NCBI GenBank assembly: GCA_964291415.2
Contig: OZ219918.1
Coordinates: 256,001-320,000 of the forward strand
Origin: Alphaproteobacteria bacterium
GTDB taxonomy: Bacteria > Pseudomonadota > Alphaproteobacteria > SP197
Length of the DNA: 64,000 nucleotides
Direction: 5' to 3'
Made by a program: the position numbers and the translations under genes. The stretch's first letter is position 1, and the number at the start of each line of letters is the position of its first letter. The notes beneath the pieces are model-generated. The model was not told the DNA's origin. It saw nothing but the letters and a program-made list of their open reading frames with translations, and did no database searches. Of the stretch, positions 1 to 64,000 are shown in pieces.

Positions 1-8
1 CAGGGCTC

Positions 9-773
9 ATGCAGATTGACTTTGGCGACAGGCGCGTCCTGGTGACGGGCGGTTCGCGTGGAATCGGACGTGCCATCGTGGAGATGTTCCTGGAGTCCGG
101 CGCGCGGGTCGCCCTCAATGGCAGCACGGAGGAGAGCACCGCCAGGGCCGTTGCCGAGATCGGCGCCGGAGACCGCGTCGTCGCGGCGCCAGGTTCGGTT
201 GCCCATGTTGCCGACTGCAGACGAATCGTGGAGTCGGCCGTCGCGGGCCTCGACGGACTCGACGTGCTCATCAACAACGCAGGCTGGGGTGATGTCACGG
301 AGCTCGGCACGACGACGGAGGAGAGCTGGAACCGGACCCTCGATACCAACCTCAAGGCCGTCTACTTCATGACCCAGTTCGCGGCTCCCCACCTCAGGGA
401 AGCGAAGGGCTCGATCGTGAACTTCTCGTCGGTCTTTGCTCTGGTTGGCGCGCCCGGATCTTCGGTCTACGGCGCGGCCAAGGCCGGAGTCATCAACCTT
501 ACCAAGGCTCACGCGCTGGAACTCGCACCTGACGTCCGCGTCAATGCCGTCTGTCCCGGCGGTGTCGACACCGACATGCTGCGCGAGATGGCGCTCACCC
601 TCGCCGATTCGGTCGAGGAGGGTTACGCAATCCTCAAGGAAGACGCGACGGCTCTCAGGCGAATTGCGGACCCGCGCGAGCTTGCCGGACCGGTCCTCTA
701 CCTGTGCTCGGACCTCGCACGATTCGTCACCGGTTCCGTTCACGTTGTCGACGGCGGAGAGACGATCGACTGA
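9..773 (+). CDS. SDR family NAD(P)-dependent oxidoreductase
   Basis: TGGSRGIG cofactor motif, NNAG, catalytic YGAAK, GSVHVVDGG C-terminus. Confidence 0.93.
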   Translation: MQIDFGDRRVLVTGGSRGIGRAIVEMFLESGARVALNGSTEESTARAVAEIGAGDRVVAAPGSVAHVADCRRIVESAVAGLDGLDVLINNAGWGDVTELGTTTEESWNRTLDTNLKAVYFMTQFAAPHLREAKGSIVNFSSVFALVGAPGSSVYGAAKAGVINLTKAHALELAPDVRVNAVCPGGVDTDMLREMALTLADSVEEGYAILKEDATALRRIADPRELAGPVLYLCSDLARFVTGSVHVVDGGETID

Positions 774-905
774 TACCGGTCACGTCGTGTCCCGGGACGG
801 AGCATCGTGATCGAGCACCCCGAGCAGCCGAATGACACGCACATGATTCGCGCGTGCCAGCACTCCGATTTCGACCGTCGGTCGATATCGCGAGAACGGT
901 GGTGA

Positions 906-1799
906 TCATGGCGCCGGAACCATGGCTTCGGTGACGGCCTCGAAGTCGTGTCCGCCGTGGCCGTCGGTGATTGCACGGGAAAGAAGGACATGAATGGCAT
1001 CCAGGTGGCCCGTATCGAGACCCGCTTTCCGGCTCTCCTCGATGACTTGTTCAAGTGAGAGCCTCCAGACATCCAGCGTTGCTCCCACGTCCTCGCCGTA
1101 ACTCCTGGTCGTGGCCGACGCCACCATCTTCTCGAGATCGGCCGACAAGGGGCCTTCACGCATGTAGTCCGACACCATGAGCCTCAGGAACACCGAGGGG
1201 TCCATGTCGGCTGCCCTGCACATCGCAGCGCCGTGCAGGGCTCCGACATAGGCGTGCAGGGCGAAGGCGAGTTGGCCGGCGACCAGAGTGGTCGCACCGC
1301 CCGGCGCTTCGGAAACATGAAGGAGGCGCGCCGAAGCGGCGCTCAGTGCAGGACGCGCGGTCTCGAATACCGGCGTGGGGCCGGAACACAGGATGGTCGC
1401 ATTGCCCGTGCGCACCGCCGAGGGATAGTCCTGGATCTGGGCTTCCAGGTAGGCGATGCCATGTCGTCCAGCCCATGCGTCCAGACCGCGCGAATCTTTT
1501 GCGGTCATGCTCGAAAGGACGACCAGCGTGTTCCCGCCAAGTGCTTCTGCCACTGCCGCGTTCTTCACGCTGGCGACAGTGGCGGCGTGGTCGCGCAGGC
1601 ATGTCAGGACGACTGTCCCGCGACGCACCGCTTCGGCAATGGTGGGAGCCGCCCGGTCGCCGTAGGGACGCGCCCGGTCGGGACGACGATTCCACACGCT
1701 CACGTCAAGTCCCTGCATGATCAGCCGGTCGGCAAACGCGCTTCCCATCTTGCCAAGACCCAGTACCGCTACCGCCGGCAAGCTCGAATCCGATGTCAT
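906..1799 (-). CDS. NAD(P)-dependent oxidoreductase, imine reductase / beta-hydroxyacid dehydrogenase-like
   Basis: GLGKMG Rossmann motif, VWNR, YLEAQIQDYP...ILCSG segment typical of imine reductases; start trimmed to MTSD (1799). Confidence 0.82.
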   Translation of the reverse strand: MTSDSSLPAVAVLGLGKMGSAFADRLIMQGLDVSVWNRRPDRARPYGDRAAPTIAEAVRRGTVVLTCLRDHAATVASVKNAAVAEALGGNTLVVLSSMTAKDSRGLDAWAGRHGIAYLEAQIQDYPSAVRTGNATILCSGPTPVFETARPALSAASARLLHVSEAPGGATTLVAGQLAFALHAYVGALHGAAMCRAADMDPSVFLRLMVSDYMREGPLSADLEKMVASATTRSYGEDVGATLDVWRLSLEQVIEESRKAGLDTGHLDAIHVLLSRAITDGHGGHDFEAVTEAMVPAP

Positions 1800-1845
1800 G
1801 ACAGCACCTTTCCCAAGACTGCGCGCGAGCGTCACGAACGCGGAC

Positions 1846-2343
1846 CTAGAAGAACGTCGACATGGTCCGCGGCACCAGAGTCTGGTCGAGAATGACCTTG
1901 CGACGCGCGATACGCCAATGCTGGCCATGGCGGCGGAGCCGGTCTTCGCGGCGTCCGACGTACATGACCTCCGTGCGCTCGAGGCGCGACTGGTAGACGA
2001 GGAGATTGCACCTGACGTCGAGCCCGTCATCGTTCGCTTCGCGGATCTCGACATTCGAGATGAAGTAGCGCATCCGCGAGGGTGGCTGTTCCGCATGGGC
2101 AAGCGACGAACGCAGGCGTTCGATGCGGGCGGCGAGGAACGCCTTGTCGTCGTCGAAGTACGCCATCTCGCCGTCGGCGGAAACAGCGTCGGGCTGCCCG
2201 TCGACCGTTTCGCGCGCCGGCATCCAGTAGCGCGCGTCGTCGGTGAAGAGATCGAGCCATTCTTCCAGGCGAAGCTCGCTCAGCAGGCGAACTTCGCGAT
2301 AGAGGAACTGTTCAACGCGGTGCTGCAGCGCGACGCTGACCAT
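1846..2343 (-). CDS. aromatic ring-hydroxylating dioxygenase beta subunit
   Basis: FLYREVRLL..LEEWLDLFTDD..YWMP, PPSRMRYFISNV, WRIARRKVILDQ; directly downstream of the alpha subunit. Confidence 0.93.
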   Translation of the reverse strand: MVSVALQHRVEQFLYREVRLLSELRLEEWLDLFTDDARYWMPARETVDGQPDAVSADGEMAYFDDDKAFLAARIERLRSSLAHAEQPPSRMRYFISNVEIREANDDGLDVRCNLLVYQSRLERTEVMYVGRREDRLRRHGQHWRIARRKVILDQTLVPRTMSTFF

Positions 2344-3657
2344 GGGACGTTCCAGACCAGGGCGAGTTCACAAGAGTCGCCCAGTGCCGATAGAAGTTCA
2401 GCTGGTTGGTCTCCGAGATGTACGGCGAAAACCGTCCGGGACATCCCTCAGGTCCGTCCAGCAACGGTTGCCCGACGTTCATCTGGTAGTTGAAGTCGAG
2501 CCTCTGTCCCACGACGCCCCGCGTCGCCTCGGTCACCTGCTCGAAATTCTCGGTATCGTCCTGCGCGGCGATACCGCTGACTGCCTGGATGCGCGTGTAG
2601 TCGACACGCGCGAGGTCCTTGATGACCTTCGGCGCATCCCGATCGACCGCGCACCAGTTCCAGGCCTCCAGACGATCGGGGCCCTTTGGAAGCCACAGGT
2701 AGAATCCGATCGGCCGCAACGCGCTGAAGTCATTGAACGAAAGATTGGGGAACATGTTGCTGAACGAGGGCGCGTAGACACCGGCCTGGCGTTTCGGAAA
2801 GGCCCTGATCAGTCGCTGCTGACACTCCTCGACATAGTCGACCACTTCCGGCCCGTAGGTTTGGCGAGTTCCCGGTCGACCTCGTAGCGCTCGCCGTCGA
2901 AGACGACTCCCGTCATGCCATGGCCGTTGTCGAGGCCGATGTTGTAGTACCGGGCCTCCTTGCCGCGGAAGTTCGGATTGGCCGGATTGATCTGCCGGAT
3001 GTCGAGCTTGAACATCGACCCGTGCGAATAGGGAAGATGATAGGTGTCGCCCGCAAAGTTCTCGCTGGCGATCTTCCAGTTGGCGTTGAGGGAATAGCGC
3101 TGGATGCCGGGAATGAACTCGATTCCTCCGACCTGGCGTTCGATCATGACATCCAGGTACCAGCGGAGATCTCCCAGGAAGTCGTCGAGACTCCCGGCTC
3201 CGGCGTCCCAGTTGCCGAAGATCATGCCTCCGTAGATCGCCAGGTTCGGGACCTCGAGCAGACCCCACCGCTCCCTGTCAAGGCGATCGCCGTAGGCCTC
3301 CTTTTCCAGAGGTACGCCCTTGAGCCGACCGGTGTTGGAGTAGGTCCAGCCATGAAAGCTGCAGGTGAACTGGCGGGCATTGCCGCGGTCCGCCCGACAG
3401 ACCTTCATGCCTCGATGACGGCACGAGTTCAGAAACGCCCGGATGATCCCGTCTTCTCCGCGACACACGAGAACGGGATCCTCACCCATGTAGGCCGCCA
3501 TGTAGTCCCCGGGCCTGGGGACTTGCGATTCATGACCGAGGAAGAGCCAGCAGCGTGCGAACACGCGCTCCAGCTCTACCTGGTAGATATCCGGGTCGAA
3601 GAATATCCTGCGGCTGACGAGTCCTTCATCGATCCTGACGTAACGGTCCGCCTCCAT
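2312..3657 (-). CDS. aromatic ring-hydroxylating dioxygenase alpha subunit (single frameshift near 2860)
   Basis: Rieske CRHRG...CSFHGW and mononuclear-iron ENFAGDTYHLPYSH in ORF 2809..3948; C-terminal QDDTENF in ORF 2312..3268; one extra A in GCC AAA (A)CC TAC joins the frames (ELAKTYGPE). Confidence 0.88.
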
Positions 3658-3820
3658 GGGCCTCCCTCGATCGGTTCGAAGCCGACGATACGCCAACAGT
3701 ACCGGAATCCCGATCGAAACCCCAACGCGAGCCCGAAACTTCAGGACAGCTGCCGGCGAACGGCACCGGTCGACGAACGGGCTGCGATGGACCGGGACGA
3801 GAACCGGCCCGAGCGCGGGC

Positions 3821-4708
3821 CTAGTCGCCGAACCGGAACACCGCCGACATGGCGCAATGGTCGGGATGCGGATCGCGCCGTGGCTCTTCGCGGAAGGATC
3901 CCGGCGCCAGCATCGCCTGCGCGCCGCCTCCGGCCACCATGTGATCAATGAACGCCGGAAAGCGTGGATCGCAGCGGAACGGCACGTCCTTCGTCAACAG
4001 CAGCAGAGGCGCCGAGGCTGGCGAGAGCAGCCGCCACGCCCAGTCGTCGGCGAGCGTCAGGCGGCGGTTGAAATCTCCCAGGATGACGAAGGGCTGAGCC
4101 TGGGCCCGGCGGGTGTCGGCCCACGCCTTCAACTCCTCGATCTGGCCGCGCAGCGTCGCGCAGGTTTCCGCGCTCCCGCTGTCGCCGTCCTGACCGGCGC
4201 CCCAGCACCCGGTCTTGAGATGGACCGAGAGCAGGCGCAGTTCCCGGTCTTGCGACGTCACGACGATGTCGGTCGCCCATCGCTGGAACGCGTCGCCGGC
4301 GCCCAGCGTTGTCAGGTCTCCGTTGCGACGGTATTGGACGCCGTGCCTGATCGCGAACCCCGTCGCCAGGTGTCCGAGCCGTGCCTGAGGTCTGTCCCAG
4401 CAGGCCGGGCCGTTCTCCGCCGGCGGACGCCGCGACACTTCGACCTGCCAGTCGGATGCCGGAAACACCCGGTGCGCCGCTGCCACATTTTCCACCTCCT
4501 GGAAGGCGACGATATCGGCGTCCAGTTCGGCGACCCGCCCGGCGAGGACCGCGTAGTCGGCAGCGCTGCGCCCGACGCAGCCGGCGCCGTCGCTGTCGTC
4601 CAGGTGTTCCAGGTTCCAGGCCGCAATGCGCAGTTCATCGCCCGATCCCGATTGCGGCGCGAACGCCAGGACCAGGCACGCCAACACCCCCCATCCGGCA
4701 ACACGCAT
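3821..4708 (-). CDS. secreted endonuclease/exonuclease/phosphatase (EEP) family protein
   Basis: signal peptide; AWNLEHL, AFQEVE, SVHLK, ILGDFN, IDH and PDHC motifs. Confidence 0.88.
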   Translation of the reverse strand: MRVAGWGVLACLVLAFAPQSGSGDELRIAAWNLEHLDDSDGAGCVGRSAADYAVLAGRVAELDADIVAFQEVENVAAAHRVFPASDWQVEVSRRPPAENGPACWDRPQARLGHLATGFAIRHGVQYRRNGDLTTLGAGDAFQRWATDIVVTSQDRELRLLSVHLKTGCWGAGQDGDSGSAETCATLRGQIEELKAWADTRRAQAQPFVILGDFNRRLTLADDWAWRLLSPASAPLLLLTKDVPFRCDPRFPAFIDHMVAGGGAQAMLAPGSFREEPRRDPHPDHCAMSAVFRFGD

Positions 4709-4760
4709 CGTCGTCTCCTTCGCCTTCCGGTCCGCAACGCCGTTCCTGCAGGACGGGCCG

Positions 4761-6293
4761 CTATCGGAGGAGGGCGCGTTCCTCCGTCCTCTGCCATGCC
4801 TCGCGATAGCTGCGCTGGTAGGTGTGGAAGGGATCGCTGGTGACGGCGTAGTCCCACACCGGCGGGCGGCCGTGCCTGTTGGCCTCGAAGATCGTCGTGC
4901 GCCGCCGGACGCTCTCTTCCACGAGGCCCGGCAGGTCGGCCACGTCCCACTGCCTCAGGATCTCCTGATGCAGGTCCTCCCGTGTCGCGGCATGGGCGGC
5001 ATCCTGCGCCAGGTCGCGACGCTCTTCGGGGTCCCTGGCGAGATCGAACAGCAGGGGGGCCGTCGTCTCGCAGTGAACGAACTTGTGGCGGCCGCGCCTG
5101 ATCATGAACCACGGTGCCGGCACGCCCTCGCCGCAGTACTCCGCGAGCACATCGCGCGGGGCGCCCGCGTCGTTTCCGCGCAGAACGTGCGCGAGGCTCC
5201 TGCCGTCGACCGGACCTGCGATGCTGCCGGTCTCCTCGTCGCCGGCAAGCTCCGCCAGCGTCGGGAGCATGTCGACGAGCGAGACGGGAGTCCGCACCCG
5301 TTTCGCAGCAAAGGCAGCGGGACAGTGGAACACGAGAGGCACCCGTTCTGCCCACTCGAAGAAGGTGCGCAACCCCCAGAGGCCGCGCTCTCCCAGCATG
5401 TTGCCGTGGTCGGCGGTGATGATGACGACGGTGTCGCTATCGAGGCGTGAGGCCTCGAGCGCGCCGAGGATCTGGCCGATCCTGTCGTCGATGTGACTGA
5501 GCATCGCGTAGTAGGCGTGACGTGCCCGGCGCACATGATCGTCGGTCACGCCGGCCTGCCCCATGCCGCCGTACTCGTGGAGATAGCGACTCAGTTCGTC
5601 ATGATCATCGACCGGGATCGGCGCGACCGCCGGCATGGGGATGTTCCCGTCGTCGTAACGATTCCAGTACTCGGCCGGCGAGGCGAAGGGAGGGTGGGGC
5701 TGGATGAACGAGACGGTCATCAGGAAGGGCCGGTCGGCCTCCTCGCGGGCCAGCTGGTAGATCCTGTTGACGGAGGTGAAGGTCACCTCGTCGTCAAAGT
5801 CGATTCCCAGGCAGCGCACGCAGGGGCCCGCCTCGATCACTTCGTCGAGATTCGGATAGTCGGGAAATCCCTCGTCCTCCCAGCGCGCGCCTCCGGGTGG
5901 CGGGCCCCAGCCGAAATCCGACGGCACCACGTCGGTCGTCAAGCGCTCCTCGAAGCCGTGCAGCTGATCGGGGCCCACGAAGTGCATCTTTCCGGAAAGA
6001 ATGGTCTGGTAGCCCGCCAGGCGCAGGTGGTGGGCAAAGGTGGGAACACTCGCCGGAAGCTCGCTGCCGTTGTCGTAAACACCGACCTTCGAGGGCAGGA
6101 GCCCTGTCAGGAACGAAGCGCGGGACGGTCCGCACAGGGGAGCGTTGCAGTACGCATTCTCGAAGACGATGCCCTCCTCGCCGAGCCGCTTCATGTGGGG
6201 CGCCCTGATCGTGCCGTCGCCGTACATGGGCAGCGCCAGGGCGCTCATGAAGTCGGCCATGATGATCACGATGTTGGGTTGGTTCCTGGTCAT
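4761..6293 (-). CDS. betC: choline-sulfatase-like sulfatase
   Basis: PNIVIIMAD, CNAPLCGPSR formylglycine motif, GKMHFVGPDQLHGFEERLTTD and C-terminal WDY typical of choline-sulfatase. Confidence 0.78.
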   Translation of the reverse strand: MTRNQPNIVIIMADFMSALALPMYGDGTIRAPHMKRLGEEGIVFENAYCNAPLCGPSRASFLTGLLPSKVGVYDNGSELPASVPTFAHHLRLAGYQTILSGKMHFVGPDQLHGFEERLTTDVVPSDFGWGPPPGGARWEDEGFPDYPNLDEVIEAGPCVRCLGIDFDDEVTFTSVNRIYQLAREEADRPFLMTVSFIQPHPPFASPAEYWNRYDDGNIPMPAVAPIPVDDHDELSRYLHEYGGMGQAGVTDDHVRRARHAYYAMLSHIDDRIGQILGALEASRLDSDTVVIITADHGNMLGERGLWGLRTFFEWAERVPLVFHCPAAFAAKRVRTPVSLVDMLPTLAELAGDEETGSIAGPVDGRSLAHVLRGNDAGAPRDVLAEYCGEGVPAPWFMIRRGRHKFVHCETTAPLLFDLARDPEERRDLAQDAAHAATREDLHQEILRQWDVADLPGLVEESVRRRTTIFEANRHGRPPVWDYAVTSDPFHTYQRSYREAWQRTEERALLR

Positions 6294-6478
6294 GATGTCT
6301 CCCTCATCTCATGTCGAAGGGGCGCGCCATGCCACCGGGACTGAGGTCACGGAGCACACCGAGGAGGTTCCGGCGCCGTCGAGGGCGCCGTGCGTGAAAC
6401 GAGCCTGCTGTGCGCTCGCCCGGTTGACGGAATCGCGGTCATACACCTTGAACTGTGTCGGTGGGGAGTGACCGTCAT

Positions 6479-7186
6479 TCAACCCCCTTCTCCTGTTGGA
6501 TGAAGACTCTCCAACCGGTTGAGCCAGTCGGAAAAGTGAGGGCATTGCGTGCACATGCGCTGCAGGCCGATTTCCAGTGCGGCGAGAATACCCAGAAGTG
6601 GTTTCTCATATCCGTCAATCAGAGCCATGATCCGCTTCGACGGCGCTCCTTCCGGCGACTCATCGATCTCTTCCGGCGTCGGGAAGGTGTTCCTGATGTC
6701 CTGCAACCGCGGAGTCAGGTCCGGCCGCTCGATTCCAGTGCCGAACCTTTCGCAGTCGCTGAACAGCAGCGCCTCGTACTCGTGCATCATCACATACGGA
6801 ACGAATCGGCGCGTGTCGAAGCCGCCGCCCATTTCTCCGGCGATGTCTGCCAACAGGGCGTCCTGAATCGACGAGGCTCTGTCGGCAAAGGGACGCTGTG
6901 ACGCTTCCGCACGTCCCGGCCACGCTCCACCACCGCTCTGCGGAAGGCCGTAGTAATCCACCATCGTGGTGACGATGCGGTCCTGATCCTCGTGGAGATG
7001 GCGCACGATGTCCCGTCGCGCAGAGGGCCAGCCTCTGATGCCCCCTCGGTGGTCGCGCTGGCGCGCGTTTCCCATCAACCGCGCCCCGACCAACGAAAAG
7101 CCGCGGTCATAGAGGTGCGGCGCGAGAACCTCGTTGACGAAACTCTCTTCAGTCTGACCTTCGACGTGGACGAGGAGACGTGTCAT
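6479..7186 (-). CDS. DUF4276 family (TOPRIM-like) protein
   Basis: LLVHVEGQTEE, TTMVDYY, HEYEALLFSD, PEEID..PSKR, CPHFSDW; 4-bp overlap with upstream ATPase. Confidence 0.82.
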   Translation of the reverse strand: MTRLLVHVEGQTEESFVNEVLAPHLYDRGFSLVGARLMGNARQRDHRGGIRGWPSARRDIVRHLHEDQDRIVTTMVDYYGLPQSGGGAWPGRAEASQRPFADRASSIQDALLADIAGEMGGGFDTRRFVPYVMMHEYEALLFSDCERFGTGIERPDLTPRLQDIRNTFPTPEEIDESPEGAPSKRIMALIDGYEKPLLGILAALEIGLQRMCTQCPHFSDWLNRLESLHPTGEGG

Positions 7187-8220
7187 GCCTCGGGGGTGGG
7201 ACGCCCACCGAATTCATTCTTCTCCCAAAGTTGCCCGAGGCTGTACTCGTTCAGCCAGTCCCTCAGCCTCTCCGGTTCCAGCCTCGTCAGCTTGGTCGCC
7301 CCGTCCTCCCGATCAGCCACAAGCACGTCTTCCGGGTCGAAGTGATCGAGCAACAAGGGCGACTGTGTGGCGAGAATGACCTGAGTCTCTACGGATGCTT
7401 GTTTGACGAGCGATGCCAGAAGCGTGACTGCGTAGGGGTGCAAGCCGAGTTCCGGTTCGTCCATGAGGATGACGGACGGGCGGAGCGTCGCGGGCAGGAA
7501 CAGCAGCGTCGCGAGGGCGATGAATCTCAAGGTTCCGTCAGAAAGGGACGACGCGTCGAAATAGGCGTCCGACTTCCGATGCCGCCATTCAAGACGGATG
7601 GTGTCTTCATTCAACGCCAAGGGTTCCAGTTCAAAATCGTCGAAGAACGGTGCAGCGAGCCGCACCGTGCGTCGGATCATGCGGTACGCATCGGGGTGCT
7701 TTTGGCGCAGGCGATACAGAACGGCGGCGACGTTCGATCCATCCGCCTTCAGGTGGCGGTTGTCGTTCAGATCGGTCGTTTTCTTCATCGGAGACAACGG
7801 GCCGGTATCCTGAAAATGGTAGCAACGGAACTGACGGACTACGGCGAGTAGAGTCTTGGGAAAACTCCAGTTCTGGTCCCCCACAACAGGAAGCCTTCGT
7901 GCAACAAGCCTGTCGCCTGCAACTGCAATCAACTCTTGTCTGTACACCCTATGTATCTCATTGAATTTTATTTCGAAACTGATTCTCTCTGTGTTCTTGG
8001 CTCCAAAGTGCAGGATCTTGTCCGCTCCACCCGAGCGTACGACATGGTCGTCCACTTCACTGTCGTCACGAAGGGTGGTGCGCAACAGCGCCATGGCGCC
8101 GAAGACATTCGATTTGCCCGATCCGTTGGGTCCGATCAGCACGTTGATCCGGCCGAGACGCAATTCGAGACACCTGATGCTCTTGAAGCCTTCGATGGTG
8201 ATTCGGTCGAGCGCGGGCAT
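7183..8220 (-). CDS. AAA_21-type / ABC-like ATPase
   Basis: Walker A GPNGSGKS, signature LSDGTLR, Walker B ILMDEPELGLHP, ATQSP switch, YSLGQLWEKN tail. Confidence 0.9.
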   Translation of the reverse strand: MPALDRITIEGFKSIRCLELRLGRINVLIGPNGSGKSNVFGAMALLRTTLRDDSEVDDHVVRSGGADKILHFGAKNTERISFEIKFNEIHRVYRQELIAVAGDRLVARRLPVVGDQNWSFPKTLLAVVRQFRCYHFQDTGPLSPMKKTTDLNDNRHLKADGSNVAAVLYRLRQKHPDAYRMIRRTVRLAAPFFDDFELEPLALNEDTIRLEWRHRKSDAYFDASSLSDGTLRFIALATLLFLPATLRPSVILMDEPELGLHPYAVTLLASLVKQASVETQVILATQSPLLLDHFDPEDVLVADREDGATKLTRLEPERLRDWLNEYSLGQLWEKNEFGGRPTPEA

Positions 8221-8318
8221 GGCGTCCCCCTCCTACACGCGGAACACCTTCAGCGCCACATCACCAGAGCGGTTGACGACCCTGAAGGCGATTCCGACAG
8301 AGCGTCAATATCGTACCT

Positions 8319-8966
8319 TTAAGACCCCTGGTCCTTCTGGGCGGCAATCCATTCCGCGTAGACAAGCTGGACGCTTGGCCGGGACATGACGGCGTCGGCA
8401 ATCCGCCTGACGTTGGGGAATTCCGCCGTCGTTGGATGGCCGAGCGACGGAGCAAGCCAGGTGGTCAGCATGAAGAGGTAGATATCGACCGCGCTGAACC
8501 GTTCGCCCAGGACCCATGCATGGTCGCCAATCTGATCGTCGATCACGTTCCACGTCTGGCGCAGTCGCCTGATGCCTCGTCTTCGGGCACTTGATTCGTC
8601 AGCGGGCGCATCGACGAAACGATCCGGATAATAGAAGGTCTGGAAGGCCATCTGCACGGTGTTCGAAAAGTACACCAGCGTCTGCAGGTACCGTGCACGT
8701 TCCGGCTCGTCGAACCCGGGCGCCAGGTTTGCCTCGGGATGACGATCGCACAGGAACACCGTGATCGCGGCGCACTCGTACATGCCCTTGTCGTCCCACA
8801 AGAGAACCGGTACCCAGCCGTTGGGGTTGACTGCCAGCTGTTCCGGCGGGCGTGGCGCGTCCATGTTGATCGTCGACTGGATCAGTTCGTAGGGCTTGCC
8901 GATTTCTTCCAGGATCACCCGAACCCCCTGGGCGGCACTGCCCTGTGCATAGAACAGTTTGTACAT
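8319..8966 (-). CDS. glutathione S-transferase family protein
   Basis: MYKLFY..GS, NPNGWVPVL, ECAAI, GERFSAVDIYL; start trimmed to 8966. Confidence 0.9.
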   Translation of the reverse strand: MYKLFYAQGSAAQGVRVILEEIGKPYELIQSTINMDAPRPPEQLAVNPNGWVPVLLWDDKGMYECAAITVFLCDRHPEANLAPGFDEPERARYLQTLVYFSNTVQMAFQTFYYPDRFVDAPADESSARRRGIRRLRQTWNVIDDQIGDHAWVLGERFSAVDIYLFMLTTWLAPSLGHPTTAEFPNVRRIADAVMSRPSVQLVYAEWIAAQKDQGS

Positions 8967-9166
8967 GATGGGTTTCCTCCCCGTTCGTCCTTCAACAGCT
9001 TCACATGTCTGCGCAGGACTGTCCCCACTGGACACATGCGGATGCAGAGCGTCAAGACCTGAGTACAGCACAACTCCGGGAGCGCTCGAGAAGAGGTGGA
9101 GGAGTTGGTTGTCCGCTGTTCGAATGAGAGCGCATTGCAGCGGCGCCGGTGTTCGGCTTGCGGGCG

Positions 9167-9703
9167 TCAGCCGCGGCGCAGGATCCGAACCATGGCGTCG
9201 ACGGCGTGATCGACCGGACCGTCGTTGACCAGGGACTCCACATCGTCCCCCTCGACCGGGACGGCGCGCTGGATCCGTTCCTCCTGCTCGCCCGCTGGTT
9301 CCCGGCGCCTTCGGGCAAGCCGCTGCATCAGCAGCGTGGAGGGCGCATCGACATGGATGACGCGGACCCTTGGAAAGGCCCTGCGGGCTTCGGTAATGAC
9401 GCTGCGCGAGACGTTGGCGATGACGCAGCGGCCCTCTGCCAGCGCCTTCGAGATGTCCCGGGGCACGCCGTAGGCGAGGCCATGGGCGCGCCACGAGAGG
9501 GCGAACGCGCCTCGCCGTCTCTCCGCTTCGAAGTCCTCGGGAGCCATCGCGGTCTCGCCCGGGGCATGGCCCGGGCGGGTGACAGTGCGCCGGGCAAAGA
9601 CGAACCGTGCGTCCGCCTGCAGGCGGCACCGCGCACCATTGATGAGCGTGTCCTTGCCCGCCCCGCTTGGGCCGACGACGAGGAAGAGGGTGCCTGGCGC
9701 CAT
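9167..9703 (-). CDS. phnN: ribose 1,5-bisphosphate phosphokinase PhnN
   Basis: LFLVVGPSGAGKDTL, RRTVTR, FALSWRAHGLAYG, ANVSR, RLARRRRE. Confidence 0.88.
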   Translation of the reverse strand: MAPGTLFLVVGPSGAGKDTLINGARCRLQADARFVFARRTVTRPGHAPGETAMAPEDFEAERRRGAFALSWRAHGLAYGVPRDISKALAEGRCVIANVSRSVITEARRAFPRVRVIHVDAPSTLLMQRLARRRREPAGEQEERIQRAVPVEGDDVESLVNDGPVDHAVDAMVRILRRG

Positions 9704-10635
9704 CAGGCGGGGCGCCGGAACGGTTCGCCCAGGGTTCTTGCGAATTGCTCGAAGTAGGTCGAGGTCACCGGTTCCTCGCCGCGCGCCGCGATGATTGCCT
9801 GGTGAAGTGCGGCAAGGCGGTGAAAGGGAACGCCTGGGTAGGTGTGGTGGGCCGTATGGTAGACCATCTGCCACGCCAGCCAGCGCATGAGAGGATTCGT
9901 GCGTACCGTGCGGGTGTTCGTCCAGGTGTCGCTGGTGAACGGCATGCCGGTGTGCTCGATGATGTTCTGGATCTGGTGTGTGAAGGACATGACCATCATC
10001 GGAGCCAGCCACATCGTGACGGCTGCCCACGAGCCGGTCCATAGGGAGAGCGCGGCGATGAGTGTGTAGCCGGCGAGATGCCAGCGAGCCTCGGCGACGA
10101 CGCGGCGCTCCATCTGCTCATCGAGGTAGTACTCGAATCGAGGCTGCTTGCGCCCGGTCACGGCGTGGCCAATGAGATTGGCGACGAGGCCCCGCCAGAA
10201 CGAGAGTCCGCTGAGACTGAACCAGCCTGCGAAGCGCCCGGAGTTCTCGAAGACGAGTTCCGAATCCCGTTCAGGGTCCTGGGTATGGCGATGGTGACAC
10301 AGGTGCTGCCAGCGATCGTGGTCGCGCGGATAGATCAGGATGAATCCGGTTATGCGGCCAAGCCACTCGTTCATCCACCGGCGGCGGAAGACCGTGTCAT
10401 GGCTCGCCTCGTGCTGAGCCGCGTAGAGCCAGTTGACGAGCATGCCGTGCACGGCGAAGAGGGGCACGCCCCACCAGCTTCCCCAGGTCAGCCACAGTCC
10501 GGTTCCGGTACAGGCGATCGCCGCGAGATGGCTTGCCAGCTGGAGGCCGCCCGCCATGTCGGACTTCTTCATGAGGCCGCGCAACAGGCCGGGGTCGACC
10601 CGCGCCTTGCCCGGTGCGGCAAAGTCCTCGTTCAA
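9703..10635 (-). CDS. fatty acid desaturase-like membrane di-iron enzyme (MocD-like)
   Basis: His boxes HEASH, HLCHHRHT, IEHTG, YHTAHH; transmembrane segments; TTG start uncertain. Confidence 0.85.
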   Translation of the reverse strand: MNEDFAAPGKARVDPGLLRGLMKKSDMAGGLQLASHLAAIACTGTGLWLTWGSWWGVPLFAVHGMLVNWLYAAQHEASHDTVFRRRWMNEWLGRITGFILIYPRDHDRWQHLCHHRHTQDPERDSELVFENSGRFAGWFSLSGLSFWRGLVANLIGHAVTGRKQPRFEYYLDEQMERRVVAEARWHLAGYTLIAALSLWTGSWAAVTMWLAPMMVMSFTHQIQNIIEHTGMPFTSDTWTNTRTVRTNPLMRWLAWQMVYHTAHHTYPGVPFHRLAALHQAIIAARGEEPVTSTYFEQFARTLGEPFRRPA

Positions 10636-10715
10636 CGATGCCTCCCCGTGATCTGCCCGGTTTCCTGTTTCATTGTCCCATCATGGCAAGAGGAAGGCGA
10701 GGGTCCGAAGATCCG

Positions 10716-11048
10716 TCAGCGCAGGCGCCAGACGAGAAGCGCGGCAAACATGGCGACCGCAACGGGCCAGTGCCAGAAGGCCAGGCCTCCCTCGAGGCAG
10801 GCCAGCGCCAGCACGGAACTGATCGGGAGAAAGAAGCATCCGGCCGGAGTGGCCCAGATGAGCAGCCAGTCGTTGGTGAACTCCAGCAGGAAGCGGATGA
10901 CGCCGGGCGCTCTCCCTGGCACCGGCACCCTGGGATTGAGAAACAGGAACCAGATGCTGACGGCCATGACGCCGAGAGACATCAGGAAGAGTTGCAGCCG
11001 GTCGCCCTCCATGCCGGCGACGGAAATGACATCACCCGTGAAGAACAT
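10716..11048 (-). CDS. small hypothetical membrane protein
   Basis: 110-aa ORF with three hydrophobic segments, abutting the upstream SDR stop. Confidence 0.5.
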   Translation of the reverse strand: MFFTGDVISVAGMEGDRLQLFLMSLGVMAVSIWFLFLNPRVPVPGRAPGVIRFLLEFTNDWLLIWATPAGCFFLPISSVLALACLEGGLAFWHWPVAVAMFAALLVWRLR

Positions 11049-11870
11049 TCACGCACCCACCGGTTCGCCGGTGCCCGTACCTGACATCATGCCGGCACCG
11101 GCCTTCTCCAGCATCGTCATGGAGGGATAGTCGAGGATCATCAGGCCGCCGTCGACGATGAGTGTCTGCCCGGTGACGAAACTCGCTTCGTCGCTGGCAA
11201 GAAAGAGGACCGCCGCGGCGATCTCGGCCGGGGTGCCCATGCGTCCCAGGGCCGACGGCGGGAGAAACCACCCGTCCCCGCCCGAAGGCGGTTCCTCGGC
11301 GTCTCGTTCGGTGGTGATCCAGCCGGGTGAGACACCATTGCAGCGTACGCCGAGGCGCGCTCCTTCCGCCGCGAAGCTCCGCACCAGCGCCTCCACGCCG
11401 GCCTTTGCAATCCCGTAGGTCCCCCAGTTGCCATGCCAGGTCGCCGTCGAACTGATGCACACGATACTGCCGCGCCGGCGAGCCAGATGCGGCAGCGCGT
11501 GCGAGCTGACGAACCAGGGAGCATCGAGGTTGGGACCACGCAGTTTCTGCCAGCGCACTCCCGGTGGATCGTCGTCCCCGACTCCGGCGCGCCGGCCGCC
11601 GACCCCGGCGTTGTTGACGACAACATCGATGCCGCCGAACCGATCCACCACGCCCGCAACCATGGCGGCGCTGGCGTCTTCCGAGGAGAGTTCGCAAGGC
11701 CAGAATTCGGCTTCGGCGCCCGCCGCCTCAAGCTCGCCCAGCACGCGCTTTCCCCTTTTCTCGTTGCGCCCGACAATGGCGATTCGTGCCCCCTCGGCAG
11801 CGAATCTCTTCGCGATTCCCCGGCCGATTCCCGAGTTGCCTCCGGTGATCAGTGCCACCTTGTCTTTCAT
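11049..11870 (-). CDS. SDR family oxidoreductase
   Basis: TGGNSGIG, NNAG, YGIAK, TGQTLIVDGG; start MKDKV at 11870. Confidence 0.92.
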   Translation of the reverse strand: MKDKVALITGGNSGIGRGIAKRFAAEGARIAIVGRNEKRGKRVLGELEAAGAEAEFWPCELSSEDASAAMVAGVVDRFGGIDVVVNNAGVGGRRAGVGDDDPPGVRWQKLRGPNLDAPWFVSSHALPHLARRRGSIVCISSTATWHGNWGTYGIAKAGVEALVRSFAAEGARLGVRCNGVSPGWITTERDAEEPPSGGDGWFLPPSALGRMGTPAEIAAAVLFLASDEASFVTGQTLIVDGGLMILDYPSMTMLEKAGAGMMSGTGTGEPVGA

Positions 11871-11884
11871 GTGTCGTACCCCCT

Positions 11885-13255
11885 TCACGTGTTGAGGACG
11901 GCGATGTCCATCGGTGCGGCCACTCCCTCGACATCGCACGCGGCGACAACCTCCAGTGAATGTCCGGTCAACCCCTGTTGCTGCGCCAGATCAAGGGCGG
12001 CACGGGTCGCAACGAGTGACGAACCCTCAACCTTGCAGTGCTTTTCGAGCTTGGCGGCAAGATTGACCGCTTCGCCGATCACCGTGTACTCGAGCCGGGT
12101 TTCGTCACCGACGGTGCCAAAGATCACGGTCCCTGTGGCAAGGCCCATGCCCCACGCCAGGAGGCGCTGATCGCGCGATTGTCGGCGCTGGTTCCAGGCA
12201 TTCATCTGGTGATCGATGTCGAGCGCCGCCACGATGGCATCAGCCGCGAAGTTCTCGCTCGGCGCCGTGGCGCCAAAGGTGATCATCACGCCATCGCCCA
12301 TAAACTTGTCGATGGTGCCGCCATGTTTGCGGGCCGTCGACACGACGAGATGCTGGTAGCGCGACAGCATGGAAAGCGTCTGGCCCGGGCCGACACGGCC
12401 GGACAGCGCGGTGAATCCCCGCAGGTCCACGAACAGGATCGCGGCATCCCGCAGGACACCTTCTCCGGCTGCCACCACATCCTCGGAGTGGGTGATTCGG
12501 TCGGCGACTTCCGGAGCGAAGAAGCGGGTGAGATCCTTCGCCGCCTCGCTGACCGCCACCGAGCGGATGAGCTGCTTGTGCGCCCGGGTGAGCGCGATGA
12601 CGAGAATGCCGGTGACGAGGAGGAAGGTCAGAATCTTGTCGACCTCGCCGCCGATCAGGATATCGCTGGTGTAGAGGTAGTGGACGTAGTCGCGCGTGAC
12701 CTCGCTGGGAACCGGCGCCACGTAGAGCGCATAGAAGAGCAGCGCCAGCCATCCGACAATGGCCGTGGCGCCCGCCATCAGGACGTAGCGCGGATCAAAG
12801 CGCAGGGTGCGCAGCGCGATCAGAACGAAGAGATAGAGCATGGTCGGCACCTGCAGGGAGAAGCCCGGGGGCTGGGCGTACTGCAGGTGGAAACTCCAGA
12901 TCGTCACCAGCAGGACGGCGATGTCGACCACGATCGACATGACGATCATCCAGTTGGGCAGGCGCCTGGCATGAGCAAGGAAGAGGCGTGTCACCGTGAA
13001 CAGGAAATAAGTGCCGAGCGCCCAGGGCACCGGCTCGAGCATGGTGTCTTCGGGGAATGTCTTGGGCGAGATCGTGTAAAGCACGGCGAAGAGGATGATG
13101 CCGATCATCTGGACCCAACCGATCAGCACCTCGCTGTCGGCCTGGTCGCGGGCTATCTGGTTCCTGACACGCTCGGGCAGGTGGCCTTCCACCGGTTCGC
13201 CGAAGAGCAGGGTCCGAAGCCTGGCGGCAGTGGCCTTCATGACCGGGTCATCCAC
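11885..13255 (-). CDS. membrane-bound class III adenylate/guanylate cyclase
   Basis: ~6 TM N-terminus; FVDLRGFT, DKFMGDGVM, EYTVIGEAVNLAAKLE; true start may be MKAT at 13240. Confidence 0.9.
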   Translation of the reverse strand: MDDPVMKATAARLRTLLFGEPVEGHLPERVRNQIARDQADSEVLIGWVQMIGIILFAVLYTISPKTFPEDTMLEPVPWALGTYFLFTVTRLFLAHARRLPNWMIVMSIVVDIAVLLVTIWSFHLQYAQPPGFSLQVPTMLYLFVLIALRTLRFDPRYVLMAGATAIVGWLALLFYALYVAPVPSEVTRDYVHYLYTSDILIGGEVDKILTFLLVTGILVIALTRAHKQLIRSVAVSEAAKDLTRFFAPEVADRITHSEDVVAAGEGVLRDAAILFVDLRGFTALSGRVGPGQTLSMLSRYQHLVVSTARKHGGTIDKFMGDGVMITFGATAPSENFAADAIVAALDIDHQMNAWNQRRQSRDQRLLAWGMGLATGTVIFGTVGDETRLEYTVIGEAVNLAAKLEKHCKVEGSSLVATRAALDLAQQQGLTGHSLEVVAACDVEGVAAPMDIAVLNT

Positions 13256-14073
13256 AGGCTGGTCTCGAGAGCGCCCGTCGCAAGCGGGATGTCTCCCAGA
13301 ACACCCGAAGAGAGGCGCTCCGGATGCCGCCGGGTCATGTAGTGGCTGGCAAAGAGCGGCGTCCAGGATCCTCCGGTCAGCATGGGCGCCACCACGAGTT
13401 GCTCATTGTAGGCGCGCCAGTCCCAGGCGCGCGGGTAGTCGAAGGGCAGAAAGATGTCGTGGACATGGACGATGACCCCAACGGGGAGGTCGGGCACGAT
13501 CCGGTTGAAGATTTCGTCCACGTCGCTTCCCGGCATGGCGACATGGCTTGAGTCGATGAACAGCATATCGCCCTTTCCCAGATCTTCCACGACAGCGGGA
13601 TCGGCGTCGTGAAGCATGGATTTCATCCACGTGACGCCTTGGGCGGGAAGGGGGGCCCGCGGTTCGGGGTCGATGGCGACAAGGCGGGTGTTCAGGGCGC
13701 CGTCGGCAATGGCGCGGGCCATGAAACGGGTGCTGTGTCCAGAACCGATTTCGACGATGCGCGAGGGCTTCCGCATACGCACCATGGCATAGAGAACGGC
13801 AGCGTCCAGCCGCGGAAACCAGTCCTGGCTCCAGCGCGCTCCGGGAGCCGGATTGTCATGACCGATGGCCTTCAGGTCATCACGGAACTGCTCGAGCCCG
13901 GTGACGATGTCGCAGAAGGAATCGACATGTGAGGCGAACAGCCGGTCGACCGCCTGATAGCCCGCGATGGCGGGGAAGTTGCCGGCATGACGGCACGGAA
14001 TGAAGTACCCCTGACGGTCCAGTCCCGTCACCGTCGCAAGCGCCATTCCCAGGCGCCGGGCATAGCCGGTCAA
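13237..14073 (-). CDS. class I SAM-dependent methyltransferase (Methyltransf_24-like)
   Basis: IVEIGSGHST, LFIDSSH, HVHDIFLPFDYP, YNEQ. Confidence 0.85.
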   Translation of the reverse strand: MTGYARRLGMALATVTGLDRQGYFIPCRHAGNFPAIAGYQAVDRLFASHVDSFCDIVTGLEQFRDDLKAIGHDNPAPGARWSQDWFPRLDAAVLYAMVRMRKPSRIVEIGSGHSTRFMARAIADGALNTRLVAIDPEPRAPLPAQGVTWMKSMLHDADPAVVEDLGKGDMLFIDSSHVAMPGSDVDEIFNRIVPDLPVGVIVHVHDIFLPFDYPRAWDWRAYNEQLVVAPMLTGGSWTPLFASHYMTRRHPERLSSGVLGDIPLATGALETSLWMTRS

Positions 14074-14900
14074 GGGATGAGCACCAGACCTTCGCGCGCA
14101 ACGACGGACCCGGGGCGCCGCTGCTCGATCTCGGCGGCGATCGCATCCATGCGGTCATCGTCGTGCGAGGGGTCATGGTGAAAGGCAACGAAGGTTTTCA
14201 CCGAGGCGGCATCGGCGAGTCGCACGCCTTCCTGCCATGTCGAGTGACCCCAGTTCACGAAGGCCGGAAACTCCTCGTCGGTGTAGGATGAATCGTAAAT
14301 CATCAGATCACACCCGGCGATGAGGTCGAGGATGTTGCGGTCCGGCGCCCCCACCACATGCTCGGTGTCGGTCACGTAGCACAGCGCCCTGCCATCATGT
14401 TCGACGCGGTAGCCGCAGGCGCCGTTGGGATGGTTGAGGGGCGCGGTGGCGATCTTCAGTCCCGCGTGGGGTGCGAGGACGTCACCGGCGCGGAAGGTCT
14501 TCCACGTGATGGTGGCGCGAAGCGAGTCCGCGGTCACCGGCGTTTGCGGATCTTCCAGGAAGTGACGCACCACGTTCTCGAGAACCCGGGGCGATTCGAT
14601 GTGGCCGGCCCACACCGTCAGGCGTGTTTCGGGGTGATTGAGAGCGTTGAAGAGGGCCACGCCACAGACATGGTCGAGGTGGGTGTGCGTGAGGAAGAGA
14701 TCCGCATCGACCGGTCCCTCGCCAAGAGAATCGGACAGGGACCCGAGCCCGGTTCCGGCATCGAAGATGAGGAGCCTGTTGGCGCAGCGGACCTCGAGGC
14801 AGGACGTGTTGCCGCCATAGCGCCGGGTTCCGGGATCGCTGCAGGCGATGCTGCCGCGCACTCCACGGAACCTGACCATGAACTCAAGTGCCGATGGCAT
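14070..14900 (-). CDS. MBL-fold metallo-hydrolase
   Basis: GVRGS, YGGNTSC, FDAGTG, THTHLDH, TDTEH, GHS, FHHDP. Confidence 0.9.
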   Translation of the reverse strand: MPSALEFMVRFRGVRGSIACSDPGTRRYGGNTSCLEVRCANRLLIFDAGTGLGSLSDSLGEGPVDADLFLTHTHLDHVCGVALFNALNHPETRLTVWAGHIESPRVLENVVRHFLEDPQTPVTADSLRATITWKTFRAGDVLAPHAGLKIATAPLNHPNGACGYRVEHDGRALCYVTDTEHVVGAPDRNILDLIAGCDLMIYDSSYTDEEFPAFVNWGHSTWQEGVRLADAASVKTFVAFHHDPSHDDDRMDAIAAEIEQRRPGSVVAREGLVLIP

Positions 14901-14990
14901 GGCTGCCTCACGTTGGTATGGACGGTCGTTTCATGGTTCCTGCCAAGGGTATATGGTCGCGGTCCCCTTGACCACGCCGGGAGACATGGG

Positions 14991-15548
14991 ATGTCCGGGA
15001 ACCGGGAGACAGTCCTGCGGCTGATCCGCGAGCTCGCCGTGATGAACGGAGGCGATTTTGAACTTGCGTCCGGCGAGCGGTCTGCCCTCTACATCGATCT
15101 TCGCCGGGTGACGATGCATCCTCTCGGGGCCAGCGCCATAGGACACATGATCAACGACCGTCTGGCCGATGCCGGTGTCGATTCCGTGGGAGGCATGGCG
15201 ACGGCTGCCATACCCGTCGTCGCGGCGGTGGTCTGCGAGAGCCAGCGGCGGAACGTTCCCGTCAGGGGTTTCTACGTGCGCGACAAGGCGAAGACCCGCG
15301 GTACGCAACGTCGAATCGAAGGTCTTCTCGAGGAAGGAGACAGGGTTGCCCTCCTCGAGGACACGATGACGACGGGACAGTCGACCATGGCCGCCGTCGA
15401 GGCGGTTCGCGAGGCAGGAGCAACGGTGGTGCGCGTGATCACGGTGGTCGACCGTCTCAGGGGCGGCGCGGAGCTGTTTGCGCAATCGGGCATTTCATTC
15501 GAGGCTCTTTTCACGCTTGACGGGATTACAGGCGACGGGCGTCCATGA
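14991..15548 (+). CDS. pyrE: orotate phosphoribosyltransferase
   Basis: FELASG..S.LYIDLR, VRDKAK..GT..RIEG, PRPP-binding LLEDTMTTGQS, VVDR. Confidence 0.92.
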   Translation: MSGNRETVLRLIRELAVMNGGDFELASGERSALYIDLRRVTMHPLGASAIGHMINDRLADAGVDSVGGMATAAIPVVAAVVCESQRRNVPVRGFYVRDKAKTRGTQRRIEGLLEEGDRVALLEDTMTTGQSTMAAVEAVREAGATVVRVITVVDRLRGGAELFAQSGISFEALFTLDGITGDGRP

Positions 15549-16726
15549 GTTCCCCCCGGAGAAGTGACTGGGGAGGTATCTGGCTCGGTCTGGCGGTGTC
15601 CAGTTTCGCGGCATTCCAGATGCTGAAACTGCCTCCGTCGCTGCCCCTGTTCATCGAGGCCTACGGCTACGGACGCGTCATCGCCGGCGCTCTCGTCTCG
15701 GTCTATGCCCTTGCCGGGATCTTCTTTTCGTTGACCGCCGGCACCCTGACCGGGCGGCATCCGATTCACGTGCTTGCAGGATCGCTCGCCTGTTTCTTCC
15801 TAGGCAATGCGGTCACCCTCATCTTTCCCGAGGTTGCCTGGCTCAATCTCGCGGCGCGCACGATCGAGGGTCTCGCCTACACCGTGTTCGCCATCGCCGG
15901 CGCCGCCATCGCCAACCGTTCGGCCGCGCCGGCGGACCTTTCCCTGGTGGCTGGCATCGTCGCTGTCTGGGTGCCGGTCGGCCAGATTCTGGCTCTTGTG
16001 ACCGGTTACCTCTTCTTCGATTCCCTGGGCTGGCAACCGCTGTGGTGGTTGTCGCTTTTCCTCACCCTCGCCCTCGCCCTGTGGCTCCTTTACCGTCGGG
16101 CCGGCGTGGAAAGGGCTCTTCGCGTCGAGGTTCAGGACAAGGGAGCAGGCCAGCTTCGCCAGCGGTTCTCCCTGTGGCTGGCGGCAGGCGTCTTTGCCGC
16201 CTGGGCCGGCCAGTACCTCGCCTTCATGACCTGGCTGCCCGACTACGTGGTCGGCCAGTTCCAGGTGGGCGCCGACGAGGCGGCCGCCATCAATGCGGTG
16301 TCCGTGGCAGGCGTTCTGGTGAGCTGCCTGGCGACCGGATGGCTGTTGCGCAAGGGGGTATCCTTCGGACTCCTCTTCACCGGGGCCACCCTGATCCAGG
16401 CCGTTGTCTGGATTGCCGGTCCCTACCTCGACAGCCTCGCCGGGCTCATCGCCATCACCGCCTACGGCATCGTGGCCGGAGCGCCACCCACGTGCATGTT
16501 CGCGGTTCCTGCGCGTCTCTTTGGCGGGGAACGTGCCGGTCCTTCGGCGTTTGCGCCCATGATGACCGGGCGCAGCCTGGGCGTTCTGCTGGCCCCCGTC
16601 GTGGCCGGTGGCCTTGTTGACAGCGAAGGCTGGACTGTCTTCGCCTGGTCCTATGGACTCCTCACCTTCGCTGCGGCTGCCGCCGGTGGCCTGATGGCCG
16701 TTCATGTGACGCGACGAGGCAGATAG
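15545..16726 (+). CDS. MFS transporter
   Basis: ~12 hydrophobic segments, ARTIEG motif; overlaps pyrE stop. Confidence 0.82.
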   Translation: MSSPRRSDWGGIWLGLAVSSFAAFQMLKLPPSLPLFIEAYGYGRVIAGALVSVYALAGIFFSLTAGTLTGRHPIHVLAGSLACFFLGNAVTLIFPEVAWLNLAARTIEGLAYTVFAIAGAAIANRSAAPADLSLVAGIVAVWVPVGQILALVTGYLFFDSLGWQPLWWLSLFLTLALALWLLYRRAGVERALRVEVQDKGAGQLRQRFSLWLAAGVFAAWAGQYLAFMTWLPDYVVGQFQVGADEAAAINAVSVAGVLVSCLATGWLLRKGVSFGLLFTGATLIQAVVWIAGPYLDSLAGLIAITAYGIVAGAPPTCMFAVPARLFGGERAGPSAFAPMMTGRSLGVLLAPVVAGGLVDSEGWTVFAWSYGLLTFAAAAAGGLMAVHVTRRGR

Positions 16727-16731
16727 AACGC

Positions 16732-17388
16732 TCAGGTCTTCAGGCGATAGCCGCCTGGCACGTTGAGGAGAATTCGGGCACGTGACCGGTCCTCCCCGAG
16801 TTTGCGGCGCAGCCGCCAGATATGGGTCTCAAGGGTGTGGGTCCTGATACGCGTGTCGTGTCCCCAGACTCTCTCGAGAAGGGCGTTGCGACCGACCGGA
16901 ACATCCCCGGCGAGGAGAAGTTCGATGAGAATGAGCGACTCCTTCTCGGTGAGGCGGTTCGACGTGCCGCTTGCCCGGTGCTCCAGTGCACGGGATTCGG
17001 GATGGAAGGTGAAGGGTCCGACCTCCACCGGCGCCGGCAGGGCGAGTGCCGGGTGCTCGATCAATTCCCTCACTCTTGCCATCAACGTGCCGAGACGGAA
17101 CGGCTTGGTGATCGCGTTGTTGGAGATTCCAGAACCGATCCTGACGACCAATATGGTTCCTTCCATGCGGGCAAGTGTCTGCCGAAGGGTATCGGCGCGG
17201 TCGTCCGCCAGGTCGTCATCGGCGATGACAGCTGCGAACCGGTCAGTCGCGAGATGATCGAGGGCATCTTTCGACCCCGAACAGACGACCGGTGTCATGC
17301 CGGGAATCACGTTCAGCTGTTCTGCAACGGCTTCGCCAAGGGGGGCGTCGGCCGTCACGACAAGGATCGGTCTGCCTGCTAGGCTCAT
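16732..17388 (-). CDS. OmpR-family response regulator (atypical receiver)
   Basis: ITKPF, winged helix LTEKES..LLERVWG...THTLETHIWRLRRKL...GGYRL. Confidence 0.85.
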   Translation of the reverse strand: MSLAGRPILVVTADAPLGEAVAEQLNVIPGMTPVVCSGSKDALDHLATDRFAAVIADDDLADDRADTLRQTLARMEGTILVVRIGSGISNNAITKPFRLGTLMARVRELIEHPALALPAPVEVGPFTFHPESRALEHRASGTSNRLTEKESLILIELLLAGDVPVGRNALLERVWGHDTRIRTHTLETHIWRLRRKLGEDRSRARILLNVPGGYRLKT

Positions 17389-17414
17389 GGCGCTGCCACA
17401 GGGACATTGCCGGC

Positions 17415-17918
17415 GTGACTGATATCGTGGTGCACGGGAAGGGAAGCGCGCGCTTTGGCGCCTGCGAGTTTCGCTGTGCGCTCGGTTCTGCCGGTATCGT
17501 CGATCGAAAGGTGGAGGGGGACGGCGGCACTCCGGCCGGAGTGTGGCCACTCAGAAGGGTGCTCTTCAGGCCCGACCGGGAGGTGCGGCCCGAGTGTTCG
17601 CTGCCGGTATCGGCGATCACGCCGACGGACGGGTGGTGCGACGACCCCCGGCACGACGACTACAACAGGCCGGTTTCCGTGCCCTTTGCCGGAAGCCACG
17701 AAGTCATGTGGCGCCGTGACCATCTCTACGACCTCGTCATCATCGTCGGATTCAACGACGATCCGCCGCTTGCGGGCGCCGGCAGCGCCATCTTCGTGCA
17801 CCTGGCATCGGCCGATCGTGCGCCGACCGCCGGATGCGTTGCCTTTGCACGCGAAGACCTCCTGACGATTCTTCCGGGCCTCGACCGGACGAGCGCCCTC
17901 GTCGTGCGTCATTCGTAG
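17415..17918 (+). CDS. L,D-transpeptidase family protein
   Basis: CALG, EGDGGTPAG, GWCDDP..YNR, GSAIFVH, PTAGCVA; GTG start inferred. Confidence 0.85.
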   Translation: MTDIVVHGKGSARFGACEFRCALGSAGIVDRKVEGDGGTPAGVWPLRRVLFRPDREVRPECSLPVSAITPTDGWCDDPRHDDYNRPVSVPFAGSHEVMWRRDHLYDLVIIVGFNDDPPLAGAGSAIFVHLASADRAPTAGCVAFAREDLLTILPGLDRTSALVVRHS

Positions 17919-18262
17919 CCGTGGATTTCCCGCCAGTTGACGGGCTCGACGACGATCACCGCCTTCGCGAATTCGGCGCGGTAGACCATCCAGGTGCCGT
18001 TGGGCAGCCAGATGCCGTCACCGGGTTCAAGATCAAACGTTCCCTCGCGGGTCTCGAGACTGAGCGTGCCCTCGAGGATGTACATGTACTCGTCGTAGAG
18101 AACCGTCCACTCCATGTCGCAGTTCTCGAAGAGGCCGATCGACGCTCCGAACGACTGGCTCTCCTTCGTCGAGACGTCACGCGAGACGGCGATGGTCCCT
18201 GGAGGGCCGCCGATCTGATTGAATACGCGTTCGGATGGCCGGACACGGCGGATGGCTGGCAT
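17909..18262 (-). CDS. EutQ-like cupin domain protein
   Basis: WTVLYDEYMYILEG, PGDGIWLPNG cupin motifs. Confidence 0.8.
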   Translation of the reverse strand: MPAIRRVRPSERVFNQIGGPPGTIAVSRDVSTKESQSFGASIGLFENCDMEWTVLYDEYMYILEGTLSLETREGTFDLEPGDGIWLPNGTWMVYRAEFAKAVIVVEPVNWREIHGYE

Positions 18263-18267
18263 GACGG

Positions 18268-19227
18268 TTACCTCTTCTCTGGAAGGTTCGAAAGGTGCGG
18301 GCCGGTGAACCCCTTCGCCACATCTCCCCCGGCTGCCGGACCGGCCGCCGGCTCGATATCGCCGAGGCGCACAGGCTCGATGGCCTGGCTGCGCAGATCG
18401 ATCTCCCGGCGTGAACGCTGTGGCAGGCCGTCGCGCGGTGGCTCGAGCAGACGATGGGGGTCGTCACCGTTGACGAAGCCGAGATAGGGGCCGCCGAAGT
18501 CGTAGCCGATGAGGCGGGCAAGCCTCTCGTCGTAAGTCCGGGCGACGTCCGGAGGATTGGCCAGGTACTGGTTTTCTTCCTGGCGCAGCCAGCTCCAGCT
18601 GTACTGCAGGGCAAGGCCGGTCCTGACGGCATTGGAACGGTTGGTGCCGCCGCCATGCCAGACACCGCCCGTGTAGAGCAGCACCGAACCGGCCGGCATC
18701 TCGACGGGAACCACCTCGTCTGTCCTCGCAAGGCGATCGTGGTCCCACCGGTGGCTGCCCGGAACGATGCACGTCCCGCCGTTTGCGGCGGTGAAGTCGG
18801 TGAGCGCCCACATGGTGGCGATAACCATGGGAGGAGAGGGGTGGCGCACCGGATAGATGCTGCCGTCACGGTGCAGTCCCTGGGCATCGGCTCCGGGTTC
18901 GAGGTGCATGATGCCGGAAAAGTTGAGCTGCCAGTTGGGCGTGTAGGGCGTGAACATCCTTTCGACGAGATCCATGACGACGGGCGCCAGCACGAGGTCG
19001 CGTGCCGCCGCCGATCGGGCAAGGACGCCGCCGAGCCGCCTTGTGTGGCGTCCCAGGAACTCGTCGTGTCCCAGGGGTGCTGCGGCGATGTGGGGCGCCA
19101 GTTCGCCGAGGGCCCGTTGCGTCGTGTCCGGGGCAAGGCGGCTCACCACCAGATAGCCGTTCTCCTGGAAGAACTCGTGGAGAACATCCCCCGGCGTGGA
19201 GGGTTCGAAATCGGCAAGGGACGTCAT
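18268..19227 (-). CDS. phytanoyl-CoA dioxygenase family (Fe/2OG) protein
   Basis: QGLHRD, MWALTDFTAANGGTCIVPGSH, WHGGG, WLRQEENQY. Confidence 0.9.
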   Translation of the reverse strand: MTSLADFEPSTPGDVLHEFFQENGYLVVSRLAPDTTQRALGELAPHIAAAPLGHDEFLGRHTRRLGGVLARSAAARDLVLAPVVMDLVERMFTPYTPNWQLNFSGIMHLEPGADAQGLHRDGSIYPVRHPSPPMVIATMWALTDFTAANGGTCIVPGSHRWDHDRLARTDEVVPVEMPAGSVLLYTGGVWHGGGTNRSNAVRTGLALQYSWSWLRQEENQYLANPPDVARTYDERLARLIGYDFGGPYLGFVNGDDPHRLLEPPRDGLPQRSRREIDLRSQAIEPVRLGDIEPAAGPAAGGDVAKGFTGPHLSNLPEKR

Positions 19228-20365
19228 GGCGCACCCGTCATCGTGACCACCGGCAACGATCCCGCTCCGCCGCCGCCTGTCGTCACGCCCTGCCGTTTCG
19301 TCGCTTGCGGGCTTGCAACACGGCCGCGTGCCGCCAGGATCGCTTTCCGGCACACAGAATTGTCAATGCGGATGGCGCCCCTAGTCATCGGCCCGGCAAC
19401 GGGGTCCCGTCACCCGCCGGCAGCGCGCGCGTAGCGACCGGGAGTGACAGCGGCGTATCACCTGACCGGGATGTTCCACAGCCATGGCGTGACCCCTCGC
19501 GACTTCGACAACAAGTGTAGGGCATCGGCATGTTGCCATGCCACGACAATCCTTGAAGACGGTATCAGCCGGTGTTGTCTCGTCACCTGTTGCCGCCTGC
19601 CGCGCGGGGACACGGTTCTGTCGAGACGGAGGTTGGCGCCAGCCGACGGATATCGTTGTCGCATCGTACGTGGGACCACGTACCTCCAGGCGATCACCAA
19701 GATCTGCACCCGGAACACGAAGATCCCGGGCACAGTTACTGATGACGTCAGCCGATGAGGCCACCCTGCCCGACGACGGGACGATGCCTTCAAGCCACAA
19801 GCGAAAACCCTGGACGTTCGCGGTCTTGATATCCGGGACCGTGTTGTTCGCCCGCATCGCGTGCCCGTCTGCGACAGCGGCTGAAACCGCGACATTCACA
19901 CCCAGGCGCGCGGCAGCGAGGCGGCGGCTCAAGCCTCCGGGCACCGCCTCGTGAACCCAAACCCGAAGGTCAAGGGAAGGCGCTCTCGACATGTCTGCCG
20001 AACCTCGTTCCCGGCAGACAGTGTGAATCACAAACCAGACGCCTTGTCAGCCGATCCCCGGGCTGACGAAGCCCGCCGCCAGATGAACTTGGGGTCGTCC
20101 GGGACGCTCCAAAAAAAGCGCCCGTTCTCCCCAGTTTTGGGGAAGCGCGAAGGGAAACAGTCCGACTATCGTCTGCGCCACTTTCAGCGGGGCCCTCACG
20201 AATCGATCGCAAGGCCCGCCGCGATCCAGGGGAGGGCCCGGGGTGTGATTTCGAAGATATCGCGGAGCGGAGGGACGCCGGAATCCGGCGCATCGCCTGT
20301 CTCGCCCGTGGTTGCCGTGGTGGAGATTTCGCTCATCACGCATGGGGCTGCCGGGACGTCGTGCG

Positions 20366-20540
20366 ATGGCTGATGTGCCTCACCACCGTGTCGGCGGACG
20401 CAGGGCTCCAGGCAACGCGGTGCCCTTGGGCGATGTCACGAAGCCAGTGACGGGCGAGGTCGTCGCGCGGGTGCCGTTCGGATCGGTGTCGCTGGTGGCC
20501 GACGCGCTGCGCGTTGCGGCGGAGGCGCCGCGGAACTACG
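20366..20540 (+). pseudogene. N-terminal remnant of an aldehyde dehydrogenase (methylmalonate-semialdehyde dehydrogenase-like)
   Basis: MADVPHHRVGG...GDVTKPVTGEVVARVPFGS resembles ALDH N-termini (NPATGEV.ARV); similarity ends after ~55 aa. Confidence 0.5.
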
Positions 20541-20664
20541 CCGGGGTCGTCAAGGCTCTGGACGACCGGACCGCAAGCCAACGGCGGCCTTCTTTGCCAG
20601 GTTGTCCGTCGCCGCGCTTGGCGGGCCAAGCCACAATTCATCCGACAGGGGGGACGACAGTTCC

Positions 20665-21027
20665 ATGAGTCTGACGAGCAAAAGCAAGGTGAATCTGACG
20701 AGTAAACTCACGGGCGACATCATGACGATCTGGGCCGAAGGCCGCGTCGACAGCGTCAACGCATCGTTCTTCAGGACGGAAGTGTTGCGCCACGCCCGCG
20801 AGGCCGACGTGAACGTGGTCCTCGACTTGTCAGAACTGCGCTACTTGAGCTCCGCCGGGATAGGCGCACTGATCGTCATCGCGAGAGACATCCGGGCGAG
20901 GGAACTTGCCGTGTCGCTGTGCAGACTGTCCGAACCGGTACGGCTCACGCTGGAACTCTCAGGCGTTGACACGATTATTCCGACGGCTTCGACGCACGAG
21001 GAAGCAGTCGCGTCGTTTTCTTCATGA
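20665..21027 (+). CDS. STAS-domain anti-sigma factor antagonist
   Basis: EGRVDSVNA, VVLDLSELRYLSSAGIG with conserved phospho-Ser, LELSG. Confidence 0.9.
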   Translation: MSLTSKSKVNLTSKLTGDIMTIWAEGRVDSVNASFFRTEVLRHAREADVNVVLDLSELRYLSSAGIGALIVIARDIRARELAVSLCRLSEPVRLTLELSGVDTIIPTASTHEEAVASFSS

Positions 21028-21390
21028 CCGGGCGCGGTCTTCTGGAGGAGCTCGTGGGGACACGCGGGCGCCGGGTGGTCTCCGGGCCCGTGGAAGATGT
21101 CCGACCGATCACATGTGATGAACGGATCGCCGGCCTCAATGACGGCCGCCGCCGGCGCATCCGTCAACCCGACGCGCACTTGGCAACCCGAGGCACCGTC
21201 CTCCATCGCCTTGATGCGCACGCAGCAGGTCCCGGGAGCGAGCGCCGTTGGCAGTCAATCGACTGTCCTGTCGCGCAACGGCGGCCACGTCACTGTGGCC
21301 ACGTGGCTCTCGGCGCTCGCCGGTTTCTCGTTGAAGTGAGACCGTGAATCAGTCAGTCTATGAACGAAACCCTTCAAGGGAGGAGATATT

Positions 21391-22392
21391 GTGACATTGC
21401 CAAAACTTGCAACATGCGCGCTGGCTGCAGTGGCCCTGATCGGGCTTGGATTCAGCGCCTCTGACGAGGCAAGCGCAGACGAAAAGACATTCATCTCGAT
21501 TGGCACGGGTGGCCCGACCGGCGTCTACTTCGTGGTCGGAAACTCCGTGTGCCGCATGGTCCACAAGGAAGCCGCCGAGGGCCGGTCGTCAGGCCGCCAG
21601 CACGGCATTCGCTGTGCCGCGCCTTCCACCGGTGGTTCCACCTACAACATCGGCCAGATTTGCCAGGGCGAGCTCGAGTTCGGCGTGGCCCAGTCCGACT
21701 GGCAGTTCCACGCTGTGAACGGCAGTTCCGAAAAGGTCACCAACTGTCCCGGCCTTCGCGCGGTCTTCTCCGTGCACGGCGAACCCTTCCACCTCATCGC
21801 CAGTGCCGGGACCGATATCGGTTCCTTCACCGACACCAAGGGCATGCGCATGAACATCGGCAATCCCGGTTCGGGCCAGCGCGGCACGACCGAGGTTCTG
21901 ATGGAAGGCTACGGCATGACCACCGACGATTTTGCGGCGGCAACGGAGCTGACCTCGACGGAGCAGTCCCAGGCTCTCTGTGACGGCAAGATCGATGCCT
22001 ATGGCTACACCGTCGGTGTGCCCAATGCCGGCGTGTCCGTGGCAACCGACGGATGCGATGCCTACATCGTCAATCTCACCGGTGAGGTCGAGCAGCAGCT
22101 GGTGGCCGACAACCCCTTCTATGCCTTCACCACCATTCCGGCGGGGACGTACAAGACCACAACCGACGACGTGACCACCTTCGGCGTGATGGCGACCTTC
22201 GTCAGTCACGAGAACGTGCCTGAGGACGTGGTGTACGAGGTCACCCGAGCCGTGATGGAGAACCTGGACGACTTCAGGTCGCTGCATCCTGCCTTCAGGA
22301 ATCTCGATCCCGCAGACATGATCGTGAACGGGCTGTCCGCACCGATCCATCCCGGCGCGGCCAAGTACTACGCTGAACAGGGCTGGATGTAA
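21391..22392 (+). CDS. TAXI-family TRAP transporter solute-binding protein
   Basis: GGAGG RBS, signal peptide, IGTGGPTGVYF, STGGS, AQSDWQ, NIGNPGSGQR, PIHPGAAKYY. Confidence 0.93.
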   Translation: MTLPKLATCALAAVALIGLGFSASDEASADEKTFISIGTGGPTGVYFVVGNSVCRMVHKEAAEGRSSGRQHGIRCAAPSTGGSTYNIGQICQGELEFGVAQSDWQFHAVNGSSEKVTNCPGLRAVFSVHGEPFHLIASAGTDIGSFTDTKGMRMNIGNPGSGQRGTTEVLMEGYGMTTDDFAAATELTSTEQSQALCDGKIDAYGYTVGVPNAGVSVATDGCDAYIVNLTGEVEQQLVADNPFYAFTTIPAGTYKTTTDDVTTFGVMATFVSHENVPEDVVYEVTRAVMENLDDFRSLHPAFRNLDPADMIVNGLSAPIHPGAAKYYAEQGWM

Positions 22393-22404
22393 TCCTCGAG
22401 CCTG

Positions 22405-22440
22405 AAACGGCCGGCACCGCTCAGCGGTTGCCGGCCGTTT
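22405..22440 (+). terminator. stem-loop between TRAP binding-protein and permease genes
   Basis: aaacggccggca-ccgc-tca-gcgg-ttgccggccgttt inverted repeat 13 nt after the stop; terminator or mRNA-stabilising hairpin. Confidence 0.6.
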
Positions 22441-22456
22441 GCTTGCAGTTTTGCCC

Positions 22457-24823
22457 GTGACGAAGAGCGAGCCGGTATCGGAACCGGCTGGAGCCGCAGG
22501 GCTTGCGGAAACATTCGAGTACCAGGGACGTCGGCTTGGTCCAGGCGTGGCGCAGGTCGTCGGCCTTCTCTGTTTCGTGTGGTCCGTCTATCAGCTGTGG
22601 ATCGCCTCACCCTTTCCCTTCATGCTGGATTTCGCCGTCATCGGCGACGTGCCGGCGCGTGGGCTCCATCTCTCGTTCGCATTGCTGCTGTGTTTCCTGA
22701 TCTACCCGGTGTCGCGGCGCTGGAGGGAGCGCGGACTGCCGCCCTGGGACATCGTCCTGGCGATCACCGGCCTGGTCGTCGCCTCCTATCTCTTCTTCGG
22801 GTGGGACGGCCTCGTCTCCCGTCACGGTCTGCTCTATGTCTGGAATGGCATTCCGGTCGAGGCCATCCTCGGCGGTGTCGGAATCCTGCTCTTGCTGGAC
22901 GCCACGCGCCGCGCAATCGGCATCCCGCTGGTCGTCGTCTGCGGCGTTTTCCTGGTCTATTCGATCTTCGGCCAGTCGATGCCCGACATCATCTCGCACA
23001 AGGGGCTCAGCCTGACACGGCTGATCGGCTATCAGTGGCTGACGGGCGAGGCCGTCTTTGGCATCCCCATCAGCGTTTCGGTCAGCTTCGTCTTTCTGTT
23101 CGTTCTGTTTGGTGCGCTGCTCGAGAAGGCCGGGGCGGGGCGATACTTCCTTCACATTTCCTTCGCCATGGTCGGACGCTTCAGCGGAGGCCCCGCCAAG
23201 GCGGCAATTCTGGCGTCGGGCATGACGGGCATGATCTCCGGCTCGTCGATCGCCAATGTCGTGACCACCGGCACGTTCACCATTCCCGTCATGAGACGGA
23301 TCGGCATGCCCGCGGTGAAGGCGGGCGCCATCGAGGTCGCTGCATCGACCAACGGCCAGATCATGCCACCCATCATGGGCGCAGCCGCCTTCATCATCGC
23401 CGAGTTCATCGGAATCTCCTATTTCGACGTGGTCGTGGCCGCAGCCATTCCGGCCGTCCTCAGCTATGTCGCGCTGCTCTACATCTCCCATCTCGAGGCG
23501 GCGAAACTCGGTCTCAAGGGGCTTCCTTCGGCAGAGATTCCGCCGCTTGGCACGACCTTCGTCGCCGGGATCCATCACCTGGTTCCCATCGTCATTCTCG
23601 TCTATCTGCTCATGGTGGAGCGCTGGAGTGCGCACAGCGCCGTCTTCTATTCGATCCTCTCGGTCATGGTGATCATCATGGCGCACCGGATCGTCGCCTC
23701 GGTTCGCGGGCGCGGCCAGCCACTGGCAGAGGCGGTCCGCGACGGCTTCACCGAAATCTACCTCGGGATGGTTGCCGGCGCGCGCAACATGGTGGGGATC
23801 GCCATCGCCGTGGCGGCGGCCGGCATCATCGTCGGCGCCGTGTCGTCGACGGGCCTCAACAACGCCATGGTCGGCGTGGTCGAGGCGATCGCCGGAGGCA
23901 ATATCTACATCCTGCTGGGGCTGACCGCCATTCTCTGCATCATCCTCGGCATGGGGCTCCCGACGACCGCCAACTACCTGGTCGTCGCTTCCCTCCTGGC
24001 CGGCGTGCTGGTGGAACTCGGGGGTGCGGCAGGGCTCGTTCTGCCGCTCATCGCCGTTCACCTCTACGTCTTCTACTACGGCCTGCTGGCGGACTCGACA
24101 CCTCCCGTCTGTCTCGCCGCCTTCGCCGCCTCGGCGATCTCCAGGGCAGATCCCCTGAAGACCGGTGTGCAGTCGTTCCTCTACGACATTCGCACCGCGA
24201 TCCTACCGCTGGTGTTCCTGTTCAACACGGAACTGCTGCTTATCGGTGTCGAGAGCATCTGGCATGGTGCCCTGGTGACGGTGATGTCGCTGCTCGCCAT
24301 CCTCGCCTTCAGTTCCCTCACCCAGGGCTGGATGTTCATCAAGGTACGCTGGCACGAGTCGATCCTGCTGGCGGTCGCCTGCTTCATGCTCTTTCGCCCC
24401 GGCTTCTTCATGGACCAGCTGGCGCCGCCGTTCGAGACCGTGGCATTCGATGCCTTCGTCTCGGGCGAGTTCACGCCCGAGCCCGGCCGCCAGGTCCGCC
24501 TCCACGTCACGCGCGCAACGGACTACGGCGATCGCTTCAAGCTGTTCGTGCTGGAGACCCCGGACGAACAGGCGGCGACACCGTCGGAGACCTTCGGTGT
24601 CCACCTGGCGAGGGAGGACGAGGACACGTTCGTCGTGACCGACCTTGCCTGGAACGGCATGGCGGAACAGGCAGGCATGGACTGGGGCGACTACGTGACG
24701 GGCGTCGACGTGGAGCAGCTCGATCTGCCTCCCAAGGAGCTCGTCTATCCGGCCGGCCTGTTGCTGCTGGGCCTGGTCCTCGCATCGCAGTACCTGCGCG
24801 GCCGGCGCACCGCCTCACCCTGA
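22457..24823 (+). CDS. TRAP transporter fused 4TM/12TM permease (TAXI type)
   Basis: GGPAKAA, SGSSIANVVTTGTFTIP, ASTNGQIMPPIMGAAAF, GMGLPTTANY, TPPV; GTG start at 22457 inferred. Confidence 0.92.
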   Translation: MTKSEPVSEPAGAAGLAETFEYQGRRLGPGVAQVVGLLCFVWSVYQLWIASPFPFMLDFAVIGDVPARGLHLSFALLLCFLIYPVSRRWRERGLPPWDIVLAITGLVVASYLFFGWDGLVSRHGLLYVWNGIPVEAILGGVGILLLLDATRRAIGIPLVVVCGVFLVYSIFGQSMPDIISHKGLSLTRLIGYQWLTGEAVFGIPISVSVSFVFLFVLFGALLEKAGAGRYFLHISFAMVGRFSGGPAKAAILASGMTGMISGSSIANVVTTGTFTIPVMRRIGMPAVKAGAIEVAASTNGQIMPPIMGAAAFIIAEFIGISYFDVVVAAAIPAVLSYVALLYISHLEAAKLGLKGLPSAEIPPLGTTFVAGIHHLVPIVILVYLLMVERWSAHSAVFYSILSVMVIIMAHRIVASVRGRGQPLAEAVRDGFTEIYLGMVAGARNMVGIAIAVAAAGIIVGAVSSTGLNNAMVGVVEAIAGGNIYILLGLTAILCIILGMGLPTTANYLVVASLLAGVLVELGGAAGLVLPLIAVHLYVFYYGLLADSTPPVCLAAFAASAISRADPLKTGVQSFLYDIRTAILPLVFLFNTELLLIGVESIWHGALVTVMSLLAILAFSSLTQGWMFIKVRWHESILLAVACFMLFRPGFFMDQLAPPFETVAFDAFVSGEFTPEPGRQVRLHVTRATDYGDRFKLFVLETPDEQAATPSETFGVHLAREDEDTFVVTDLAWNGMAEQAGMDWGDYVTGVDVEQLDLPPKELVYPAGLLLLGLVLASQYLRGRRTASP

Positions 24824-24887
24824 AGAGACCGGTTGCAACTGTCCAGACCGGAGCCGCCTTGAAGCGTGGGGAAGGACGTGGCGGACG

Positions 24888-26508
24888 TCATCCCGGAGAC
24901 GTTTCATGAGCGGTTCGCTGGTTGGAACTGCCGGCCTTGATCAGGTCGGCAGCCTTCTCGCCGACCATGATCGAGGGCGCGTTGAGATTGCCGCTGGTGA
25001 TGGATGGAAAGATCGAACTGTCGACAACCCTCAGGCCGGAAAGACCGCGGACCCGGCATTCGGGATCGACCACGGCAAGGTCATCCGTTCCCATCCTGCA
25101 GGTGGAGCAGGGGTGGTAGCCGGTTTCGGCCTTGTGCCGGATCACCTCGTCGATGTCGGCATCGCTCCGGGCGCTTGCCCAGGTGTCCTCTTCGCGTGTC
25201 CGATAGGGATCAAGGGCCGCCTGCATGGCAATGTCGCGCGCCTGGCGGACACAGATCCTGAGGTCTTCGAGGTCCGAGGGTTCACTCAGGAAACGGAAAT
25301 CGACGGCGGGCCGGATGGCGGGGTCGGCGGACCGGAGTCTCACTTCGCCGCGACTGCGCTCCCGCAGGGTCCCGACACACATGGTGAAACCGCCGGTATC
25401 GGACGGGATGTCGTGGTCGCGGAGAAAGAACGGAAAGAAGTGATACTGGATGTCCGGGTGCGCCACGCTTTCGCGGGTCTTCGTGAAGGCGCCGGTGAAG
25501 ACGCCGTTGGTGGCGCAGATTCCGCTGCGGTTCAGGAACCAGCGGGCACCGGCCAGAGCCTTGGACAGCGGACCCGCATACCGGTTGAGCGAATGGCGAA
25601 CGGGACCCGCGAACGGGATGTGAAGCTCGACGTGTTCCTGGAGGTTCTGTCCGACGCCGGGCAGGTCGTGACGCACCGCGATTCCGACGTCCGAGAGGTG
25701 GGAAGCCGGACCGATGCCCGACAGCATCAGGATGTGCGGCGACCCGAAGGGGCCGGCCGACAGGATGATATCCCGGGAGCAGTGGACGACTTCGACGTCA
25801 CGGCCCCGTCTGATCCTGACGCCGATGGCGCGGTCCTCGTCGATCTCGATTCCGACAACTTCGGCATGGGTGCGGATATCGAGGTTGGGACGATGGCGCG
25901 CGGGTTCGAGATAGGCACTGGCGGTGCTGACGCGCCTGCCGTCGGCGATCGAGGCATCGAACCAGCCCATGCCTTCCTGATTCTCGCCGTTGAAATCGTC
26001 GCTGAGGCGAAACCCCGCCTCGAGTCCGGCCTCGACGAAGGCATCGCTCATCGGCAGGTGAAACGACAGGGGCCCCGTGCGCACCGGTCCGCTTCCGCCG
26101 CGAAAGGCCGTTTCGCCGCCGGCGTGTGTTTCGAGCCGCTTGAAGAAGGGCAGCACGTCGCGGAACGACCAGCCCGTGGCGCCTTCGTCCTGCCAGCGGT
26201 CGAAGTCCATCGGGTGCCCCCTCAGGAACGCCATGCCGTTGATGGCGGACGAGCCACCAAGACCCTTGCCGCGGGGCTGGAAGATCCGCCGCCCCGCCAT
26301 GTTGTCCTGGGGCTCCGACCACCAGGCCCAGTTGTAGGATCCGCTCGGTCCAGTTCAGATAGTAGCCAAGCGGCATGTCGATCGACCAGTGCCGCGCCCT
26401 GCCGCCGGCCTCGAGGAGCAGCACCCGTATCTCCGGATCCTCGCTCAGACGCGCCGCCAGCGCGCAGCCCGACGATCCGGCTCCGACGATGATGTAGTCC
26501 GGCGTCAC
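24888..26508 (-). CDS. GMC family oxidoreductase (choline dehydrogenase-like), frameshift near 26345
   Basis: [18 protein letters not shown] in ORF 25798..26607, continuing in another frame [52 protein letters not shown]. Confidence 0.85.
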
Positions 26509-26823
26509 GGGCCTTGCCAGGCAGGACGCCGTGAAGGCATTTGCCCCTCGCACAAGGCTTGATTCCGGGAGCGCCCAGTCCCACTGGCCATTCTGCCATG
26601 TCCTCAAAGAAGAACGTGATCCTTGTGTACCGGGTTTCAGCCATGGATCGCAATTCGCCGGCCGCTCGCCACCAGCCCGGTCCGGGCGGCCCGGCAGACT
26701 TCAAGCCCGTGCAGCGCGACGGTGTCGTGTCGGCGGGGCCTGCGGGACCTGTTGCCGAGGGACGGTCCGACAAGCATCATGCCAGGGGTCCGCGTCAGCG
26801 GACGGCATGTGGGAGACAAGCAG

Positions 26824-28029
26824 ATGGTTCACCTCAATCGCATGAAGTCGTGGCCCTGGGCCTACGATGACGTCATCGATCTGCCCCTGACGCTCTACGA
26901 GACGGAACCCTGGACGCCGGCCAGACCCCTCGCCGAGTCCCGAATCGCCCTGGTGTCGACGGCCGCCGTTCATCGCCGCGACGACAAGCGTTTCAGTCTG
27001 TCGGCCCGGGATTTCCGCCGTCTTGGAACGCATGACCGGGATCTCATCCAGAGCCATCACTCGGGCGACCATGACCGCACCGGCTTTCAGCAGGACCTCA
27101 ACCTGATCCTGCCGTTTGATCGCCTTGGCGAACTGGTCGAGGCCGGCGAACTCGGATCCATCGGGCCGACACACTATTCGTTCCTCGGCGGATCGCCGCC
27201 CGACCAGATGGAACGCGCCGCCCGTAAGGCGGCCGGTGAGATGAAGGCCGAGGGCGTCGACACGGTGCTGCTCTGTCCCGTTTGACCGTTCTGCACGCGC
27301 GCCGTGAGCGGGCTTGCCCATTACCTCGAGGAAGACGGACTGACGACGGTGACGCTGGCCTTTGTGCGCCCTCATGTCGAAGCCATGCGCCCGCCGCGGG
27401 CGCTGTGGGTGCCGTTCGAGCTCGGCAAGCCCTTCGGCGAGCCCATGGATGCGCCGTTCCAGATGCACGTTCTGCGCGCCGCGCTCGAGCTCCTCAAGGA
27501 ACCCAGCGGACCGGTCCTGGTCGACTACCCCGGACCGGTTTCCGACTACGACGGGAAGCTTGGCTGGTCGTGCCGTTCCCCGAAGCTGCAATCCGATGCC
27601 GAACGAACTGACCCTGCCACTTTGCTGGCCCGCATCGGTCAGGAAGACCGTACCATCCGGTCTCTCTACACCAGGGCCGTGGCCAGCCGCGGGCGCTCGA
27701 GTGTCGGTGCCAGCGGTGTGCCGCTTGACGATCTCGCTGGCTTCCTGACGGGTTTCCTCGCCAAGGACCCACCGGCCAATCCGGTCAGGAGCCTCTCCCT
27801 TCCGCAGACGTTCCGTTTTGCCCTTGACGATCTGATGGCCTACTACACCGAGGCCAAGAGCTTCGAGGGGGAACTCACCACGAGCACCGACCTGGGCCGA
27901 TGGTTCTGGGACGAGACGGCGGCGGGGCGCCTCCTGATCGAGCTCGAGTACGCATGCCGCAGCAGTTCGAACAGGACATTGCGCTGGATGTCCGAGATCG
28001 GGATTCTCGTTCCGTTCTATCCGGAATAG
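26824..28029 (+). CDS. probable selenoprotein, glycine/betaine/sarcosine/D-proline reductase selenoprotein B (PrdB-like) family, in-frame UGA at 27283-27285
   Basis: ORFs ending 27285 and starting 27304 share a frame; read-through gives VDTVLLCPV-U-PFCTRAVSGLAHYLE; family-like RIALVSTA, D.N...P.DRL.EL, RPPRALWVPFELGKPFG. Confidence 0.8.
27286..27311 (+). promoter_or_regulatory. candidate bacterial SECIS hairpin
   Basis: CCGUU-CUG-CACG-[CGCGC]-CGUG-AGCGG folds by eye into a stem-loop immediately 3' of the UGA. Confidence 0.5.
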
Positions 28030-28151
28030 CACCGGCACAGCGGCGATGCAGTCGTCCTGCCGTGCGGAGCAGCCCTGGCCGCCGGGTCCGAGGGCGGCAA
28101 ATCAAGTGTGGGACGACAGCGCATTCACGCTCCCGTCCCACACGGGACGAA

Positions 28152-29188
28152 CTACTTCATGACGTTCGTCCACACCTGGTCGTAGAGCCTCACGACATCG
28201 TCTTCGCAGGCAGGCACGAACTCGGGATCCGGCGTTCCTTCCGGAGCGTTGAGTTCCGGCGCCGTGGCGAGTTCGGGATCGAAGTATTGCGCCGCGCCCA
28301 TGATGCCCCCGTTCACCCCGACATAGTTCGATTCAAGGGCGATGTTCTCCGGCACCATCATGAAGTCCATGAAGATCATGGCATTCTCGATGTTCTCGGC
28401 GCCCCTGGGCACGGCCAGGTTGTCCATCCACCCGGTATAGCCCTCCCGGGGATGCGCAAACGCCACTGACGGCTTTTCAGCGCGTGTGCGGATGGCGTAT
28501 CCGTCCCAGTTCATCGTCGCATCGACCTCACCCGAGACGATCAGTTCCTTCGGGTCCATGGAGTAGGAGCGCACCCATTCCTTTTGCCGCAGAAGCAGTT
28601 CCTGAACCTGGCGCATTTCGTCCGGATTTGAGTTGCAGCGCGGGAACCCGAGATAGCGCAAGGCCATGTTGATGACCTCCACGGAGTCCTGGAACATGTT
28701 GATGCGGCCCTTGAGCACGTCCGGTGGATCGAAGAGGACGGCCAGCGTGTGGATGTCGCCGTCAAAGACGTCCGTGTTCACGTTGAAGCTTGTGGTGCCC
28801 CACATCCAGGGAATGGAGTAGTGGCGGCCTGGATCCCAGTAGACATCGACCCAGCGTGGCTCGACGTTCTTGAAGTTGGGGAGTTCGTTGGGCTCGACAC
28901 GCAGAAGCAGATCCTCCTTGATCAGGATCTCGACGAGATAGTCGCCCGGCACGATGATGTCATAGCCGGTCGCTCCGGCCATCATCTTGGCGAGCAGGTC
29001 TTCGTTGCTTGCGAACGTATCGATGTTGACCGTGATCCCGGTCTCGGCTTCGAACTTCTCGATGAGCTCGGGACTGGTGTAGTCCGCCCATGTGTAGAAG
29101 TTGACCTCTCCCTCGGCGCTGGCCCGGGGACGCCGAGCGAGGCGACCAGCAAGATGGCCCCCGTCACGCCAAGCAATTGTCTCAACAT
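28152..29188 (-). CDS. potD: polyamine ABC transporter substrate-binding protein, frameshift near 29125
   Basis: signal peptide MLRQLLG..; frame change in CCCCGGG gives ASAEGEVNFYTWADYTSPELIEKFEAETGI; GYDIIVPGDY, PWMWGTT, WMDNLAVP. Confidence 0.82.
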
Positions 29189-29299
29189 GATTGACCTCCC
29201 TTTGAATACGATTTGGATACAGACTGTAACCTTAACCCGGTCCGGGAGAAAGGCCAGTCGGGACAGTTTGACCTTTCAACGCGCAAGGCCCCGGGAACG

Positions 29300-29594
29300 A
29301 TGGTTTCGGCCGGGCTGGCCCTTGCGCCGAAGTCCGAGCCGGACAAGCCCCCTCGAAAGGGTCAGGCCGCCTTCGTTCTGGATTCTTTCGAGGTCGAGGA
29401 CGAATGGTTCGCGCTCGAGTTGGTCGCCTTCCAGGTGTTGTCCGGCGAAGGACCGCCTTCCGCGATCGCCGCGGAAGCAATCGAGACGATCAGGCGCTTG
29501 CGACTCAATGATGAGGAATGCTGTGGTGCGTGCGCCGAATACGCCGAGGATTACTGGCGCGAGGAAATCACAATCGCCGATGTGCGAAAAAATG
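29300..29594 (+). pseudogene. gene remnant interrupted by the tnpB element (continues 30932-30974)
   Basis: VLDSFEVEDEWFALELVAFQV...IRRLRLND...YAEDYW..EITIADVRKN continues as AP..VAR after the element is removed; resembles C-termini of HNH-type proteins (recalled, unverified). Confidence 0.5.
29587..29594. repeat. 8-bp target-site duplication, left copy (AAAAAATG)
   Basis: identical octamer at 30924-30931 flanking the element. Confidence 0.85.
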
Positions 29595-29626
29595 GGGGAT
29601 TGTATACGCAACTTGACAGAATCGAC

Positions 29627-29655
29627 TTGACATCCAATGGTGTTATCGATATGAA
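29627..29655 (+). promoter_or_regulatory. candidate sigma70 promoter for tnpB
   Basis: TTGACA-17 nt-TATGAA, ~40 nt upstream of the ATG at 29697. Confidence 0.4.
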
Positions 29656-29696
29656 TTCGTGTGGTAAATCAGTGCTCGCAATACCGGAGTCCCCGC

Positions 29697-30896
29697 ATGT
29701 CGTCCTCTGTCACCTATCGACAGATCACCTTTCGCCTGCTGCCCGAGAAGCGCAGCACCTGGCGGCGGCTGGAGGCCATGCTCGACACGCAGCGCTGTCT
29801 CTACAACGCGGCGCTGGAAGAACGGATCGACTGCTACCGCAAGACCGGCAAGTCGCTCACCTACTTCGATCAGGCGAAGTCCCTGACCCTTTGCCGCAAG
29901 GCGCTGCCGGACATGGCAGCGGTGCCGGTGGCCATTCAGCGCGGGACGCTCAAGCGCCTCGATCATGCCTTCAAGGGCTTCTTCCAGCGGGTGAAGCAGG
30001 GTGGGGCCGGGTTCCCCCGGTTCCAGGGACGCCGGCACTTCAACAGCCTTTCCGTGGTCTCCGGCGTCAGGGTCGAGGGCAGTCGCCTGCGCATCCCCGG
30101 CCTGGGCTGGCTGACCATCCGCCGCCGGGGCGGCAATCCCTGGCCGCAGGGCACGCCGGTGAGTGCGGTCCTCAAGCGCGAGGAGGGACGCTGGAAGGCT
30201 GTGGTGTGCCATGCGGTGTCGCTGCCGGAAGGGGACGACAACGGCCATGCCGTCGGCGTGGACATGAATGCGGGCCAGGTGGCGACCTCGGACGGGGAGA
30301 TCCTGCGCCTGGAGAGGAGCCGTCGTCTCGAGGCCCGTGCCCGGCGCTACGCCAAGCAGCTGGCGCGGCAGCGCCGTGGCAGCAGGCGGCGGGAGAAGAC
30401 GCGGCGGCGTCTGGCGAAGACCACCCGGCACATGGCCATGAAGCGCCATGACTGGCAGCACCACGTCAGCCGCCGGTTGGCGGATGCGGCGGGAACGGTG
30501 GTGGTCGAGGATCTCAAGGTCCGCACCATGACCCGCAGCGCCAGGGGCACGAAGGAGGAGCCGGGACGTCACGTGCGCTCCAAGGCGGGTCTCAACCGTG
30601 TCATCCTGGAGACGGGCTGGTCGTCGTTCCGGAGAATGCTGGACTACAAGGTTCACCGCGTCATCGCGGTGAACCCGGCCTACAGCAGCCAGACCTGTGC
30701 AGCGTGCGGCGTCACGAGCGCCCAATCACGCAGGACGCGGGACCTGTTTCAATGCGTGGCGTGCGGCCATGCGGATCACGCCGACCTCAATGCAGCGGCG
30801 AACATTCTGGCCTCGGGGACTGAGGCATCTGCGCGGGGAGGTTGCCGGGTTGCCGGGCCTGTGAACCGCGAAATCGATCAGAGGATGGCAGCATGA
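29697..30896 (+). CDS. tnpB: RNA-guided endonuclease TnpB
   Basis: CLYNAAL, GFPRF, RuvC-I VGVDMN, RuvC-II VVVEDL, Zn finger SSQTCAAC...CVACG, RuvC-III HADLNAAANI; D-E-D triad intact. Confidence 0.95.
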   Translation: MSSSVTYRQITFRLLPEKRSTWRRLEAMLDTQRCLYNAALEERIDCYRKTGKSLTYFDQAKSLTLCRKALPDMAAVPVAIQRGTLKRLDHAFKGFFQRVKQGGAGFPRFQGRRHFNSLSVVSGVRVEGSRLRIPGLGWLTIRRRGGNPWPQGTPVSAVLKREEGRWKAVVCHAVSLPEGDDNGHAVGVDMNAGQVATSDGEILRLERSRRLEARARRYAKQLARQRRGSRRREKTRRRLAKTTRHMAMKRHDWQHHVSRRLADAAGTVVVEDLKVRTMTRSARGTKEEPGRHVRSKAGLNRVILETGWSSFRRMLDYKVHRVIAVNPAYSSQTCAACGVTSAQSRRTRDLFQCVACGHADHADLNAAANILASGTEASARGGCRVAGPVNREIDQRMAA

Positions 30897-30943
30897 CGCT
30901 GTCAACTTCTCGATATAAGTCCCAAAAAATGCTCCTTCGTTGC
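30790..30943 (+). ncRNA. predicted omegaRNA (scaffold over tnpB 3' end and right TIR, guide from flank)
   Basis: hairpins gcctcgg-gga-ctgaggc and tggcagc-atgac-gctgtca at the tnpB 3' end; position inferred from known TnpB biology; 5' end unknown. Confidence 0.5.
30924..30931. repeat. 8-bp target-site duplication, right copy (AAAAAATG)
   Basis: identical to 29587-29594. Confidence 0.85.
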
Positions 30944-31149
30944 GAGGAAACCGGACGTTCCAGGACGGCCCTAAGCCTCTTGATCACTGGCGATTTCCCT
31001 AGGCGTTTTGTCACAAACGCGAAGTGAGGATAGAGAACAGATGTCCGCTTTCTTGAAACACTCTCGGAAGAAATAGCTGCCGTCCGCATCGAAAGCTTCG
31101 GTGAGCGATCCGGGTTGGAGGCCACAACTCAAGCCGCGTGTCAGCGGTG

Positions 31150-31989
31150 TCAGCGGAACATCAAGGAGCCGCTGCGTTGTTCGATGGCGTCGGAGACGAC
31201 GATGCCACCGCGAAAACGGTCATATGTAGTATCCAGATAGTGGTACTGGAGCGCTTTCAACTGGCCGCCATAGCGCTGCCGAAGGCCTCCTGCGGCGGGC
31301 TGTACGTGAACATTGCTCACGTGGCCTGTGCAGTAGGCGTGGCAGGCAACGGGATAGAGCAGCGCGGAGCACAGGATATCGCAGACTTGGAGGCCGGCGT
31401 GGTTGTCGCTGTGGCCGAAGGTTGGAAGTTCGACGGTCCGAGGGTACGCCCGGGCAGTTTGGCTGAACTTCTGGGTGAAGATCGAGTGGGACACCTTGAC
31501 GTTCTTGAACTTGTTGCGGCTGTCGGCGATGCATGCGCCGACCTCGTTCACGTGGGACAGATAGTGGTCGAAGTAGGTGCAGATGCCTTGGATCGAAGCC
31601 GTGTAAACGGACGTGGGAACGAAGGGCATTCCGATGCCCTTCACGCTGATGCGCGCGACCAACCGAACGTCGTGGCGCCACAGCATTCCGAAAATGCGGT
31701 CCAGGAATCCGACTGCGTGACGTCGCTGACGAGCGTTGCCGCGTAACGCGTTGTTCCGGATATCCGCCCCCTTGATCTCCGGCAGGATCCTGTCAAGGAA
31801 TCTGGCCGATGGGTACGGCAAGTTGGGGAAGTACCGATACTTCAGGTCGAGGAAATCAGCGGTAAAGGCGAGGAGGTTTGCGGCTTCCGCGAAGAGTCCA
31901 CCGACGACCAGGACGGGTTGGTCGTTAGGCTGCGGCGGGTCGGACAGCGGTCCGAGGTCTCCCGCTTCGTCGATAAAGCAGATTCTCAT
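31150..31989 (-). CDS. DUF3800 domain-containing protein
   Basis: N-terminal CFIDEAG, EIKG, IADSR, C-terminal HSDNHAGLQVCD (QxxD) pattern; start MRIC at 31989. Confidence 0.8.
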   Translation of the reverse strand: MRICFIDEAGDLGPLSDPPQPNDQPVLVVGGLFAEAANLLAFTADFLDLKYRYFPNLPYPSARFLDRILPEIKGADIRNNALRGNARQRRHAVGFLDRIFGMLWRHDVRLVARISVKGIGMPFVPTSVYTASIQGICTYFDHYLSHVNEVGACIADSRNKFKNVKVSHSIFTQKFSQTARAYPRTVELPTFGHSDNHAGLQVCDILCSALLYPVACHAYCTGHVSNVHVQPAAGGLRQRYGGQLKALQYHYLDTTYDRFRGGIVVSDAIEQRSGSLMFR

Positions 31990-32005
31990 TCGGTGCCAAA
32001 AGTGG

Positions 32006-32058
32006 CTATGGCCACCGGATGGTGGCCATAGGGTCTGCCGCCCACGACGGGGTCGGCA
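32006..32058 (-). ncRNA. structured 5' leader (two hairpins) of the DUF3800 gene
   Basis: perfect 11-bp stem ctatggccacc-ggat-ggtggccatag (32006-32031) and tgccg-ccc..ggg.-cggca (32036-32058). Confidence 0.5.
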
Positions 32059-32077
32059 ACAAAGAAGTTCTGTTAGC

Positions 32078-32106
32078 AATATGGGAAATTGAGGCTCGCG
32101 TGTCAA
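32078..32106 (-). promoter_or_regulatory. candidate sigma70 promoter for DUF3800 leader/gene
   Basis: minus strand TTGACA-17 nt-CATATT. Confidence 0.45.
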
Positions 32107-32241
32107 CGGTGCCGGATCTCTTGGTATCATGGGGAGCGCTCTGACGATCGAATGAGTTGGGAATTCCTCCTGCCACCCCGGGCTCAGCCGCGGATACCAT
32201 CGAACACTGCGACAACCCAGCCGCTACTTTCCCTGGCAGCG

Positions 32242-32390
32242 TCACCGGGTCGGGCGCGAGAGCGGCGCGGCGGTCGCGGCGTCCAGCGCCACGACGCTCA
32301 CCGTGCAGGTCTCGACCAGTGCCTCGAGGTCGGCCCTGGCCCGTTGCTCGTCGCGGTAGACCCGGGCGTTGGCGAGCGTCGGCGAGGCCC
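32242..32390 (-). pseudogene. fragment of a GAF/PAS sensor-regulator gene
   Basis: ANARVYRDEQRARADLEALVETCTVSVVALDA resembles a GAF-to-PAS linker; no start codon or full domain. Confidence 0.45.
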
Positions 32391-32407
32391 GCGCCCGGGA
32401 ATCCGAC

Positions 32408-32878
32408 TTAACGAACGTAGATGCCCACGCCGAAGAGGTGGCCGTCGTGGAGCACCATCCAGCTCGACTTGTGCTCGACCTCTCCGGTGACCGGGTCCTT
32501 CCACTTGTAGTCGACCCAGGTTCCATCCGGCGATGCCGTCTGCCGCATCTCCTCGCCGAAGCGCTTGCCGTCGACATCGGTGTAGCTCTCCAGTGTTCTC
32601 CCCACCAACGATGAGTCGATGCTATGGACCAACTTCGTGCTGTCAGGTCCAAAGACGAAGACATAGAGGTCGCGATCCAGGAACTCCGGCGCCGGGTCGG
32701 TGTTGAACCTGGCAAAGGCTGCATCGGCCCCTACCTCGTCATAGTAGGCGATGGCACGCGCCACCATGTCCTGGGCTTCCTCGGCCGTGCCCCGGTCGTC
32801 GCTGCCCATGGCGGGTGCCGCGCACACCACAAGCAGCGCGGCAGCAAGGCTGCGCAGGTGACGGGTTGTAGTCCTCAT
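32408..32878 (-). CDS. stand-alone periplasmic single Cache domain protein
   Basis: signal peptide; GTAEEAQDMV.RA, DLYVFV, DVDGK.F, WVDYKWKDPVTG..EHKSS, GVGIY. Confidence 0.88.
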   Translation of the reverse strand: MRTTTRHLRSLAAALLVVCAAPAMGSDDRGTAEEAQDMVARAIAYYDEVGADAAFARFNTDPAPEFLDRDLYVFVFGPDSTKLVHSIDSSLVGRTLESYTDVDGKRFGEEMRQTASPDGTWVDYKWKDPVTGEVEHKSSWMVLHDGHLFGVGIYVR

Positions 32879-33225
32879 GTCGTGTTCTCTCCTTCGCACT
32901 CCGTGCGCGAATCGACGGCGCGACATCTTGAAGATTTGCAGGGTCAACGTCGGTCAAGCTTCCGACGCCGCAATGATGCCGTCAATCCTTCCGGCGCCTT
33001 CGTCAAAGCTCGCTACCGGCTTGCGCTCTTCATGAGCGTCCTTGAACACGTCGATGTCGACGTCAGCTTCACAACTCACTGTTGCGAAAGGCAAATGGAT
33101 CGTTTCCGCGGTGCTTTTCGCGCGCTCGGAAATGATCTGGTCCGTGGTACGTCCTTCAGTCCGGATCATCCAGGGGACACAAGCCGGTCGTCAGGTCCGC
33201 GACATTGCCGCGTCTGGCCCGCGTG

Positions 33226-34029
33226 TCAGGCCGTCTCCTTCTTGCGCAGAAGGATTGCCATGCTGACGAAGACGATCGAGACGCCGAGCAGCATGGACGA
33301 CACGGCGTTGACCTCGGGCGTCACGCCCATGCGGACCTGGCTGTAGATGTAGACGGGCAGCGTCGTGGCGCCGGCGCTCGCGACCATCTGCGTGATGATG
33401 AAATCGTCGAGCGAGATGACGAAGGCCAGGGCTGCGCCGGCGACGATCCCGGGCATCAGCATCGGCAGCGTGACATGGCGGAACGTCTGCACGGGATCCG
33501 CGTAGAGATCGGCGGCAGCCTGCTCCAGGGTGGTGTCCATGCCGTGAAGTCGGGCCCTGATGGGCAGGTAGGCGAACGGCACGCAGAAGACCGTGTGGGC
33601 GATCATGACATTGCCGACGCCAAGCTCCAGTCCGATCAGGCTGAGAAACGAAAGCAGGGCCACGGCGGTGACGATCTCGGGCACCATGAGCGGTGAATTG
33701 ATGACGGCGTAGCAGGCAGTCAGGCCACGGAACCGCTGCACCCTCGTTGTCGCCAGTGCCGCCGCCGTCGCCAGGATCGTTGCGGCAATGGTTGCGACCG
33801 TTGCGACGAGGAACGAATTCGTCGCGGCTTGCCGGATCGCGTCATTGGCGAGAGCCTTGGCATACCAGTCCAGGCTGAACTCGCTCCAGTTCGAGACGGA
33901 GCGCCGTTCGTTGAACGAAAAGAACACCAGAACGAACAAGGGAAGATAGAGAAGACCCAGACAGACCGCAGCCATGAACCCGAATCCCGGATAACGCTTC
34001 AGATCGTAGGGTCGGGAACCGGCCATCAT
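33226..34029 (-). CDS. potC: polyamine ABC transporter permease
   Basis: LYLPLFVLVFFSFN, PLMVPEIV, EQAAADLYA, SLDDF, TPEVNA. Confidence 0.88.
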   Translation of the reverse strand: MMAGSRPYDLKRYPGFGFMAAVCLGLLYLPLFVLVFFSFNERRSVSNWSEFSLDWYAKALANDAIRQAATNSFLVATVATIAATILATAAALATTRVQRFRGLTACYAVINSPLMVPEIVTAVALLSFLSLIGLELGVGNVMIAHTVFCVPFAYLPIRARLHGMDTTLEQAAADLYADPVQTFRHVTLPMLMPGIVAGAALAFVISLDDFIITQMVASAGATTLPVYIYSQVRMGVTPEVNAVSSMLLGVSIVFVSMAILLRKKETA

Positions 34030-34030
34030 G

Positions 34031-34972
34031 TCAGACCGCATCCTGGTCCCGGCGGGCGGCCTGCCGGGCGTAGATCATCAGGGCGATCAGCACGAGGGAA
34101 AGGAGGATCATCGCCGCTGCCGACCCGAAGGGCCAGTTGCGTGCGGTCCCGAACTGCTGCGCGATCAGATTGCCGATCATCAGGTGCTTGCCGCCACCGA
34201 GCAGGTCAGGCGCCAGAAACGAGCTCAGTGACGGGATGAAGACCAGGAAACAGCCGCCGGCGATTCCCGGGAGCGAGAGCGGGATCAGAATGCGCTGCAA
34301 CACTCTCCAGCGATTGGCGTAGAGGTCATAGGCCGCCTCCACGAGCCGGAAATCAATCCGTTCCAGGCTGGCGTAGACCGGCAGCACCATGAAGGGAAGG
34401 AAGCTGTAGAGCAGGCCAAGACCGATCGCGAAATCGGTGTACAGCAACGAGAGCGGCTGCTCGATGATGCCGATGCCCATGAGGATGGAGTTGAGCGGGC
34501 CCTGATCCCGCAGAATCAGCATCATCGAAAACGTTCTCACCAGAAGATTGGTCCAGAAGGGAACCGTCACCAGAAAGATCAGGATGTTGCGCAACCCGGG
34601 TGGACGCGTCGCGATGAAGTAGGCCGTCGGGAACCCGATCAAAAGGCAGCCAACGACCGCCAGGCCCGCAAGAATGACGGAGCGGGCGCCGATCTGGAGG
34701 TAGGAGGAACTGAACGCCAGCGTTCCATCGAAGATGTCGCGTTCGAACAGGAACTGGATGTAGGCATCAAGGGAGAATTCCCAGACCACGCCGCCGTAGG
34801 TGCCGGGAACCAGAAAGGAGTAGACCAGGATCAAGCCGAGCGGAGCGAGTCCGAAGGCGCCAATGAGAGCAAATGCCGGCGAGAGCAGGATCAGGCTGCG
34901 CCGCGCCGTCGGGAGACCGCTGAAGCGGTCGATCCACGTCGCCCGGTTCGCCGCATCGTGCTGTTCAGCCAT
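34031..34972 (-). CDS. potB: polyamine ABC transporter permease
   Basis: VPFWTNLLVR, LPFMVLPVY, EAAYDLYA, RNWPFGSA. Confidence 0.88.
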   Translation of the reverse strand: MAEQHDAANRATWIDRFSGLPTARRSLILLSPAFALIGAFGLAPLGLILVYSFLVPGTYGGVVWEFSLDAYIQFLFERDIFDGTLAFSSSYLQIGARSVILAGLAVVGCLLIGFPTAYFIATRPPGLRNILIFLVTVPFWTNLLVRTFSMMLILRDQGPLNSILMGIGIIEQPLSLLYTDFAIGLGLLYSFLPFMVLPVYASLERIDFRLVEAAYDLYANRWRVLQRILIPLSLPGIAGGCFLVFIPSLSSFLAPDLLGGGKHLMIGNLIAQQFGTARNWPFGSAAAMILLSLVLIALMIYARQAARRDQDAV

Positions 34973-34978
34973 GGGAAC

Positions 34979-36100
34979 TCAGCCGGCGAGGATCCGGGCT
35001 GCGCCCGGTGCCATGAGAACCCGTACGCTGCTTCCCACCGACATGCCGCTGCCCCGGTCAGCGACATTCTGCTCGTAGACGAGCAGTTCCGGTCCGTTTT
35101 CCAGCGTGACGCGGTAGCTTGTATCGGTTCCCCGATAGAGGCAGTCCGTGATCCGGCCGGCGAGTCCGGGTCCGGGATCGGCAGACAGCACGATCCGTTC
35201 CGGTCTGAGCGACAGCGTGACCCGACATCCCGCCGCCTTGTCGCCGACCGGCTGCGCGAGGACCTCGGCGCCCCCTTCGAGACGACAGCGGACCATGTCG
35301 CGTTCAGCGGCGCCGATGACGGCCGGCAACAGGTTGGTTTCGCCCATGAAGTTGGCGACGAAGGGGTTGGCGGGGTGTTCGTAGATCACATCGGGCGTGC
35401 CCACCTGCTGGATCCGGCCGGCCCGGAGCACGGCGATCCTGTCGCTCATGGTGAGCGCTTCCTCCTGATCGTGCGTCACGAAGATGAAGGTGATTCCGGT
35501 CTCGCGCTGCAGGGTCTTGAGCTCGACGCGCATCTCCTGGCGGAGCTTGAGATCGAGCGCCGAGAGAGGTTCGTCGAGGAGCAGGACCCGGGGATGGTTC
35601 GCCAGTGCCCTGGCGAGCGCAACGCGCTGTTGTTGTCCGCCGGAAAGCTGGCTTGACTTGCGTTCCCCGAGATCGGGCATCTTGACGAGGGTCAGCATGC
35701 TTTCGACCGTGCGCCTGATTTCGGCCTTGTCGCGGCGCAGCATGCGCAGTCCGAACGCCACGTTCTCCGCTACGGTCATGTGCGGAAACAGCGCGTAGTG
35801 CTGAAACACCGTGTTGATCGGCCTCTTGTAGGGAGGAAGACGCGCCACATCGTTGCCGAACAGCAGAATGTCGCCCCGCGTGACCTGTTCGAACCCCGCA
35901 ATCAGACGAAGAAGCGTTGTCTTGCCACACCCCGATGGGCCGAGCAGGGTAAAGAACTCGTTGTCCCGGATGGCAAGCGAGACCTCGTCAAGGGCCGTGA
36001 CGGACTCTGCGGAACCCGCCTGGAAGACCTTTGTCACGGAACGAAGTTCGATGGCCGTGCCGACCGCCTCAGGTGGTGTCTGACTCAAGGCTGCATTCAT
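34979..36100 (-). CDS. potA: polyamine ABC transporter ATP-binding protein
   Basis: GPSGCGKT, NTVFQHYALFPH, LSGGQQQR, LLLDEPLSALD, TOBE tail. Confidence 0.9.
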   Translation of the reverse strand: MNAALSQTPPEAVGTAIELRSVTKVFQAGSAESVTALDEVSLAIRDNEFFTLLGPSGCGKTTLLRLIAGFEQVTRGDILLFGNDVARLPPYKRPINTVFQHYALFPHMTVAENVAFGLRMLRRDKAEIRRTVESMLTLVKMPDLGERKSSQLSGGQQQRVALARALANHPRVLLLDEPLSALDLKLRQEMRVELKTLQRETGITFIFVTHDQEEALTMSDRIAVLRAGRIQQVGTPDVIYEHPANPFVANFMGETNLLPAVIGAAERDMVRCRLEGGAEVLAQPVGDKAAGCRVTLSLRPERIVLSADPGPGLAGRITDCLYRGTDTSYRVTLENGPELLVYEQNVADRGSGMSVGSSVRVLMAPGAARILAG

Positions 36101-36266
36101 CCTGAATGCGGCTGCCTCACGCTCACCCTGGCGGCACGTCGACACCGGCCTGCCAGTGGCCGGTGTGACTCGTGGACCACAACGTCATCCGCACAGACCT
36201 TCCGCGTGTGTCCCTTCAGCTGGCCTGCATGGTGCCGGACTTCGTCATGGAATCCCAATCTTCCCG

Positions 36267-37667
36267 TCACCCGGACCAGAAGCCTTCGCGCACGAGGTCG
36301 TCCTGTGTGCGAAGCAGACTCGTGCGCAGGATCTGCACAATACGGTCGATCTCGTCGCGCTCCAGGATCAGGCAGGGTGACAGGATGTTGAGATGTGCCA
36401 GGGGTCTCAGGATAAGGCCCAGTTCCCTGGCATGGTTCGATGTGCGGTGTCCCACGTCGGCTTCGAACGGCAGCAGTTCCTTGGTCTCCTTGTCGGCGAC
36501 GCTTTCGATTCCCATCATGAACTTGTGGCCGCGGACGTCCCCCACGATAGGCAGATCCATGAGCGAGCGGATTCCGTCCTCGAAGTAGGCCCCCAGTTTC
36601 CGGACGTGGCCGCACAGGTCCATCGTCTCCATCAGTTCTATGTTGGCGAGAGCCGCTGCGCAGCACACGGGATGGCCCGAGTATGTGAAGCCGTGGGTGA
36701 ACATGGCGCCTGCCTCGATGGGCTTGCCGATGACCTCGAAGACCTCGCGCGATATCAGCGTCGCGCCCATCGGCAGGTAGCCGGATGTCAGACCCTTCGC
36801 GCAACTGATCAGGTCGGGAGCCATCTCGAACAGGGAATCGGAGGCAAAGAACTCACCCAGGCGACAGAATCCGGTGACCACCTCGTCGGCAATGACCAGG
36901 ATGCCGTGGCGCTTGCAGATCTCGGATATCCGCCGGAAGTATCCCGGCGGAGGATCGATGACCCCACCCATTCCCATGATGGGTTCGGCAAAGAAGGCGG
37001 CCACCCTTTCCGGCCCGATCTCGAGGACCGTGTCGTTGAACTCCTCCACGAGGTGATCGCAGAACGCCTCGAGCGACATGCCGTCGGGCCGGCGATAGGC
37101 ATAGGGGGCCGAGACGTAGCGGATGTTCTCTTCGGGTGTGTCGAAGCCGACCTTGTTGAAGTCGAGTCCCGACAGGGCAGCCGACACGGCTGTGCTGCCG
37201 TGGTAGGCGCTGTGCCGGCTGATGACGATCTTGCGTTCGCCTTGCCCCAGGTGATTGAAGTAGTGCTGGACGATTCTCAGCGCCGAGTCGTTGGCGGTCG
37301 ATCCTCCTGTCGCATAGAACACGTGGTCGATGTTGTCCGGTGCCAGTTCGACAAGTTTCGCGGCAAGCCGGGCTGCCGGCGGCGTCGACGTGCTGTGAAA
37401 CGGATTGGCGTAGGGCAGGCGGCGTGCCTGCTCGGCGATCGCATCGACGATTTCCGACCGGCCATAGCCGACGTTGACGCACCACACGCCGCCGATGCCG
37501 TCGATGAGCTTCCTGCCGTCGACATCCCAGACGTAGGGCCCTTCGCCTTCGACGAGAATTTCCGAACCCGTTTCGTGAAAGGTCCCGAAATCGGCCCAGC
37601 CATGGACGACGTGATCGCGATCCTTGGTCCAGAGATCATGGGCATCGTACGCAACGTTCGATCTCAT
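36267..37667 (-). CDS. class III (omega-amine) PLP aminotransferase
   Basis: DGIGGVWCVNVGYGR, YHGST, AEPIMGMGGV, IADEVVTGF, AKGLTSGYLPMG. Confidence 0.93.
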   Translation of the reverse strand: MRSNVAYDAHDLWTKDRDHVVHGWADFGTFHETGSEILVEGEGPYVWDVDGRKLIDGIGGVWCVNVGYGRSEIVDAIAEQARRLPYANPFHSTSTPPAARLAAKLVELAPDNIDHVFYATGGSTANDSALRIVQHYFNHLGQGERKIVISRHSAYHGSTAVSAALSGLDFNKVGFDTPEENIRYVSAPYAYRRPDGMSLEAFCDHLVEEFNDTVLEIGPERVAAFFAEPIMGMGGVIDPPPGYFRRISEICKRHGILVIADEVVTGFCRLGEFFASDSLFEMAPDLISCAKGLTSGYLPMGATLISREVFEVIGKPIEAGAMFTHGFTYSGHPVCCAAALANIELMETMDLCGHVRKLGAYFEDGIRSLMDLPIVGDVRGHKFMMGIESVADKETKELLPFEADVGHRTSNHARELGLILRPLAHLNILSPCLILERDEIDRIVQILRTSLLRTQDDLVREGFWSG

Positions 37668-37864
37668 CCTCTCACCCCATTCGTTGTGCGCTTCGCCGAA
37701 GCAACCTGACTGTGTCCGGGCAGGGACCGTCAGTCAGAGTTTGCATACAAAAACGATACACACCGCATTCGGTTGGCGTCAACGCAGTGTGTGCGGTCAG
37801 CGTCCCGGTATGGCGACGTGCGGTTCCAGGCATGGGACCAGGGTGGCGCCAATGCATGCGGAAC

Positions 37865-39238
37865 CTAGCGATAGCGGGCCGTCAACGGAGCCGAGGGATC
37901 CGGGCTGTCGGCGATCCAGGCTTCACCCTGCTCGATCCGGTGGCGCGCCGTGTCGACCAGACGCGCCAGGTGGCCGGGCTCGTCGCAATTCTCCTGACGG
38001 CCCTCGACGAGTTCGGCGTTGATGCATGCCCGGATCATGGACAGCAGCTGTCGATCCTCCGTGACATCGGGACCGTACCCGAGCTCCCGGAGCCGTCCGG
38101 CGATCACGCCCGGTGGCGCCCAGCCGGGGGTGATCTGATACCGCGGCTCCACCCCGATCAGTTCCGGGTGGAGATCCCGGGGACGATCGGTCTGTTCGAA
38201 CAGGGGATCGACGTAGTGATAGGCGCGGGCGCCCACGACCGGCGTGTTTGGCGGAATGCCGTGATGATCATGGATCTGCCACATCTTCTCCGCCGTGACC
38301 ATGAGACGACGCGTGTTGTACTGCTGAACGACATGAAGGTTGCGCGCGCGCATCAGGTTGGTGAGGAACATCAGGACGGAACCGTGGCCTCCCTGGGCGG
38401 CCTGGGGCGTAAATCCGGACCAGACACCATCGGCGCCTGCAAGAACTGCTTCAACCGTCGTCGCGTCCTCCATGCCGTTGCCCGAATGGGGATGAACGAG
38501 GATCTTGCGTGGAGCCGGATTGTAGTGACGCATCAGCCGGATGAGTTCATTTGATTCGAATATGAAACGGGTGCCGCGCACGTCCTCGAAGAGGATGCCG
38601 GTGATGGGCAATGCGCCAATCAGCTTGAACACCTTGAGAACGTGCTCGGGATCCTCGTCGAAGGCGTCGAAGGCGTCGCCGATCCTGACATAGATGCGTC
38701 CCGTGCGTTCCGTTTCCACCGGAAGCTCATCGCGGTAGTGGCGGACATGGGCATCGAGATCGCGCAGGATATCGTCTGGCCTTCGTCCCATGCCCACGAT
38801 GACAGACGGAGTAATCTCCACGAGCAGGATCACGTTGGGGATCCCGTACTCCCGGGTTCGACGGGCGGCGGGACCCATGGGAAGGGGCTCGCCGTCGGTC
38901 ACCGGCTCGACGGCGATGGTTGCCAGGAACCCGTCGAGACTGATGGCGTTGTCGACGAGGTGGTCGAGAAACTGGTCCGTCACCGATGGGAAGTCGAAGA
39001 AGTTGGAGAGACCGAAATCGCTGAGACCGAAGTCGCGTGCCAGTTCGTAGAGCTCGATCTTGTCCTTCAGCGTGTGACCGTAATGCGAGGAGAGCGCCGC
39101 CTCCCGCGAGGACATGTCCAGTATGCAGGGCACGAGGTCGCGCAATCGAGCGAGATTCCGGGCAATCGCCTGCGTCGAACTCGCAAGGAGTGCCGTGTCG
39201 TCCGGTGTCAGGACAACCGTATCAGTGGGTCTCTGCAT
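37865..39238 (-). CDS. divergent DRE-TIM metallolyase (HMGL / isopropylmalate synthase-like fold)
   Basis: ILDMSSREA (cf. DxTLRDG), VHPHSGNG...EAVLAGAD (cf. HxHNDxG..A..AGA), PVVGARAY. Confidence 0.6.
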   Translation of the reverse strand: MQRPTDTVVLTPDDTALLASSTQAIARNLARLRDLVPCILDMSSREAALSSHYGHTLKDKIELYELARDFGLSDFGLSNFFDFPSVTDQFLDHLVDNAISLDGFLATIAVEPVTDGEPLPMGPAARRTREYGIPNVILLVEITPSVIVGMGRRPDDILRDLDAHVRHYRDELPVETERTGRIYVRIGDAFDAFDEDPEHVLKVFKLIGALPITGILFEDVRGTRFIFESNELIRLMRHYNPAPRKILVHPHSGNGMEDATTVEAVLAGADGVWSGFTPQAAQGGHGSVLMFLTNLMRARNLHVVQQYNTRRLMVTAEKMWQIHDHHGIPPNTPVVGARAYHYVDPLFEQTDRPRDLHPELIGVEPRYQITPGWAPPGVIAGRLRELGYGPDVTEDRQLLSMIRACINAELVEGRQENCDEPGHLARLVDTARHRIEQGEAWIADSPDPSAPLTARYR

Positions 39239-39355
39239 CGTCGTTTTCCCGGTTCCTGTTCAGGTGAACACAGTCCGTGTCGGTGTCGATGATCGTGCCA
39301 TCCAGTATGTATACGCTGTGTATGCGTGTCGAATTCTCCTGCACCCGATGGTGGT

Positions 39356-40111
39356 TCAGCCCGGGATCGTCGGTACGACCTTGCCCATCGTGCTGCTCAA
39401 CTGGGCGTAGAGACGTTCGCGAAAGGCCTCGACATGGGTGGATGCCAGATGTTCCGCCTGCTCGACGTCGCGATTCTCGATCGCCTGGCAGATGGTCCGG
39501 TGTTCCTCGACCGTCCGCTCGATGTCCTTGTGGGGGTCGTCGCGCGAAAAGCTGTCGAACCAGATCCAGCTCAGCCGCATCCCCTGGGCCGACAATTGTG
39601 CGATCATCGTCTCGAAGAACCCGTTCCGGGCCGCTACCGCGATCGCTTCGTGAAACTCCATGTTGGTCTTGCTCATGGCAATCGCGTCCTTTGAGGCCGC
39701 GGCCGTTTCATAGGCATGCATGGCGTTCCGGATGTTCCGGAGATCGGTTGGTGTGCGGCGCGCTGCCGCCCAGTGCTGGACCGCCCTGTGGGAAAGCTCC
39801 AGGGCCTCGAAGTACTGGGTGAGTTCCATGACGTCCAGGGGTGTGACAAGCGCGCCGCGGTTGGGCAGGATCGTGACCAGGCCATCGGACGACAGCCAGA
39901 CCAGCGCTTCGCGCACCGGAGTCCGGGAGACCTGCAGTTCGTTGACGACGCGCGTCTCGTCGATCTTGGTGCCTGGCGCCAGTTCGAGGCGCAGGATCAT
40001 GTCGCGAAGATGCTCGTAGACCAGGGCGGCACCCTGACCTCGAGGTTGTCGTCTCGTCGAGCGGGAGGCCGTCCGGGCCGCGTCCGTCGTGGTTGTCCGT
40101 GACTTGCGCAT
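39356..40111 (-). CDS. GntR family transcriptional regulator (FCD domain)
   Basis: LAPGTKIDE, VSRTPVREAL, PNRGA, FHEAI..N, EEH..I. Confidence 0.92.
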   Translation of the reverse strand: MRKSRTTTTDAARTASRSTRRQPRGQGAALVYEHLRDMILRLELAPGTKIDETRVVNELQVSRTPVREALVWLSSDGLVTILPNRGALVTPLDVMELTQYFEALELSHRAVQHWAAARRTPTDLRNIRNAMHAYETAAASKDAIAMSKTNMEFHEAIAVAARNGFFETMIAQLSAQGMRLSWIWFDSFSRDDPHKDIERTVEEHRTICQAIENRDVEQAEHLASTHVEAFRERLYAQLSSTMGKVVPTIPG

Positions 40112-40270
40112 GCACTTGAGCTCCCGTTGTCGTCTGGACCGTTGACAGTCAAGCAGACCGAGCCATTGCGTGTCACCGTTCCGTGTCGATGCTGGACACC
40201 TCGGGAATCACGATCTACAGTATTCTGTCAGTATGCAAAACATATTCTATTGTCTGGATTAGGCATCACC

Positions 40271-41254
40271 GTGATCCGGAACACCGTTCTCTCCCGCGAT
40301 GCCGGCGCCCTTCCGGCGCGTACCACAATCAGTTCCTCCGAGAGAATCGTGCATCTTCTCGGCAGGAAGCCTGTGCGAGCCCTGATGGCAAGGCGAAACG
40401 GGCCCGGCCTCCTGTTTCTCTTCCTGCATGCCACGGCAATCGTGTCGACGGGCACTCTTGTCTGGGTTTCGCGGGACACGCTCTGGGTGGCACCCGCCAT
40501 CTTCCTTCACGGCATCATGATCGTCCACCTGTTCGCGCCGTTTCACGAGTGCTGCCACAGGACGGCCTTTCGAAGCCGCTGGCTGAACGAATCCGTCTAC
40601 TGGTCTTGTGGCCTGATCCTCGGCCTCATGCCATTGGCCTTCCGGTTCCAGCATGCCGATCATCACACCTATACGCAGGATCGTGAACGCGACCCGCAGA
40701 TGATTGCGATGGGCGAACGCCTGTCCGGGTATCTCTTCTATGCCTCCGCGCTGCCCTACTTCGCCGCAATCCTCAAATCCCTCCTGTTCCACCCCCTGGG
40801 GCGGTTCAGTCCCGCGGAACGTCGCTACCTCCCGCCTCACATGCTTGCCAGCGTGCGCCTCCAGGCCTGGATCTTCTGGGGTGTCTACCTCGCCCTGGGC
40901 GTCGTCTCGATCTGGCTGGAGAGCTGGTTCGCGGTCATCTACTGGCTGCTCCCGCGTCTCGCGGCGGAACCGGTCGAACGGATCATCCGGCTTTCCGAGC
41001 ACACGGCCTGCGCGCACAGTCCCGACATGCTCGAGAACTCCCGCACAATCCTGACCTGGCGTCCGGTGCGATGGCTGTCATGGAACATGCCCTTTCACAC
41101 CGCCCACCACGCCGTCCCCCTCATTCCGTTTCATGCCCTCCCGAAACTCAACTCCATGCTGGCCGGCCACGTGCGCGACGTTCGCCGGGGCTACGTTGCC
41201 GCAGTCGCATTCCAGCTCTCCCGTGCCCGTCGCATGCGGCATCTACAGGCGTGA
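40271..41254 (+). CDS. fatty acid desaturase-like membrane di-iron oxygenase (MocD-like)
   Basis: HECCH, HADHH, SEHT, WNMPFHTAHH; start uncertain (GTG 40271 or ATG 40385). Confidence 0.85.
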   Translation: MIRNTVLSRDAGALPARTTISSSERIVHLLGRKPVRALMARRNGPGLLFLFLHATAIVSTGTLVWVSRDTLWVAPAIFLHGIMIVHLFAPFHECCHRTAFRSRWLNESVYWSCGLILGLMPLAFRFQHADHHTYTQDRERDPQMIAMGERLSGYLFYASALPYFAAILKSLLFHPLGRFSPAERRYLPPHMLASVRLQAWIFWGVYLALGVVSIWLESWFAVIYWLLPRLAAEPVERIIRLSEHTACAHSPDMLENSRTILTWRPVRWLSWNMPFHTAHHAVPLIPFHALPKLNSMLAGHVRDVRRGYVAAVAFQLSRARRMRHLQA

Positions 41255-41580
41255 CGGACGAGTGGCACGATGTTCTCGCCGAGGACGACCTTGATCCGGA
41301 GCTGCCGGAGCCGGTCAAGGCGGCGGGACGTGCCATCGCGCTCTTCGTGATCGAGGGCAGGATCCACGCCACGGACTGCTACTGTTCGCACATGCGCGCC
41401 AGGCTGACAGACGGGTATGTCGAAGGCGAGACCGTCGAGTGCCCGCTCCATCAGTCACGGTTTCACATTCCCACCGGTCGCGTGCTCAGCTCACCTGCCA
41501 CCAGGGACATTCGCACCTTCGAAACAAGGGTTGATGCGGGACGAATTCTGGTTCGTGTGCCGACCCGGCGATCCGCTTGA
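41251..41580 (+). CDS. Rieske [2Fe-2S] ferredoxin (MocE-like)
   Basis: CSH...ECPLHQSRFHIPTG; GTGA overlap with the desaturase stop. Confidence 0.9.
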   Translation: MTDEWHDVLAEDDLDPELPEPVKAAGRAIALFVIEGRIHATDCYCSHMRARLTDGYVEGETVECPLHQSRFHIPTGRVLSSPATRDIRTFETRVDAGRILVRVPTRRSA

Positions 41581-41781
41581 ACTCAGGCTCCGCGATGCCG
41601 CCGCCCATGCCCGGGTGACGCGGGAAGAACGTTCAGCACATTCGGTGGGCCAGATCCGACTGGACGGTGTGGATTCTCGCCGTCACGATCCCCAGGTAGT
41701 GTACCATTGCCTTCCCGGTCGGACGCCGCCGCAGGACGGCACTGCTATGGTTGTCGGCCGTCGGGCAAGAAGGAGGAAGCC

Positions 41782-42735
41782 ATGATACTCGATGAGAAGC
41801 TGCGTTCGGGAGACACGATCATTCTCGATGGCGCTACCGGCACCGAGATTGCCCGGCAGGGTGGCGCCATGAACAGTGCCGCCTGGTGTGGAGTCGCCAA
41901 CAAGACCCACCCCGAGATCGTCAGAAAGGTTCACGAGGCCTATGTCGAGGCGGGATGCGACGTGGTGATCACCAACACCTTCGCCACCTGCCGGCATGTG
42001 CTGGCCGGCGCCGGACTGGCAGACGAGACCGTCGCCATCAACCGGCGTGCTGTCGAACTGGCGCGTGAAGCCGTCGACTCCGTGGGGCCGTCGCGGCCCG
42101 TTGCCGTGGCCGGCTCCATGTCGACCACGCATGCCTGGAAGGAGGGATCCATCCAGGCGGATCCCGCCTATCTGCCGGACGGGGAGGCGGAAGCCGGCAA
42201 CTTCGTCGAGATGGCGGAGACACTCGCCGAGGCCGGCGTGGACCTTCTCGTCCTGGAAATGATGTCCGATATCGACAGTGCCGGCCGCTGTGCGGAGGCT
42301 GCGGTCGCGACGGGGTTGCCGGTGTGGGTGGGCATCAGCTGCATCGACGGTGATGACGGCAGTCTTCTGGGTTGGTGTGACACCAAGTCCATGCAGGAGG
42401 CGAATCCGCCGGCGCTCGGGGAGATCATCGATGCGCTCATGGAAAGGGGCGGCGATGTCTACGGGATCATGCACTCCACGGCAGATGTCACCGGGCCGGC
42501 GCTCGATTGCCTGGCCAACCGCTGGCAGGGGCCGGTCATGGCCTATCCGGAAACGCTCCGGACCTTCGACGCGCGAACACACCTCACCACGGACTCCCTG
42601 ACGCCCGACGAGTTTGCCCGCTCCTGTCTGGCGTGGCTCGACAGCGGGGTCAGCATCATCGGAGGCTGCTGCGGCACCACGATCGACCATATCCGCGCGC
42701 TGGTCCGCCACATGGAGGAAAGGGCCGCCGGATAG
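41782..42735 (+). CDS. homocysteine S-methyltransferase family protein
   Basis: AGGAGG RBS; ILDGATGTE, TNTF, VAGSMS, AYPE, IIGGCCGT. Confidence 0.9.
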   Translation: MILDEKLRSGDTIILDGATGTEIARQGGAMNSAAWCGVANKTHPEIVRKVHEAYVEAGCDVVITNTFATCRHVLAGAGLADETVAINRRAVELAREAVDSVGPSRPVAVAGSMSTTHAWKEGSIQADPAYLPDGEAEAGNFVEMAETLAEAGVDLLVLEMMSDIDSAGRCAEAAVATGLPVWVGISCIDGDDGSLLGWCDTKSMQEANPPALGEIIDALMERGGDVYGIMHSTADVTGPALDCLANRWQGPVMAYPETLRTFDARTHLTTDSLTPDEFARSCLAWLDSGVSIIGGCCGTTIDHIRALVRHMEERAAG

Positions 42736-42810
42736 GCAGAAATCGCCGGTTTCCCGGGATTGAGCACCGCTGCCGTCTGGTCCCGAAACGCCACGGGCCA
42801 TCACGACACA

Positions 42811-43392
42811 ATGGACAGCCTTTCCGACGAGTTCCTGGCGCTGGCACTCGCTCACGACACCAACCGGTCGATACTGGAACGTCTTCCGGCCCTTGGCGTG
42901 GACCAGGCCTGGCTGGTTGCGGGCTGTCTCTTCGGCCCGGTCTGGAATGCGCTCTCGGGCCAGCCTCCCGGGGCCAACATCTGTGACCACGACATCTTCT
43001 ACTGGGACCCCGACACGTCCTGGGAGGCCGAGGATGCCGTGATTCGACGGGCCGACGACCTCTTCGCCGACCTCGGCATCGTGCACCAGGTGCGCAACCA
43101 GGCCCGCGTTCCCCTCTGGTTCGAAGGCCGTTTCGGCCGGCCATGGCCGGCAACCCGCCGGAGCGCCGACAGCATCGGCCGGTTTGTCGTGTCCTGCACC
43201 TGCGTCGGGGTGCGCCTGCGGGGTGACAACGACATCGAGCTCCATGCCCCCAGGGGTCTCCGCGAACTCTTCTCGGGAATCCTGCGCCCCAACCCGGACA
43301 ACCCCACGCCCCATCATTTCCGCACGAAGTGCGAGAGCTACCTGAGCCGGTGGCCATGGTTGACCATGGCTGAAGACAACCTCGCCGGGTGA
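42811..43392 (+). CDS. nucleotidyltransferase family protein (DUF925-like)
   Basis: WLVAGCLF..VWN, DHDIFYWD, VRNQARV, APRGL.ELF, RWPWL. Confidence 0.85.
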   Translation: MDSLSDEFLALALAHDTNRSILERLPALGVDQAWLVAGCLFGPVWNALSGQPPGANICDHDIFYWDPDTSWEAEDAVIRRADDLFADLGIVHQVRNQARVPLWFEGRFGRPWPATRRSADSIGRFVVSCTCVGVRLRGDNDIELHAPRGLRELFSGILRPNPDNPTPHHFRTKCESYLSRWPWLTMAEDNLAG

Positions 43393-43423
43393 GTCGGCCG
43401 ATCGTCCCTCGAGGGCGGCCTGA

Positions 43424-44392
43424 TCAGTCCTTCATGGATGCCGGACCGAGGGGATGATCGCGGTGGGGGTAGGGGTGGTGGTGCCCGCCATGGTGATGAT
43501 GGTGGCCGGTGCCGATCCCCTCGACGTGGTGATGGTGGCTTTCCTGGCGCAGGCCCACCTCATCCTCGAACCCGAGCACCTGCTCTCGGTACTTGCAGGC
43601 CTGGCAGTTCATGTTGCCGGTTCCCTTCAGGATCTCGTCCACGCGCGAAACGAAGGTCTCGACCACCAGGGGATGATCATTGAGATAGCCGGCCTGGACG
43701 ATCGAGGTGTCGGGATAGCGTGATGCGGCGCTGCTTGCCGCATCGTAGATTCGCCTGACCAGAACCCCGGTGAAGAGAAAGTAGGGGAAGACGATGATGC
43801 GCCGGAAACCCAGCCTGACGACATGATCGAGCGCCGGCGCGACCAGCGGAAAGGTGACGCCCGAATAGGCTGTCTCACCCCAGCCCAGGCCGAGGCCTTC
43901 GGTCAGAAGACGGGTGACCCTGGCGACGTTGGCATTGGCATCGGGGTCCGATGATCCCCGTCCGACCACCATGAGCAGGGTGTCGCTGGCACCAACGTGG
44001 CCGTGTGTCGCATTCGCCGATTCGATGGCCTCCTCGACCCTCTCGCCGGCAGCCTTGATCATCTTCATGTCATGGCCGAGATCTCGCCCGTAGCGCACCT
44101 GGATCCCGGTATCGCGGGACCACGTGTTGAGCACTCCGGGGATGTCGTTCTTGACATGACCGGCGGCGAACAGCATTCCGGGAACAGCAAGAATCTCCCG
44201 CGCACCACCCACGCGAAGGCGATCGAGACCCTCGCGGATGACCGGTGTTGCGAACTCGAGAAAGCCGTGAGCGACGGGCCACGTGAATCTGGAAGAGAGG
44301 GTATGGGCAAGGTCCGTGAATTCGGCGATGGCCGCCTCGTCGCGGCTGCCGTGACCGCACAGCATGATGGCGGTGTCACTCATGGTCTTCAT
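43424..44392 (-). CDS. cbiX: sirohydrochlorin chelatase CbiX
   Basis: CGHGSRD, FLEFA.P, LFAAGHVKNDIP, GRGSSDPDAN, MNCQACKYR, His-rich tail. Confidence 0.9.
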   Translation of the reverse strand: MKTMSDTAIMLCGHGSRDEAAIAEFTDLAHTLSSRFTWPVAHGFLEFATPVIREGLDRLRVGGAREILAVPGMLFAAGHVKNDIPGVLNTWSRDTGIQVRYGRDLGHDMKMIKAAGERVEEAIESANATHGHVGASDTLLMVVGRGSSDPDANANVARVTRLLTEGLGLGWGETAYSGVTFPLVAPALDHVVRLGFRRIIVFPYFLFTGVLVRRIYDAASSAASRYPDTSIVQAGYLNDHPLVVETFVSRVDEILKGTGNMNCQACKYREQVLGFEDEVGLRQESHHHHVEGIGTGHHHHHGGHHHPYPHRDHPLGPASMKD

Positions 44393-44445
44393 CCCTTGCC
44401 GGTTGGATTATCATGGGGACGCGCCTTGGCCCGCCGCAAGTCTTC

Positions 44446-45387
44446 ATGATCTTCGACAACGCGATACCGGCGGTGCTCGTCGTGGCTGTGGCCCTCGACT
44501 GGCTGATCGGCGACCCGCGCTGGTTGTGGGGACGACTGAAACATCCTGTCGTGGTTCTCGGATCCCTCATCGATGGTCTCGACAGACATGTCAATCATGG
44601 CAGTTCCGTCAGGCGACGGGTGGCGGGGTTCGCCGTGCTTGCGGCGATCGTGTTTCTTGCCGCGGCAGCGGGGTTCCTGCTTGCCTCCCTGGGCTGGGTT
44701 GTGGAGGCCATCGTCATGGCCATCATGCTGGCCCAGAGGGATCTCCATGATCATGTGAGGAAGGTCGCCACGGCCCTGCGGCGCGACGGGCTCGCAGAGG
44801 CGCGCCGCATGGTGGGACACATCGTCGGCCGCGACACCGGTCAACTGGACAGTCACGGGGTCAGCCGGGCGGCGATCGAGAGTTGTGCCGAGAACTTCGC
44901 CGACGGCGTCGTCGCACCCCTGTTCTGGTACGTTGTGGCCGGGCTGCCGGGCGTCCTCGTGTGCAAGGCGGTCAACACTCTCGACAGCATGATCGGTCAT
45001 CGCGATTCGCGCCATCGCGCCTTCGGCCAGCCCTCGGCGCGATGCGACGATCTGCTGAACCTTCTGCCCGCCAGGCTGTCCGCCATGGTGGTTGCCGGCG
45101 CCTCGATGCTGATGGCCGGTGCGGATCCCCAGGGGTCATGGCGTGCGGTGTGGCGTGATGCCCGTCACCACAAGTCACCGAACGCCGGCTGGCCCGAAGC
45201 AGCCTTCGCCGGTGCCCTCGGCATCGCCATAGCCGGACCACGCCGTTACGCAGGCACCCTGGTGAACGATGCCTGGATGGGCGACGGCCGTGCCGCCTGC
45301 ACACCGGACGATATCGATGCCGCCCTGCGTCTCTACGTGCGCTCCTGCGTGCTTGCCGCAGGCCTCTGCGTCCTTCTCGTGCTCTGA
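44446..45387 (+). CDS. cobD: adenosylcobinamide-phosphate synthase CbiB/CobD
   Basis: GDP..HPV, IVGRDT, ESCAENFADGVVAP, KAVNTLDSMIGH, SPNAGWPEAA. Confidence 0.93.
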   Translation: MIFDNAIPAVLVVAVALDWLIGDPRWLWGRLKHPVVVLGSLIDGLDRHVNHGSSVRRRVAGFAVLAAIVFLAAAAGFLLASLGWVVEAIVMAIMLAQRDLHDHVRKVATALRRDGLAEARRMVGHIVGRDTGQLDSHGVSRAAIESCAENFADGVVAPLFWYVVAGLPGVLVCKAVNTLDSMIGHRDSRHRAFGQPSARCDDLLNLLPARLSAMVVAGASMLMAGADPQGSWRAVWRDARHHKSPNAGWPEAAFAGALGIAIAGPRRYAGTLVNDAWMGDGRAACTPDDIDAALRLYVRSCVLAAGLCVLLVL

Positions 45388-45414
45388 AGAGTGCAGGTTC
45401 AAGTCCTGCCCCGC
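45384..45414 (+). other. tRNA 3'-half-like fragment (possible att remnant)
   Basis: ctgaagagt-GCAGG-TTCAAGT-CCTGC-cccgc forms a T-arm resembling initiator tRNA-Met 3' ends; no 5' half. Confidence 0.4.
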
Positions 45415-45595
45415 TCGTCAAGGCAGCCGAGGAGCACATTCATGCTGTCGAGGGCTTTCGATTCCGGGTCCGGGCTGATTCCGCGCGATCAACACAAGGT
45501 CAAGGCCAGTGCGCGGTTTTGGAGTCGCGACCGTCCTGCGTCGAGCATGAGGACACGCCGCGTCGCCGGAAGGCAAGCAGGGAGCTGCCATGGGC

Positions 45596-46840
45596 TCAGG
45601 CGCGGGAGCAGCGCAGCGGCAGGGACCGGAGGCCGCGCAGCACGACGCCGTGGTGGAACGTCGGGCGGGAGCCCATGAGGTCGATCCGCTTGAAACGCTC
45701 CAGCAGCATCTCGAACGCGATCCTCCCCTGCAGGCGCGCAAGCTGCGCGCCGAGGCAGTGGTGGATGCCGCGTCCGAGCGAGAGGTGGGGACAGGGCGCG
45801 CGGCCGACATCGAGCCGGTCGGGCATCTCGAACACGTCGGGGTCCCGGTTGGCGGCGCCCAGGAGGACGGCAACGTTGTCGCCCGCGCGGATCTCGGCCC
45901 CGTTCATCGAGCGGTCGGCGCGGGCGCGCCGGAAGGTCAACTGCACCGGGGCGTCGAAGCGCAGCAGTTCCTCGACCGCGGCGGGCACGAGGTCCGGGTC
46001 GCCGCGGAGCCGGGCAAGCTGGTCCGGGCTGGCGAGCAGCGCCAGAAGGCCGTTGCCGATCAGGTTGGTGGTGGTCTCGTTGCCGGCGATCAGCAGCAGG
46101 CGCAGGAGGTTCAGCATCTCGCGCTCGCTCAGCCGCTCGCCGCCGTCCTCGGCGTGGGCCAGCGCGCTCAGGATGTCGTCGCGAGGAGCGCTCCGGCGCA
46201 TCGCGATGACATCCAGGAAATACGCGTCGAACTCCCGCGAGGCGTCCAGGGCGACCGCGCGCTCGCGGTAGCTCACCGTGGGCTCCAACAGGCGCGCGCG
46301 CTGCGCCGACCAGAGCTTGAAGCGATTCTGGTCCCTGGCCGGAATGCCGAGCATTTCGGCGATCACGATGATTGGCAGGGGCTGGGCGAAGGTCGTCATG
46401 AGGTTGAAGGCGCCGGGGTCGTCGACGGCGTCCAGAAGTGCGGCTGCGATCACGCGGATGCGGGTCTCCAGGGCGTTGACGGCCCGCGACGTGAAGGCCT
46501 TGTTCACCAGGGCCCGCAGCCTCGTGTGGTCGGGCGGGTCGAGGATCAGCATGGAGAACTCGTCCGCCGGCGGCAGCATGGCCTGCTGGCGGCGGGTCAG
46601 CGTGCCCACGCGCGGGTCGTTGGCGAAGGTGCGATGGTCGCGCAGGATGGCGTTGGCGTCGGCGTGGCGCGCGATCAGCCAGGCGTTCATCAGCCGGCTG
46701 CGATGCGGCGCGCGGCGGGCGCGCAGCGCCGCATAGACGGGATAGGGATCCTGGACCATGGCGTTCGAGAGCGGATTGTAGGCCACACCGGTCCGCCAGC
46801 GTTCGCCCGCGGAGATCGCGCGGGCGAGCATCGGGCGCAT
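45596..46840 (-). CDS. cytochrome P450
   Basis: DPPDHTRLR, AGNETT, EELLRFD (ExxR), heme motif LGRGIHHCLG. Confidence 0.94.
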   Translation of the reverse strand: MRPMLARAISAGERWRTGVAYNPLSNAMVQDPYPVYAALRARRAPHRSRLMNAWLIARHADANAILRDHRTFANDPRVGTLTRRQQAMLPPADEFSMLILDPPDHTRLRALVNKAFTSRAVNALETRIRVIAAALLDAVDDPGAFNLMTTFAQPLPIIVIAEMLGIPARDQNRFKLWSAQRARLLEPTVSYRERAVALDASREFDAYFLDVIAMRRSAPRDDILSALAHAEDGGERLSEREMLNLLRLLLIAGNETTTNLIGNGLLALLASPDQLARLRGDPDLVPAAVEELLRFDAPVQLTFRRARADRSMNGAEIRAGDNVAVLLGAANRDPDVFEMPDRLDVGRAPCPHLSLGRGIHHCLGAQLARLQGRIAFEMLLERFKRIDLMGSRPTFHHGVVLRGLRSLPLRCSRA

Positions 46841-47411
46841 CGTCTCTTCGAGCGAGATCACCGCAGAAACCCGATGCCGGGGGCGAGAGGGAGCAAACTC
46901 ATGAGCCGGTCTCCGGAAAGGGTGTCTGCACATGGGCAGGCGTCCCCGCCGCGTGCAGCCTGTCCGGGGAAGTGCCCGAGCCTGCCGGTGCGAGCCGGGG
47001 AGGCACGCCGACGGCAACCGTCACGAAGGAGAGACGGCACGCTGTCCTGCAAGGTTGCCCCCGGTCCTGTCGTCGTCGGTCGCGCCATCCGAATCCCGGA
47101 CGAAGGACGACGAGCATATGACCGGGGGCCGTTCCCTGTCGAGCGCGCACCGCGGCATGGCCGGCTGTGCTGCGCATCGCCGGTGGAGGGAGCCATCTGG
47201 AAGCCTCTTCCTCCGAGTTTTCTGTGCTCCTATCAGACCGATACCTGCAATCCTAAAGGGTGTCATCCCTGCTGATGCCGGGTAGTCTGCGCCTGTCTTG
47301 TCCCAAGTCGGTCCGGACAGTCGAGTTCTCGCCGTCATCCGCCCGCAGTGGATTCCATTCGGTCGGCTCCCTCTCGGGAAACCCGTCGGAAACGCCATGG
47401 GAGGAAGCGGC

Positions 47412-48548
47412 GTGAATTCGGACGATGCCTTCGAGCGCATCCTCGCGGCGCTGCACGAAGCCGCCCTCGACGACACCCGATGGCCTGCCGCCGCCGCCCT
47501 GATCGACGAGGCCTGCGGCGCCGTGGGCAATATGCTGTTGGTCGGCGAACGGTCCGGCGAGATCCACTTCGTCCGATCTCTCCACCGCGGCGAGGCGCGC
47601 GAAGACCTGGCGCGCGAGTACTTCGAGGTCTATTACCCCCACGACGAAGGCCCGCTCCGTCGCAGGGAGCTGCCCAACGGCCTCATGACCCATACCTCCG
47701 AACTTTACACCGAGACCCAGTTGAAGACGTCCGTCGCATACAACGAGGGATGGCGGCTCATGCGCGGGCAGAACGGCTTGAGCGTGTCCTTCGAACAGCC
47801 GGACGGCCTGCGCATCTTCTGGGGTGTCGGCGACCCGGTCGACAGCGGCGGCTATGAGTCCGCGCAACTCCGTCTGCTCGAGCGTCTGCTGCCGCATATC
47901 CACCGGTGCGTCGTGATCAGGCAGGCGCTGGCTGCGGCCGATGCCCTGGGCGCCGGACTGACGGGCCTCCTGGACCGGGACCGCGTCGGCGTGGTGCAGC
48001 TCGACCGCGCCGGGCGCGTGCTGGAGGCCAACGCACCGGCGCTCGAGATCCTGCGCCGCGGCGACGGGCTCATCGACCGCGACGGCGTCCTGGACGCGTG
48101 TCTGCCGGCGGACCGCAGCCGCCTGCGGCAGCTGCTGGCGCGCGCACTGCCGGACTTGTGGGACAAGCCCCCGAGCGGCGGTTCGATGACGGTACAACGG
48201 CCCTCGCGCCGGTCGCGCCTGGGACTGCATGTCAGCCCGGTGGGCGTGCGGACGTCAGACTTCGGGCGGCGGCGGGTGGCGGTACTGGTGCTGGTGGTTG
48301 ACCCGACGAGCGGTTCGCGCATCGAACCGGCGCGGGTGGCGGCGCTGCTCGGTCTGACGCCGTCTGAGAGCCGGGTGTCGGCGCTGCTGGCCGAGGGCCT
48401 GTCGGTGCGCGAGATCGCCGCCGCCACGGACTTGCGGGAGAGCTACGTGCGCTGGCTGTTCCAGCGGGTCTACAAGAAGTTGGGCGTGTCGGGACAGGTA
48501 GCCCTGGTGCGGCAGGTCCTGGCCGCGGACGCCCTGCCCTGGCGCTGA
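47412..48548 (+). CDS. PAS-like / LuxR-type helix-turn-helix transcriptional regulator
   Basis: C-terminal GLTPSESRV..LAEGLSVREIA...VYKKLGVSGQ; central VVQLD..GRVLEAN. Confidence 0.82.
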   Translation: MNSDDAFERILAALHEAALDDTRWPAAAALIDEACGAVGNMLLVGERSGEIHFVRSLHRGEAREDLAREYFEVYYPHDEGPLRRRELPNGLMTHTSELYTETQLKTSVAYNEGWRLMRGQNGLSVSFEQPDGLRIFWGVGDPVDSGGYESAQLRLLERLLPHIHRCVVIRQALAAADALGAGLTGLLDRDRVGVVQLDRAGRVLEANAPALEILRRGDGLIDRDGVLDACLPADRSRLRQLLARALPDLWDKPPSGGSMTVQRPSRRSRLGLHVSPVGVRTSDFGRRRVAVLVLVVDPTSGSRIEPARVAALLGLTPSESRVSALLAEGLSVREIAAATDLRESYVRWLFQRVYKKLGVSGQVALVRQVLAADALPWR

Positions 48549-49375
48549 CGCCGCGCGGGTGCGAGCCCTCCTGAGGTTGCCCCCTCCGTCTCGTTTTCGG
48601 ACTCTCGATACCTTCAATTTTGAAGGATTTTTCCGGACCTCGGGTTCCCCTACAAACTTCATCGATTTGGGGGAATTCGGCGCTGCGAGCTGCAGTTGCG
48701 TGGCCGTGGCGTTGTAGTTGGCCCCTTGTTGGTGGTCAGCGTGGGGAGGCGCGACATGGCGAAAAGTGGGAACGACTGGACTCCGATCGGAGTTCCGACC
48801 GACCGCATCGGCGTGGTGCAACTCGACCGCGCCGGGCGCGTGCTGGAGGCCAACGCACCGGCGCTCGAGATCCTGCGCCGCGGCGACGGGCTGCGCGACC
48901 GCGACGGCGTCCTGGACGCGTGGCTGCCGGCGGACCGCAGCCGCCTGCGGCGGTTGCTGGCGCGCGCGCTGCCAGACGTGTGTGGGGAGGCCCCGACCGG
49001 CGGTTCGATGTCGGTCCAGCGTTCCTCGGGCCGGTCGCGTCTGGGTGTGCACGTCAGCCCGGTAGGCGACGGTGAGAGGGACTTTGGCGGACAGCGGGTG
49101 GCGGTACTGGTGCTGGTGGTCGACCCGGCGAGCGGTTCGCGCATCGACCCGGCGCGGGTGGCGACGCTGCTCGGTCTGACGCCGTCGGAGAGCCGGGTGT
49201 CGGCGCTGCTGGCCGAGGGCCTGTCGGTGCGCAAGATCGCCGCCGCCACGGACTTGCGGGAGAGCTACGTGCGCTGGTTGTTCCAGCAGGTCTACAAGAA
49301 GCTGGGCGTGTCGGGACAGGTAGCCCTGGTGCGGCAGGTCCTGGCCGCGGACGCCCTGCCCTGGCGCTGACGCCG
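47979..49375 (+). repeat. tandem ~575-bp duplication (47979-48553 and 48801-49375)
   Basis: near-identical nucleotide sequence covering the regulator 3' half and stop codon. Confidence 0.9.
48756..49370 (+). CDS. truncated paralog of the LuxR-type regulator (C-terminal half)
   Basis: open frame with a new short N-terminus MAKSGND, then near-identical to the upstream regulator's C-terminal half. Confidence 0.6.
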   Translation: MAKSGNDWTPIGVPTDRIGVVQLDRAGRVLEANAPALEILRRGDGLRDRDGVLDAWLPADRSRLRRLLARALPDVCGEAPTGGSMSVQRSSGRSRLGVHVSPVGDGERDFGGQRVAVLVLVVDPASGSRIDPARVATLLGLTPSESRVSALLAEGLSVRKIAAATDLRESYVRWLFQQVYKKLGVSGQVALVRQVLAADALPWR

Positions 49376-49406
49376 CACGGGCCCGAACGCCCTCCCGCCT
49401 CGTTCT

Positions 49407-49770
49407 CTAGAGCAGCCACGACACGCTTGCGCCATGCCGGATGGGCATCGCCTCCCGGGCGAGCAGCAGTCGGGCGCCGGTCCAGGCGGCCTGAGCGCCC
49501 CGGGTGAGGATGGCCGCAAGGCCGCGTCCGTCCGCAATGCCGCCCGCTGCCACGACCGGCGTGGCGGGTGCCTCATCGACCACCGCAGGCACCCTGACCA
49601 TGGTATCCTCGGTTCCCCAGACATGGCCACCGGCCTCGATGCCGTGAGCGACAACGATGCCCACCCCCTGATCGACCACGCATCGGGCCTCTTCGAGCGA
49701 GCCCTCGCGCATCTCAGCCGAAGTTCAGCTGCTCCGGCGGCATGCATGCACCACGCCCGGGCGTGAGCAC
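49407..49770 (-). pseudogene. degenerate partial copy of the nitronate monooxygenase gene
   Basis: EEARCVVDQGV..AHGIEAGGHVWGT..PVVAAGGIADGRGLAA matches ~53280-53620; frameshifted and truncated. Confidence 0.85.
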
Positions 49771-49771
49771 G

Positions 49772-51961
49772 TCACGAGTGTCCGTGCCCTCGGGATTCGA
49801 AGGTGAGGAGATATCGATAGAGCTTCACGATCAGCTGCTCTTCATGCTCTTCCAGCCACAGCCGGGTGGCAGGGGTCAGCATCATCGTTCGGCAGGGCTG
49901 ATCTGCAATCATGGAGGTCTCGGCCGCATGCGCGCCGAAGGCGCCTCTCGGCTCGACCGCATCGCCTGGCCCGCATTGAAACAGCCGCGCGCCTGTGGAA
50001 TCGAAAGCGGAGGCCTGGCCCTTGAGCAGCAGCTGCATGCCCTTCTGCGGCTCGCCAAGCGATACGAGGGCCTCGCCGGCGTCGTACTCGCGAGGTTCCA
50101 GCCAGTCGCGGAGTTCATCGACCATATCTTCGAACACGACCTGTCTGTCGAGATGGCTCTCCATGTCGCCGACAACCCGTTCCAGCAAGGCGTCGCCCAG
50201 GTTCCCGCCTGAGGCGGGGTCCGACGCCCAGGTGGCAAGGACGATATCCTCGCAGCGCTCCAGGGCACGGTCCGCGTCCGGCTCGAACAGCAGGTTTTCG
50301 AGAACGGCGGCGGGAAGATTGCGCTCGAGTCCGTTCTCGAGTTTCTCCGACGCTGCGCTCAGCACCACCCGCGTTCCGACGGCCTGCGCGACATGCATGA
50401 ACCTGCACAGCCCGTTGATGGCCGAGAAATCGAATCCGGACACGGCGCCAAAATCCAGCAGGATGCAGGCCGGCCCGGGGGTGTTGTCCAGAGACTGCTT
50501 GAGGCGGTCCAGCAGGGGGCCGACGCTGCCGAAGAAGATGTATCCACGCAGTTGGTACGCCTGTATCCGTTCTCCCTGCAGCCGCAGTATGGCTCGATCG
50601 GGAATGGAGCGGTTCGCGTTGCTGTGACGATCACGGGCGTTGTAACTGGCTTCAATCACGTCCACGCGGCTGAGGCTGACGGCGAAGAACACCATGGTGA
50701 TCAGCATTCCGACGCCCACCCCCTCGAGGAATCCCAGGGATACGATGGTGGCGGCGATCAGCAGGAGAATTGCGTACTCTGTCCAAGGCAACTGCCTGCG
50801 GGCCTTCACGATCCACTCGTCCAGCAGACCAAGGCCGAGGAAAAGCAGCATTCCTGCGATGAGCGGTACGGGGACCAGGTTCAGGAGTGAATCGCCCAAA
50901 AGCACGACAGAGCCGAACAGCAGGGCGGTCACGACACCGGTCAGCCGGGATTCCGCCCCGAACCTGTCGCTCAGAATCGTAAAGGTGAAGACCAGGCTTC
51001 CACCTGCACCGGCGCCCAGACCGGCGATCACACCGGCGCCGCCGGCCGCCTTGAACTCCCTGTTCCACTCAAGTTCGCGGTTCGTGGCAAGTTCAAGGGC
51101 GCTCAGGTGCATGGCCACGGTGATCAGAGTCACCACGATCAGGGTCAGAATGTTGGGAATCTGAGCGGCGACCGCGGCCCAATCCACATGCGTCGCATCG
51201 CCGGACTCGAAGGGATGCCACAGGCCTCCTTCAGCCGTGCCGGCGAACAGCAGACCCGCCTCCCGGGCCTCGTCTCCGGAGATCCCGAAGCCGACCAGGA
51301 CCAGATGATAGAGCATGGCAGCGAGCAGGAAACTCGCCGGCAGAATGTAGTGATTGCTCCAGCGTTTGGTGGCAAGGACGAGGCCGAGACCGTAGGCCAC
51401 GCCGGGGGCCCATTTCCACAGCGCACCGGGCTCCATGAGAACGGGAAGGATGTGCCTCTCTGGCGTCACTCCCATCAGCGACAGGGCGGCCACGCACAGC
51501 AGTACCCCCGTCCCGGCAATGAACCCGCCCGCCACGGAATAGGGGATGAAGCGGATCAGGTTGGCGAGCCGAAAATGCCCGACCATAAGAAAGCAGATCC
51601 CCGTCGCCATGGCTCCGATGATCACGACCGTGGCCGTGGTCACGAAGCGCGCGAGCGTATCGCCCTCCACATCGATCGTTGACGCGATCACGACCAACAC
51701 CATCGAGGACGGCACCGCGGTCATCGAGAGCGCGCCACGGTAGCCGCTGGTCAGGGCGATCCACAGGCAGACGAGGAATCCGCCGAACAGCACCATGATC
51801 GTGCCCTGGGACAGAAACGGCGCCAATGGACCCGAGAACACGAGGGCTCCCACGGAAATCAGGTATGCCGAGCCGATCACGCCCACGACCAGGCCGACCG
51901 ACAGCGCAGGGAAGAGGTTGCCCGAGAGCACGTCGGCGCGGAGTTCGGATATGAGGTTCAT
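49772..51961 (-). CDS. SulP-family anion transporter with STAS and cNMP-binding domains
   Basis: multi-TM N-terminus, GFLEGVGVG, STAS LRGYIFFGS..LDFGAVSGFDFSA, C-terminal cNMP-like domain. Confidence 0.87.
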   Translation of the reverse strand: MNLISELRADVLSGNLFPALSVGLVVGVIGSAYLISVGALVFSGPLAPFLSQGTIMVLFGGFLVCLWIALTSGYRGALSMTAVPSSMVLVVIASTIDVEGDTLARFVTTATVVIIGAMATGICFLMVGHFRLANLIRFIPYSVAGGFIAGTGVLLCVAALSLMGVTPERHILPVLMEPGALWKWAPGVAYGLGLVLATKRWSNHYILPASFLLAAMLYHLVLVGFGISGDEAREAGLLFAGTAEGGLWHPFESGDATHVDWAAVAAQIPNILTLIVVTLITVAMHLSALELATNRELEWNREFKAAGGAGVIAGLGAGAGGSLVFTFTILSDRFGAESRLTGVVTALLFGSVVLLGDSLLNLVPVPLIAGMLLFLGLGLLDEWIVKARRQLPWTEYAILLLIAATIVSLGFLEGVGVGMLITMVFFAVSLSRVDVIEASYNARDRHSNANRSIPDRAILRLQGERIQAYQLRGYIFFGSVGPLLDRLKQSLDNTPGPACILLDFGAVSGFDFSAINGLCRFMHVAQAVGTRVVLSAASEKLENGLERNLPAAVLENLLFEPDADRALERCEDIVLATWASDPASGGNLGDALLERVVGDMESHLDRQVVFEDMVDELRDWLEPREYDAGEALVSLGEPQKGMQLLLKGQASAFDSTGARLFQCGPGDAVEPRGAFGAHAAETSMIADQPCRTMMLTPATRLWLEEHEEQLIVKLYRYLLTFESRGHGHS

Positions 51962-52929
51962 GGGTGATTGATCGCTACGGACTTGACGGCGGACTCGTGC
52001 GTGTTTGACCGCCGGGGAAGTGTCGTCTTTGCTCTCTCCTGCAAGCGAATAGGGGCGTGTGCTATCGGTTTCGGCAGCAGGCCATTGGCCAGTCGGGTGC
52101 GAGCCTAAGTGAGCCATTCCGCCCATTCAACACACGGATGACCGCGGTTTCCGGCCATTCGCTGCGGCACGGCCGCCGCGCGTTTCGAGGGTCCATCAGG
52201 CACTCCGGCGCCGGGCCAGCCACCAGCCGGAGGCGGTAGCCTGTTGCGCTTGCGCCGGGATCGGCCTGCAGTCTTGACGCACCAAGCGTTGTGAACGATG
52301 CAATCGATGAGCTCTTCGAAGATGTCGGCTCCGCAATCACTTTCGGCCAGCTTTCCGCAGGGATCTGGCTGGCGATCAGGAGGGATGACCGCACTTTGCA
52401 TTGCTCGACGGTCATGAGCAGGTCGCGGCGGCCCTCGGCAGAGAAGTTCTGCAGTTGCCGTCGTCGAGCAGCAGCTGGGAGATCCTGGCGAGGCGTCACA
52501 TGGGCATCCACGTTTCTGTTGAAGGTCTTGTGAGTATCCGGCGCTCAGGCACGCCAGCGAACACCTCATCGGCCCGGTGGTGTTCCATCGTTCGGTGCCG
52601 TTCGCTCTGGTCGGGCTCTTCCTCGGGACAGATCATGTTCGAGTGGGGCAACAGAGATCCTCGGACTGGACCCAGGAGGCTGTAGAAGAAGGGATCGGCG
52701 TCGTCGCTCCCCATGCAAAGGACGCATCCGACACTGTGGGGCAGGTGTTGGACGCCACCAAGAGAACCGCACAGGACGGTTTGAGGAACCTCAAGTGGGA
52801 CTGGTGACGGAGGTGAAGGGGCCGCGCGCGCTACCCCACGTGCGTCGCCTTGCAATCTGTCCGGGGGAAGTACGGACGAGCATATCGACGATGAGGCCGG
52901 TCAGAGGCCAGGTCGCCTGATGCCGGCCT

Positions 52930-53931
52930 TCAGCCTGCCCCGAGGCGCCCAAGGATCGATTCGGCCTCCTCCACCATGTTGGCCATGATCGCCGCTGCCG
53001 TCTCTTCGCCGCGTACCAGGCCGGCACTCTGCCCGGCGTAGAGTGCCATGGAGGTCACCGCACCGGTCGTGTCTGCGGTCGGGTTTTCGATGCTGTAACG
53101 CTCGATCGCCGTGCCCAGGCCATCGTGACCGATGATCTCGCCTTCGTTGGGCCGCTTGCCGGGGGGTGATTCGCCGGCTGCCTGCCAGGCTTCCAGCGTA
53201 TCGTTGAGAAGGCAGCGATGGGGCGCATCGGGCCAGCCGCCGTCGAAGACCTCGGAGAGCACGGTATCGGTCTCGTGCGCAGCCACGACACGCTGGCGCC
53301 ATGCCGGATGGGCATCGCACTCCCGGGCGAGCAGCAGACGGGTGCCGATCCAGGCGGCCTGGGCGCCCAGGGTGAGGATGGCCGCCAGGCCGCGTCCGTC
53401 CGCAATGCCGCCCGCCGCCACGACCGGCGTGGCGGGCACCGCATCGACCACCGCAGGCACCAGGACCATGGAGGCCACGGTTCCCCAGACATGGCCGCCG
53501 GCTTCGATGCCCTGAGCGACAACGACGTCAACCCCCTGGTCGACCACGCGCCGGGCCTCTTCGGCCGAACCAACCGTGTGCATCGCGAGCGCGCCCGCAT
53601 CGTGGATACGCGGGATCAGCGGACCCGGGTCGCCGTAGAACGTCGAGACAACCGGGACGCCTTCCTCAAGCGCGAGGTCGAGATTGGCCTGCTGCACCTC
53701 TTCCATCAGCGGGATCACGATGTTGGCGGCAAAGGGCATCGCCGTTCGTGCCCGCATGGTCGCGAGTGTCTTGCGCAGCGCGTCGGTCTCGGTCCAGGTG
53801 ATGGGCAGGATGCCGAGCCCGCCCGCCTGCGACACGGCGACGGCGAGGTCGGTCGACGAGGCGACAGGCGCCTGCAGGATCGGTGCCGTGATGCCCAGCA
53901 TGTGGCAGAGCGAAGTCGTCAGTTTCGGCAT
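52930..53931 (-). CDS. nitronate monooxygenase / 2-nitropropane dioxygenase family flavoprotein
   Basis: PILQAP, AGGLG, QGIEAGGH, PVVAAGGIADGRG, GTR, AGQSAG. Confidence 0.92.
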   Translation of the reverse strand: MPKLTTSLCHMLGITAPILQAPVASSTDLAVAVSQAGGLGILPITWTETDALRKTLATMRARTAMPFAANIVIPLMEEVQQANLDLALEEGVPVVSTFYGDPGPLIPRIHDAGALAMHTVGSAEEARRVVDQGVDVVVAQGIEAGGHVWGTVASMVLVPAVVDAVPATPVVAAGGIADGRGLAAILTLGAQAAWIGTRLLLARECDAHPAWRQRVVAAHETDTVLSEVFDGGWPDAPHRCLLNDTLEAWQAAGESPPGKRPNEGEIIGHDGLGTAIERYSIENPTADTTGAVTSMALYAGQSAGLVRGEETAAAIMANMVEEAESILGRLGAG

Positions 53932-54225
53932 TCTTGCCTCCGGAGTCTGATGGCCGTTGCGCTGCTTGATTCACCGATTGGACTGGCAGGTTCCCGCCGC
54001 CTTGCTCACGGTACCGGCGTCGAGAGCCGGTGGCGACTCCCTCCGATCAGGCAGGCGAGGACTGCGGTGCGCCATCACCTCGAGCCATGTCATGCAGCGC
54101 GACAGGGCCTTGGACGTGGTCGGCACGGTGCTCACCTGCTGTGTCCACGAGCCGGCGTGCGTTACATTGCGAACGACATGGCTGTCCATCGCTCATGTCG
54201 CAGATGATCCTCGTGACGGGATTCG

Positions 54226-55653
54226 ATGATGATTGAAGACTACGCCGACCTTGATGCCACGGAGCTCGCCGGTCGCATTGCGCTTGGAGAACTCACCGCA
54301 TCAGAAGTGCTCGAAGAGGCGATTGCCCGCGCCGAGCGCGTCAACCCGAAACTGAATGCGCTCGTTTATCCCTGGTTCGACCACGCCCGGGACCGCGTCC
54401 GGGAAGGTCTGCCCGCCGGTCCTCTGCACGGCGTCCCCTTCCTGTTGAAGGACCTCTACGAGGACTACGCCGGCCAGCCGCACAGCAACGGCTGTCGTGC
54501 GCTTGACGGCACGATCGCGGACCACGATGCCGAACTGGTGCGCCGCTACAAGGCGGCAGGCCTGAGCATCTTCGGGAGAACGACATCGCCGGAGTTCGGG
54601 CTTTCGACGACGACCGAATCCGCGCTTCACGGCGTCACCCGCAATCCCTGGCATCCGGACGTCACGGCAGGCGGATCGTCAGGCGGTGCGGCAGCTCTGG
54701 TCGCGGCCGGCGTGATTCCGATGGCGAACGCGTCCGATGGCGGCGGCTCGATCCGCATCCCGGCATCATGCTGCGGATTGTTCGGCCTCAAGCCGACTCG
54801 CGCCCGCAACCCCATCGGTCCCGATGTCGGGGAAGGCTGGTCCGGCCTTGCTGTCGCGCACGCGGTGTCGAGGACGGTGCGCGACAGCGCGCTCCTGCTC
54901 GATTGCACGGCAGGCCCCGACCTCGGGGCGCCGTACTGGGCGCAAGGGCCGGAACGGCCGTTCGTCGAGGAGGTCGGCGGCGACGTCGCCGGCATGAAGG
55001 TCGCCGTCATCCGCGAGCCGTGGTTCGATGCGGAAACCGATTCCGATTGCCTGGCGGCCGTCGACGCGGCGGTCGCGCATTGCCGTGATCTTGGCCTTGC
55101 GGTCGAGGATGCCGCCCTTCCCATTCCCCGATGGATGCTCGAAGCGGACCTGCAGATCATCTACAGCAACGCCCGCCAGACTGTAGAGTTGCTGGACTCC
55201 TTCCTTGAGCGCCCCATGACCGAGGATGACGTGGAGCCGAACAATCTCCGCATGGCCCGCAACGACCGCGGCACCGGCGCCGACTACGTCACCGCCCTCA
55301 ACGGCATTCACGCCCTGGGCCGCCTCGTGGCGCGTTTCTTCGTCGATTTCGATCTTCTGCTCACGCCCACCATGCCGATGGCGCCCATGCCGCTCGGTCT
55401 GCTCTCTCCGTCGCGTGAGGACGGCGAAGCGCAATGGCGCGATGTCATTCGCACGATCGCGTTCACGGCTCCGTTCAATGCGTCGGGGAACCCGGCGGCA
55501 TCCGTCCCGCTGCACGGGAACCGGGACGGCGTTCCGATCGGCGTGCAGTTCGTCGCGCCCTATGGCGATGAAGCGGCGTTGTTGCGAATCGGCTCGGCTC
55601 TGGAGCGGATTGCACCGTGGGCTCATCGTCGGCCGGGCATACACTCAGGCTGA
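54226..55653 (+). CDS. amidase signature family protein
   Basis: GVPFLLKDL, GGSSGG, ASDGGGSIRIPASCCGLFGLKP. Confidence 0.94.
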   Translation: MMIEDYADLDATELAGRIALGELTASEVLEEAIARAERVNPKLNALVYPWFDHARDRVREGLPAGPLHGVPFLLKDLYEDYAGQPHSNGCRALDGTIADHDAELVRRYKAAGLSIFGRTTSPEFGLSTTTESALHGVTRNPWHPDVTAGGSSGGAAALVAAGVIPMANASDGGGSIRIPASCCGLFGLKPTRARNPIGPDVGEGWSGLAVAHAVSRTVRDSALLLDCTAGPDLGAPYWAQGPERPFVEEVGGDVAGMKVAVIREPWFDAETDSDCLAAVDAAVAHCRDLGLAVEDAALPIPRWMLEADLQIIYSNARQTVELLDSFLERPMTEDDVEPNNLRMARNDRGTGADYVTALNGIHALGRLVARFFVDFDLLLTPTMPMAPMPLGLLSPSREDGEAQWRDVIRTIAFTAPFNASGNPAASVPLHGNRDGVPIGVQFVAPYGDEAALLRIGSALERIAPWAHRRPGIHSG

Positions 55654-55798
55654 ACCCTGCAGACTTCGTGATCGCATCAGCCTTCGTTCGCCTGGTCTGA
55701 GCGGAAGGCGGCGAACGGTGCGCTGCGCTGCATGCCGGGAGATTGCCGCGGACCGGCCTGCCTGCCGGCGTGGCCTCGGGGACTCGCTGTGGATCCTC

Positions 55799-57274
55799 TC
55801 AGCGTGTGCGGGCAATGGCCAGCCAGCGATCGATGTCGGTCGAGGACTCGATGGCGTCGGCCACGGCGTTGATGGCATTGTCGACTTCCTCTTCGAAGAC
55901 CACGCTGTTCGCCGGACGATTGCCGAGACGTTCGAGGAAGCGGCGGCGGAAGGAATCCGAGCGGAAGAGTCCGTGCATGTAGCAACCCATGATGCGGCCC
56001 GAGCATGAGACGGCGCCGTCGGGACCCGTCTCCAGTTCCACCATGGGGCGCTCCAGGTCCGGGCCTGTTGTCACGCCCATGTGCATCTCGTAGCCGGCAA
56101 TCGGTTCTCCCGTCATGGCGTCGCGGCCACGGACTTCGGCCAGCTGCTTGGTGTCGGCCAGGGTTGTCGTGATGTCGAGCAGGCCGAGCCCGCGTTCCGA
56201 TCCCGGTTGTCCCTCGATGCCCGAGGGGTCGGCGACCTCGCGTCCCAGCATCTGGTAGCCCCCGCACAGTCCGACGATCCAGCCGCCTCGCCGGACATGG
56301 GCGGCAAGATCGATGTCCCAGCCGTTGGCCTTTAGCGAGACAAGGTCGGCCAGCGTGCTCTTGGAGCCCGGCAGGATGACGAGATCGCAGTTCCCGGGAA
56401 GCGGCTCGCCCGGTCCGATCATGCTGACGTCGACATCCGGCTCGGACTTCAGGGGATCGAGGTCGTCGAAATTGGCGATACGGTCGAAGCGCAGGCAGGC
56501 AATGCGGATGTCCGCCGTGCCCTGTACATGTCGCGGATGCGGATGGTCGAGGGCAACCGCGTCCTCGGCCGGCAGTTGCCGTGCCGCTGCAATGTGGGGA
56601 ATGACCCCGAGACAGTCGAGGCCGGAACGTTGCCTGATGATGTCGATTGCGGGATTGAAGAGCGAGACATCTCCGCGGAACCGGTTGATGCAGCAGGCGA
56701 GCACGAGGCGCCGTTCGTCATCGTCGAGGAGCGCCATGGTGCCGACCATGCTGGCGATGACGCCGCCGCGGTCGACGTCTCCGACAAGCACGACGGGTAC
56801 CCCGGCCTCGAGGGCAAAGCCCATGTTGGCAATGTCGCCCTTTCGCAGGTTGACCTCCGCCGGCGACCCCGCTCCCTCGACGAGGACGAGATCGGCCGCG
56901 GCTTCCAGGTGCCGGAAACTCTCCATGACCGGTTCCATGAGTGTGCCCGCAAGACCGCGATAGTCCCGCCCGGAGCTCGATCCGAGAACGCGCCCCTGGA
57001 CAATGATCTGGGATGTGCGGTCGGACTGGGGCTTGAGGAGCACGGGATTCATGTGAACGCTGGCCGGGTGGCCACAGGCCCTCGCCTGAAGCATCTGGGC
57101 GCGGCCGATCTCGCCGCCATCGGCGGCCACGCCGGCATTGTTCGACATGTTCTGGGGCTTGAAGGGCAGGGTCTTCAGGCCGCGCCGGGTGAAGCTGCGG
57201 GCGAGACCGGTGACGATCAGGGACTTGCCGACATCCGAACCGGTCCCCTGGACCATCACCGCTGGTGTCGCCAC
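55799..57274 (-). CDS. cobQ: cobyric acid synthase
   Basis: QGTGSDVGKS, FKPQNMSNN, EGAGSPAEVN, IANFDD, GLCGGYQMLG, YMHGLF. Confidence 0.96.
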   Translation of the reverse strand: MATPAVMVQGTGSDVGKSLIVTGLARSFTRRGLKTLPFKPQNMSNNAGVAADGGEIGRAQMLQARACGHPASVHMNPVLLKPQSDRTSQIIVQGRVLGSSSGRDYRGLAGTLMEPVMESFRHLEAAADLVLVEGAGSPAEVNLRKGDIANMGFALEAGVPVVLVGDVDRGGVIASMVGTMALLDDDERRLVLACCINRFRGDVSLFNPAIDIIRQRSGLDCLGVIPHIAAARQLPAEDAVALDHPHPRHVQGTADIRIACLRFDRIANFDDLDPLKSEPDVDVSMIGPGEPLPGNCDLVILPGSKSTLADLVSLKANGWDIDLAAHVRRGGWIVGLCGGYQMLGREVADPSGIEGQPGSERGLGLLDITTTLADTKQLAEVRGRDAMTGEPIAGYEMHMGVTTGPDLERPMVELETGPDGAVSCSGRIMGCYMHGLFRSDSFRRRFLERLGNRPANSVVFEEEVDNAINAVADAIESSTDIDRWLAIARTR

Positions 57275-57294
57275 GACGGGATGTTCCCCTTGTC

Positions 57295-57912
57295 CTAGAA
57301 CTCGATGCCGGGCTGGCTGCGCACGCCCTCGCGGAAGGGATGCTTGACGAGAGTCATCTCGGTGACGAGATCGGCAATCTCGATGAGCGCATCCGGGGCG
57401 TTGCGCCCGGTGACCACGACATGGAGGTCATCGCGGCGGGCGTTGAGCGCGTCGAGCACATCGTCGGCATCGACATAGCCGTAGCGCAGGGCAATGTTGA
57501 GTTCGTCGAGGATGACGAGGCGGATGTCCGGATCGGCCATGAGCTCGCAGGAGGCCTGCCAGGCGGCCTTGGCCATCTCGGTGTCGCGCTCGCGGTCCTG
57601 GGTCTCCCAGGTAAACCCCTCGCCCATGACCTTCCATGTGACCTGTTCGGGAAACCGGCGGAACACCTTCAGCTCACCGATCGTGTCGCGCCCCTTGATG
57701 AACTGCACGACGCCGATGCGATAGCCGTGACCCAGACAGCGCAGGGCCATGCCCCACGCCGCCGTCGATTTTCCCTTTCCCTTGCCTGTGTGGACGATGA
57801 GAAGTCCGCGCTCCTCGGTCTTGGTCGCCATCATGCGATCACGGGCGGCCTTGCGCTTGATCATCCTTTCCCGGTGACGCTGGTTGATGGAGTCGTCGTC
57901 GGACGTCGTCAT
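57295..57912 (-). CDS. cobO: cob(I)yrinic acid a,c-diamide adenosyltransferase
   Basis: HTGKGKGKSTAA, VVQFIKG, GEGFTW, LDELN, TGRNA, KHPF..G...GIEF. Confidence 0.96.
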   Translation of the reverse strand: MTTSDDDSINQRHRERMIKRKAARDRMMATKTEERGLLIVHTGKGKGKSTAAWGMALRCLGHGYRIGVVQFIKGRDTIGELKVFRRFPEQVTWKVMGEGFTWETQDRERDTEMAKAAWQASCELMADPDIRLVILDELNIALRYGYVDADDVLDALNARRDDLHVVVTGRNAPDALIEIADLVTEMTLVKHPFREGVRSQPGIEF

Positions 57913-60900
57913 GGGATGTCCCTTTCGGTGAGGAGCGTTTCGAGGGCGTGGATCGTGCTGTTGCGTCGCGGTGTCCACAGACCGCGTCTGAAGGCCTCGT
58001 GCAGGCGTTCGGCGATATCCGTCAAGGCTCCGGGGTTAGCCTCTTCAAGGAACGCGCGGACCTCCTCGTTGTCCAGCCATTTGTCGGCAATGGCGTCAAA
58101 ATGATGATCGGACACCGCGCCGGTCGTTGCGGCGAAGCCGAAGAGGTAGTCCACCGTGGCCGCCATTTCGAAGGCGCCCTTGTAGCCATGGCGCATGACT
58201 CCGGCGATCCACTTCGGATTGACGACCCGGCCGCGCACGACGCGCGCGATCTCTTCCTTCAACGTGGCGATGCGCGGGTTGTCGGGACGGGAGTGATCGT
58301 TGTGATAGACCGTCGGCTGCCGACCCGAGGCGCGCCGTACCGCCGCCGCAAGGCCGCCTTCGAACTGGTAGTAGTCGTCCGAATCAAGAAGGTCGTGCTC
58401 TCTGTTGTCCTGGTTGTGGATGACGGCCTCCACGTGCCGCAGCCGGGTCTCGAGGAGAGAGTGCGCGGCCTCGCCTTCGGCGCCGGCGCCGTAGGCATAT
58501 CCGCTCCATGCGACGTAGGCCCGGGCAAGATCGTCCCGTCCATCCCATGCGCCGCTGTCGATCAAGGCCTGGAGACCGGCGCCGTAGGCGCCCGGCATCG
58601 ATCCGAAGACTCTTGCGGCGGCGCGCCTGAAAGCAGTGTCCCCGGCGCCTGCCGTCTCGTCGCGCACCATCGCGGCCAGGGGGTTGACGTCCGCCGGTTC
58701 ATCGAGCGCAGCAACGGCCCGCGCGGCGGTGTCGACGAGATCGATGAGGGAGGGGAAGGCGTCACGAAAGAAGCCGGATACCCTCAGGGTCACATCGACC
58801 CGGGGCCGTCCGAGCACTCCGGCGGGCATGACTTCGTAGCCTGTGACACGACCGCTGACGGCATCCCAGGACGGCTGGACACCCATCAGCGCCAGAGCCT
58901 GGGCGATGTCGTCGCCACCGGTCCTCATGGTGGCGGTCCCCCACGCCGACAGTGCCACGGCGCGCGGCCATTCACCGTGATCCTGGAGATGGCGTTCCAC
59001 CAGCCGGCTGGCGGACATCCATCCCAGCCGCCAGGCGGCAGGTGTGGGCACCGACCGCGTGTCGACCGAATAGAAGTTCCGTCCCGTGGGAAGAACCTCC
59101 GGACGGCCCCTCGTCGGGGCGCCGGAGGGTCCGGGCTCCACGAACGAGCCTTCGAGACCGGCAAGCAGGCCGTTGATCTCGTGCGTGCCGCAGGCCTGGA
59201 GCGCCGGGCGAAGGCGTCTTTCGACATCGTCCAGCACCCGCGCCGTGGCAGGCCAGCATGGATCAGGGGAGATCGTGCCGTCGATGAGAGCAAGGGCGAG
59301 GCTCTCGAGGCGTTCAAGCGTATCGCCGGTGGTCCGCCACGGCCCTCCGTCGAGCCCGGCGAGGACATCCGGTCGTGGTCCTGCCCATGGAACGGCAGGC
59401 GACATGTCGAGAGGATCGAAGCCGAGCGCGAGGTCGTGGGCGAGCGCGCGCGTGATCGATTGTTCCGTACCCTTCCCGTCGCCCCGGGGCGCGCGCGCCA
59501 GGGCAACCAGCGAGGAGTTGGCAAGGGAACCTTCCGGCGATCGTCCGAAGATGTGCAGGCCGTCCCTGATCTGCAGCTCCTTGATCTCGCACAGGCGGCC
59601 GTCGAGCTTGGTCAGCCTCGCCGGCATGTCGTCGGCCTCGGTGATGCCGCAGTCCTCCTCGAGGCCGCTGCTGGCGAGCAGCGTCAGGATGTCCGTCGCG
59701 ATGATCTCGAGACGTCTGGGATCGGTCTGTGAGGCTTCGAAGTACTCGTCGACAAGTCGTTCGAGTGTCTCGAGTTCGCCGTAGGTGCCGGCCCTGGCAA
59801 GCGGTGGCGTGAGATGATCCACGATCACCGCCGACGCTCGCCTCTTGGCCTGGGTTCCCTCCCCGGGATCGTTCACGATGAAGGGGTAGAGATGGGGGAG
59901 TGGCGCGAACGCTGCCTCGGGAAAGCAGGTGGACGACAGCGCCAGCGCCTTGCCCGGGAGCCATTCCAGATTGCCGTGCTTGCCGAGATGGATCACCGCA
60001 TGGGCATCGAACGGCCCCGACAACCACATGTAGAAGGCGAGATAGGCATGGGGCGGAACCAGGTCCGGATCGTGGTAGCTCGCGGCAGGATCGATGTCGT
60101 AGCCCCGGGTGGGCTGGATGCCGATCGCCAGATTGTCCCAGCGATGAATGGCCAGATGGAAGAGGCCTTCCGAGACGAAGGGATCGCCCTCCGGTTCCCC
60201 CCAGCGGTTCAGGACCTTCCGGCGGATGTCCTCAGGCAGGGCCTCGAAGCGCTCCCTGTAGGAGTCCAGGGAGAGTGTGACATCCGATCGCCGCGGGGAG
60301 GGACCGGCTCTCCGGTTGGTCGGCCCCGCCATCAGTGTTCCGATGAGCTCGGCGCCGTCGAAGGGAACGCCGTCCACACGATATCCGGCGTCCTTCATCG
60401 CCTGGATGATGGTGGCTGCCGAGGCCGGGGTGTCGAGCCCGACACCGTTGGCGAGACGCGAGTCCTTTCCAGGGTAGTTGGCGAGCACGATGGCGACACG
60501 GCGGTCCCGGGAAGGGGTGCGCCGGAGGCGTGCCCATCTGGCAGCCAGCCTCGCGGTCCAGGTGACACGGTCGGCGACCGGCTGATGGGTCACGACACTG
60601 ATCTCGGTTTCCGGAAGGCGCGGTCCGGGGGCCTTGAAGGAGATGGCGCGGGCGAGAATGCGTCCGTCGACTTCCGGGAGCGCCACATTCATCGCGATGT
60701 CGCGGGGGGCAAGGCCGCGCGTGCGTTCCTGCCACTTCTCGCGGGCTTCGCCCGAGAGGACGGCCTGGAGGATCGGGCAGCCGGCGCCGTCGAAGGGCGA
60801 GGGACCGCGATCGGCGCCCGGACTCGAGACCGCAAAGCCGGTTGCGTTGACGATCACCGCCGGCCGGAAGGCGGCCAGCGTTTCCTCGACAAGGACGGCC

Positions 60901-61637
60901 GCCGCCGGCTCCTTGAGACTCTGGCTGTAGAGCGGCAGCGGGTTGAGCCCTTCGTCGGCCAGGGCACGGACGAGGGCGTCGACCGGGCGGGTGTCGCCGG
61001 CCTGGACCAGGGCCCGGTAGAAGTGGACGAGCGCCACGTCCCTTTCGGATGTCCAGCGGCCGGGGAATGTGTCTCCGGCCACGTCCCCCTCGCCGGGCCA
61101 GTAGTATCCTGCCCGCGGAAACATCACGGGCGCTCCGGCCGCCTCTTCGTGGCCGGCCAGCGCTGCAGCATGAACGAGGAGGTTGTCGGCGTTTTCCCTG
61201 CCGCCGTGAATCAGGTAGCTCCACAACCGGCCATAGTCGTCGTCGCCGACAGTCGAGAGACGGCGAAGCTCCCCGTCCTGCCGGTCATCTCCGGGCAGCA
61301 GGGCGAGCGCGATGCCGTGCTGTCTGGCAGCGGCGGCGATTTCATCGATGCCGTAACGCCAGTAGGAGGCGCCGCCAAGCAGGCGCACGATGACCATGCG
61401 CGCCGGCACGATGATGGCCTCGACGTACGTGTCCACCGACAGGTGGTGGCCGAGCTGGAGGATGTTGGCGAGGCGCACCGCGGGTGAACCAGGAGGACGC
61501 CGGGCGGCTGCTGCCGCCAGCATGGCGAGTTCCGTGTCGGCGGCGGAAAGAACGATGATGTCACCGGGGGTCTGACCGAGATCGAGTGCTTCCGTGCCAT
61601 CCGGAACAACGCCCGGCTGCGTGGTCAGCAGGTGCAT
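57909..61637 (-). CDS. cobN: cobaltochelatase subunit CobN
   Basis: MHLL, LSAADTEL, ANGVGLD, HLGKHGNLEWLPGK, PTGRNFY, SGFFRD, DSDDYYQFEGG. Confidence 0.97.
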   Translation of the reverse strand: MHLLTTQPGVVPDGTEALDLGQTPGDIIVLSAADTELAMLAAAAARRPPGSPAVRLANILQLGHHLSVDTYVEAIIVPARMVIVRLLGGASYWRYGIDEIAAAARQHGIALALLPGDDRQDGELRRLSTVGDDDYGRLWSYLIHGGRENADNLLVHAAALAGHEEAAGAPVMFPRAGYYWPGEGDVAGDTFPGRWTSERDVALVHFYRALVQAGDTRPVDALVRALADEGLNPLPLYSQSLKEPAAAVLVEETLAAFRPAVIVNATGFAVSSPGADRGPSPFDGAGCPILQAVLSGEAREKWQERTRGLAPRDIAMNVALPEVDGRILARAISFKAPGPRLPETEISVVTHQPVADRVTWTARLAARWARLRRTPSRDRRVAIVLANYPGKDSRLANGVGLDTPASAATIIQAMKDAGYRVDGVPFDGAELIGTLMAGPTNRRAGPSPRRSDVTLSLDSYRERFEALPEDIRRKVLNRWGEPEGDPFVSEGLFHLAIHRWDNLAIGIQPTRGYDIDPAASYHDPDLVPPHAYLAFYMWLSGPFDAHAVIHLGKHGNLEWLPGKALALSSTCFPEAAFAPLPHLYPFIVNDPGEGTQAKRRASAVIVDHLTPPLARAGTYGELETLERLVDEYFEASQTDPRRLEIIATDILTLLASSGLEEDCGITEADDMPARLTKLDGRLCEIKELQIRDGLHIFGRSPEGSLANSSLVALARAPRGDGKGTEQSITRALAHDLALGFDPLDMSPAVPWAGPRPDVLAGLDGGPWRTTGDTLERLESLALALIDGTISPDPCWPATARVLDDVERRLRPALQACGTHEINGLLAGLEGSFVEPGPSGAPTRGRPEVLPTGRNFYSVDTRSVPTPAAWRLGWMSASRLVERHLQDHGEWPRAVALSAWGTATMRTGGDDIAQALALMGVQPSWDAVSGRVTGYEVMPAGVLGRPRVDVTLRVSGFFRDAFPSLIDLVDTAARAVAALDEPADVNPLAAMVRDETAGAGDTAFRRAAARVFGSMPGAYGAGLQALIDSGAWDGRDDLARAYVAWSGYAYGAGAEGEAAHSLLETRLRHVEAVIHNQDNREHDLLDSDDYYQFEGGLAAAVRRASGRQPTVYHNDHSRPDNPRIATLKEEIARVVRGRVVNPKWIAGVMRHGYKGAFEMAATVDYLFGFAATTGAVSDHHFDAIADKWLDNEEVRAFLEEANPGALTDIAERLHEAFRRGLWTPRRNSTIHALETLLTERDIP

Positions 61638-62680
61638 CAGGTTGTCCGGCCACCGACTTCGCTGGCGATGGCGTTCCGGTCCAGCCCGTTGAGACCGATC
61701 ACGACGAGTTCGCTGCGCTTGTCTTCGTCCGGCTCCCACGGCCGGTCATAGTACCTTTCGAACCGTGGCCCCACGCCCTGGATGACGTGGCGCATGGGTT
61801 TGCCGGCAACGTGGAGGAACCCCTTGATGCGCAGGATGTCATGATGCTCCACGGCCTCGATGAGTGATCTCTCCAGGGCTTCGGGGTCCGTGACGCCGTC
61901 GAGGGTGATGGTGAAACTCGTGAAGTCGTCGTGATCGTGATCGTCGTCCTCTCCGTCATGGTGGGAGGGACGGTTGGCCAGATCCTCCTCCGCGGCGGCG
62001 CCGATGCCGAGCATGGCCAGGGGATCGACGACACCACCGGATGCCGCAATCACCCTGGTTCCGGGTCTGCGGTGAGAGTCCACGGTCCGGCGCACCGTTT
62101 CCAGTAGCGCGGCATCGACCAGGTCCGTCTTGTTGAGGACGACCACGTCGGCGCTCAGAACCTGTTCCTCGAACAGTTCCTCGAGGGGGCTTTCGTGATC
62201 GAGGTTGGCATCGTCGCGGCGCAGGCGGTCGACGGCCTTCGGATCGTCCGCGAATCGGCCGTCCGCCACGGCCCTTGCATCGATCACCGCGATGACGCCG
62301 TCGACGGTTGCCCGCGTCTTGACCTCTGGCCAGGTGAAGGCCTTGATCAGCGGCTTGGGCAGGGCGAGCCCGGAGGTCTCGATGATGATGTGTTCCGGGG
62401 GCTCCGGGCGCTCGATCAGCGCACGCATGGTCGGCAGAAAGTCATCGGCAACAGTGCAGCAGATGCAGCCGTTGGCAAGTTCGACGATATCGTCGTCGGC
62501 ACAGGTCTCCAGTCCGCAGCCGCGGATCAGTTCCCGGTCCACCCCGAGGTCCCCGAACTCGTTGATGATGAAGGCGAGCCGACGCCCGGATGCGGCGCCG
62601 ACCAGGTGCCGGATCATGGTCGTCTTTCCGGATCCAAGGAAGCCGGTGAGGACGGTGGCGGGAATCTTGGCGGCGAACAT
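61637..62680 (-). CDS. cobW: cobalamin biosynthesis GTPase CobW
   Basis: TGFLGSGKT, INEFG, NGCICCTVADDF, ETSGLALP, LNKTD, LRIKG. Confidence 0.96.
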   Translation of the reverse strand: MFAAKIPATVLTGFLGSGKTTMIRHLVGAASGRRLAFIINEFGDLGVDRELIRGCGLETCADDDIVELANGCICCTVADDFLPTMRALIERPEPPEHIIIETSGLALPKPLIKAFTWPEVKTRATVDGVIAVIDARAVADGRFADDPKAVDRLRRDDANLDHESPLEELFEEQVLSADVVVLNKTDLVDAALLETVRRTVDSHRRPGTRVIAASGGVVDPLAMLGIGAAAEEDLANRPSHHDGEDDDHDHDDFTSFTITLDGVTDPEALERSLIEAVEHHDILRIKGFLHVAGKPMRHVIQGVGPRFERYYDRPWEPDEDKRSELVVIGLNGLDRNAIASEVGGRTT

Positions 62681-62774
62681 GTCAGCGATCGCCTGGACAT
62701 GCCGCTTCGCTGCGGCAGCGTGATACGTGAATGGACATCTGCCCCTCCCTCCGAGGTGCGCTGGCCTGTTGTGC

Positions 62775-62955
62775 CGGAACGGGGGAGATCTCCTGACTCC
62801 GGGTCATCGATCCAGGGACTCCTTCCCGGCATCATGTGCCAGTGGATGTCGTGTCCCGTGTCTCGCCGTTACAGTTGCGGGGGCAGTGCCGGCCTTGGAT
62901 CCGCTGATCCGCACCGGCTTCCCTCGTCTCGTTCCAGGACTTCGAACCTAGCAGG
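62775..62955 (-). ncRNA. cobalamin (B12) riboswitch
   Basis: minus strand: AGGTTC..GAGGGAAGCCGGTG...CCGGCACTGCCCCCGCAACTGTAA...CCACTG..GGGAAGG...GAGTCAGGAGA, upstream of cobW. Confidence 0.93.
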
Positions 62956-62987
62956 CGTGCAGGGGCGGAACAAGCCGGCGCGGTTGA

Positions 62988-63590
62988 TCACCGGTGCGCG
63001 CTTTGGCCCTTGTCCCGGGAATCCGCGGCCGGCATCGGGGCGTCCGGAGGGGGGCCCTTGAGTACGAGAGGAAGACCGGCTGCCACGAAGATGACGCGTC
63101 CGGCGATGGCGCCGATGCGCTGGTGCATGACTCCCGCCTCGTCGCGGAAGCTGCGGGCAAGCGCGTTTTCCGGGACGATCCCCATCCCCACCTCGTTGGA
63201 GACGAGGACGACCTGGCCGGTGGCCTTGCCGAGCACGTGAAGGAGACCGTCGATATCCCGTTCGGGAGAATGCCCGGATGCCATGACATTGGCGAGCCAT
63301 AGGGTCAGGCAGTCGACGAGAACGGCGGTTTCGGGCGACATCGCGTTGTCGAGAGCGTCTGCCAGGTGGAGGGGCTCCTCGACGGTCGTCCACCCATCGC
63401 CGCGCCGCTGCCGGTGCCGGCGGATGCGTTCCGCCATTTCCGCATCACGGGCTTCAGCCGTGGCGATGTAGCAGGCGGCAAGCCCGGTGGCCTCGATCTG
63501 ATGCTCCGCAAACAGGCTCTTGCCGGAGCGCGCACCGCCGAGCACCAGGCAGACCCCGGTATTGCCATGACACGATGAGGGCATGAGCAT
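62988..63590 (-). CDS. cobU: bifunctional adenosylcobinamide kinase / phosphate guanylyltransferase
   Basis: LVLGGARSGKS, YIATA, HRQRR, DCLTLW, SNEVGMGIVP, FRD, AGLPL; start uncertain. Confidence 0.93.
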   Translation of the reverse strand: MLMPSSCHGNTGVCLVLGGARSGKSLFAEHQIEATGLAACYIATAEARDAEMAERIRRHRQRRGDGWTTVEEPLHLADALDNAMSPETAVLVDCLTLWLANVMASGHSPERDIDGLLHVLGKATGQVVLVSNEVGMGIVPENALARSFRDEAGVMHQRIGAIAGRVIFVAAGLPLVLKGPPPDAPMPAADSRDKGQSAHR

Positions 63591-63599
63591 ACTCCATCA

Positions 63600-63990
63600 C
63601 GTTGAACTGGCCTTTAGCTCCGATGCCTGTTCGGTCATCGACAAACGCCGGGTCGTACACAGCCGATACCGGTCTCCCGCCAGGCCGAAACCGACGACAC
63701 AGAAGTCCAGTAGGGTATGCCACTTCCGGCCGTTGTGAGGCAATCTCGATGCCTCGATCGGCAGCATCAGGCCGGCCTTGCCCTTGCATACCGCCTCGAA
63801 GAGGGGGCGAAAGATACCATGGCCGGTAGTTCCGAGATCGCGCTCGATGACCGCGGGTACGTGACTACCATGTTCTCGTGCCTGGCACGGCAATTCGTAC
63901 TGAAGAGGCGCTGCTCATCCCTCGACATTGTTGCGGATCAGTCTCTCCGGCTATTGCCGTGCGCAGATACAGTAGGCGATCATCGTTCGG
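63600..63990 (-). pseudogene. degenerate serine recombinase remnant
   Basis: pieces in different frames: VIERDLGTTG, IEASRLPHNGRKWHTLLDFC, VYDPAFVDDR..GAKG, resembling DDLG.SG / EASRLARN.RDWH.LL / YDP..NDRLLLG.KG. Confidence 0.65.
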
Positions 63991-64000
63991 CATCTCCCGG

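Follow-up and report, generated by a model that had tools for sequence, protein, structure and literature searches.

A stretch of 64,000 nucleotides from the genome of an Alphaproteobacteria bacterium (SP197; contig OZ219918.1 of assembly GCA_964291415.2, positions 256,001–320,000 of the forward strand), which we refer to as the window, contains an element of 1329 bp that, by inspection of the sequence, extends from position 29595 to 30923 (Table 1). The element encodes a TnpB protein, is bounded by imperfect terminal inverted repeats, is flanked by two exact copies of the octamer AAAAAATG and interrupts an open reading frame of the host. An initial description of the window from its letters alone, termed the sequence-only reading in the following, had proposed a unit of this length with 25-bp imperfect inverted ends and an exact 8-bp repeat, all of which were recovered at the positions it had assigned, including the match between both ends at 17 of 25 bases, which was counted by eye and then recomputed. 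The right end (RE) starts two bases past the stop codon of tnpB and overlaps with the 3' arm of the last helix of a conserved RNA structure, and ACTTGACA, which occurs twice in direct orientation in the left end (LE), is a possible candidate for a transposase-binding or promoter element. A consensus scan of the element did not detect any promoter and a scan for terminators was likewise empty. A TTGACA-N17-TATGAA promoter in the left end was dropped, as it failed the criteria of the promoter scan.

Table 1. Features of the element and of its insertion site (positions refer to the window).
Feature	Position	Strand	Evidence
Upstream part of interrupted host ORF	29300-29594	+	77 homologues; alignments stop at insertion point
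G immediately 5' of left duplication copy	29586	+	G in 35/38 left ends
Left copy of 8-bp target-site duplication, AAAAAATG	29587-29594	.	Read from sequence
Left terminal inverted repeat (LE), GGGGATTGTATACGCAACTTGACAG	29595-29619	+	Homology of other copies begins at 29588-29604
Two direct copies of ACTTGACA in left end	29611-29618 and 29625-29632	+	Also in L002, L004
tnpB, 399 codons and stop	29697-30896	+	Pfam, NCBIfam, structure match, dN/dS
RuvC-I aspartate D189	30261-30263	+	GVDMN aligned to GVD motif of solved TnpB-like nuclease
RuvC-II glutamate E271	30507-30509	+	Motif VVEDL
C4 zinc finger C334, C337, C353, C356	30696-30764	+	CxxC...CxxC, residues 334-356; Pfam Cas12f1-like_TNB residues 320-382
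RuvC-III aspartate D363	30783-30785	+	Motif DLNAAANI
Conserved RNA structure resembling omega/right-end RNA scaffold	30810-30923	+	18 right ends aligned
Right terminal inverted repeat (RE), imperfect partner of LE	30899-30923	-	Other copies, sequence
Right copy of 8-bp target-site duplication, AAAAAATG, exact	30924-30931	.	Read from sequence
Downstream continuation of interrupted ORF (..AP SLRGN.. to TAG stop)	30932-31002	+	Frame read from sequence

The protein encoded by tnpB shows the hallmarks of an active nuclease that had been noted in the sequence-only reading, since the residues of the D-E-D triad are all located in conserved motifs and the C4 finger was confirmed. The chosen ATG start agrees with the starts in three other copies (L002, L004 and L005); an alternative GTG is found at position 29661. 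In searches of Pfam, the models OrfB_IS605, which covers the RuvC domain (E 1.1e-12), and Cas12f1-like_TNB, which covers the C-terminal zinc ribbon (E 1.2e-18), both pass their cut-offs, and the NCBIfam model guided_TnpB is matched with 206 bits at a cut-off of 100. The protein also scores with the NCBIfam models of IS200/IS605 TnpBs, but below their equivalog cut-off, and the solved TnpB of ISDra2 is matched over its full length (E 4e-32). All six close copies of the gene are intact and retain 399 codons with dN/dS values of 0.16–0.32, and values of 0.07–0.22 were obtained for four copies from Thermodesulfobacteriota, which indicates that tnpB is under purifying selection. Based on its domains, the catalytic triad and the associated RNA scaffold, we classify the protein as RNA-guided nuclease of the OMEGA type, for which cleavage activity is predicted.

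The alignment of right ends defines an RNA structure of four helices, formed by the pairing of positions 30810–30816 with 30820–30826, 30832–30836 with 30866–30870, 30840–30843 with 30856–30859 and 30877–30884 with 30907–30914. In the 18 aligned sequences, 94.4% of the cells of its 23 base pairs are paired compared to 82.7% in shuffled alignments, with none of 500 shuffles equalling the observed value, whereas controls in which the structure was slid along the alignment reach at most 44%. Ten of the pairs display compensatory changes on both sides. Although a search of Rfam did not assign the structure to any family, its covariation and its location, extending from the 3' end of tnpB into the right end, suggest a putative guide-RNA scaffold, whose transcription and binding by TnpB are predicted. 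In analogy to other TnpB systems, the right copy of the duplication would then provide the first bases of the presumed guide.

From the window alone, the signal of the inverted ends and the duplication exceeds chance only modestly. Among 6728 pairs of exact octamers that are separated by 600–3000 bp, the pair flanking the element has the best inverted match over 25 nucleotides (17), followed by three GC-rich pairs with a match of 16, and in a general repeat search of the window the inverted ends were not among the top 25. The proof of the boundaries comes from other copies of the element rather than from the statistics of the window. Five full copies of 88.5–93% nucleotide identity were identified, whose homology in blastn alignments spans from positions 29588–29604 to 30919–30936. 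In three of them (L002, L003 and L004) it ends within 2–3 bases of 29595 and 30923, and the flanking octamer is different in each of the five. A further copy, whose sequence is distributed over two contigs (L007 and L006), carries an identical octamer at both outer ends. The sequence-only reading had considered that other copies might end at the TCAA(C) near 30902–30906, but none does so, and all continue to the same GGG.../...CCC tips.

Elements with these inverted tips were found in 31 loci, with both ends identified in each case. The flanking repeats of these 31 elements match at 8 of 8 positions in 16 cases, at 7 in four, at 6 in one and at 5 in three, whereas seven match at three positions or fewer. 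As the 16 exact repeats are all mutually different, AAAAAATG is not an invariant part of the element, a possibility that had been raised initially. An allele of the unoccupied site, whose identification had been suggested as a check, was found both at the level of protein and of DNA. For the site in the window, the protein P0001, encoded on a different contig, reads across both flanks with no element between them and aligns to positions 29300–29590 and 30923–31024 in a single chain. At the DNA level, L053 represents the unoccupied site of the insertion in L047 with a single copy of the octamer and, reciprocally, L047 the unoccupied site of the insertion in L053. Their variation between copies and their single occurrence in empty sites define the repeats as duplications of the target. 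The host reading frame in the window is itself a remnant that corresponds only to the C-terminus of a protein family with a length of about 207 residues, and the frame that had been rejoined as ..RKN-AP.. upon removal of the unit agrees with homologues reading ..RRH-AP-FV...

Members of this family of elements are found in Alphaproteobacteria, Gammaproteobacteria, Thermodesulfobacteriota, Spirochaetota and Chloroflexota, and thus in several bacterial phyla. In 30 of the 31 elements with both ends, tnpB is the sole gene (29 with full-length tnpB, and L043). The exception, L051, contains a nested trio of recombinases. In another locus (L040), a large serine recombinase, apparently a nested insertion, is located between tnpB and the right end. 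Deletion derivatives of 372 bp retain the ends, and in L005 the tips have decayed while the reading frame is intact. Copies within one genome are 91–96.5% identical, indicating that their movement was not recent. On plasmids, DNA searches retrieved only short and weak matches to tnpB with the whole element as query and only noise with a 46-base end, and none of four relatives of tnpB inspected after tblastn searches with three TnpB queries (two each from Bosea and Acidiphilium) carried these ends.

None of the 107 open reading frames of at least 200 residues in the window encodes a transposase, with a size limit that would exclude a Y1 gene, at about 140 residues, and tblastn searches with eight IS1595 transposases gave no match in the window. 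Since the element lacks a DDE_Tnp_IS1595 gene with its N-terminal zinc ribbon, it can only be a non-autonomous derivative and not an IS1595 insertion sequence. A cognate transposase was not found in the flanks of 69 related loci either, where the sole IS1595 gene (L020/L017) has different ends. Neither did we find a Y1 or serine tnpA, whose vicinity to homologous tnpB genes had been named as evidence to the contrary, inside the element in any of 38 loci with this end type. In 15 loci scanned for such genes, Y1 transposases are found only beside L034 and L069, which are distant relatives of 33–37% identity without inverted ends.

In contrast, ends of the same type were found on transposons that do encode an IS1595 transposase. 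Members of the IS1595 family typically have 8-bp duplications at their flanks (PMC8101967). A first sample of IS1595 elements showed only a loose likeness to the ends of the tnpB elements, with TAT at positions 7–9, and the close matches came from a motif scan of retrieved loci. Four plasmid transposons carry passenger DNA between ends of the tnpB type: L091 (1869 bp, plasmid p4 of Pseudosulfitobacter), L092 (2885 bp), L093 (3406 bp) and L094 (3413 bp, plasmid pMOC1 of Methylobacterium oryzae). In L091, L092 and L094, the ends enclose an IS1595 transposase confirmed by Pfam (DDE_Tnp_IS1595 and its zinc ribbon), and L093, in which no gene is annotated at this place, matches the element of L091 with 66.5% DNA identity across the transposase gene (query positions 68–966). 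The left end of L091 agrees with that in the window at 12 of the first 13 bases, and the left end of L094 with that of the tnpB element L015 at all 13 (18 of 22 overall), although past the first 13–15 bases the ends of the window element diverge from those of the plasmid transposons. L094 is flanked by an exact 8-bp duplication, and together with seven other IS1595 insertion sequences, which all have 8-bp duplications and show TAT at end positions 7–9 in six cases and TAC in L079, a total of eight transposase-bearing elements display an exact repeat. A 22/22 inverted repeat in L095 (Roseomonas) is of another type and was set aside. This comparison of terminal bases demonstrates that the ends of the window element are akin to those of IS1595-family transposons. 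The assignment to this family, which had originally been guessed from the length of the repeats, is thus backed by transposase genes located between ends of the same type (L091, L094). Transposase genes between matching ends, which the sequence-only reading had proposed to look for, were found on plasmids of other genera, but neither in the window nor in the flanks of the 69 loci.

Taken together, we consider it likely that the element is a non-autonomous shell of the IS1595 type, with terminal repeats of about 25 bp that are flanked by an 8-bp duplication and with tnpB and its RNA scaffold as sole cargo, that an IS1595-family DDE transposase mobilizes it in trans and that its TnpB promotes retention. 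Of this description, the extent of the element, its target duplication and the empty site are established, as are the intact nuclease gene under selection, the conserved RNA structure and the kinship of the ends with those of IS1595-family transposons, and a tnpB gene on its own between IS1595-type ends with the corresponding scar suggests that the element probably moves by borrowing an IS1595-family enzyme. The insertion took place in what remained of a host gene, and in the proposed course of events the element would be mobilized by a transposase encoded elsewhere in the genome. A transcript reading through the right end into the flank would load TnpB, which in turn would cut copies of its own site that are unoccupied or have been vacated, so that the element would be restored by copying or retained, as is the case for IS200/IS605 elements.

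Alternative explanations concern either the mobilizing enzyme or the present activity of the element. We see scarcely any probability for an ordinary tnpB-only element of IS200/IS605 (IS1341 group) that is moved by a Y1 enzyme and whose ends and repeat reflect chance or internal sequence. Although the scores with IS200/IS605 models below the equivalog cut-off, the resemblance to the ISDra2 protein and the Y1 genes adjoining the distant relatives L034 and L069 would fit such an origin, it is in our view refuted by repeats that vary between copies and are single in empty sites, by homology continuing past the TCAA near 30902 and by the same tips in 31 loci without a Y1 or serine gene in any of them. 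Membership in the IS200/IS605 family thus fails on the inverted tips, the variable duplications and the absence of a Y1 TnpA from the element, and membership in IS607 on the inverted ends and the duplication, with the sole large serine recombinase (L040) being seemingly nested. It appears very improbable that TnpB, whose RuvC fold is related to DDE transposases, is itself the transposase of an autonomous element. This would account for tnpB as sole gene in nearly all elements with both ends, for the absence of a transposase from the 69 loci, save one with different ends, and for a one-sided target preference that is unusual for a DDE enzyme. However, the same ends on transposons that encode an IS1595 transposase and no TnpB offer an ordinary explanation for movement, the 372-bp derivatives keep the ends, and we know of no TnpB that has been shown to transpose DNA.

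It is improbable that a DDE transposase from a different family with 8-bp duplications mobilizes the element in trans, even though such duplications are made by several transposon families and the cognate enzyme was not found in the window or in the flanks of the loci. This alternative is opposed by the same-type ends enclosing IS1595 transposase genes in the four plasmid transposons (three confirmed by Pfam) and by the TAT, or in one case TAC, at positions 7–9 of seven more members of IS1595, the only family with which the ends were compared. Finally, the element might be a fossil that was once mobile, with this copy and perhaps its whole close family now immobile and tnpB kept for a function other than transposition that benefits either the host or the gene itself. 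The divergence of copies, which are not near-identical, the mismatches between the ends in the window, the decayed tips of L005 next to its intact reading frame and the lack of a transposase nearby, as judged from window reading frames and tblastn, would all be compatible with such a fate. Conversely, the catalytic residues are intact, unlike those of the known domesticated TnpB relatives that are nuclease-dead, the tips are kept in most copies and exact duplications persist in about half of the elements with both ends, and we thus regard the fossil state as unlikely. It is compatible with the origin from an IS1595 shell and concerns present activity only.

A further property of the insertion sites relates to the G immediately preceding the left duplication (Table 1). 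This near-invariant base is part of the target site and tied to the orientation of the element, as the mirror C is found beside only 17 of 37 right ends (Fisher p 1.4e-5), a one-sidedness that is not expected from a symmetric DDE transpososome. As a tentative explanation, which we regard as possible but rather doubtful, nuclease and DDE transposon might be mutually matched in bacteria as in case of Fanzor1 in eukaryotes, with the G as TAM or as the final TAM base, with a guide that starts with the duplicated octamer and with the loss of insertions whose orientation relative to a G is wrong. With such an arrangement, TnpB would cut exactly the unoccupied or cleanly vacated site. If this was the case, an RNA-guided nuclease would partly shape the target choice of a cut-and-paste family, and the elements would offer a bacterial model for the adaptation of TnpB to transposons that leave duplications.

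TnpB, from which Cas12 descends and which serves as a compact tool for genome editing, has been characterized in IS200/IS605 and IS607 elements, which excise scarlessly. The doubt voiced in the sequence-only reading, whether its association with a DDE-type element is new, was justified, since bacterial TnpBs in DDE elements with inverted ends are already known from other families. The main text of Altae-Tran et al. (2023, PNAS; PMC10691335) describes the DDE-transposase-associated TnpB branches DDE-1 to DDE-6, and a 2026 review names the families as ISL2, IS630 and IS1031 (PMC13565253). The elements described here share with these branches the location of a bacterial TnpB between inverted repeats, the distance of the tnpB 3' end of at most 250 bp from the end of the element and solo TnpB genes between the same ends, for which the main text of PMC10691335 equally proposes mobilization in trans; they differ by the lack of an adjacent transposase in any copy and by a duplication of 8 bp. 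Neither article refers to IS1595 in its main text, on which the comparison is based, and we found no published report of a link between IS1595 and TnpB.

Among other known systems, the tnpB-only elements of the IS1341 group resemble the element in the window in their single tnpB of about 400 codons, their size of about 1.3 kb, an RNA scaffold that covers the gene's 3' end, and the ISDra2-like nuclease. Unlike the window element, members of IS200/IS605 are described to contain no inverted ends, to generate no duplication and to insert 3' of a motif of 4–5 bases (PMC13565253, PMC4810608), and elements of the present kind should not be annotated as IS200/IS605. In eukaryotic cut-and-paste transposons, Fanzor1 (Bao and Jurka, 2013, PMC3627910; Yoon et al., 2023, PMC10711439) is similarly described as TnpB-type nuclease cargo, enclosed by inverted ends and target duplications, with a guide RNA scaffold that overlaps the inverted repeat. 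In contrast to the window element, Fanzor1 is eukaryotic or viral, belongs to other superfamilies, with Merlin, the eukaryotic kin of IS1595, absent from those named, and its proteins are far more diverged from TnpB than the protein in the window. The closest parallel with respect to the ends is provided by the passenger transposons L094 and L091, which share the end type (12–13 of the first 13 bases), the 8-bp duplication and the presence of cargo, but encode DDE_Tnp_IS1595 and no TnpB, whereas the window element shows the reverse.

The 2026 review describes TnpB as rare in association with prokaryotic DDE transposases, possibly since it recognizes its targets too rigidly to suit elements that leave duplications behind (PMC13565253). 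As no transposase adjoins tnpB in the present family, surveys of gene neighbourhoods would miss its link to IS1595. A family with tnpB alone between IS1595-type ends, under purifying selection and with an RNA scaffold reaching into the inverted repeat, bears on this argument and provides concrete material for the question how a duplicated target is accommodated by guide and TAM.

The window element is bounded by two copies of the direct repeat AAAAAATG and harbors tnpB as its only long sense ORF. The 8-bp repeat, the 25-base ends pairing at 17 positions and the resulting unit of 1329 bp were all recovered where the sequence-only reading had placed them. The inverted ends are by themselves weak evidence; among 6728 exact 8-mer pairs located 600–3000 bp apart in the window, the pair of the element ranks best (17), with three GC-rich pairs as runners-up (16). 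In a domain scan, the gene product matches Pfam OrfB_IS605 and Cas12f1-like_TNB, it scores as NCBIfam class guided_TnpB and it aligns over its full length with ISDra2 TnpB of known structure (E 4e-32). The proposed intact D-E-D triad and zinc finger are borne out by the presence of D189, E271 and D363 and of all four zinc-finger cysteines.

Coordinates of features in the window and, where a locus is named, in loci fetched for comparison
Feature	Location	Strand	Description
Direct repeat	29587-29594 and 30924-30931		both flanks; read from window sequence
Left end, 25 bases	29595-29619		read from window sequence
Right end	30899-30923		imperfect inverted partner, 17/25 matches to left end
tnpB	29697-30896	sense	399 codons
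Predicted helices	30810-30914		3' arm of last helix inside right inverted repeat
Interrupted host ORF	29300-29594 and 30932-31002		C-terminal half of family, without Pfam match here
DUF4276 gene adjoining AAA_21 ATPase gene	6479-8220	-	pair looks like a defence-type module
DUF3800 gene	31150-32130	-	directly right of tnpB element
tnpB element, decayed	L005:3899-5227		terminal bases decayed at both ends, tnpB intact (399 codons)
tnpB element, enlarged	L051:224-5153		4930 bp, exact 8-bp repeat AAAACTTG kept; three consecutive tyrosine-recombinase genes nested upstream of tnpB, tnpB frame broken
Large serine recombinase gene (695 residues) in a tnpB element	L040:1366-3453		gene between tnpB and right inverted repeat, probably a nested insertion
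372-bp derivatives (MITE-like)	L045:2888-3259 and L066:3956-4327		both inverted ends and only the tnpB start; no matching duplication seen
Reciprocal empty-site regions	L047:1610-1710 and L053:700-820		
tnpB element of L053	L053:3859-5115		right-hand duplication copy AGTAT instead of ATAAGTAT
Left-flank G, further examples	L047:3914 and L053:3850		
IS1595-family insertion sequence	L020:2568-3618		1051 bp, 8-bp duplication TGTCTTGG
Pseudosulfitobacter plasmid transposon	L091		1869 bp, ends GGCGATTGTATAC...
Sulfitobacter plasmid transposon	L092:1018-3902		2885 bp, tnpB-element-type ends, no duplication seen
Mesorhizobium plasmid transposon	L093		3406 bp, 9-bp repeat; no annotated transposase, outside Pfam scan
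Methylobacterium oryzae pMOC1 transposon	L094:693-4105		3413 bp, tnpB-element-type ends, exact duplication AATCGGAA

A single scan of a species-representative genome collection with the TnpB protein, whose design biases the sampling of related loci toward the query, provided 69 loci from 133 pattern matches. Five full copies show 88.5–93% DNA identity, with homology spanning window positions 29588-29604 to 30919-30936, and in L002, L003 and L004 it ends at most 2–3 bases from 29595 and 30923. The tips (GGGG.../...TCCC) are identical in four of the five copies, whereas those of L005 are decayed, possibly reflecting an element that is immobilized yet still selected. With flanking 8-mers that are unlike one another (ATCCCTTG, AAACGGTT, CAAGAAAG), the other copies settle the boundaries of the window element. 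Relatives at only 28–60% protein identity also end in GGGnnTTATATAC-type tips, with 8-bp repeats of their own. Scoring an end as present if it contains 9 of the 11 fixed core bases of this tip, or if it was shown in earlier copy alignments, we identified both ends in 31 elements, whose flanking 8-mers agree at 8/8 positions in 16 cases, 7/8 in four, 6/8 in one, 5/8 in three and at most 3/8 in seven. Since no two of the 16 exact repeats are alike, further copies with the same ends but other 8-bp repeats do exist, as the initial interpretation would have it. In one additional copy, split over two contigs, AATACTTG is found at both outer ends; seven loci contain the left end alone and six the right end alone, mostly as the contig runs out.

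Unoccupied sites were found at two levels. In Thermodesulfobacteriota, L047 and L053 each hold the empty site of the other in their DNA: where L047 has its insertion and the duplication AAAATAGC, L053 has AAGATAGC once, and where L053 has its insertion, ATAAGTAT is found once in L047. Three bases are missing from the right-hand duplication copy of the L053 element, a gap that would offset a read-through guide relative to the empty site. For the window, the evidence is at the protein level. For the interrupted ORF, 77 homologues were found, most of them about 207 residues long; the window keeps only the C-terminal part, and the ORF had probably become a pseudogene prior to the insertion. The homologues read ..RRH-AP-FV.. 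compared to ..RKN-AP-SL.. in the rejoined window frame, which upholds the claim that removal of the unit restores the frame. In P0001, a homologue of 129 residues on another contig, residues 1-97 match window 29300-29590 and residues 96-129 match 30923-31024; since it spans both flanks, these are adjacent in its genome. Compared at the protein level, P0001 falls one base short of the rejoined window sequence, from which it departs at two junction residues. In both comparisons, L047 with L053 in DNA and the window with P0001 by deduction from protein alone, the occupied allele carries A as the third base of the 8-mer where the empty one apparently has G, a difference that, with n=2, may be due to chance.

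The window element contains no second gene, and no transposase was found among 107 window ORFs of at least 200 residues (111 less one nested alternative start and three in the element region, two of which were domain-scanned whole or in part while the third, antisense, is unscanned) or in tblastn searches of the window with eight IS1595 transposases. Against the 69 loci, the same searches matched only one element, an IS1595-family insertion sequence at L020, which in a Dehalococcoidia genome has a tnpB element 16 bp to its right and whose ends are unlike those of this neighbor. With the L020 transposase as query, we sampled IS1595-family elements on plasmids; the seven with clear ends all show 8-bp duplications and TAT at end positions 7-9, except for TAC in L079. 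A motif scan located tnpB-type ends preceding IS1595 transposase genes, and longer fetches provided the whole elements (L091-L094). The transposases of L091, L092 and L094 contain Pfam DDE_Tnp_IS1595 and a zinc ribbon, while for L093 there is only a DNA match of 66.5% to L091. Passenger DNA is found in all four elements and includes, in L094 and L092, a PIN-domain (VapC-annotated) gene, and none of the four carries TnpB. The left end of the window element agrees with that of L091 at 12 of the first 13 bases and the left end of the tnpB element L015 with that of L094 at 13/13 and 18/22 positions. The tnpB elements thus share their ends with a subgroup of IS1595-family transposons that regularly carry cargo, and together with the 8-bp duplications these matches sustain the IS1595 character assigned in the sequence-only reading. 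A transposase accompanied by matching ends was encountered on plasmids (L091, L092, L094), and neither in the window nor in the 69 loci.

The insertion sites display a one-sided preference. Directly 5' of the left copy of the duplication (window 29586), 35 of 38 left ends have a G, whereas the mirror C follows the right copy in only 17 of 37 cases (Fisher p 1.4e-5; binomial p against 33% G, 3.7e-14). Within the duplication, G never occurs as the first base (0/38) and A or T occupies the second position in 36/38, so that the target resembles a weak palindrome, G-M-W-N4-W-K-C, with a far stronger left half. As the flanking G also occurs in the unoccupied site of L053, it is part of the target. 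It is found in only one of 11 transposase-bearing IS1595 elements, and among tnpB elements the rule extends across TnpB clades sharing only about 30% identity. Two explanations can be offered: either the TAM of TnpB ends in this G, in which case the duplicated 8-mer would form the start of the guide and insertions lacking the base would not be maintained, or the transpososome acting on tnpB elements would be asymmetric.

Six close copies, each with 399 intact codons, show pairwise dN/dS values of 0.16–0.32, and four Thermodesulfobacteriota copies values of 0.07–0.22, suggesting that the tnpB cargo is kept working. In the last ~110 bases of 18 right ends we find four helices with 23 pairs. In this alignment, 94.4% of cells are paired compared to 82.7% in shuffles, with none of 500 shuffles as high; changes on both sides occur at 10 of the 23 pairs, and slid controls reach at most 44%. 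No Rfam family matches the structure, whose position and form are those expected of a TnpB guide-RNA scaffold. In a quick maximum-likelihood tree of 43 proteins of at least 330 residues (27 shorter or partial rows omitted; midpoint root, SH-aLRT support only), elements with these ends fall into clades of 17, including the window (support 99), 12 (support 99) and 3. The rows of the first clade labelled without ends are L005 and L018, the right end of the latter being below the scoring threshold and found in an earlier copy alignment. Sequence records list as hosts Alphaproteobacteria including Paracoccaceae, Gammaproteobacteria, Thermodesulfobacteriota, Spirochaetia and Dehalococcoidia. A Y1 transposase gene is located beside tnpB in two of the 15 loci without a full end pair (L034, L069; 33–37% identical), which identifies classical IS605 elements as the near outgroups.

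Taken together, the observation is confirmed and its interpretation supported. In the simplest reading, tnpB was once the cargo of an IS1595-type transposon whose transposase gene has since been lost, and we infer that the element is mobilized in trans. According to the 2026 review PMC13565253, IS200/IS605 and IS607 elements possess neither inverted ends nor duplications, and TnpB in conjunction with DDE transposases (ISL2, IS630, IS1031) within inverted repeats is credited to Altae-Tran et al. 2023. The literature searched, including the papers that mention both TnpB and IS1595, contained no description of a link between the two, nor under the names ISXO2, IS1016 and Merlin, and nothing relevant on TnpB with an 8-bp duplication or a mobile insertion cassette; IS1595 is absent from the main text of PMC10691335. 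Judged by these literature searches and that main text, the IS1595 link appears to be new. Conversely, Altae-Tran et al. 2023 (PMC10691335) describe six DDE-associated TnpB branches with inverted terminal repeats; certain solo TnpB genes bear the same ends and are proposed to move in trans, and the residence of TnpB in DDE-type elements is thus already known.

Follow-up and report, generated by a model that had tools for sequence, protein, structure and literature searches.

A mobile element at positions 29595-30923 of the window, the 64,000-nucleotide stretch of alphaproteobacterial DNA that was analysed, carries tnpB as its sole gene, and computation supports the view that its right TIR doubles as the 3′ portion of an omegaRNA-like scaffold. 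The guide that follows such a scaffold would begin with the TSD. On balance we consider it probable that this is a tnpB element mobilised in trans in which the TIR serves as the omegaRNA 3′ end, the guide starts with the TSD, a G forms the core of the TAM and the empty site is what is cut. The hairpins that run into the right TIR and its TSD are real, and relatives show that they are more than chance: the ends are conserved, the TSDs vary in 30 perfect cases, the paired positions covary, and a covariance model finds the same structure in other loci.

Element anatomy and relatives

The element is 1,329 bp long. Its outline, in window positions, is as follows.

29587-29594, + strand: left TSD copy AAAAAATG, 8 bp (TSDs vary among insertions)
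29595-29619, + strand: left TIR GGGGATTGTATACGCAACTTGACAG, with a 17/25 match to the reverse complement of 30899-30923
29697-30896, + strand: tnpB, 399 aa, with Pfam OrfB_IS605 (PF01385) and Cas12f1-like_TNB (PF07282)
30899-30923, + strand: right TIR CTGTCAACTTCTCGATATAAGTCCC, with the clade-wide end ..TATAA(G/T)TCCC

The limits of the element can be read from its close copies, in which similarity ends at 30923 on the right (...GTCCC) and at GGGG... on the left. In these copies the 8-mer next to the element is present on both sides, yet it differs from locus to locus. Left ends across the clade are of the GGG(G)AWTTATAT type, and 27 nt separate the tnpB stop codon from the element end. The TIR of the window copy is weak (it is absent among the 25 longest inverted repeats listed for the window), and the window contains the element only once.

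Relatives were collected in two ways. A protein search gave 2,302 homologues at E ≤ 0.001 among 8,000 scored candidates, and a scan with one genome per species gave 450 confirmed relatives; 80 loci, at 43-93% identity, were kept. The source labels of the relatives (MAGs) read Alphaproteobacteria, Paracoccaceae, Thalassobaculaceae, Boseongicola, Silicimonas, Rhodobacter and Rhodothermales. Right ends were set by the covariance model described below, and the duplicated 8-mer was then sought upstream. This yielded 36 insertions with a TSD match of at least 7/8 (30 perfect and 6 near-perfect), and no two of the 27 insertions examined share flanks. The same ends are kept throughout the TnpB clade (80 loci), and since they persist from 43 to 97% identity, the association between tnpB and these ends is old and not that of a recent deletion derivative. 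The 36 elements with both ends mapped are 1273-1533 bp long, which leaves no room for a transposase gene. Several genomes have 6-7 copies; one chromosome record, for example, carries 6 loci.

The TnpB protein

The protein is an ISDra2-like TnpB and, judged from its sequence, is catalytically intact. It scores 206 bits against NCBIfam guided_TnpB (cutoff 100) and falls below the cutoffs of both IS200_TnpB (160 bits vs 425) and IS607_TnpB (95 bits vs 350). ISDra2 TnpB (8h1j, 8bf8) aligns with it over residues 8-374 at an E of about 4e-32, and the TnpB catalytic motifs line up with those of the ISDra2-like chain. Alignment of 29 relatives shows an invariant D189 and a nearly invariant E271 and D363 (together the RuvC D-E-D triad), as well as conserved zinc-finger cysteines C334, C337, C353 and C356. 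The tnpB frame and the catalytic residues are maintained across 43-97% identity.

A predicted scaffold at the 3′ end of tnpB

The predicted scaffold overlaps the final 88 nt of tnpB and finishes at the element end. Its parts are the following.

30809-30923, + strand: predicted omegaRNA scaffold, 115 nt (covariance model 111.5 bits, E 7e-31)
30810-30814 / 30822-30826, + strand: stem of hairpin 1, with loop GGGGACT at 30815-30821 (98.1% of cells paired)
30832-30836 / 30866-30870, + strand: outer stem of hairpin 2, which spans 30832-30870 (98.9% paired; AU:62/GC:10)
30845-30848 / 30853-30856, + strand: inner stem of hairpin 2 (99.3% paired; CG:38/GC:18/UA:15, GC:42/CG:29)
30873-30876 / 30911-30914, 30880-30884 / 30906-30910 and 30886-30892 / 30898-30904, + strand: stems of hairpin 3, which spans 30873-30914 (from folds and family alignments)

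The sequence-only reading of this DNA had described hairpins at the tnpB 3′ end that run into the right TIR, and all three lie where it put them. GCCTCGG (30810-30816) faces CTGAGGC (30820-30826) in hairpin 1; TGGCAGC (30886-30892) pairs with GCTGTCA (30898-30904), with the stop codon TGA (30894-30896) in the loop ATGAC; and ATCGA (30873-30877) is complementary to TCGAT (30910-30914). Every stem that it listed is thus present in the window, but two of them do not carry over to the family in that form: covariation support for hairpin 1 is limited to 5 bp (30810-30814 / 30822-30826), and ATCGA/TCGAT is not conserved as such, the conserved feature being a hairpin 3 of variable sequence. In a single-sequence fold, the window's own 116 nt give three hairpins and the tail AUAAGUCCC at -49.6 kcal/mol (z = -2.2).

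The 3′ regions of relatives were aligned in sets of 31, 49 and then 76 (72 distinct). In the 72-sequence alignment, the nested part of which was fitted to the model and so favours nested pairs (the pseudoknot columns lie outside the model), 92.7% of cells in the whole structure are paired, vs at most 50.1% with the partner column slid. The covariation score for these 72 distinct sequences is 0.249 vs 0.112 shuffled, and 0 of 500 shuffles were as high. Alignments made from sequence only show the same overall picture of pairing.

Two out of the three hairpins are strongly supported by covariation. In hairpin 1, for example, one pair occurs as GC:48/CG:22 and another as GC:60/AU:5 among the 72 distinct sequences. 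Neither the sequence nor the length of hairpin 3 is constant, and family alignments have it 61-82% paired, the values of 61-66% coming from the sequence-only alignment, in which it is poorly aligned; it was for this reason that hairpin 3 was judged across relatives by single-sequence folds. Among 49 elements, each subfamily folds a hairpin at this position (median z -2.2), and in 29/49 exactly 9 nt separate the last pair of that hairpin from the element end (median 9, range 1-19). A compensatory change in hairpin 3 is found in L004.

A covariance model of the 3′ end, one of the checks that the sequence-only reading had named, was built from 49 sequences. It matches the tnpB 3′ end both in the window and in 73 of the 80 loci (73-125 bits), and in the other 7 either a contig end interrupts the locus or tnpB is truncated. 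Two additional strong matches proved to be second elements, and weak matches of 12-26 bits fall on left ends, as a consequence of the TIR. The rest of the window holds no other significant match to the model.

Conserved hairpins could also be features of DNA or protein only, that is, transposase sites, C-terminal codons or a terminator, with no functional omegaRNA and with tnpB as a decaying passenger. Hairpins 1 and 2 do fall within coding DNA, the TIR itself constrains both the 3′ arm of hairpin 3 and the terminal TCCC, and no Rfam family matches (a search of 29300-31300 at E up to 10 returned noise only, with a maximum of 14.9 bits). We regard this explanation as very improbable. First, compensatory changes alter codons yet keep the pairs, as in the CG:38/GC:18/UA:15 pair of hairpin 2. 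Second, many pairs are G-U (UG:59 and GU:38, for example), in line with an RNA of the + strand, and such pairs form only on that strand. Third, tnpB keeps its frame and catalytic residues over such a range of identity and is present in several copies per genome. Finally, the architecture and length agree with those of the solved ISDra2 omegaRNA.

The right TIR and the predicted start of the guide

The right TIR is made up of the 3′ arm of hairpin 3 (its inner part) and the 9-nt tail. An unbiased helix scan pairs UCCC of the tail with GGGA of the hairpin-1 loop, and by analogy with ISDra2 the terminal AGTCCC may pair with this loop as a guide-adjacent pseudoknot. The features at the boundary are these.

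30918-30923, + strand: AGTCCC, candidate 3′ strand of the pseudoknot, complementary to GGGACT (30816-30821) in the hairpin-1 loop
30924-30931, + strand: right TSD copy AAAAAATG, expected to supply the guide's first 8 nt, its seed (boundary from scaffold geometry)
30924-30943, + strand: purely predicted guide region, assumed to be about 16-20 nt, AAAAAATGCTCC...

The candidate pseudoknot is paired in 89.3% of cells in the 72 distinct sequences, but 83.5% are still paired when it is slid by -1, owing to runs of G and C. Three of its pairs are nearly invariant. The fifth occurs as CG:38, UA:3 and UG:2 and is unpaired (mostly U.U) in 28/71 cells, and the pseudoknot taken alone gives no covariation signal (0.102 vs a shuffled value of 0.100, and 153 of 500 shuffles scored as high).

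The main argument for the boundary comes from geometry. The passages of PMC10097598 on the ISDra2 omegaRNA give a scaffold of 116 nt with a pseudoknot between -6..-2 and -102..-106, leaving one base before the guide. In the present family the candidate pseudoknot strands lie at -6..-1 and -108..-103 from the element end, and hairpin 1 begins 105-119 nt ahead of the element end across 49 elements, 114 nt ahead of it in the window. This match to ISDra2 suggests that the scaffold ends at the element end, and a scaffold that ends there implies a guide that begins with the TSD, give or take 1-3 nt. The two central proposals of the sequence-only reading are thereby supported by computation: covariation, the covariance model, and the hairpin-3 arm with its tail all argue for a right TIR that doubles as the 3′ scaffold of the omegaRNA, and the best-fitting scaffold/guide boundary, by analogy with ISDra2, is the element end. 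Its further remark that the left junction keeps only 8 nt of match to the guide also holds, for the guide 16-mer has a single occurrence in the window.

A different layout is known from Fanzors. For the solved structures, those of Fanzor1 and Fanzor2, a review assigns the 3′ TSD to the scaffold and the 5′ TSD to the TAM. Transferred to the present element, this would mean that the 3′ TSD belongs to the scaffold or to a linker, that the guide starts at 30932 and that the 5′ TSD together with the preceding G is the TAM. Besides the precedent, the composition bias of the TSD (W at positions 2 and 7, no G at position 1) is of a kind that a protein could read. However, the 8 bases vary among insertions and so cannot be a conserved scaffold, and the pseudoknot would lie 8 nt farther from the guide (-116..-111) than it does in ISDra2 (-106..-102). 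A TAM directly before the guide would also mean that the occupied right junction, with both TAM and full target, is cut, and the sole safeguard would be a G vs C difference 9 nt upstream. We consider this layout distinctly unlikely, and keep to a guide that would start with the TSD in what follows.

Target preference and a candidate TAM

One base outside the element stands out among the insertions.

29586, + strand: G immediately 5′ of the left TSD copy, a candidate minimal TAM or an asymmetric target requirement

The sequence-only reading had assumed a transposase with little target preference and had raised a relaxed or absent TAM as one possibility; the insertions contradict the former and speak against an absent TAM. 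In the 30 perfect insertions the TSD is 75% A+T and the flanks are 39%. W occupies position 2 in 30/30 and position 7 in 29/30, G is found at position 1 in 0/30, and two 8-mers, AATTGAAT and ATGAATTC, recur at unrelated sites. The comparison of 5′ flanks for a conserved motif, which had likewise been suggested, revealed that the G at -1 is invariant: it is present in 30/30 insertions with a perfect TSD and in 35/36 with a match of at least 7/8 (binomial p 1.4e-15). The exception, L047, has C and a degenerate left end. Position -2 is A in only 2/30. At the mirror position, +1, C is present in only 7/30 (Fisher 1.7e-10 vs G at -1), so the requirement is orientation-specific. The side that carries the G is the side lying 5′ of the target that would match a TSD-starting guide.

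The targeting of terminators was considered as a cause of the A-rich TSDs and rejected: the mean z of flank folds is -0.35 for the right side and -0.31 for the left, which indicates no general hairpin, and a scan of 29300-31300 for terminators and promoters found 0 of each.

The G is a plausible minimal TAM, but it could just as well reflect an asymmetric demand made by the transposase. The TAMs of known TnpBs given in the passages drawn on from PMC10097598 are 4-5 nt long (TTGAT, for example), and one of a single base would be unusually short. The second possibility leads to a fuller alternative, in which the RNA and the dual coding hold but the G and the A/T-rich 8-mer reflect the transposase's choice of target, while TnpB has another or a relaxed TAM, or the empty site is not acted on. 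A target-site consensus is common among DDE transposases, and the preferences at positions 2 and 7 (W and W) and at 1 and 8 (not G and mostly not C) are roughly mirror-symmetric. In IS200/IS605, according to PMC13565253, the TAM is the transposase target, so that the two readings may be compatible. On the other hand, the G is orientation-specific, which is unexpected for a symmetric transposase dimer, and it is found on the side 5′ of the guide-matching target. This alternative is unlikely in our estimation.

At occupied sites the same positions look different. The right junction always has the last C of the TIR at the -1 position, and the left junction has the G and only 8 guide-matching bases. 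If the G is a TAM, then neither junction should be cut, given the C at the one and the 8-base match at the other.

Proposed mechanism and wider reading

The reading that we prefer, a trans-mobilised element whose TIR ends the omegaRNA and whose guide starts with the TSD, can be set out in steps. The segment 29595-30923 would be a non-autonomous insertion sequence with tnpB only, and its last 115 nt would encode an omegaRNA scaffold consisting of hairpins 1, 2 and 3 and a 9-nt tail. The right TIR would be dual-coded, with its inner part serving as an arm of hairpin 3 and its terminal AGTCCC as a pseudoknot strand. Transcription past the element end would then produce a guide whose first bases, to within 1-3 nt, are those of the right TSD copy. 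What the RNA-protein complex recognises would be the empty site, made up of one TSD copy and the right flank, and the G before this target would be the core of a very short TAM. Occupied junctions would remain uncut (C at -1 on the right; G with only 8 matching bases on the left). An allele without the element, whether through loss or because it was never there, would be cut and then repaired with an occupied copy as template, a form of homing.

In the accepted view, TnpB cuts the scarless empty site and the element is copied back; this view comes from IS605 and IS607, which leave no duplication. The action of TnpB-type nucleases in elements that make TSDs has been discussed mainly for eukaryotic Fanzors. 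The present clade would offer a compact bacterial case of a TSD-making element with a concrete and testable rule, in which G means target and C (the TIR end) means self, the 8 matching bases at the left junction being too few for cutting. Were the TAM to consist of this G and nothing else, the targeting range of these 399-aa nucleases would be unusually permissive. The 25 bases that would act both as a transposase site and as RNA scaffold would also make it possible to trace overlapping constraints across a family.

A bolder proposal, which starts from the invariant and orientation-specific G, is that TnpB does more than ride passively on a cut-and-paste element. With a single-G TAM and the TSD as seed, the TnpB-omegaRNA complex could take part in choosing or fixing the site, in holding the ends or in regulation. 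If this were true, a single G would be the shortest TAM for the TnpB family, and every insertion would build its own TAM and 8-nt-seed binding site at the left junction. In its extreme version, the TIR/TSD clade may need no separate transposase. We think the proposal unlikely, and return to the reading with mobilisation in trans.

Comparison with known systems

With ISDra2 (IS200/IS605; PDB 8h1j, 8bf8/8exa) the element shares protein homology over the full length and a scaffold of about 115 nt that overlaps the tnpB 3′ end and ends at the right element end. The candidate pseudoknot, from the last pre-guide bases to a site about 105 nt upstream, would correspond in position to that of ISDra2, and the guide would likewise be taken from DNA beyond the right end. 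It differs from ISDra2 in that there is no TTGAT-type motif, only the G being conserved before the target.

According to the sections of PMC13565253 on these families, IS200/IS605 elements have no TIRs and no TSD and insert 3′ of a fixed 4-5-nt motif, and IS607 elements, with a serine-recombinase TnpA, also have no TIR and no TSD. The element described here differs from both: it has TIRs and, in 30 insertions, variable 8-bp TSDs. Unlike IS200/IS605, it has no Y1 TnpA inside the element, and none was found among window ORFs of at least 230 aa, a cut-off that lies above the length of a Y1 TnpA.

Altae-Tran et al. (2023, PMC10691335) describe prokaryotic TnpBs within DDE-type transposons with inverted repeats, and also solo TnpBs with such ends, for which movement in trans is proposed. 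An SI caption of PMC10691335 gives branch DDE-5 a conserved motif 8 bp upstream of the end, and this geometry looks like the G before the 8-bp TSD. The present elements resemble the DDE-associated TnpB transposons, as those passages characterise them, in having inverted terminal repeats and a TnpB 3′ end within 250 bp of the element end. They differ in that none of the 36 elements contains a DDE gene, and no DDE gene was found within 1 kb, the only recurrent gene in the flanks being a reverse transcriptase. Transposases of the ISL2, IS630 and IS1031 families make TSDs of 2-3 bp, not 8 bp. These three are the families that the relevant passages of PMC13565253 name for DDE-associated branches.

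Fanzors, the eukaryotic TnpB homologues found inside TIR/TSD DNA transposons, have guide RNAs that overlap the TIR (PMC10530073), as is predicted here for the right TIR, and in them too the TSD and TAM are tied to the insertion site. The element here is bacterial, however, with a protein of ISDra2 size and a short scaffold, and its geometry would put the TSD in the guide and the TAM before the TSD, in contrast to the Fanzor arrangement given in the review. Like MITEs and IS1341-type solo-tnpB elements, it has ends and a TSD without a transposase gene and is found in several copies per genome; unlike them, it has a full-length conserved gene and clade-wide ends.

What is particular to the clade is the combination of an ISDra2-like TnpB, an 8-bp TSD that is probably the guide seed, a TIR that would be both hairpin arm and pseudoknot strand, and an invariant single G before the target. 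The literature compared, which for PMC10691335 meant text passages and SI captions, yielded no account of a bacterial family that carries TnpB alone and has an 8-bp TSD, nor of a G before the TSD. The clade may be one of the branches of PMC10691335.

What moves the element

The TIRs and 8-bp TSDs, which are unlike the ends of IS200/IS605 or IS607, lead us to presume that the element is mobilised in trans. The enzyme would most likely be a DDE-type transposase. The IS1595 (ISNwi1 group) and ISL3 families, which make 8-bp TSDs with similar ends, are possible candidates.

A partner transposase or a second type of element with the same ends was not found in the window and about 480 kb of flanks. 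By Pfam, there is no transposase among the 87 window ORFs of at least 230 aa, and clustering of 662 ORFs from the flanks of the 80 loci gave no recurring transposase gene. The sole cluster to span 5 loci is a reverse transcriptase, which was rejected as a partner because it belongs to a group II intron. PLSDB plasmids gave no match by tblastn at E 1e-40.

Further TIR-like ends were sought in the window and the 80 loci, and the only candidates were L058 4246-6153, L033 and a site in L045. The first was rejected as a partner because it is an ISNCY-family IS with different ends, and the second because it is an IscB element inside tnpB. As separate observations on individual loci, L045 has a left-end-like site that is unexplained, the IS at L058 sits in the right end of the element, and the IscB element that sits in tnpB at L033 encodes RRXRR and HNH domains.

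Possible regulatory sequences at the 5′ end of tnpB

The 5′ UTR directly upstream of the tnpB start (window 29681–29695) reads ACCGGAGTCCCCG and contains GGAG, a likely ribosome-binding motif. In an inverted-repeat search of the window, these 15 nt showed 80% complementarity to the loop region of hairpin 1 in the predicted omegaRNA scaffold (30814–30828); the complementarity is lower in close relatives. The UTR also carries AGTCCCC, which resembles the element's terminal AGTCCC, the proposed pseudoknot partner of the same loop. Given this mimicry, the ribosome-binding site of tnpB is a possible alternative pairing partner for the hairpin-1 loop.

By eye, a promoter-like arrangement was spotted within the left end (29627–29655): TTGACA, a 17-nt spacer and TATGAA. 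Close relatives have TTGACA-N17-CATGAT at the corresponding place. A promoter scan of 29300–31300 returned no sites and did not accept TTGACA-N17-TATGAA.

Target sites and additional copies or remnants

Identical 8-bp TSDs recur at unrelated sites: AATTGAAT flanks two elements in the same genome (L015 and L020), and ATGAATTC flanks two in different MAGs (L041 and L062). This recurrence suggests that only a limited number of 8-mers are favoured as targets.

In L045 (3834–4357), the TnpB element's right end is followed, 213 bp downstream, by another sequence that resembles a left end, GGGAATTATATCG. The DNA after it is A/T-richer, the base 9 nt upstream is other than G, and no tnpB was found between it and the contig end; this could be a different type of element that shares these ends. 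Additional strong covariance-model matches in L044 (2132–2248, minus strand, 86 bits) and L050 (1033–1164, minus strand, 61 bits) mark further copies or remnants in opposite orientation, close to the main element.

Association with other mobile elements

In L033, an IscB gene (RRXRR and HNH, 532 aa; about 3930–5760) interrupts a tnpB of the same clade, so that one OMEGA element is nested in another. In L058, an ISNCY-family IS with inverted repeats of its own (4221–6126) is inserted in hairpin 3 of a TnpB element; its 481-aa transposase matches NCBIfam NF033593 at 409 bits, and a Pfam search with this protein gave no match.

Group II intron reverse transcriptase/maturase genes repeatedly adjoin TnpB elements, and the first three loci listed have the same upstream flank:

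L061, L068 and L069: 874–2211, minus strand
L073 and L074: 4657–5979

Gene neighbourhood

The TnpB element lies among the following genes of the window:

28155–28985, minus strand, solute-binding-protein gene
31153–32130, minus strand, DUF3800 gene
33229–36145, minus strand, permease and ATPase genes

The solute-binding-protein, permease and ATPase genes look like one minus-strand ABC-transporter operon. Within 28155–36145 the TnpB element and the DUF3800 gene separate the first of these from the other two, and thus about 4 kb at this locus may be inserted DNA. Elsewhere in the window (6482–8220), a DUF4276 protein gene adjoins an AAA_21/AAA_15 ATPase gene, a pairing like those found in defence islands.
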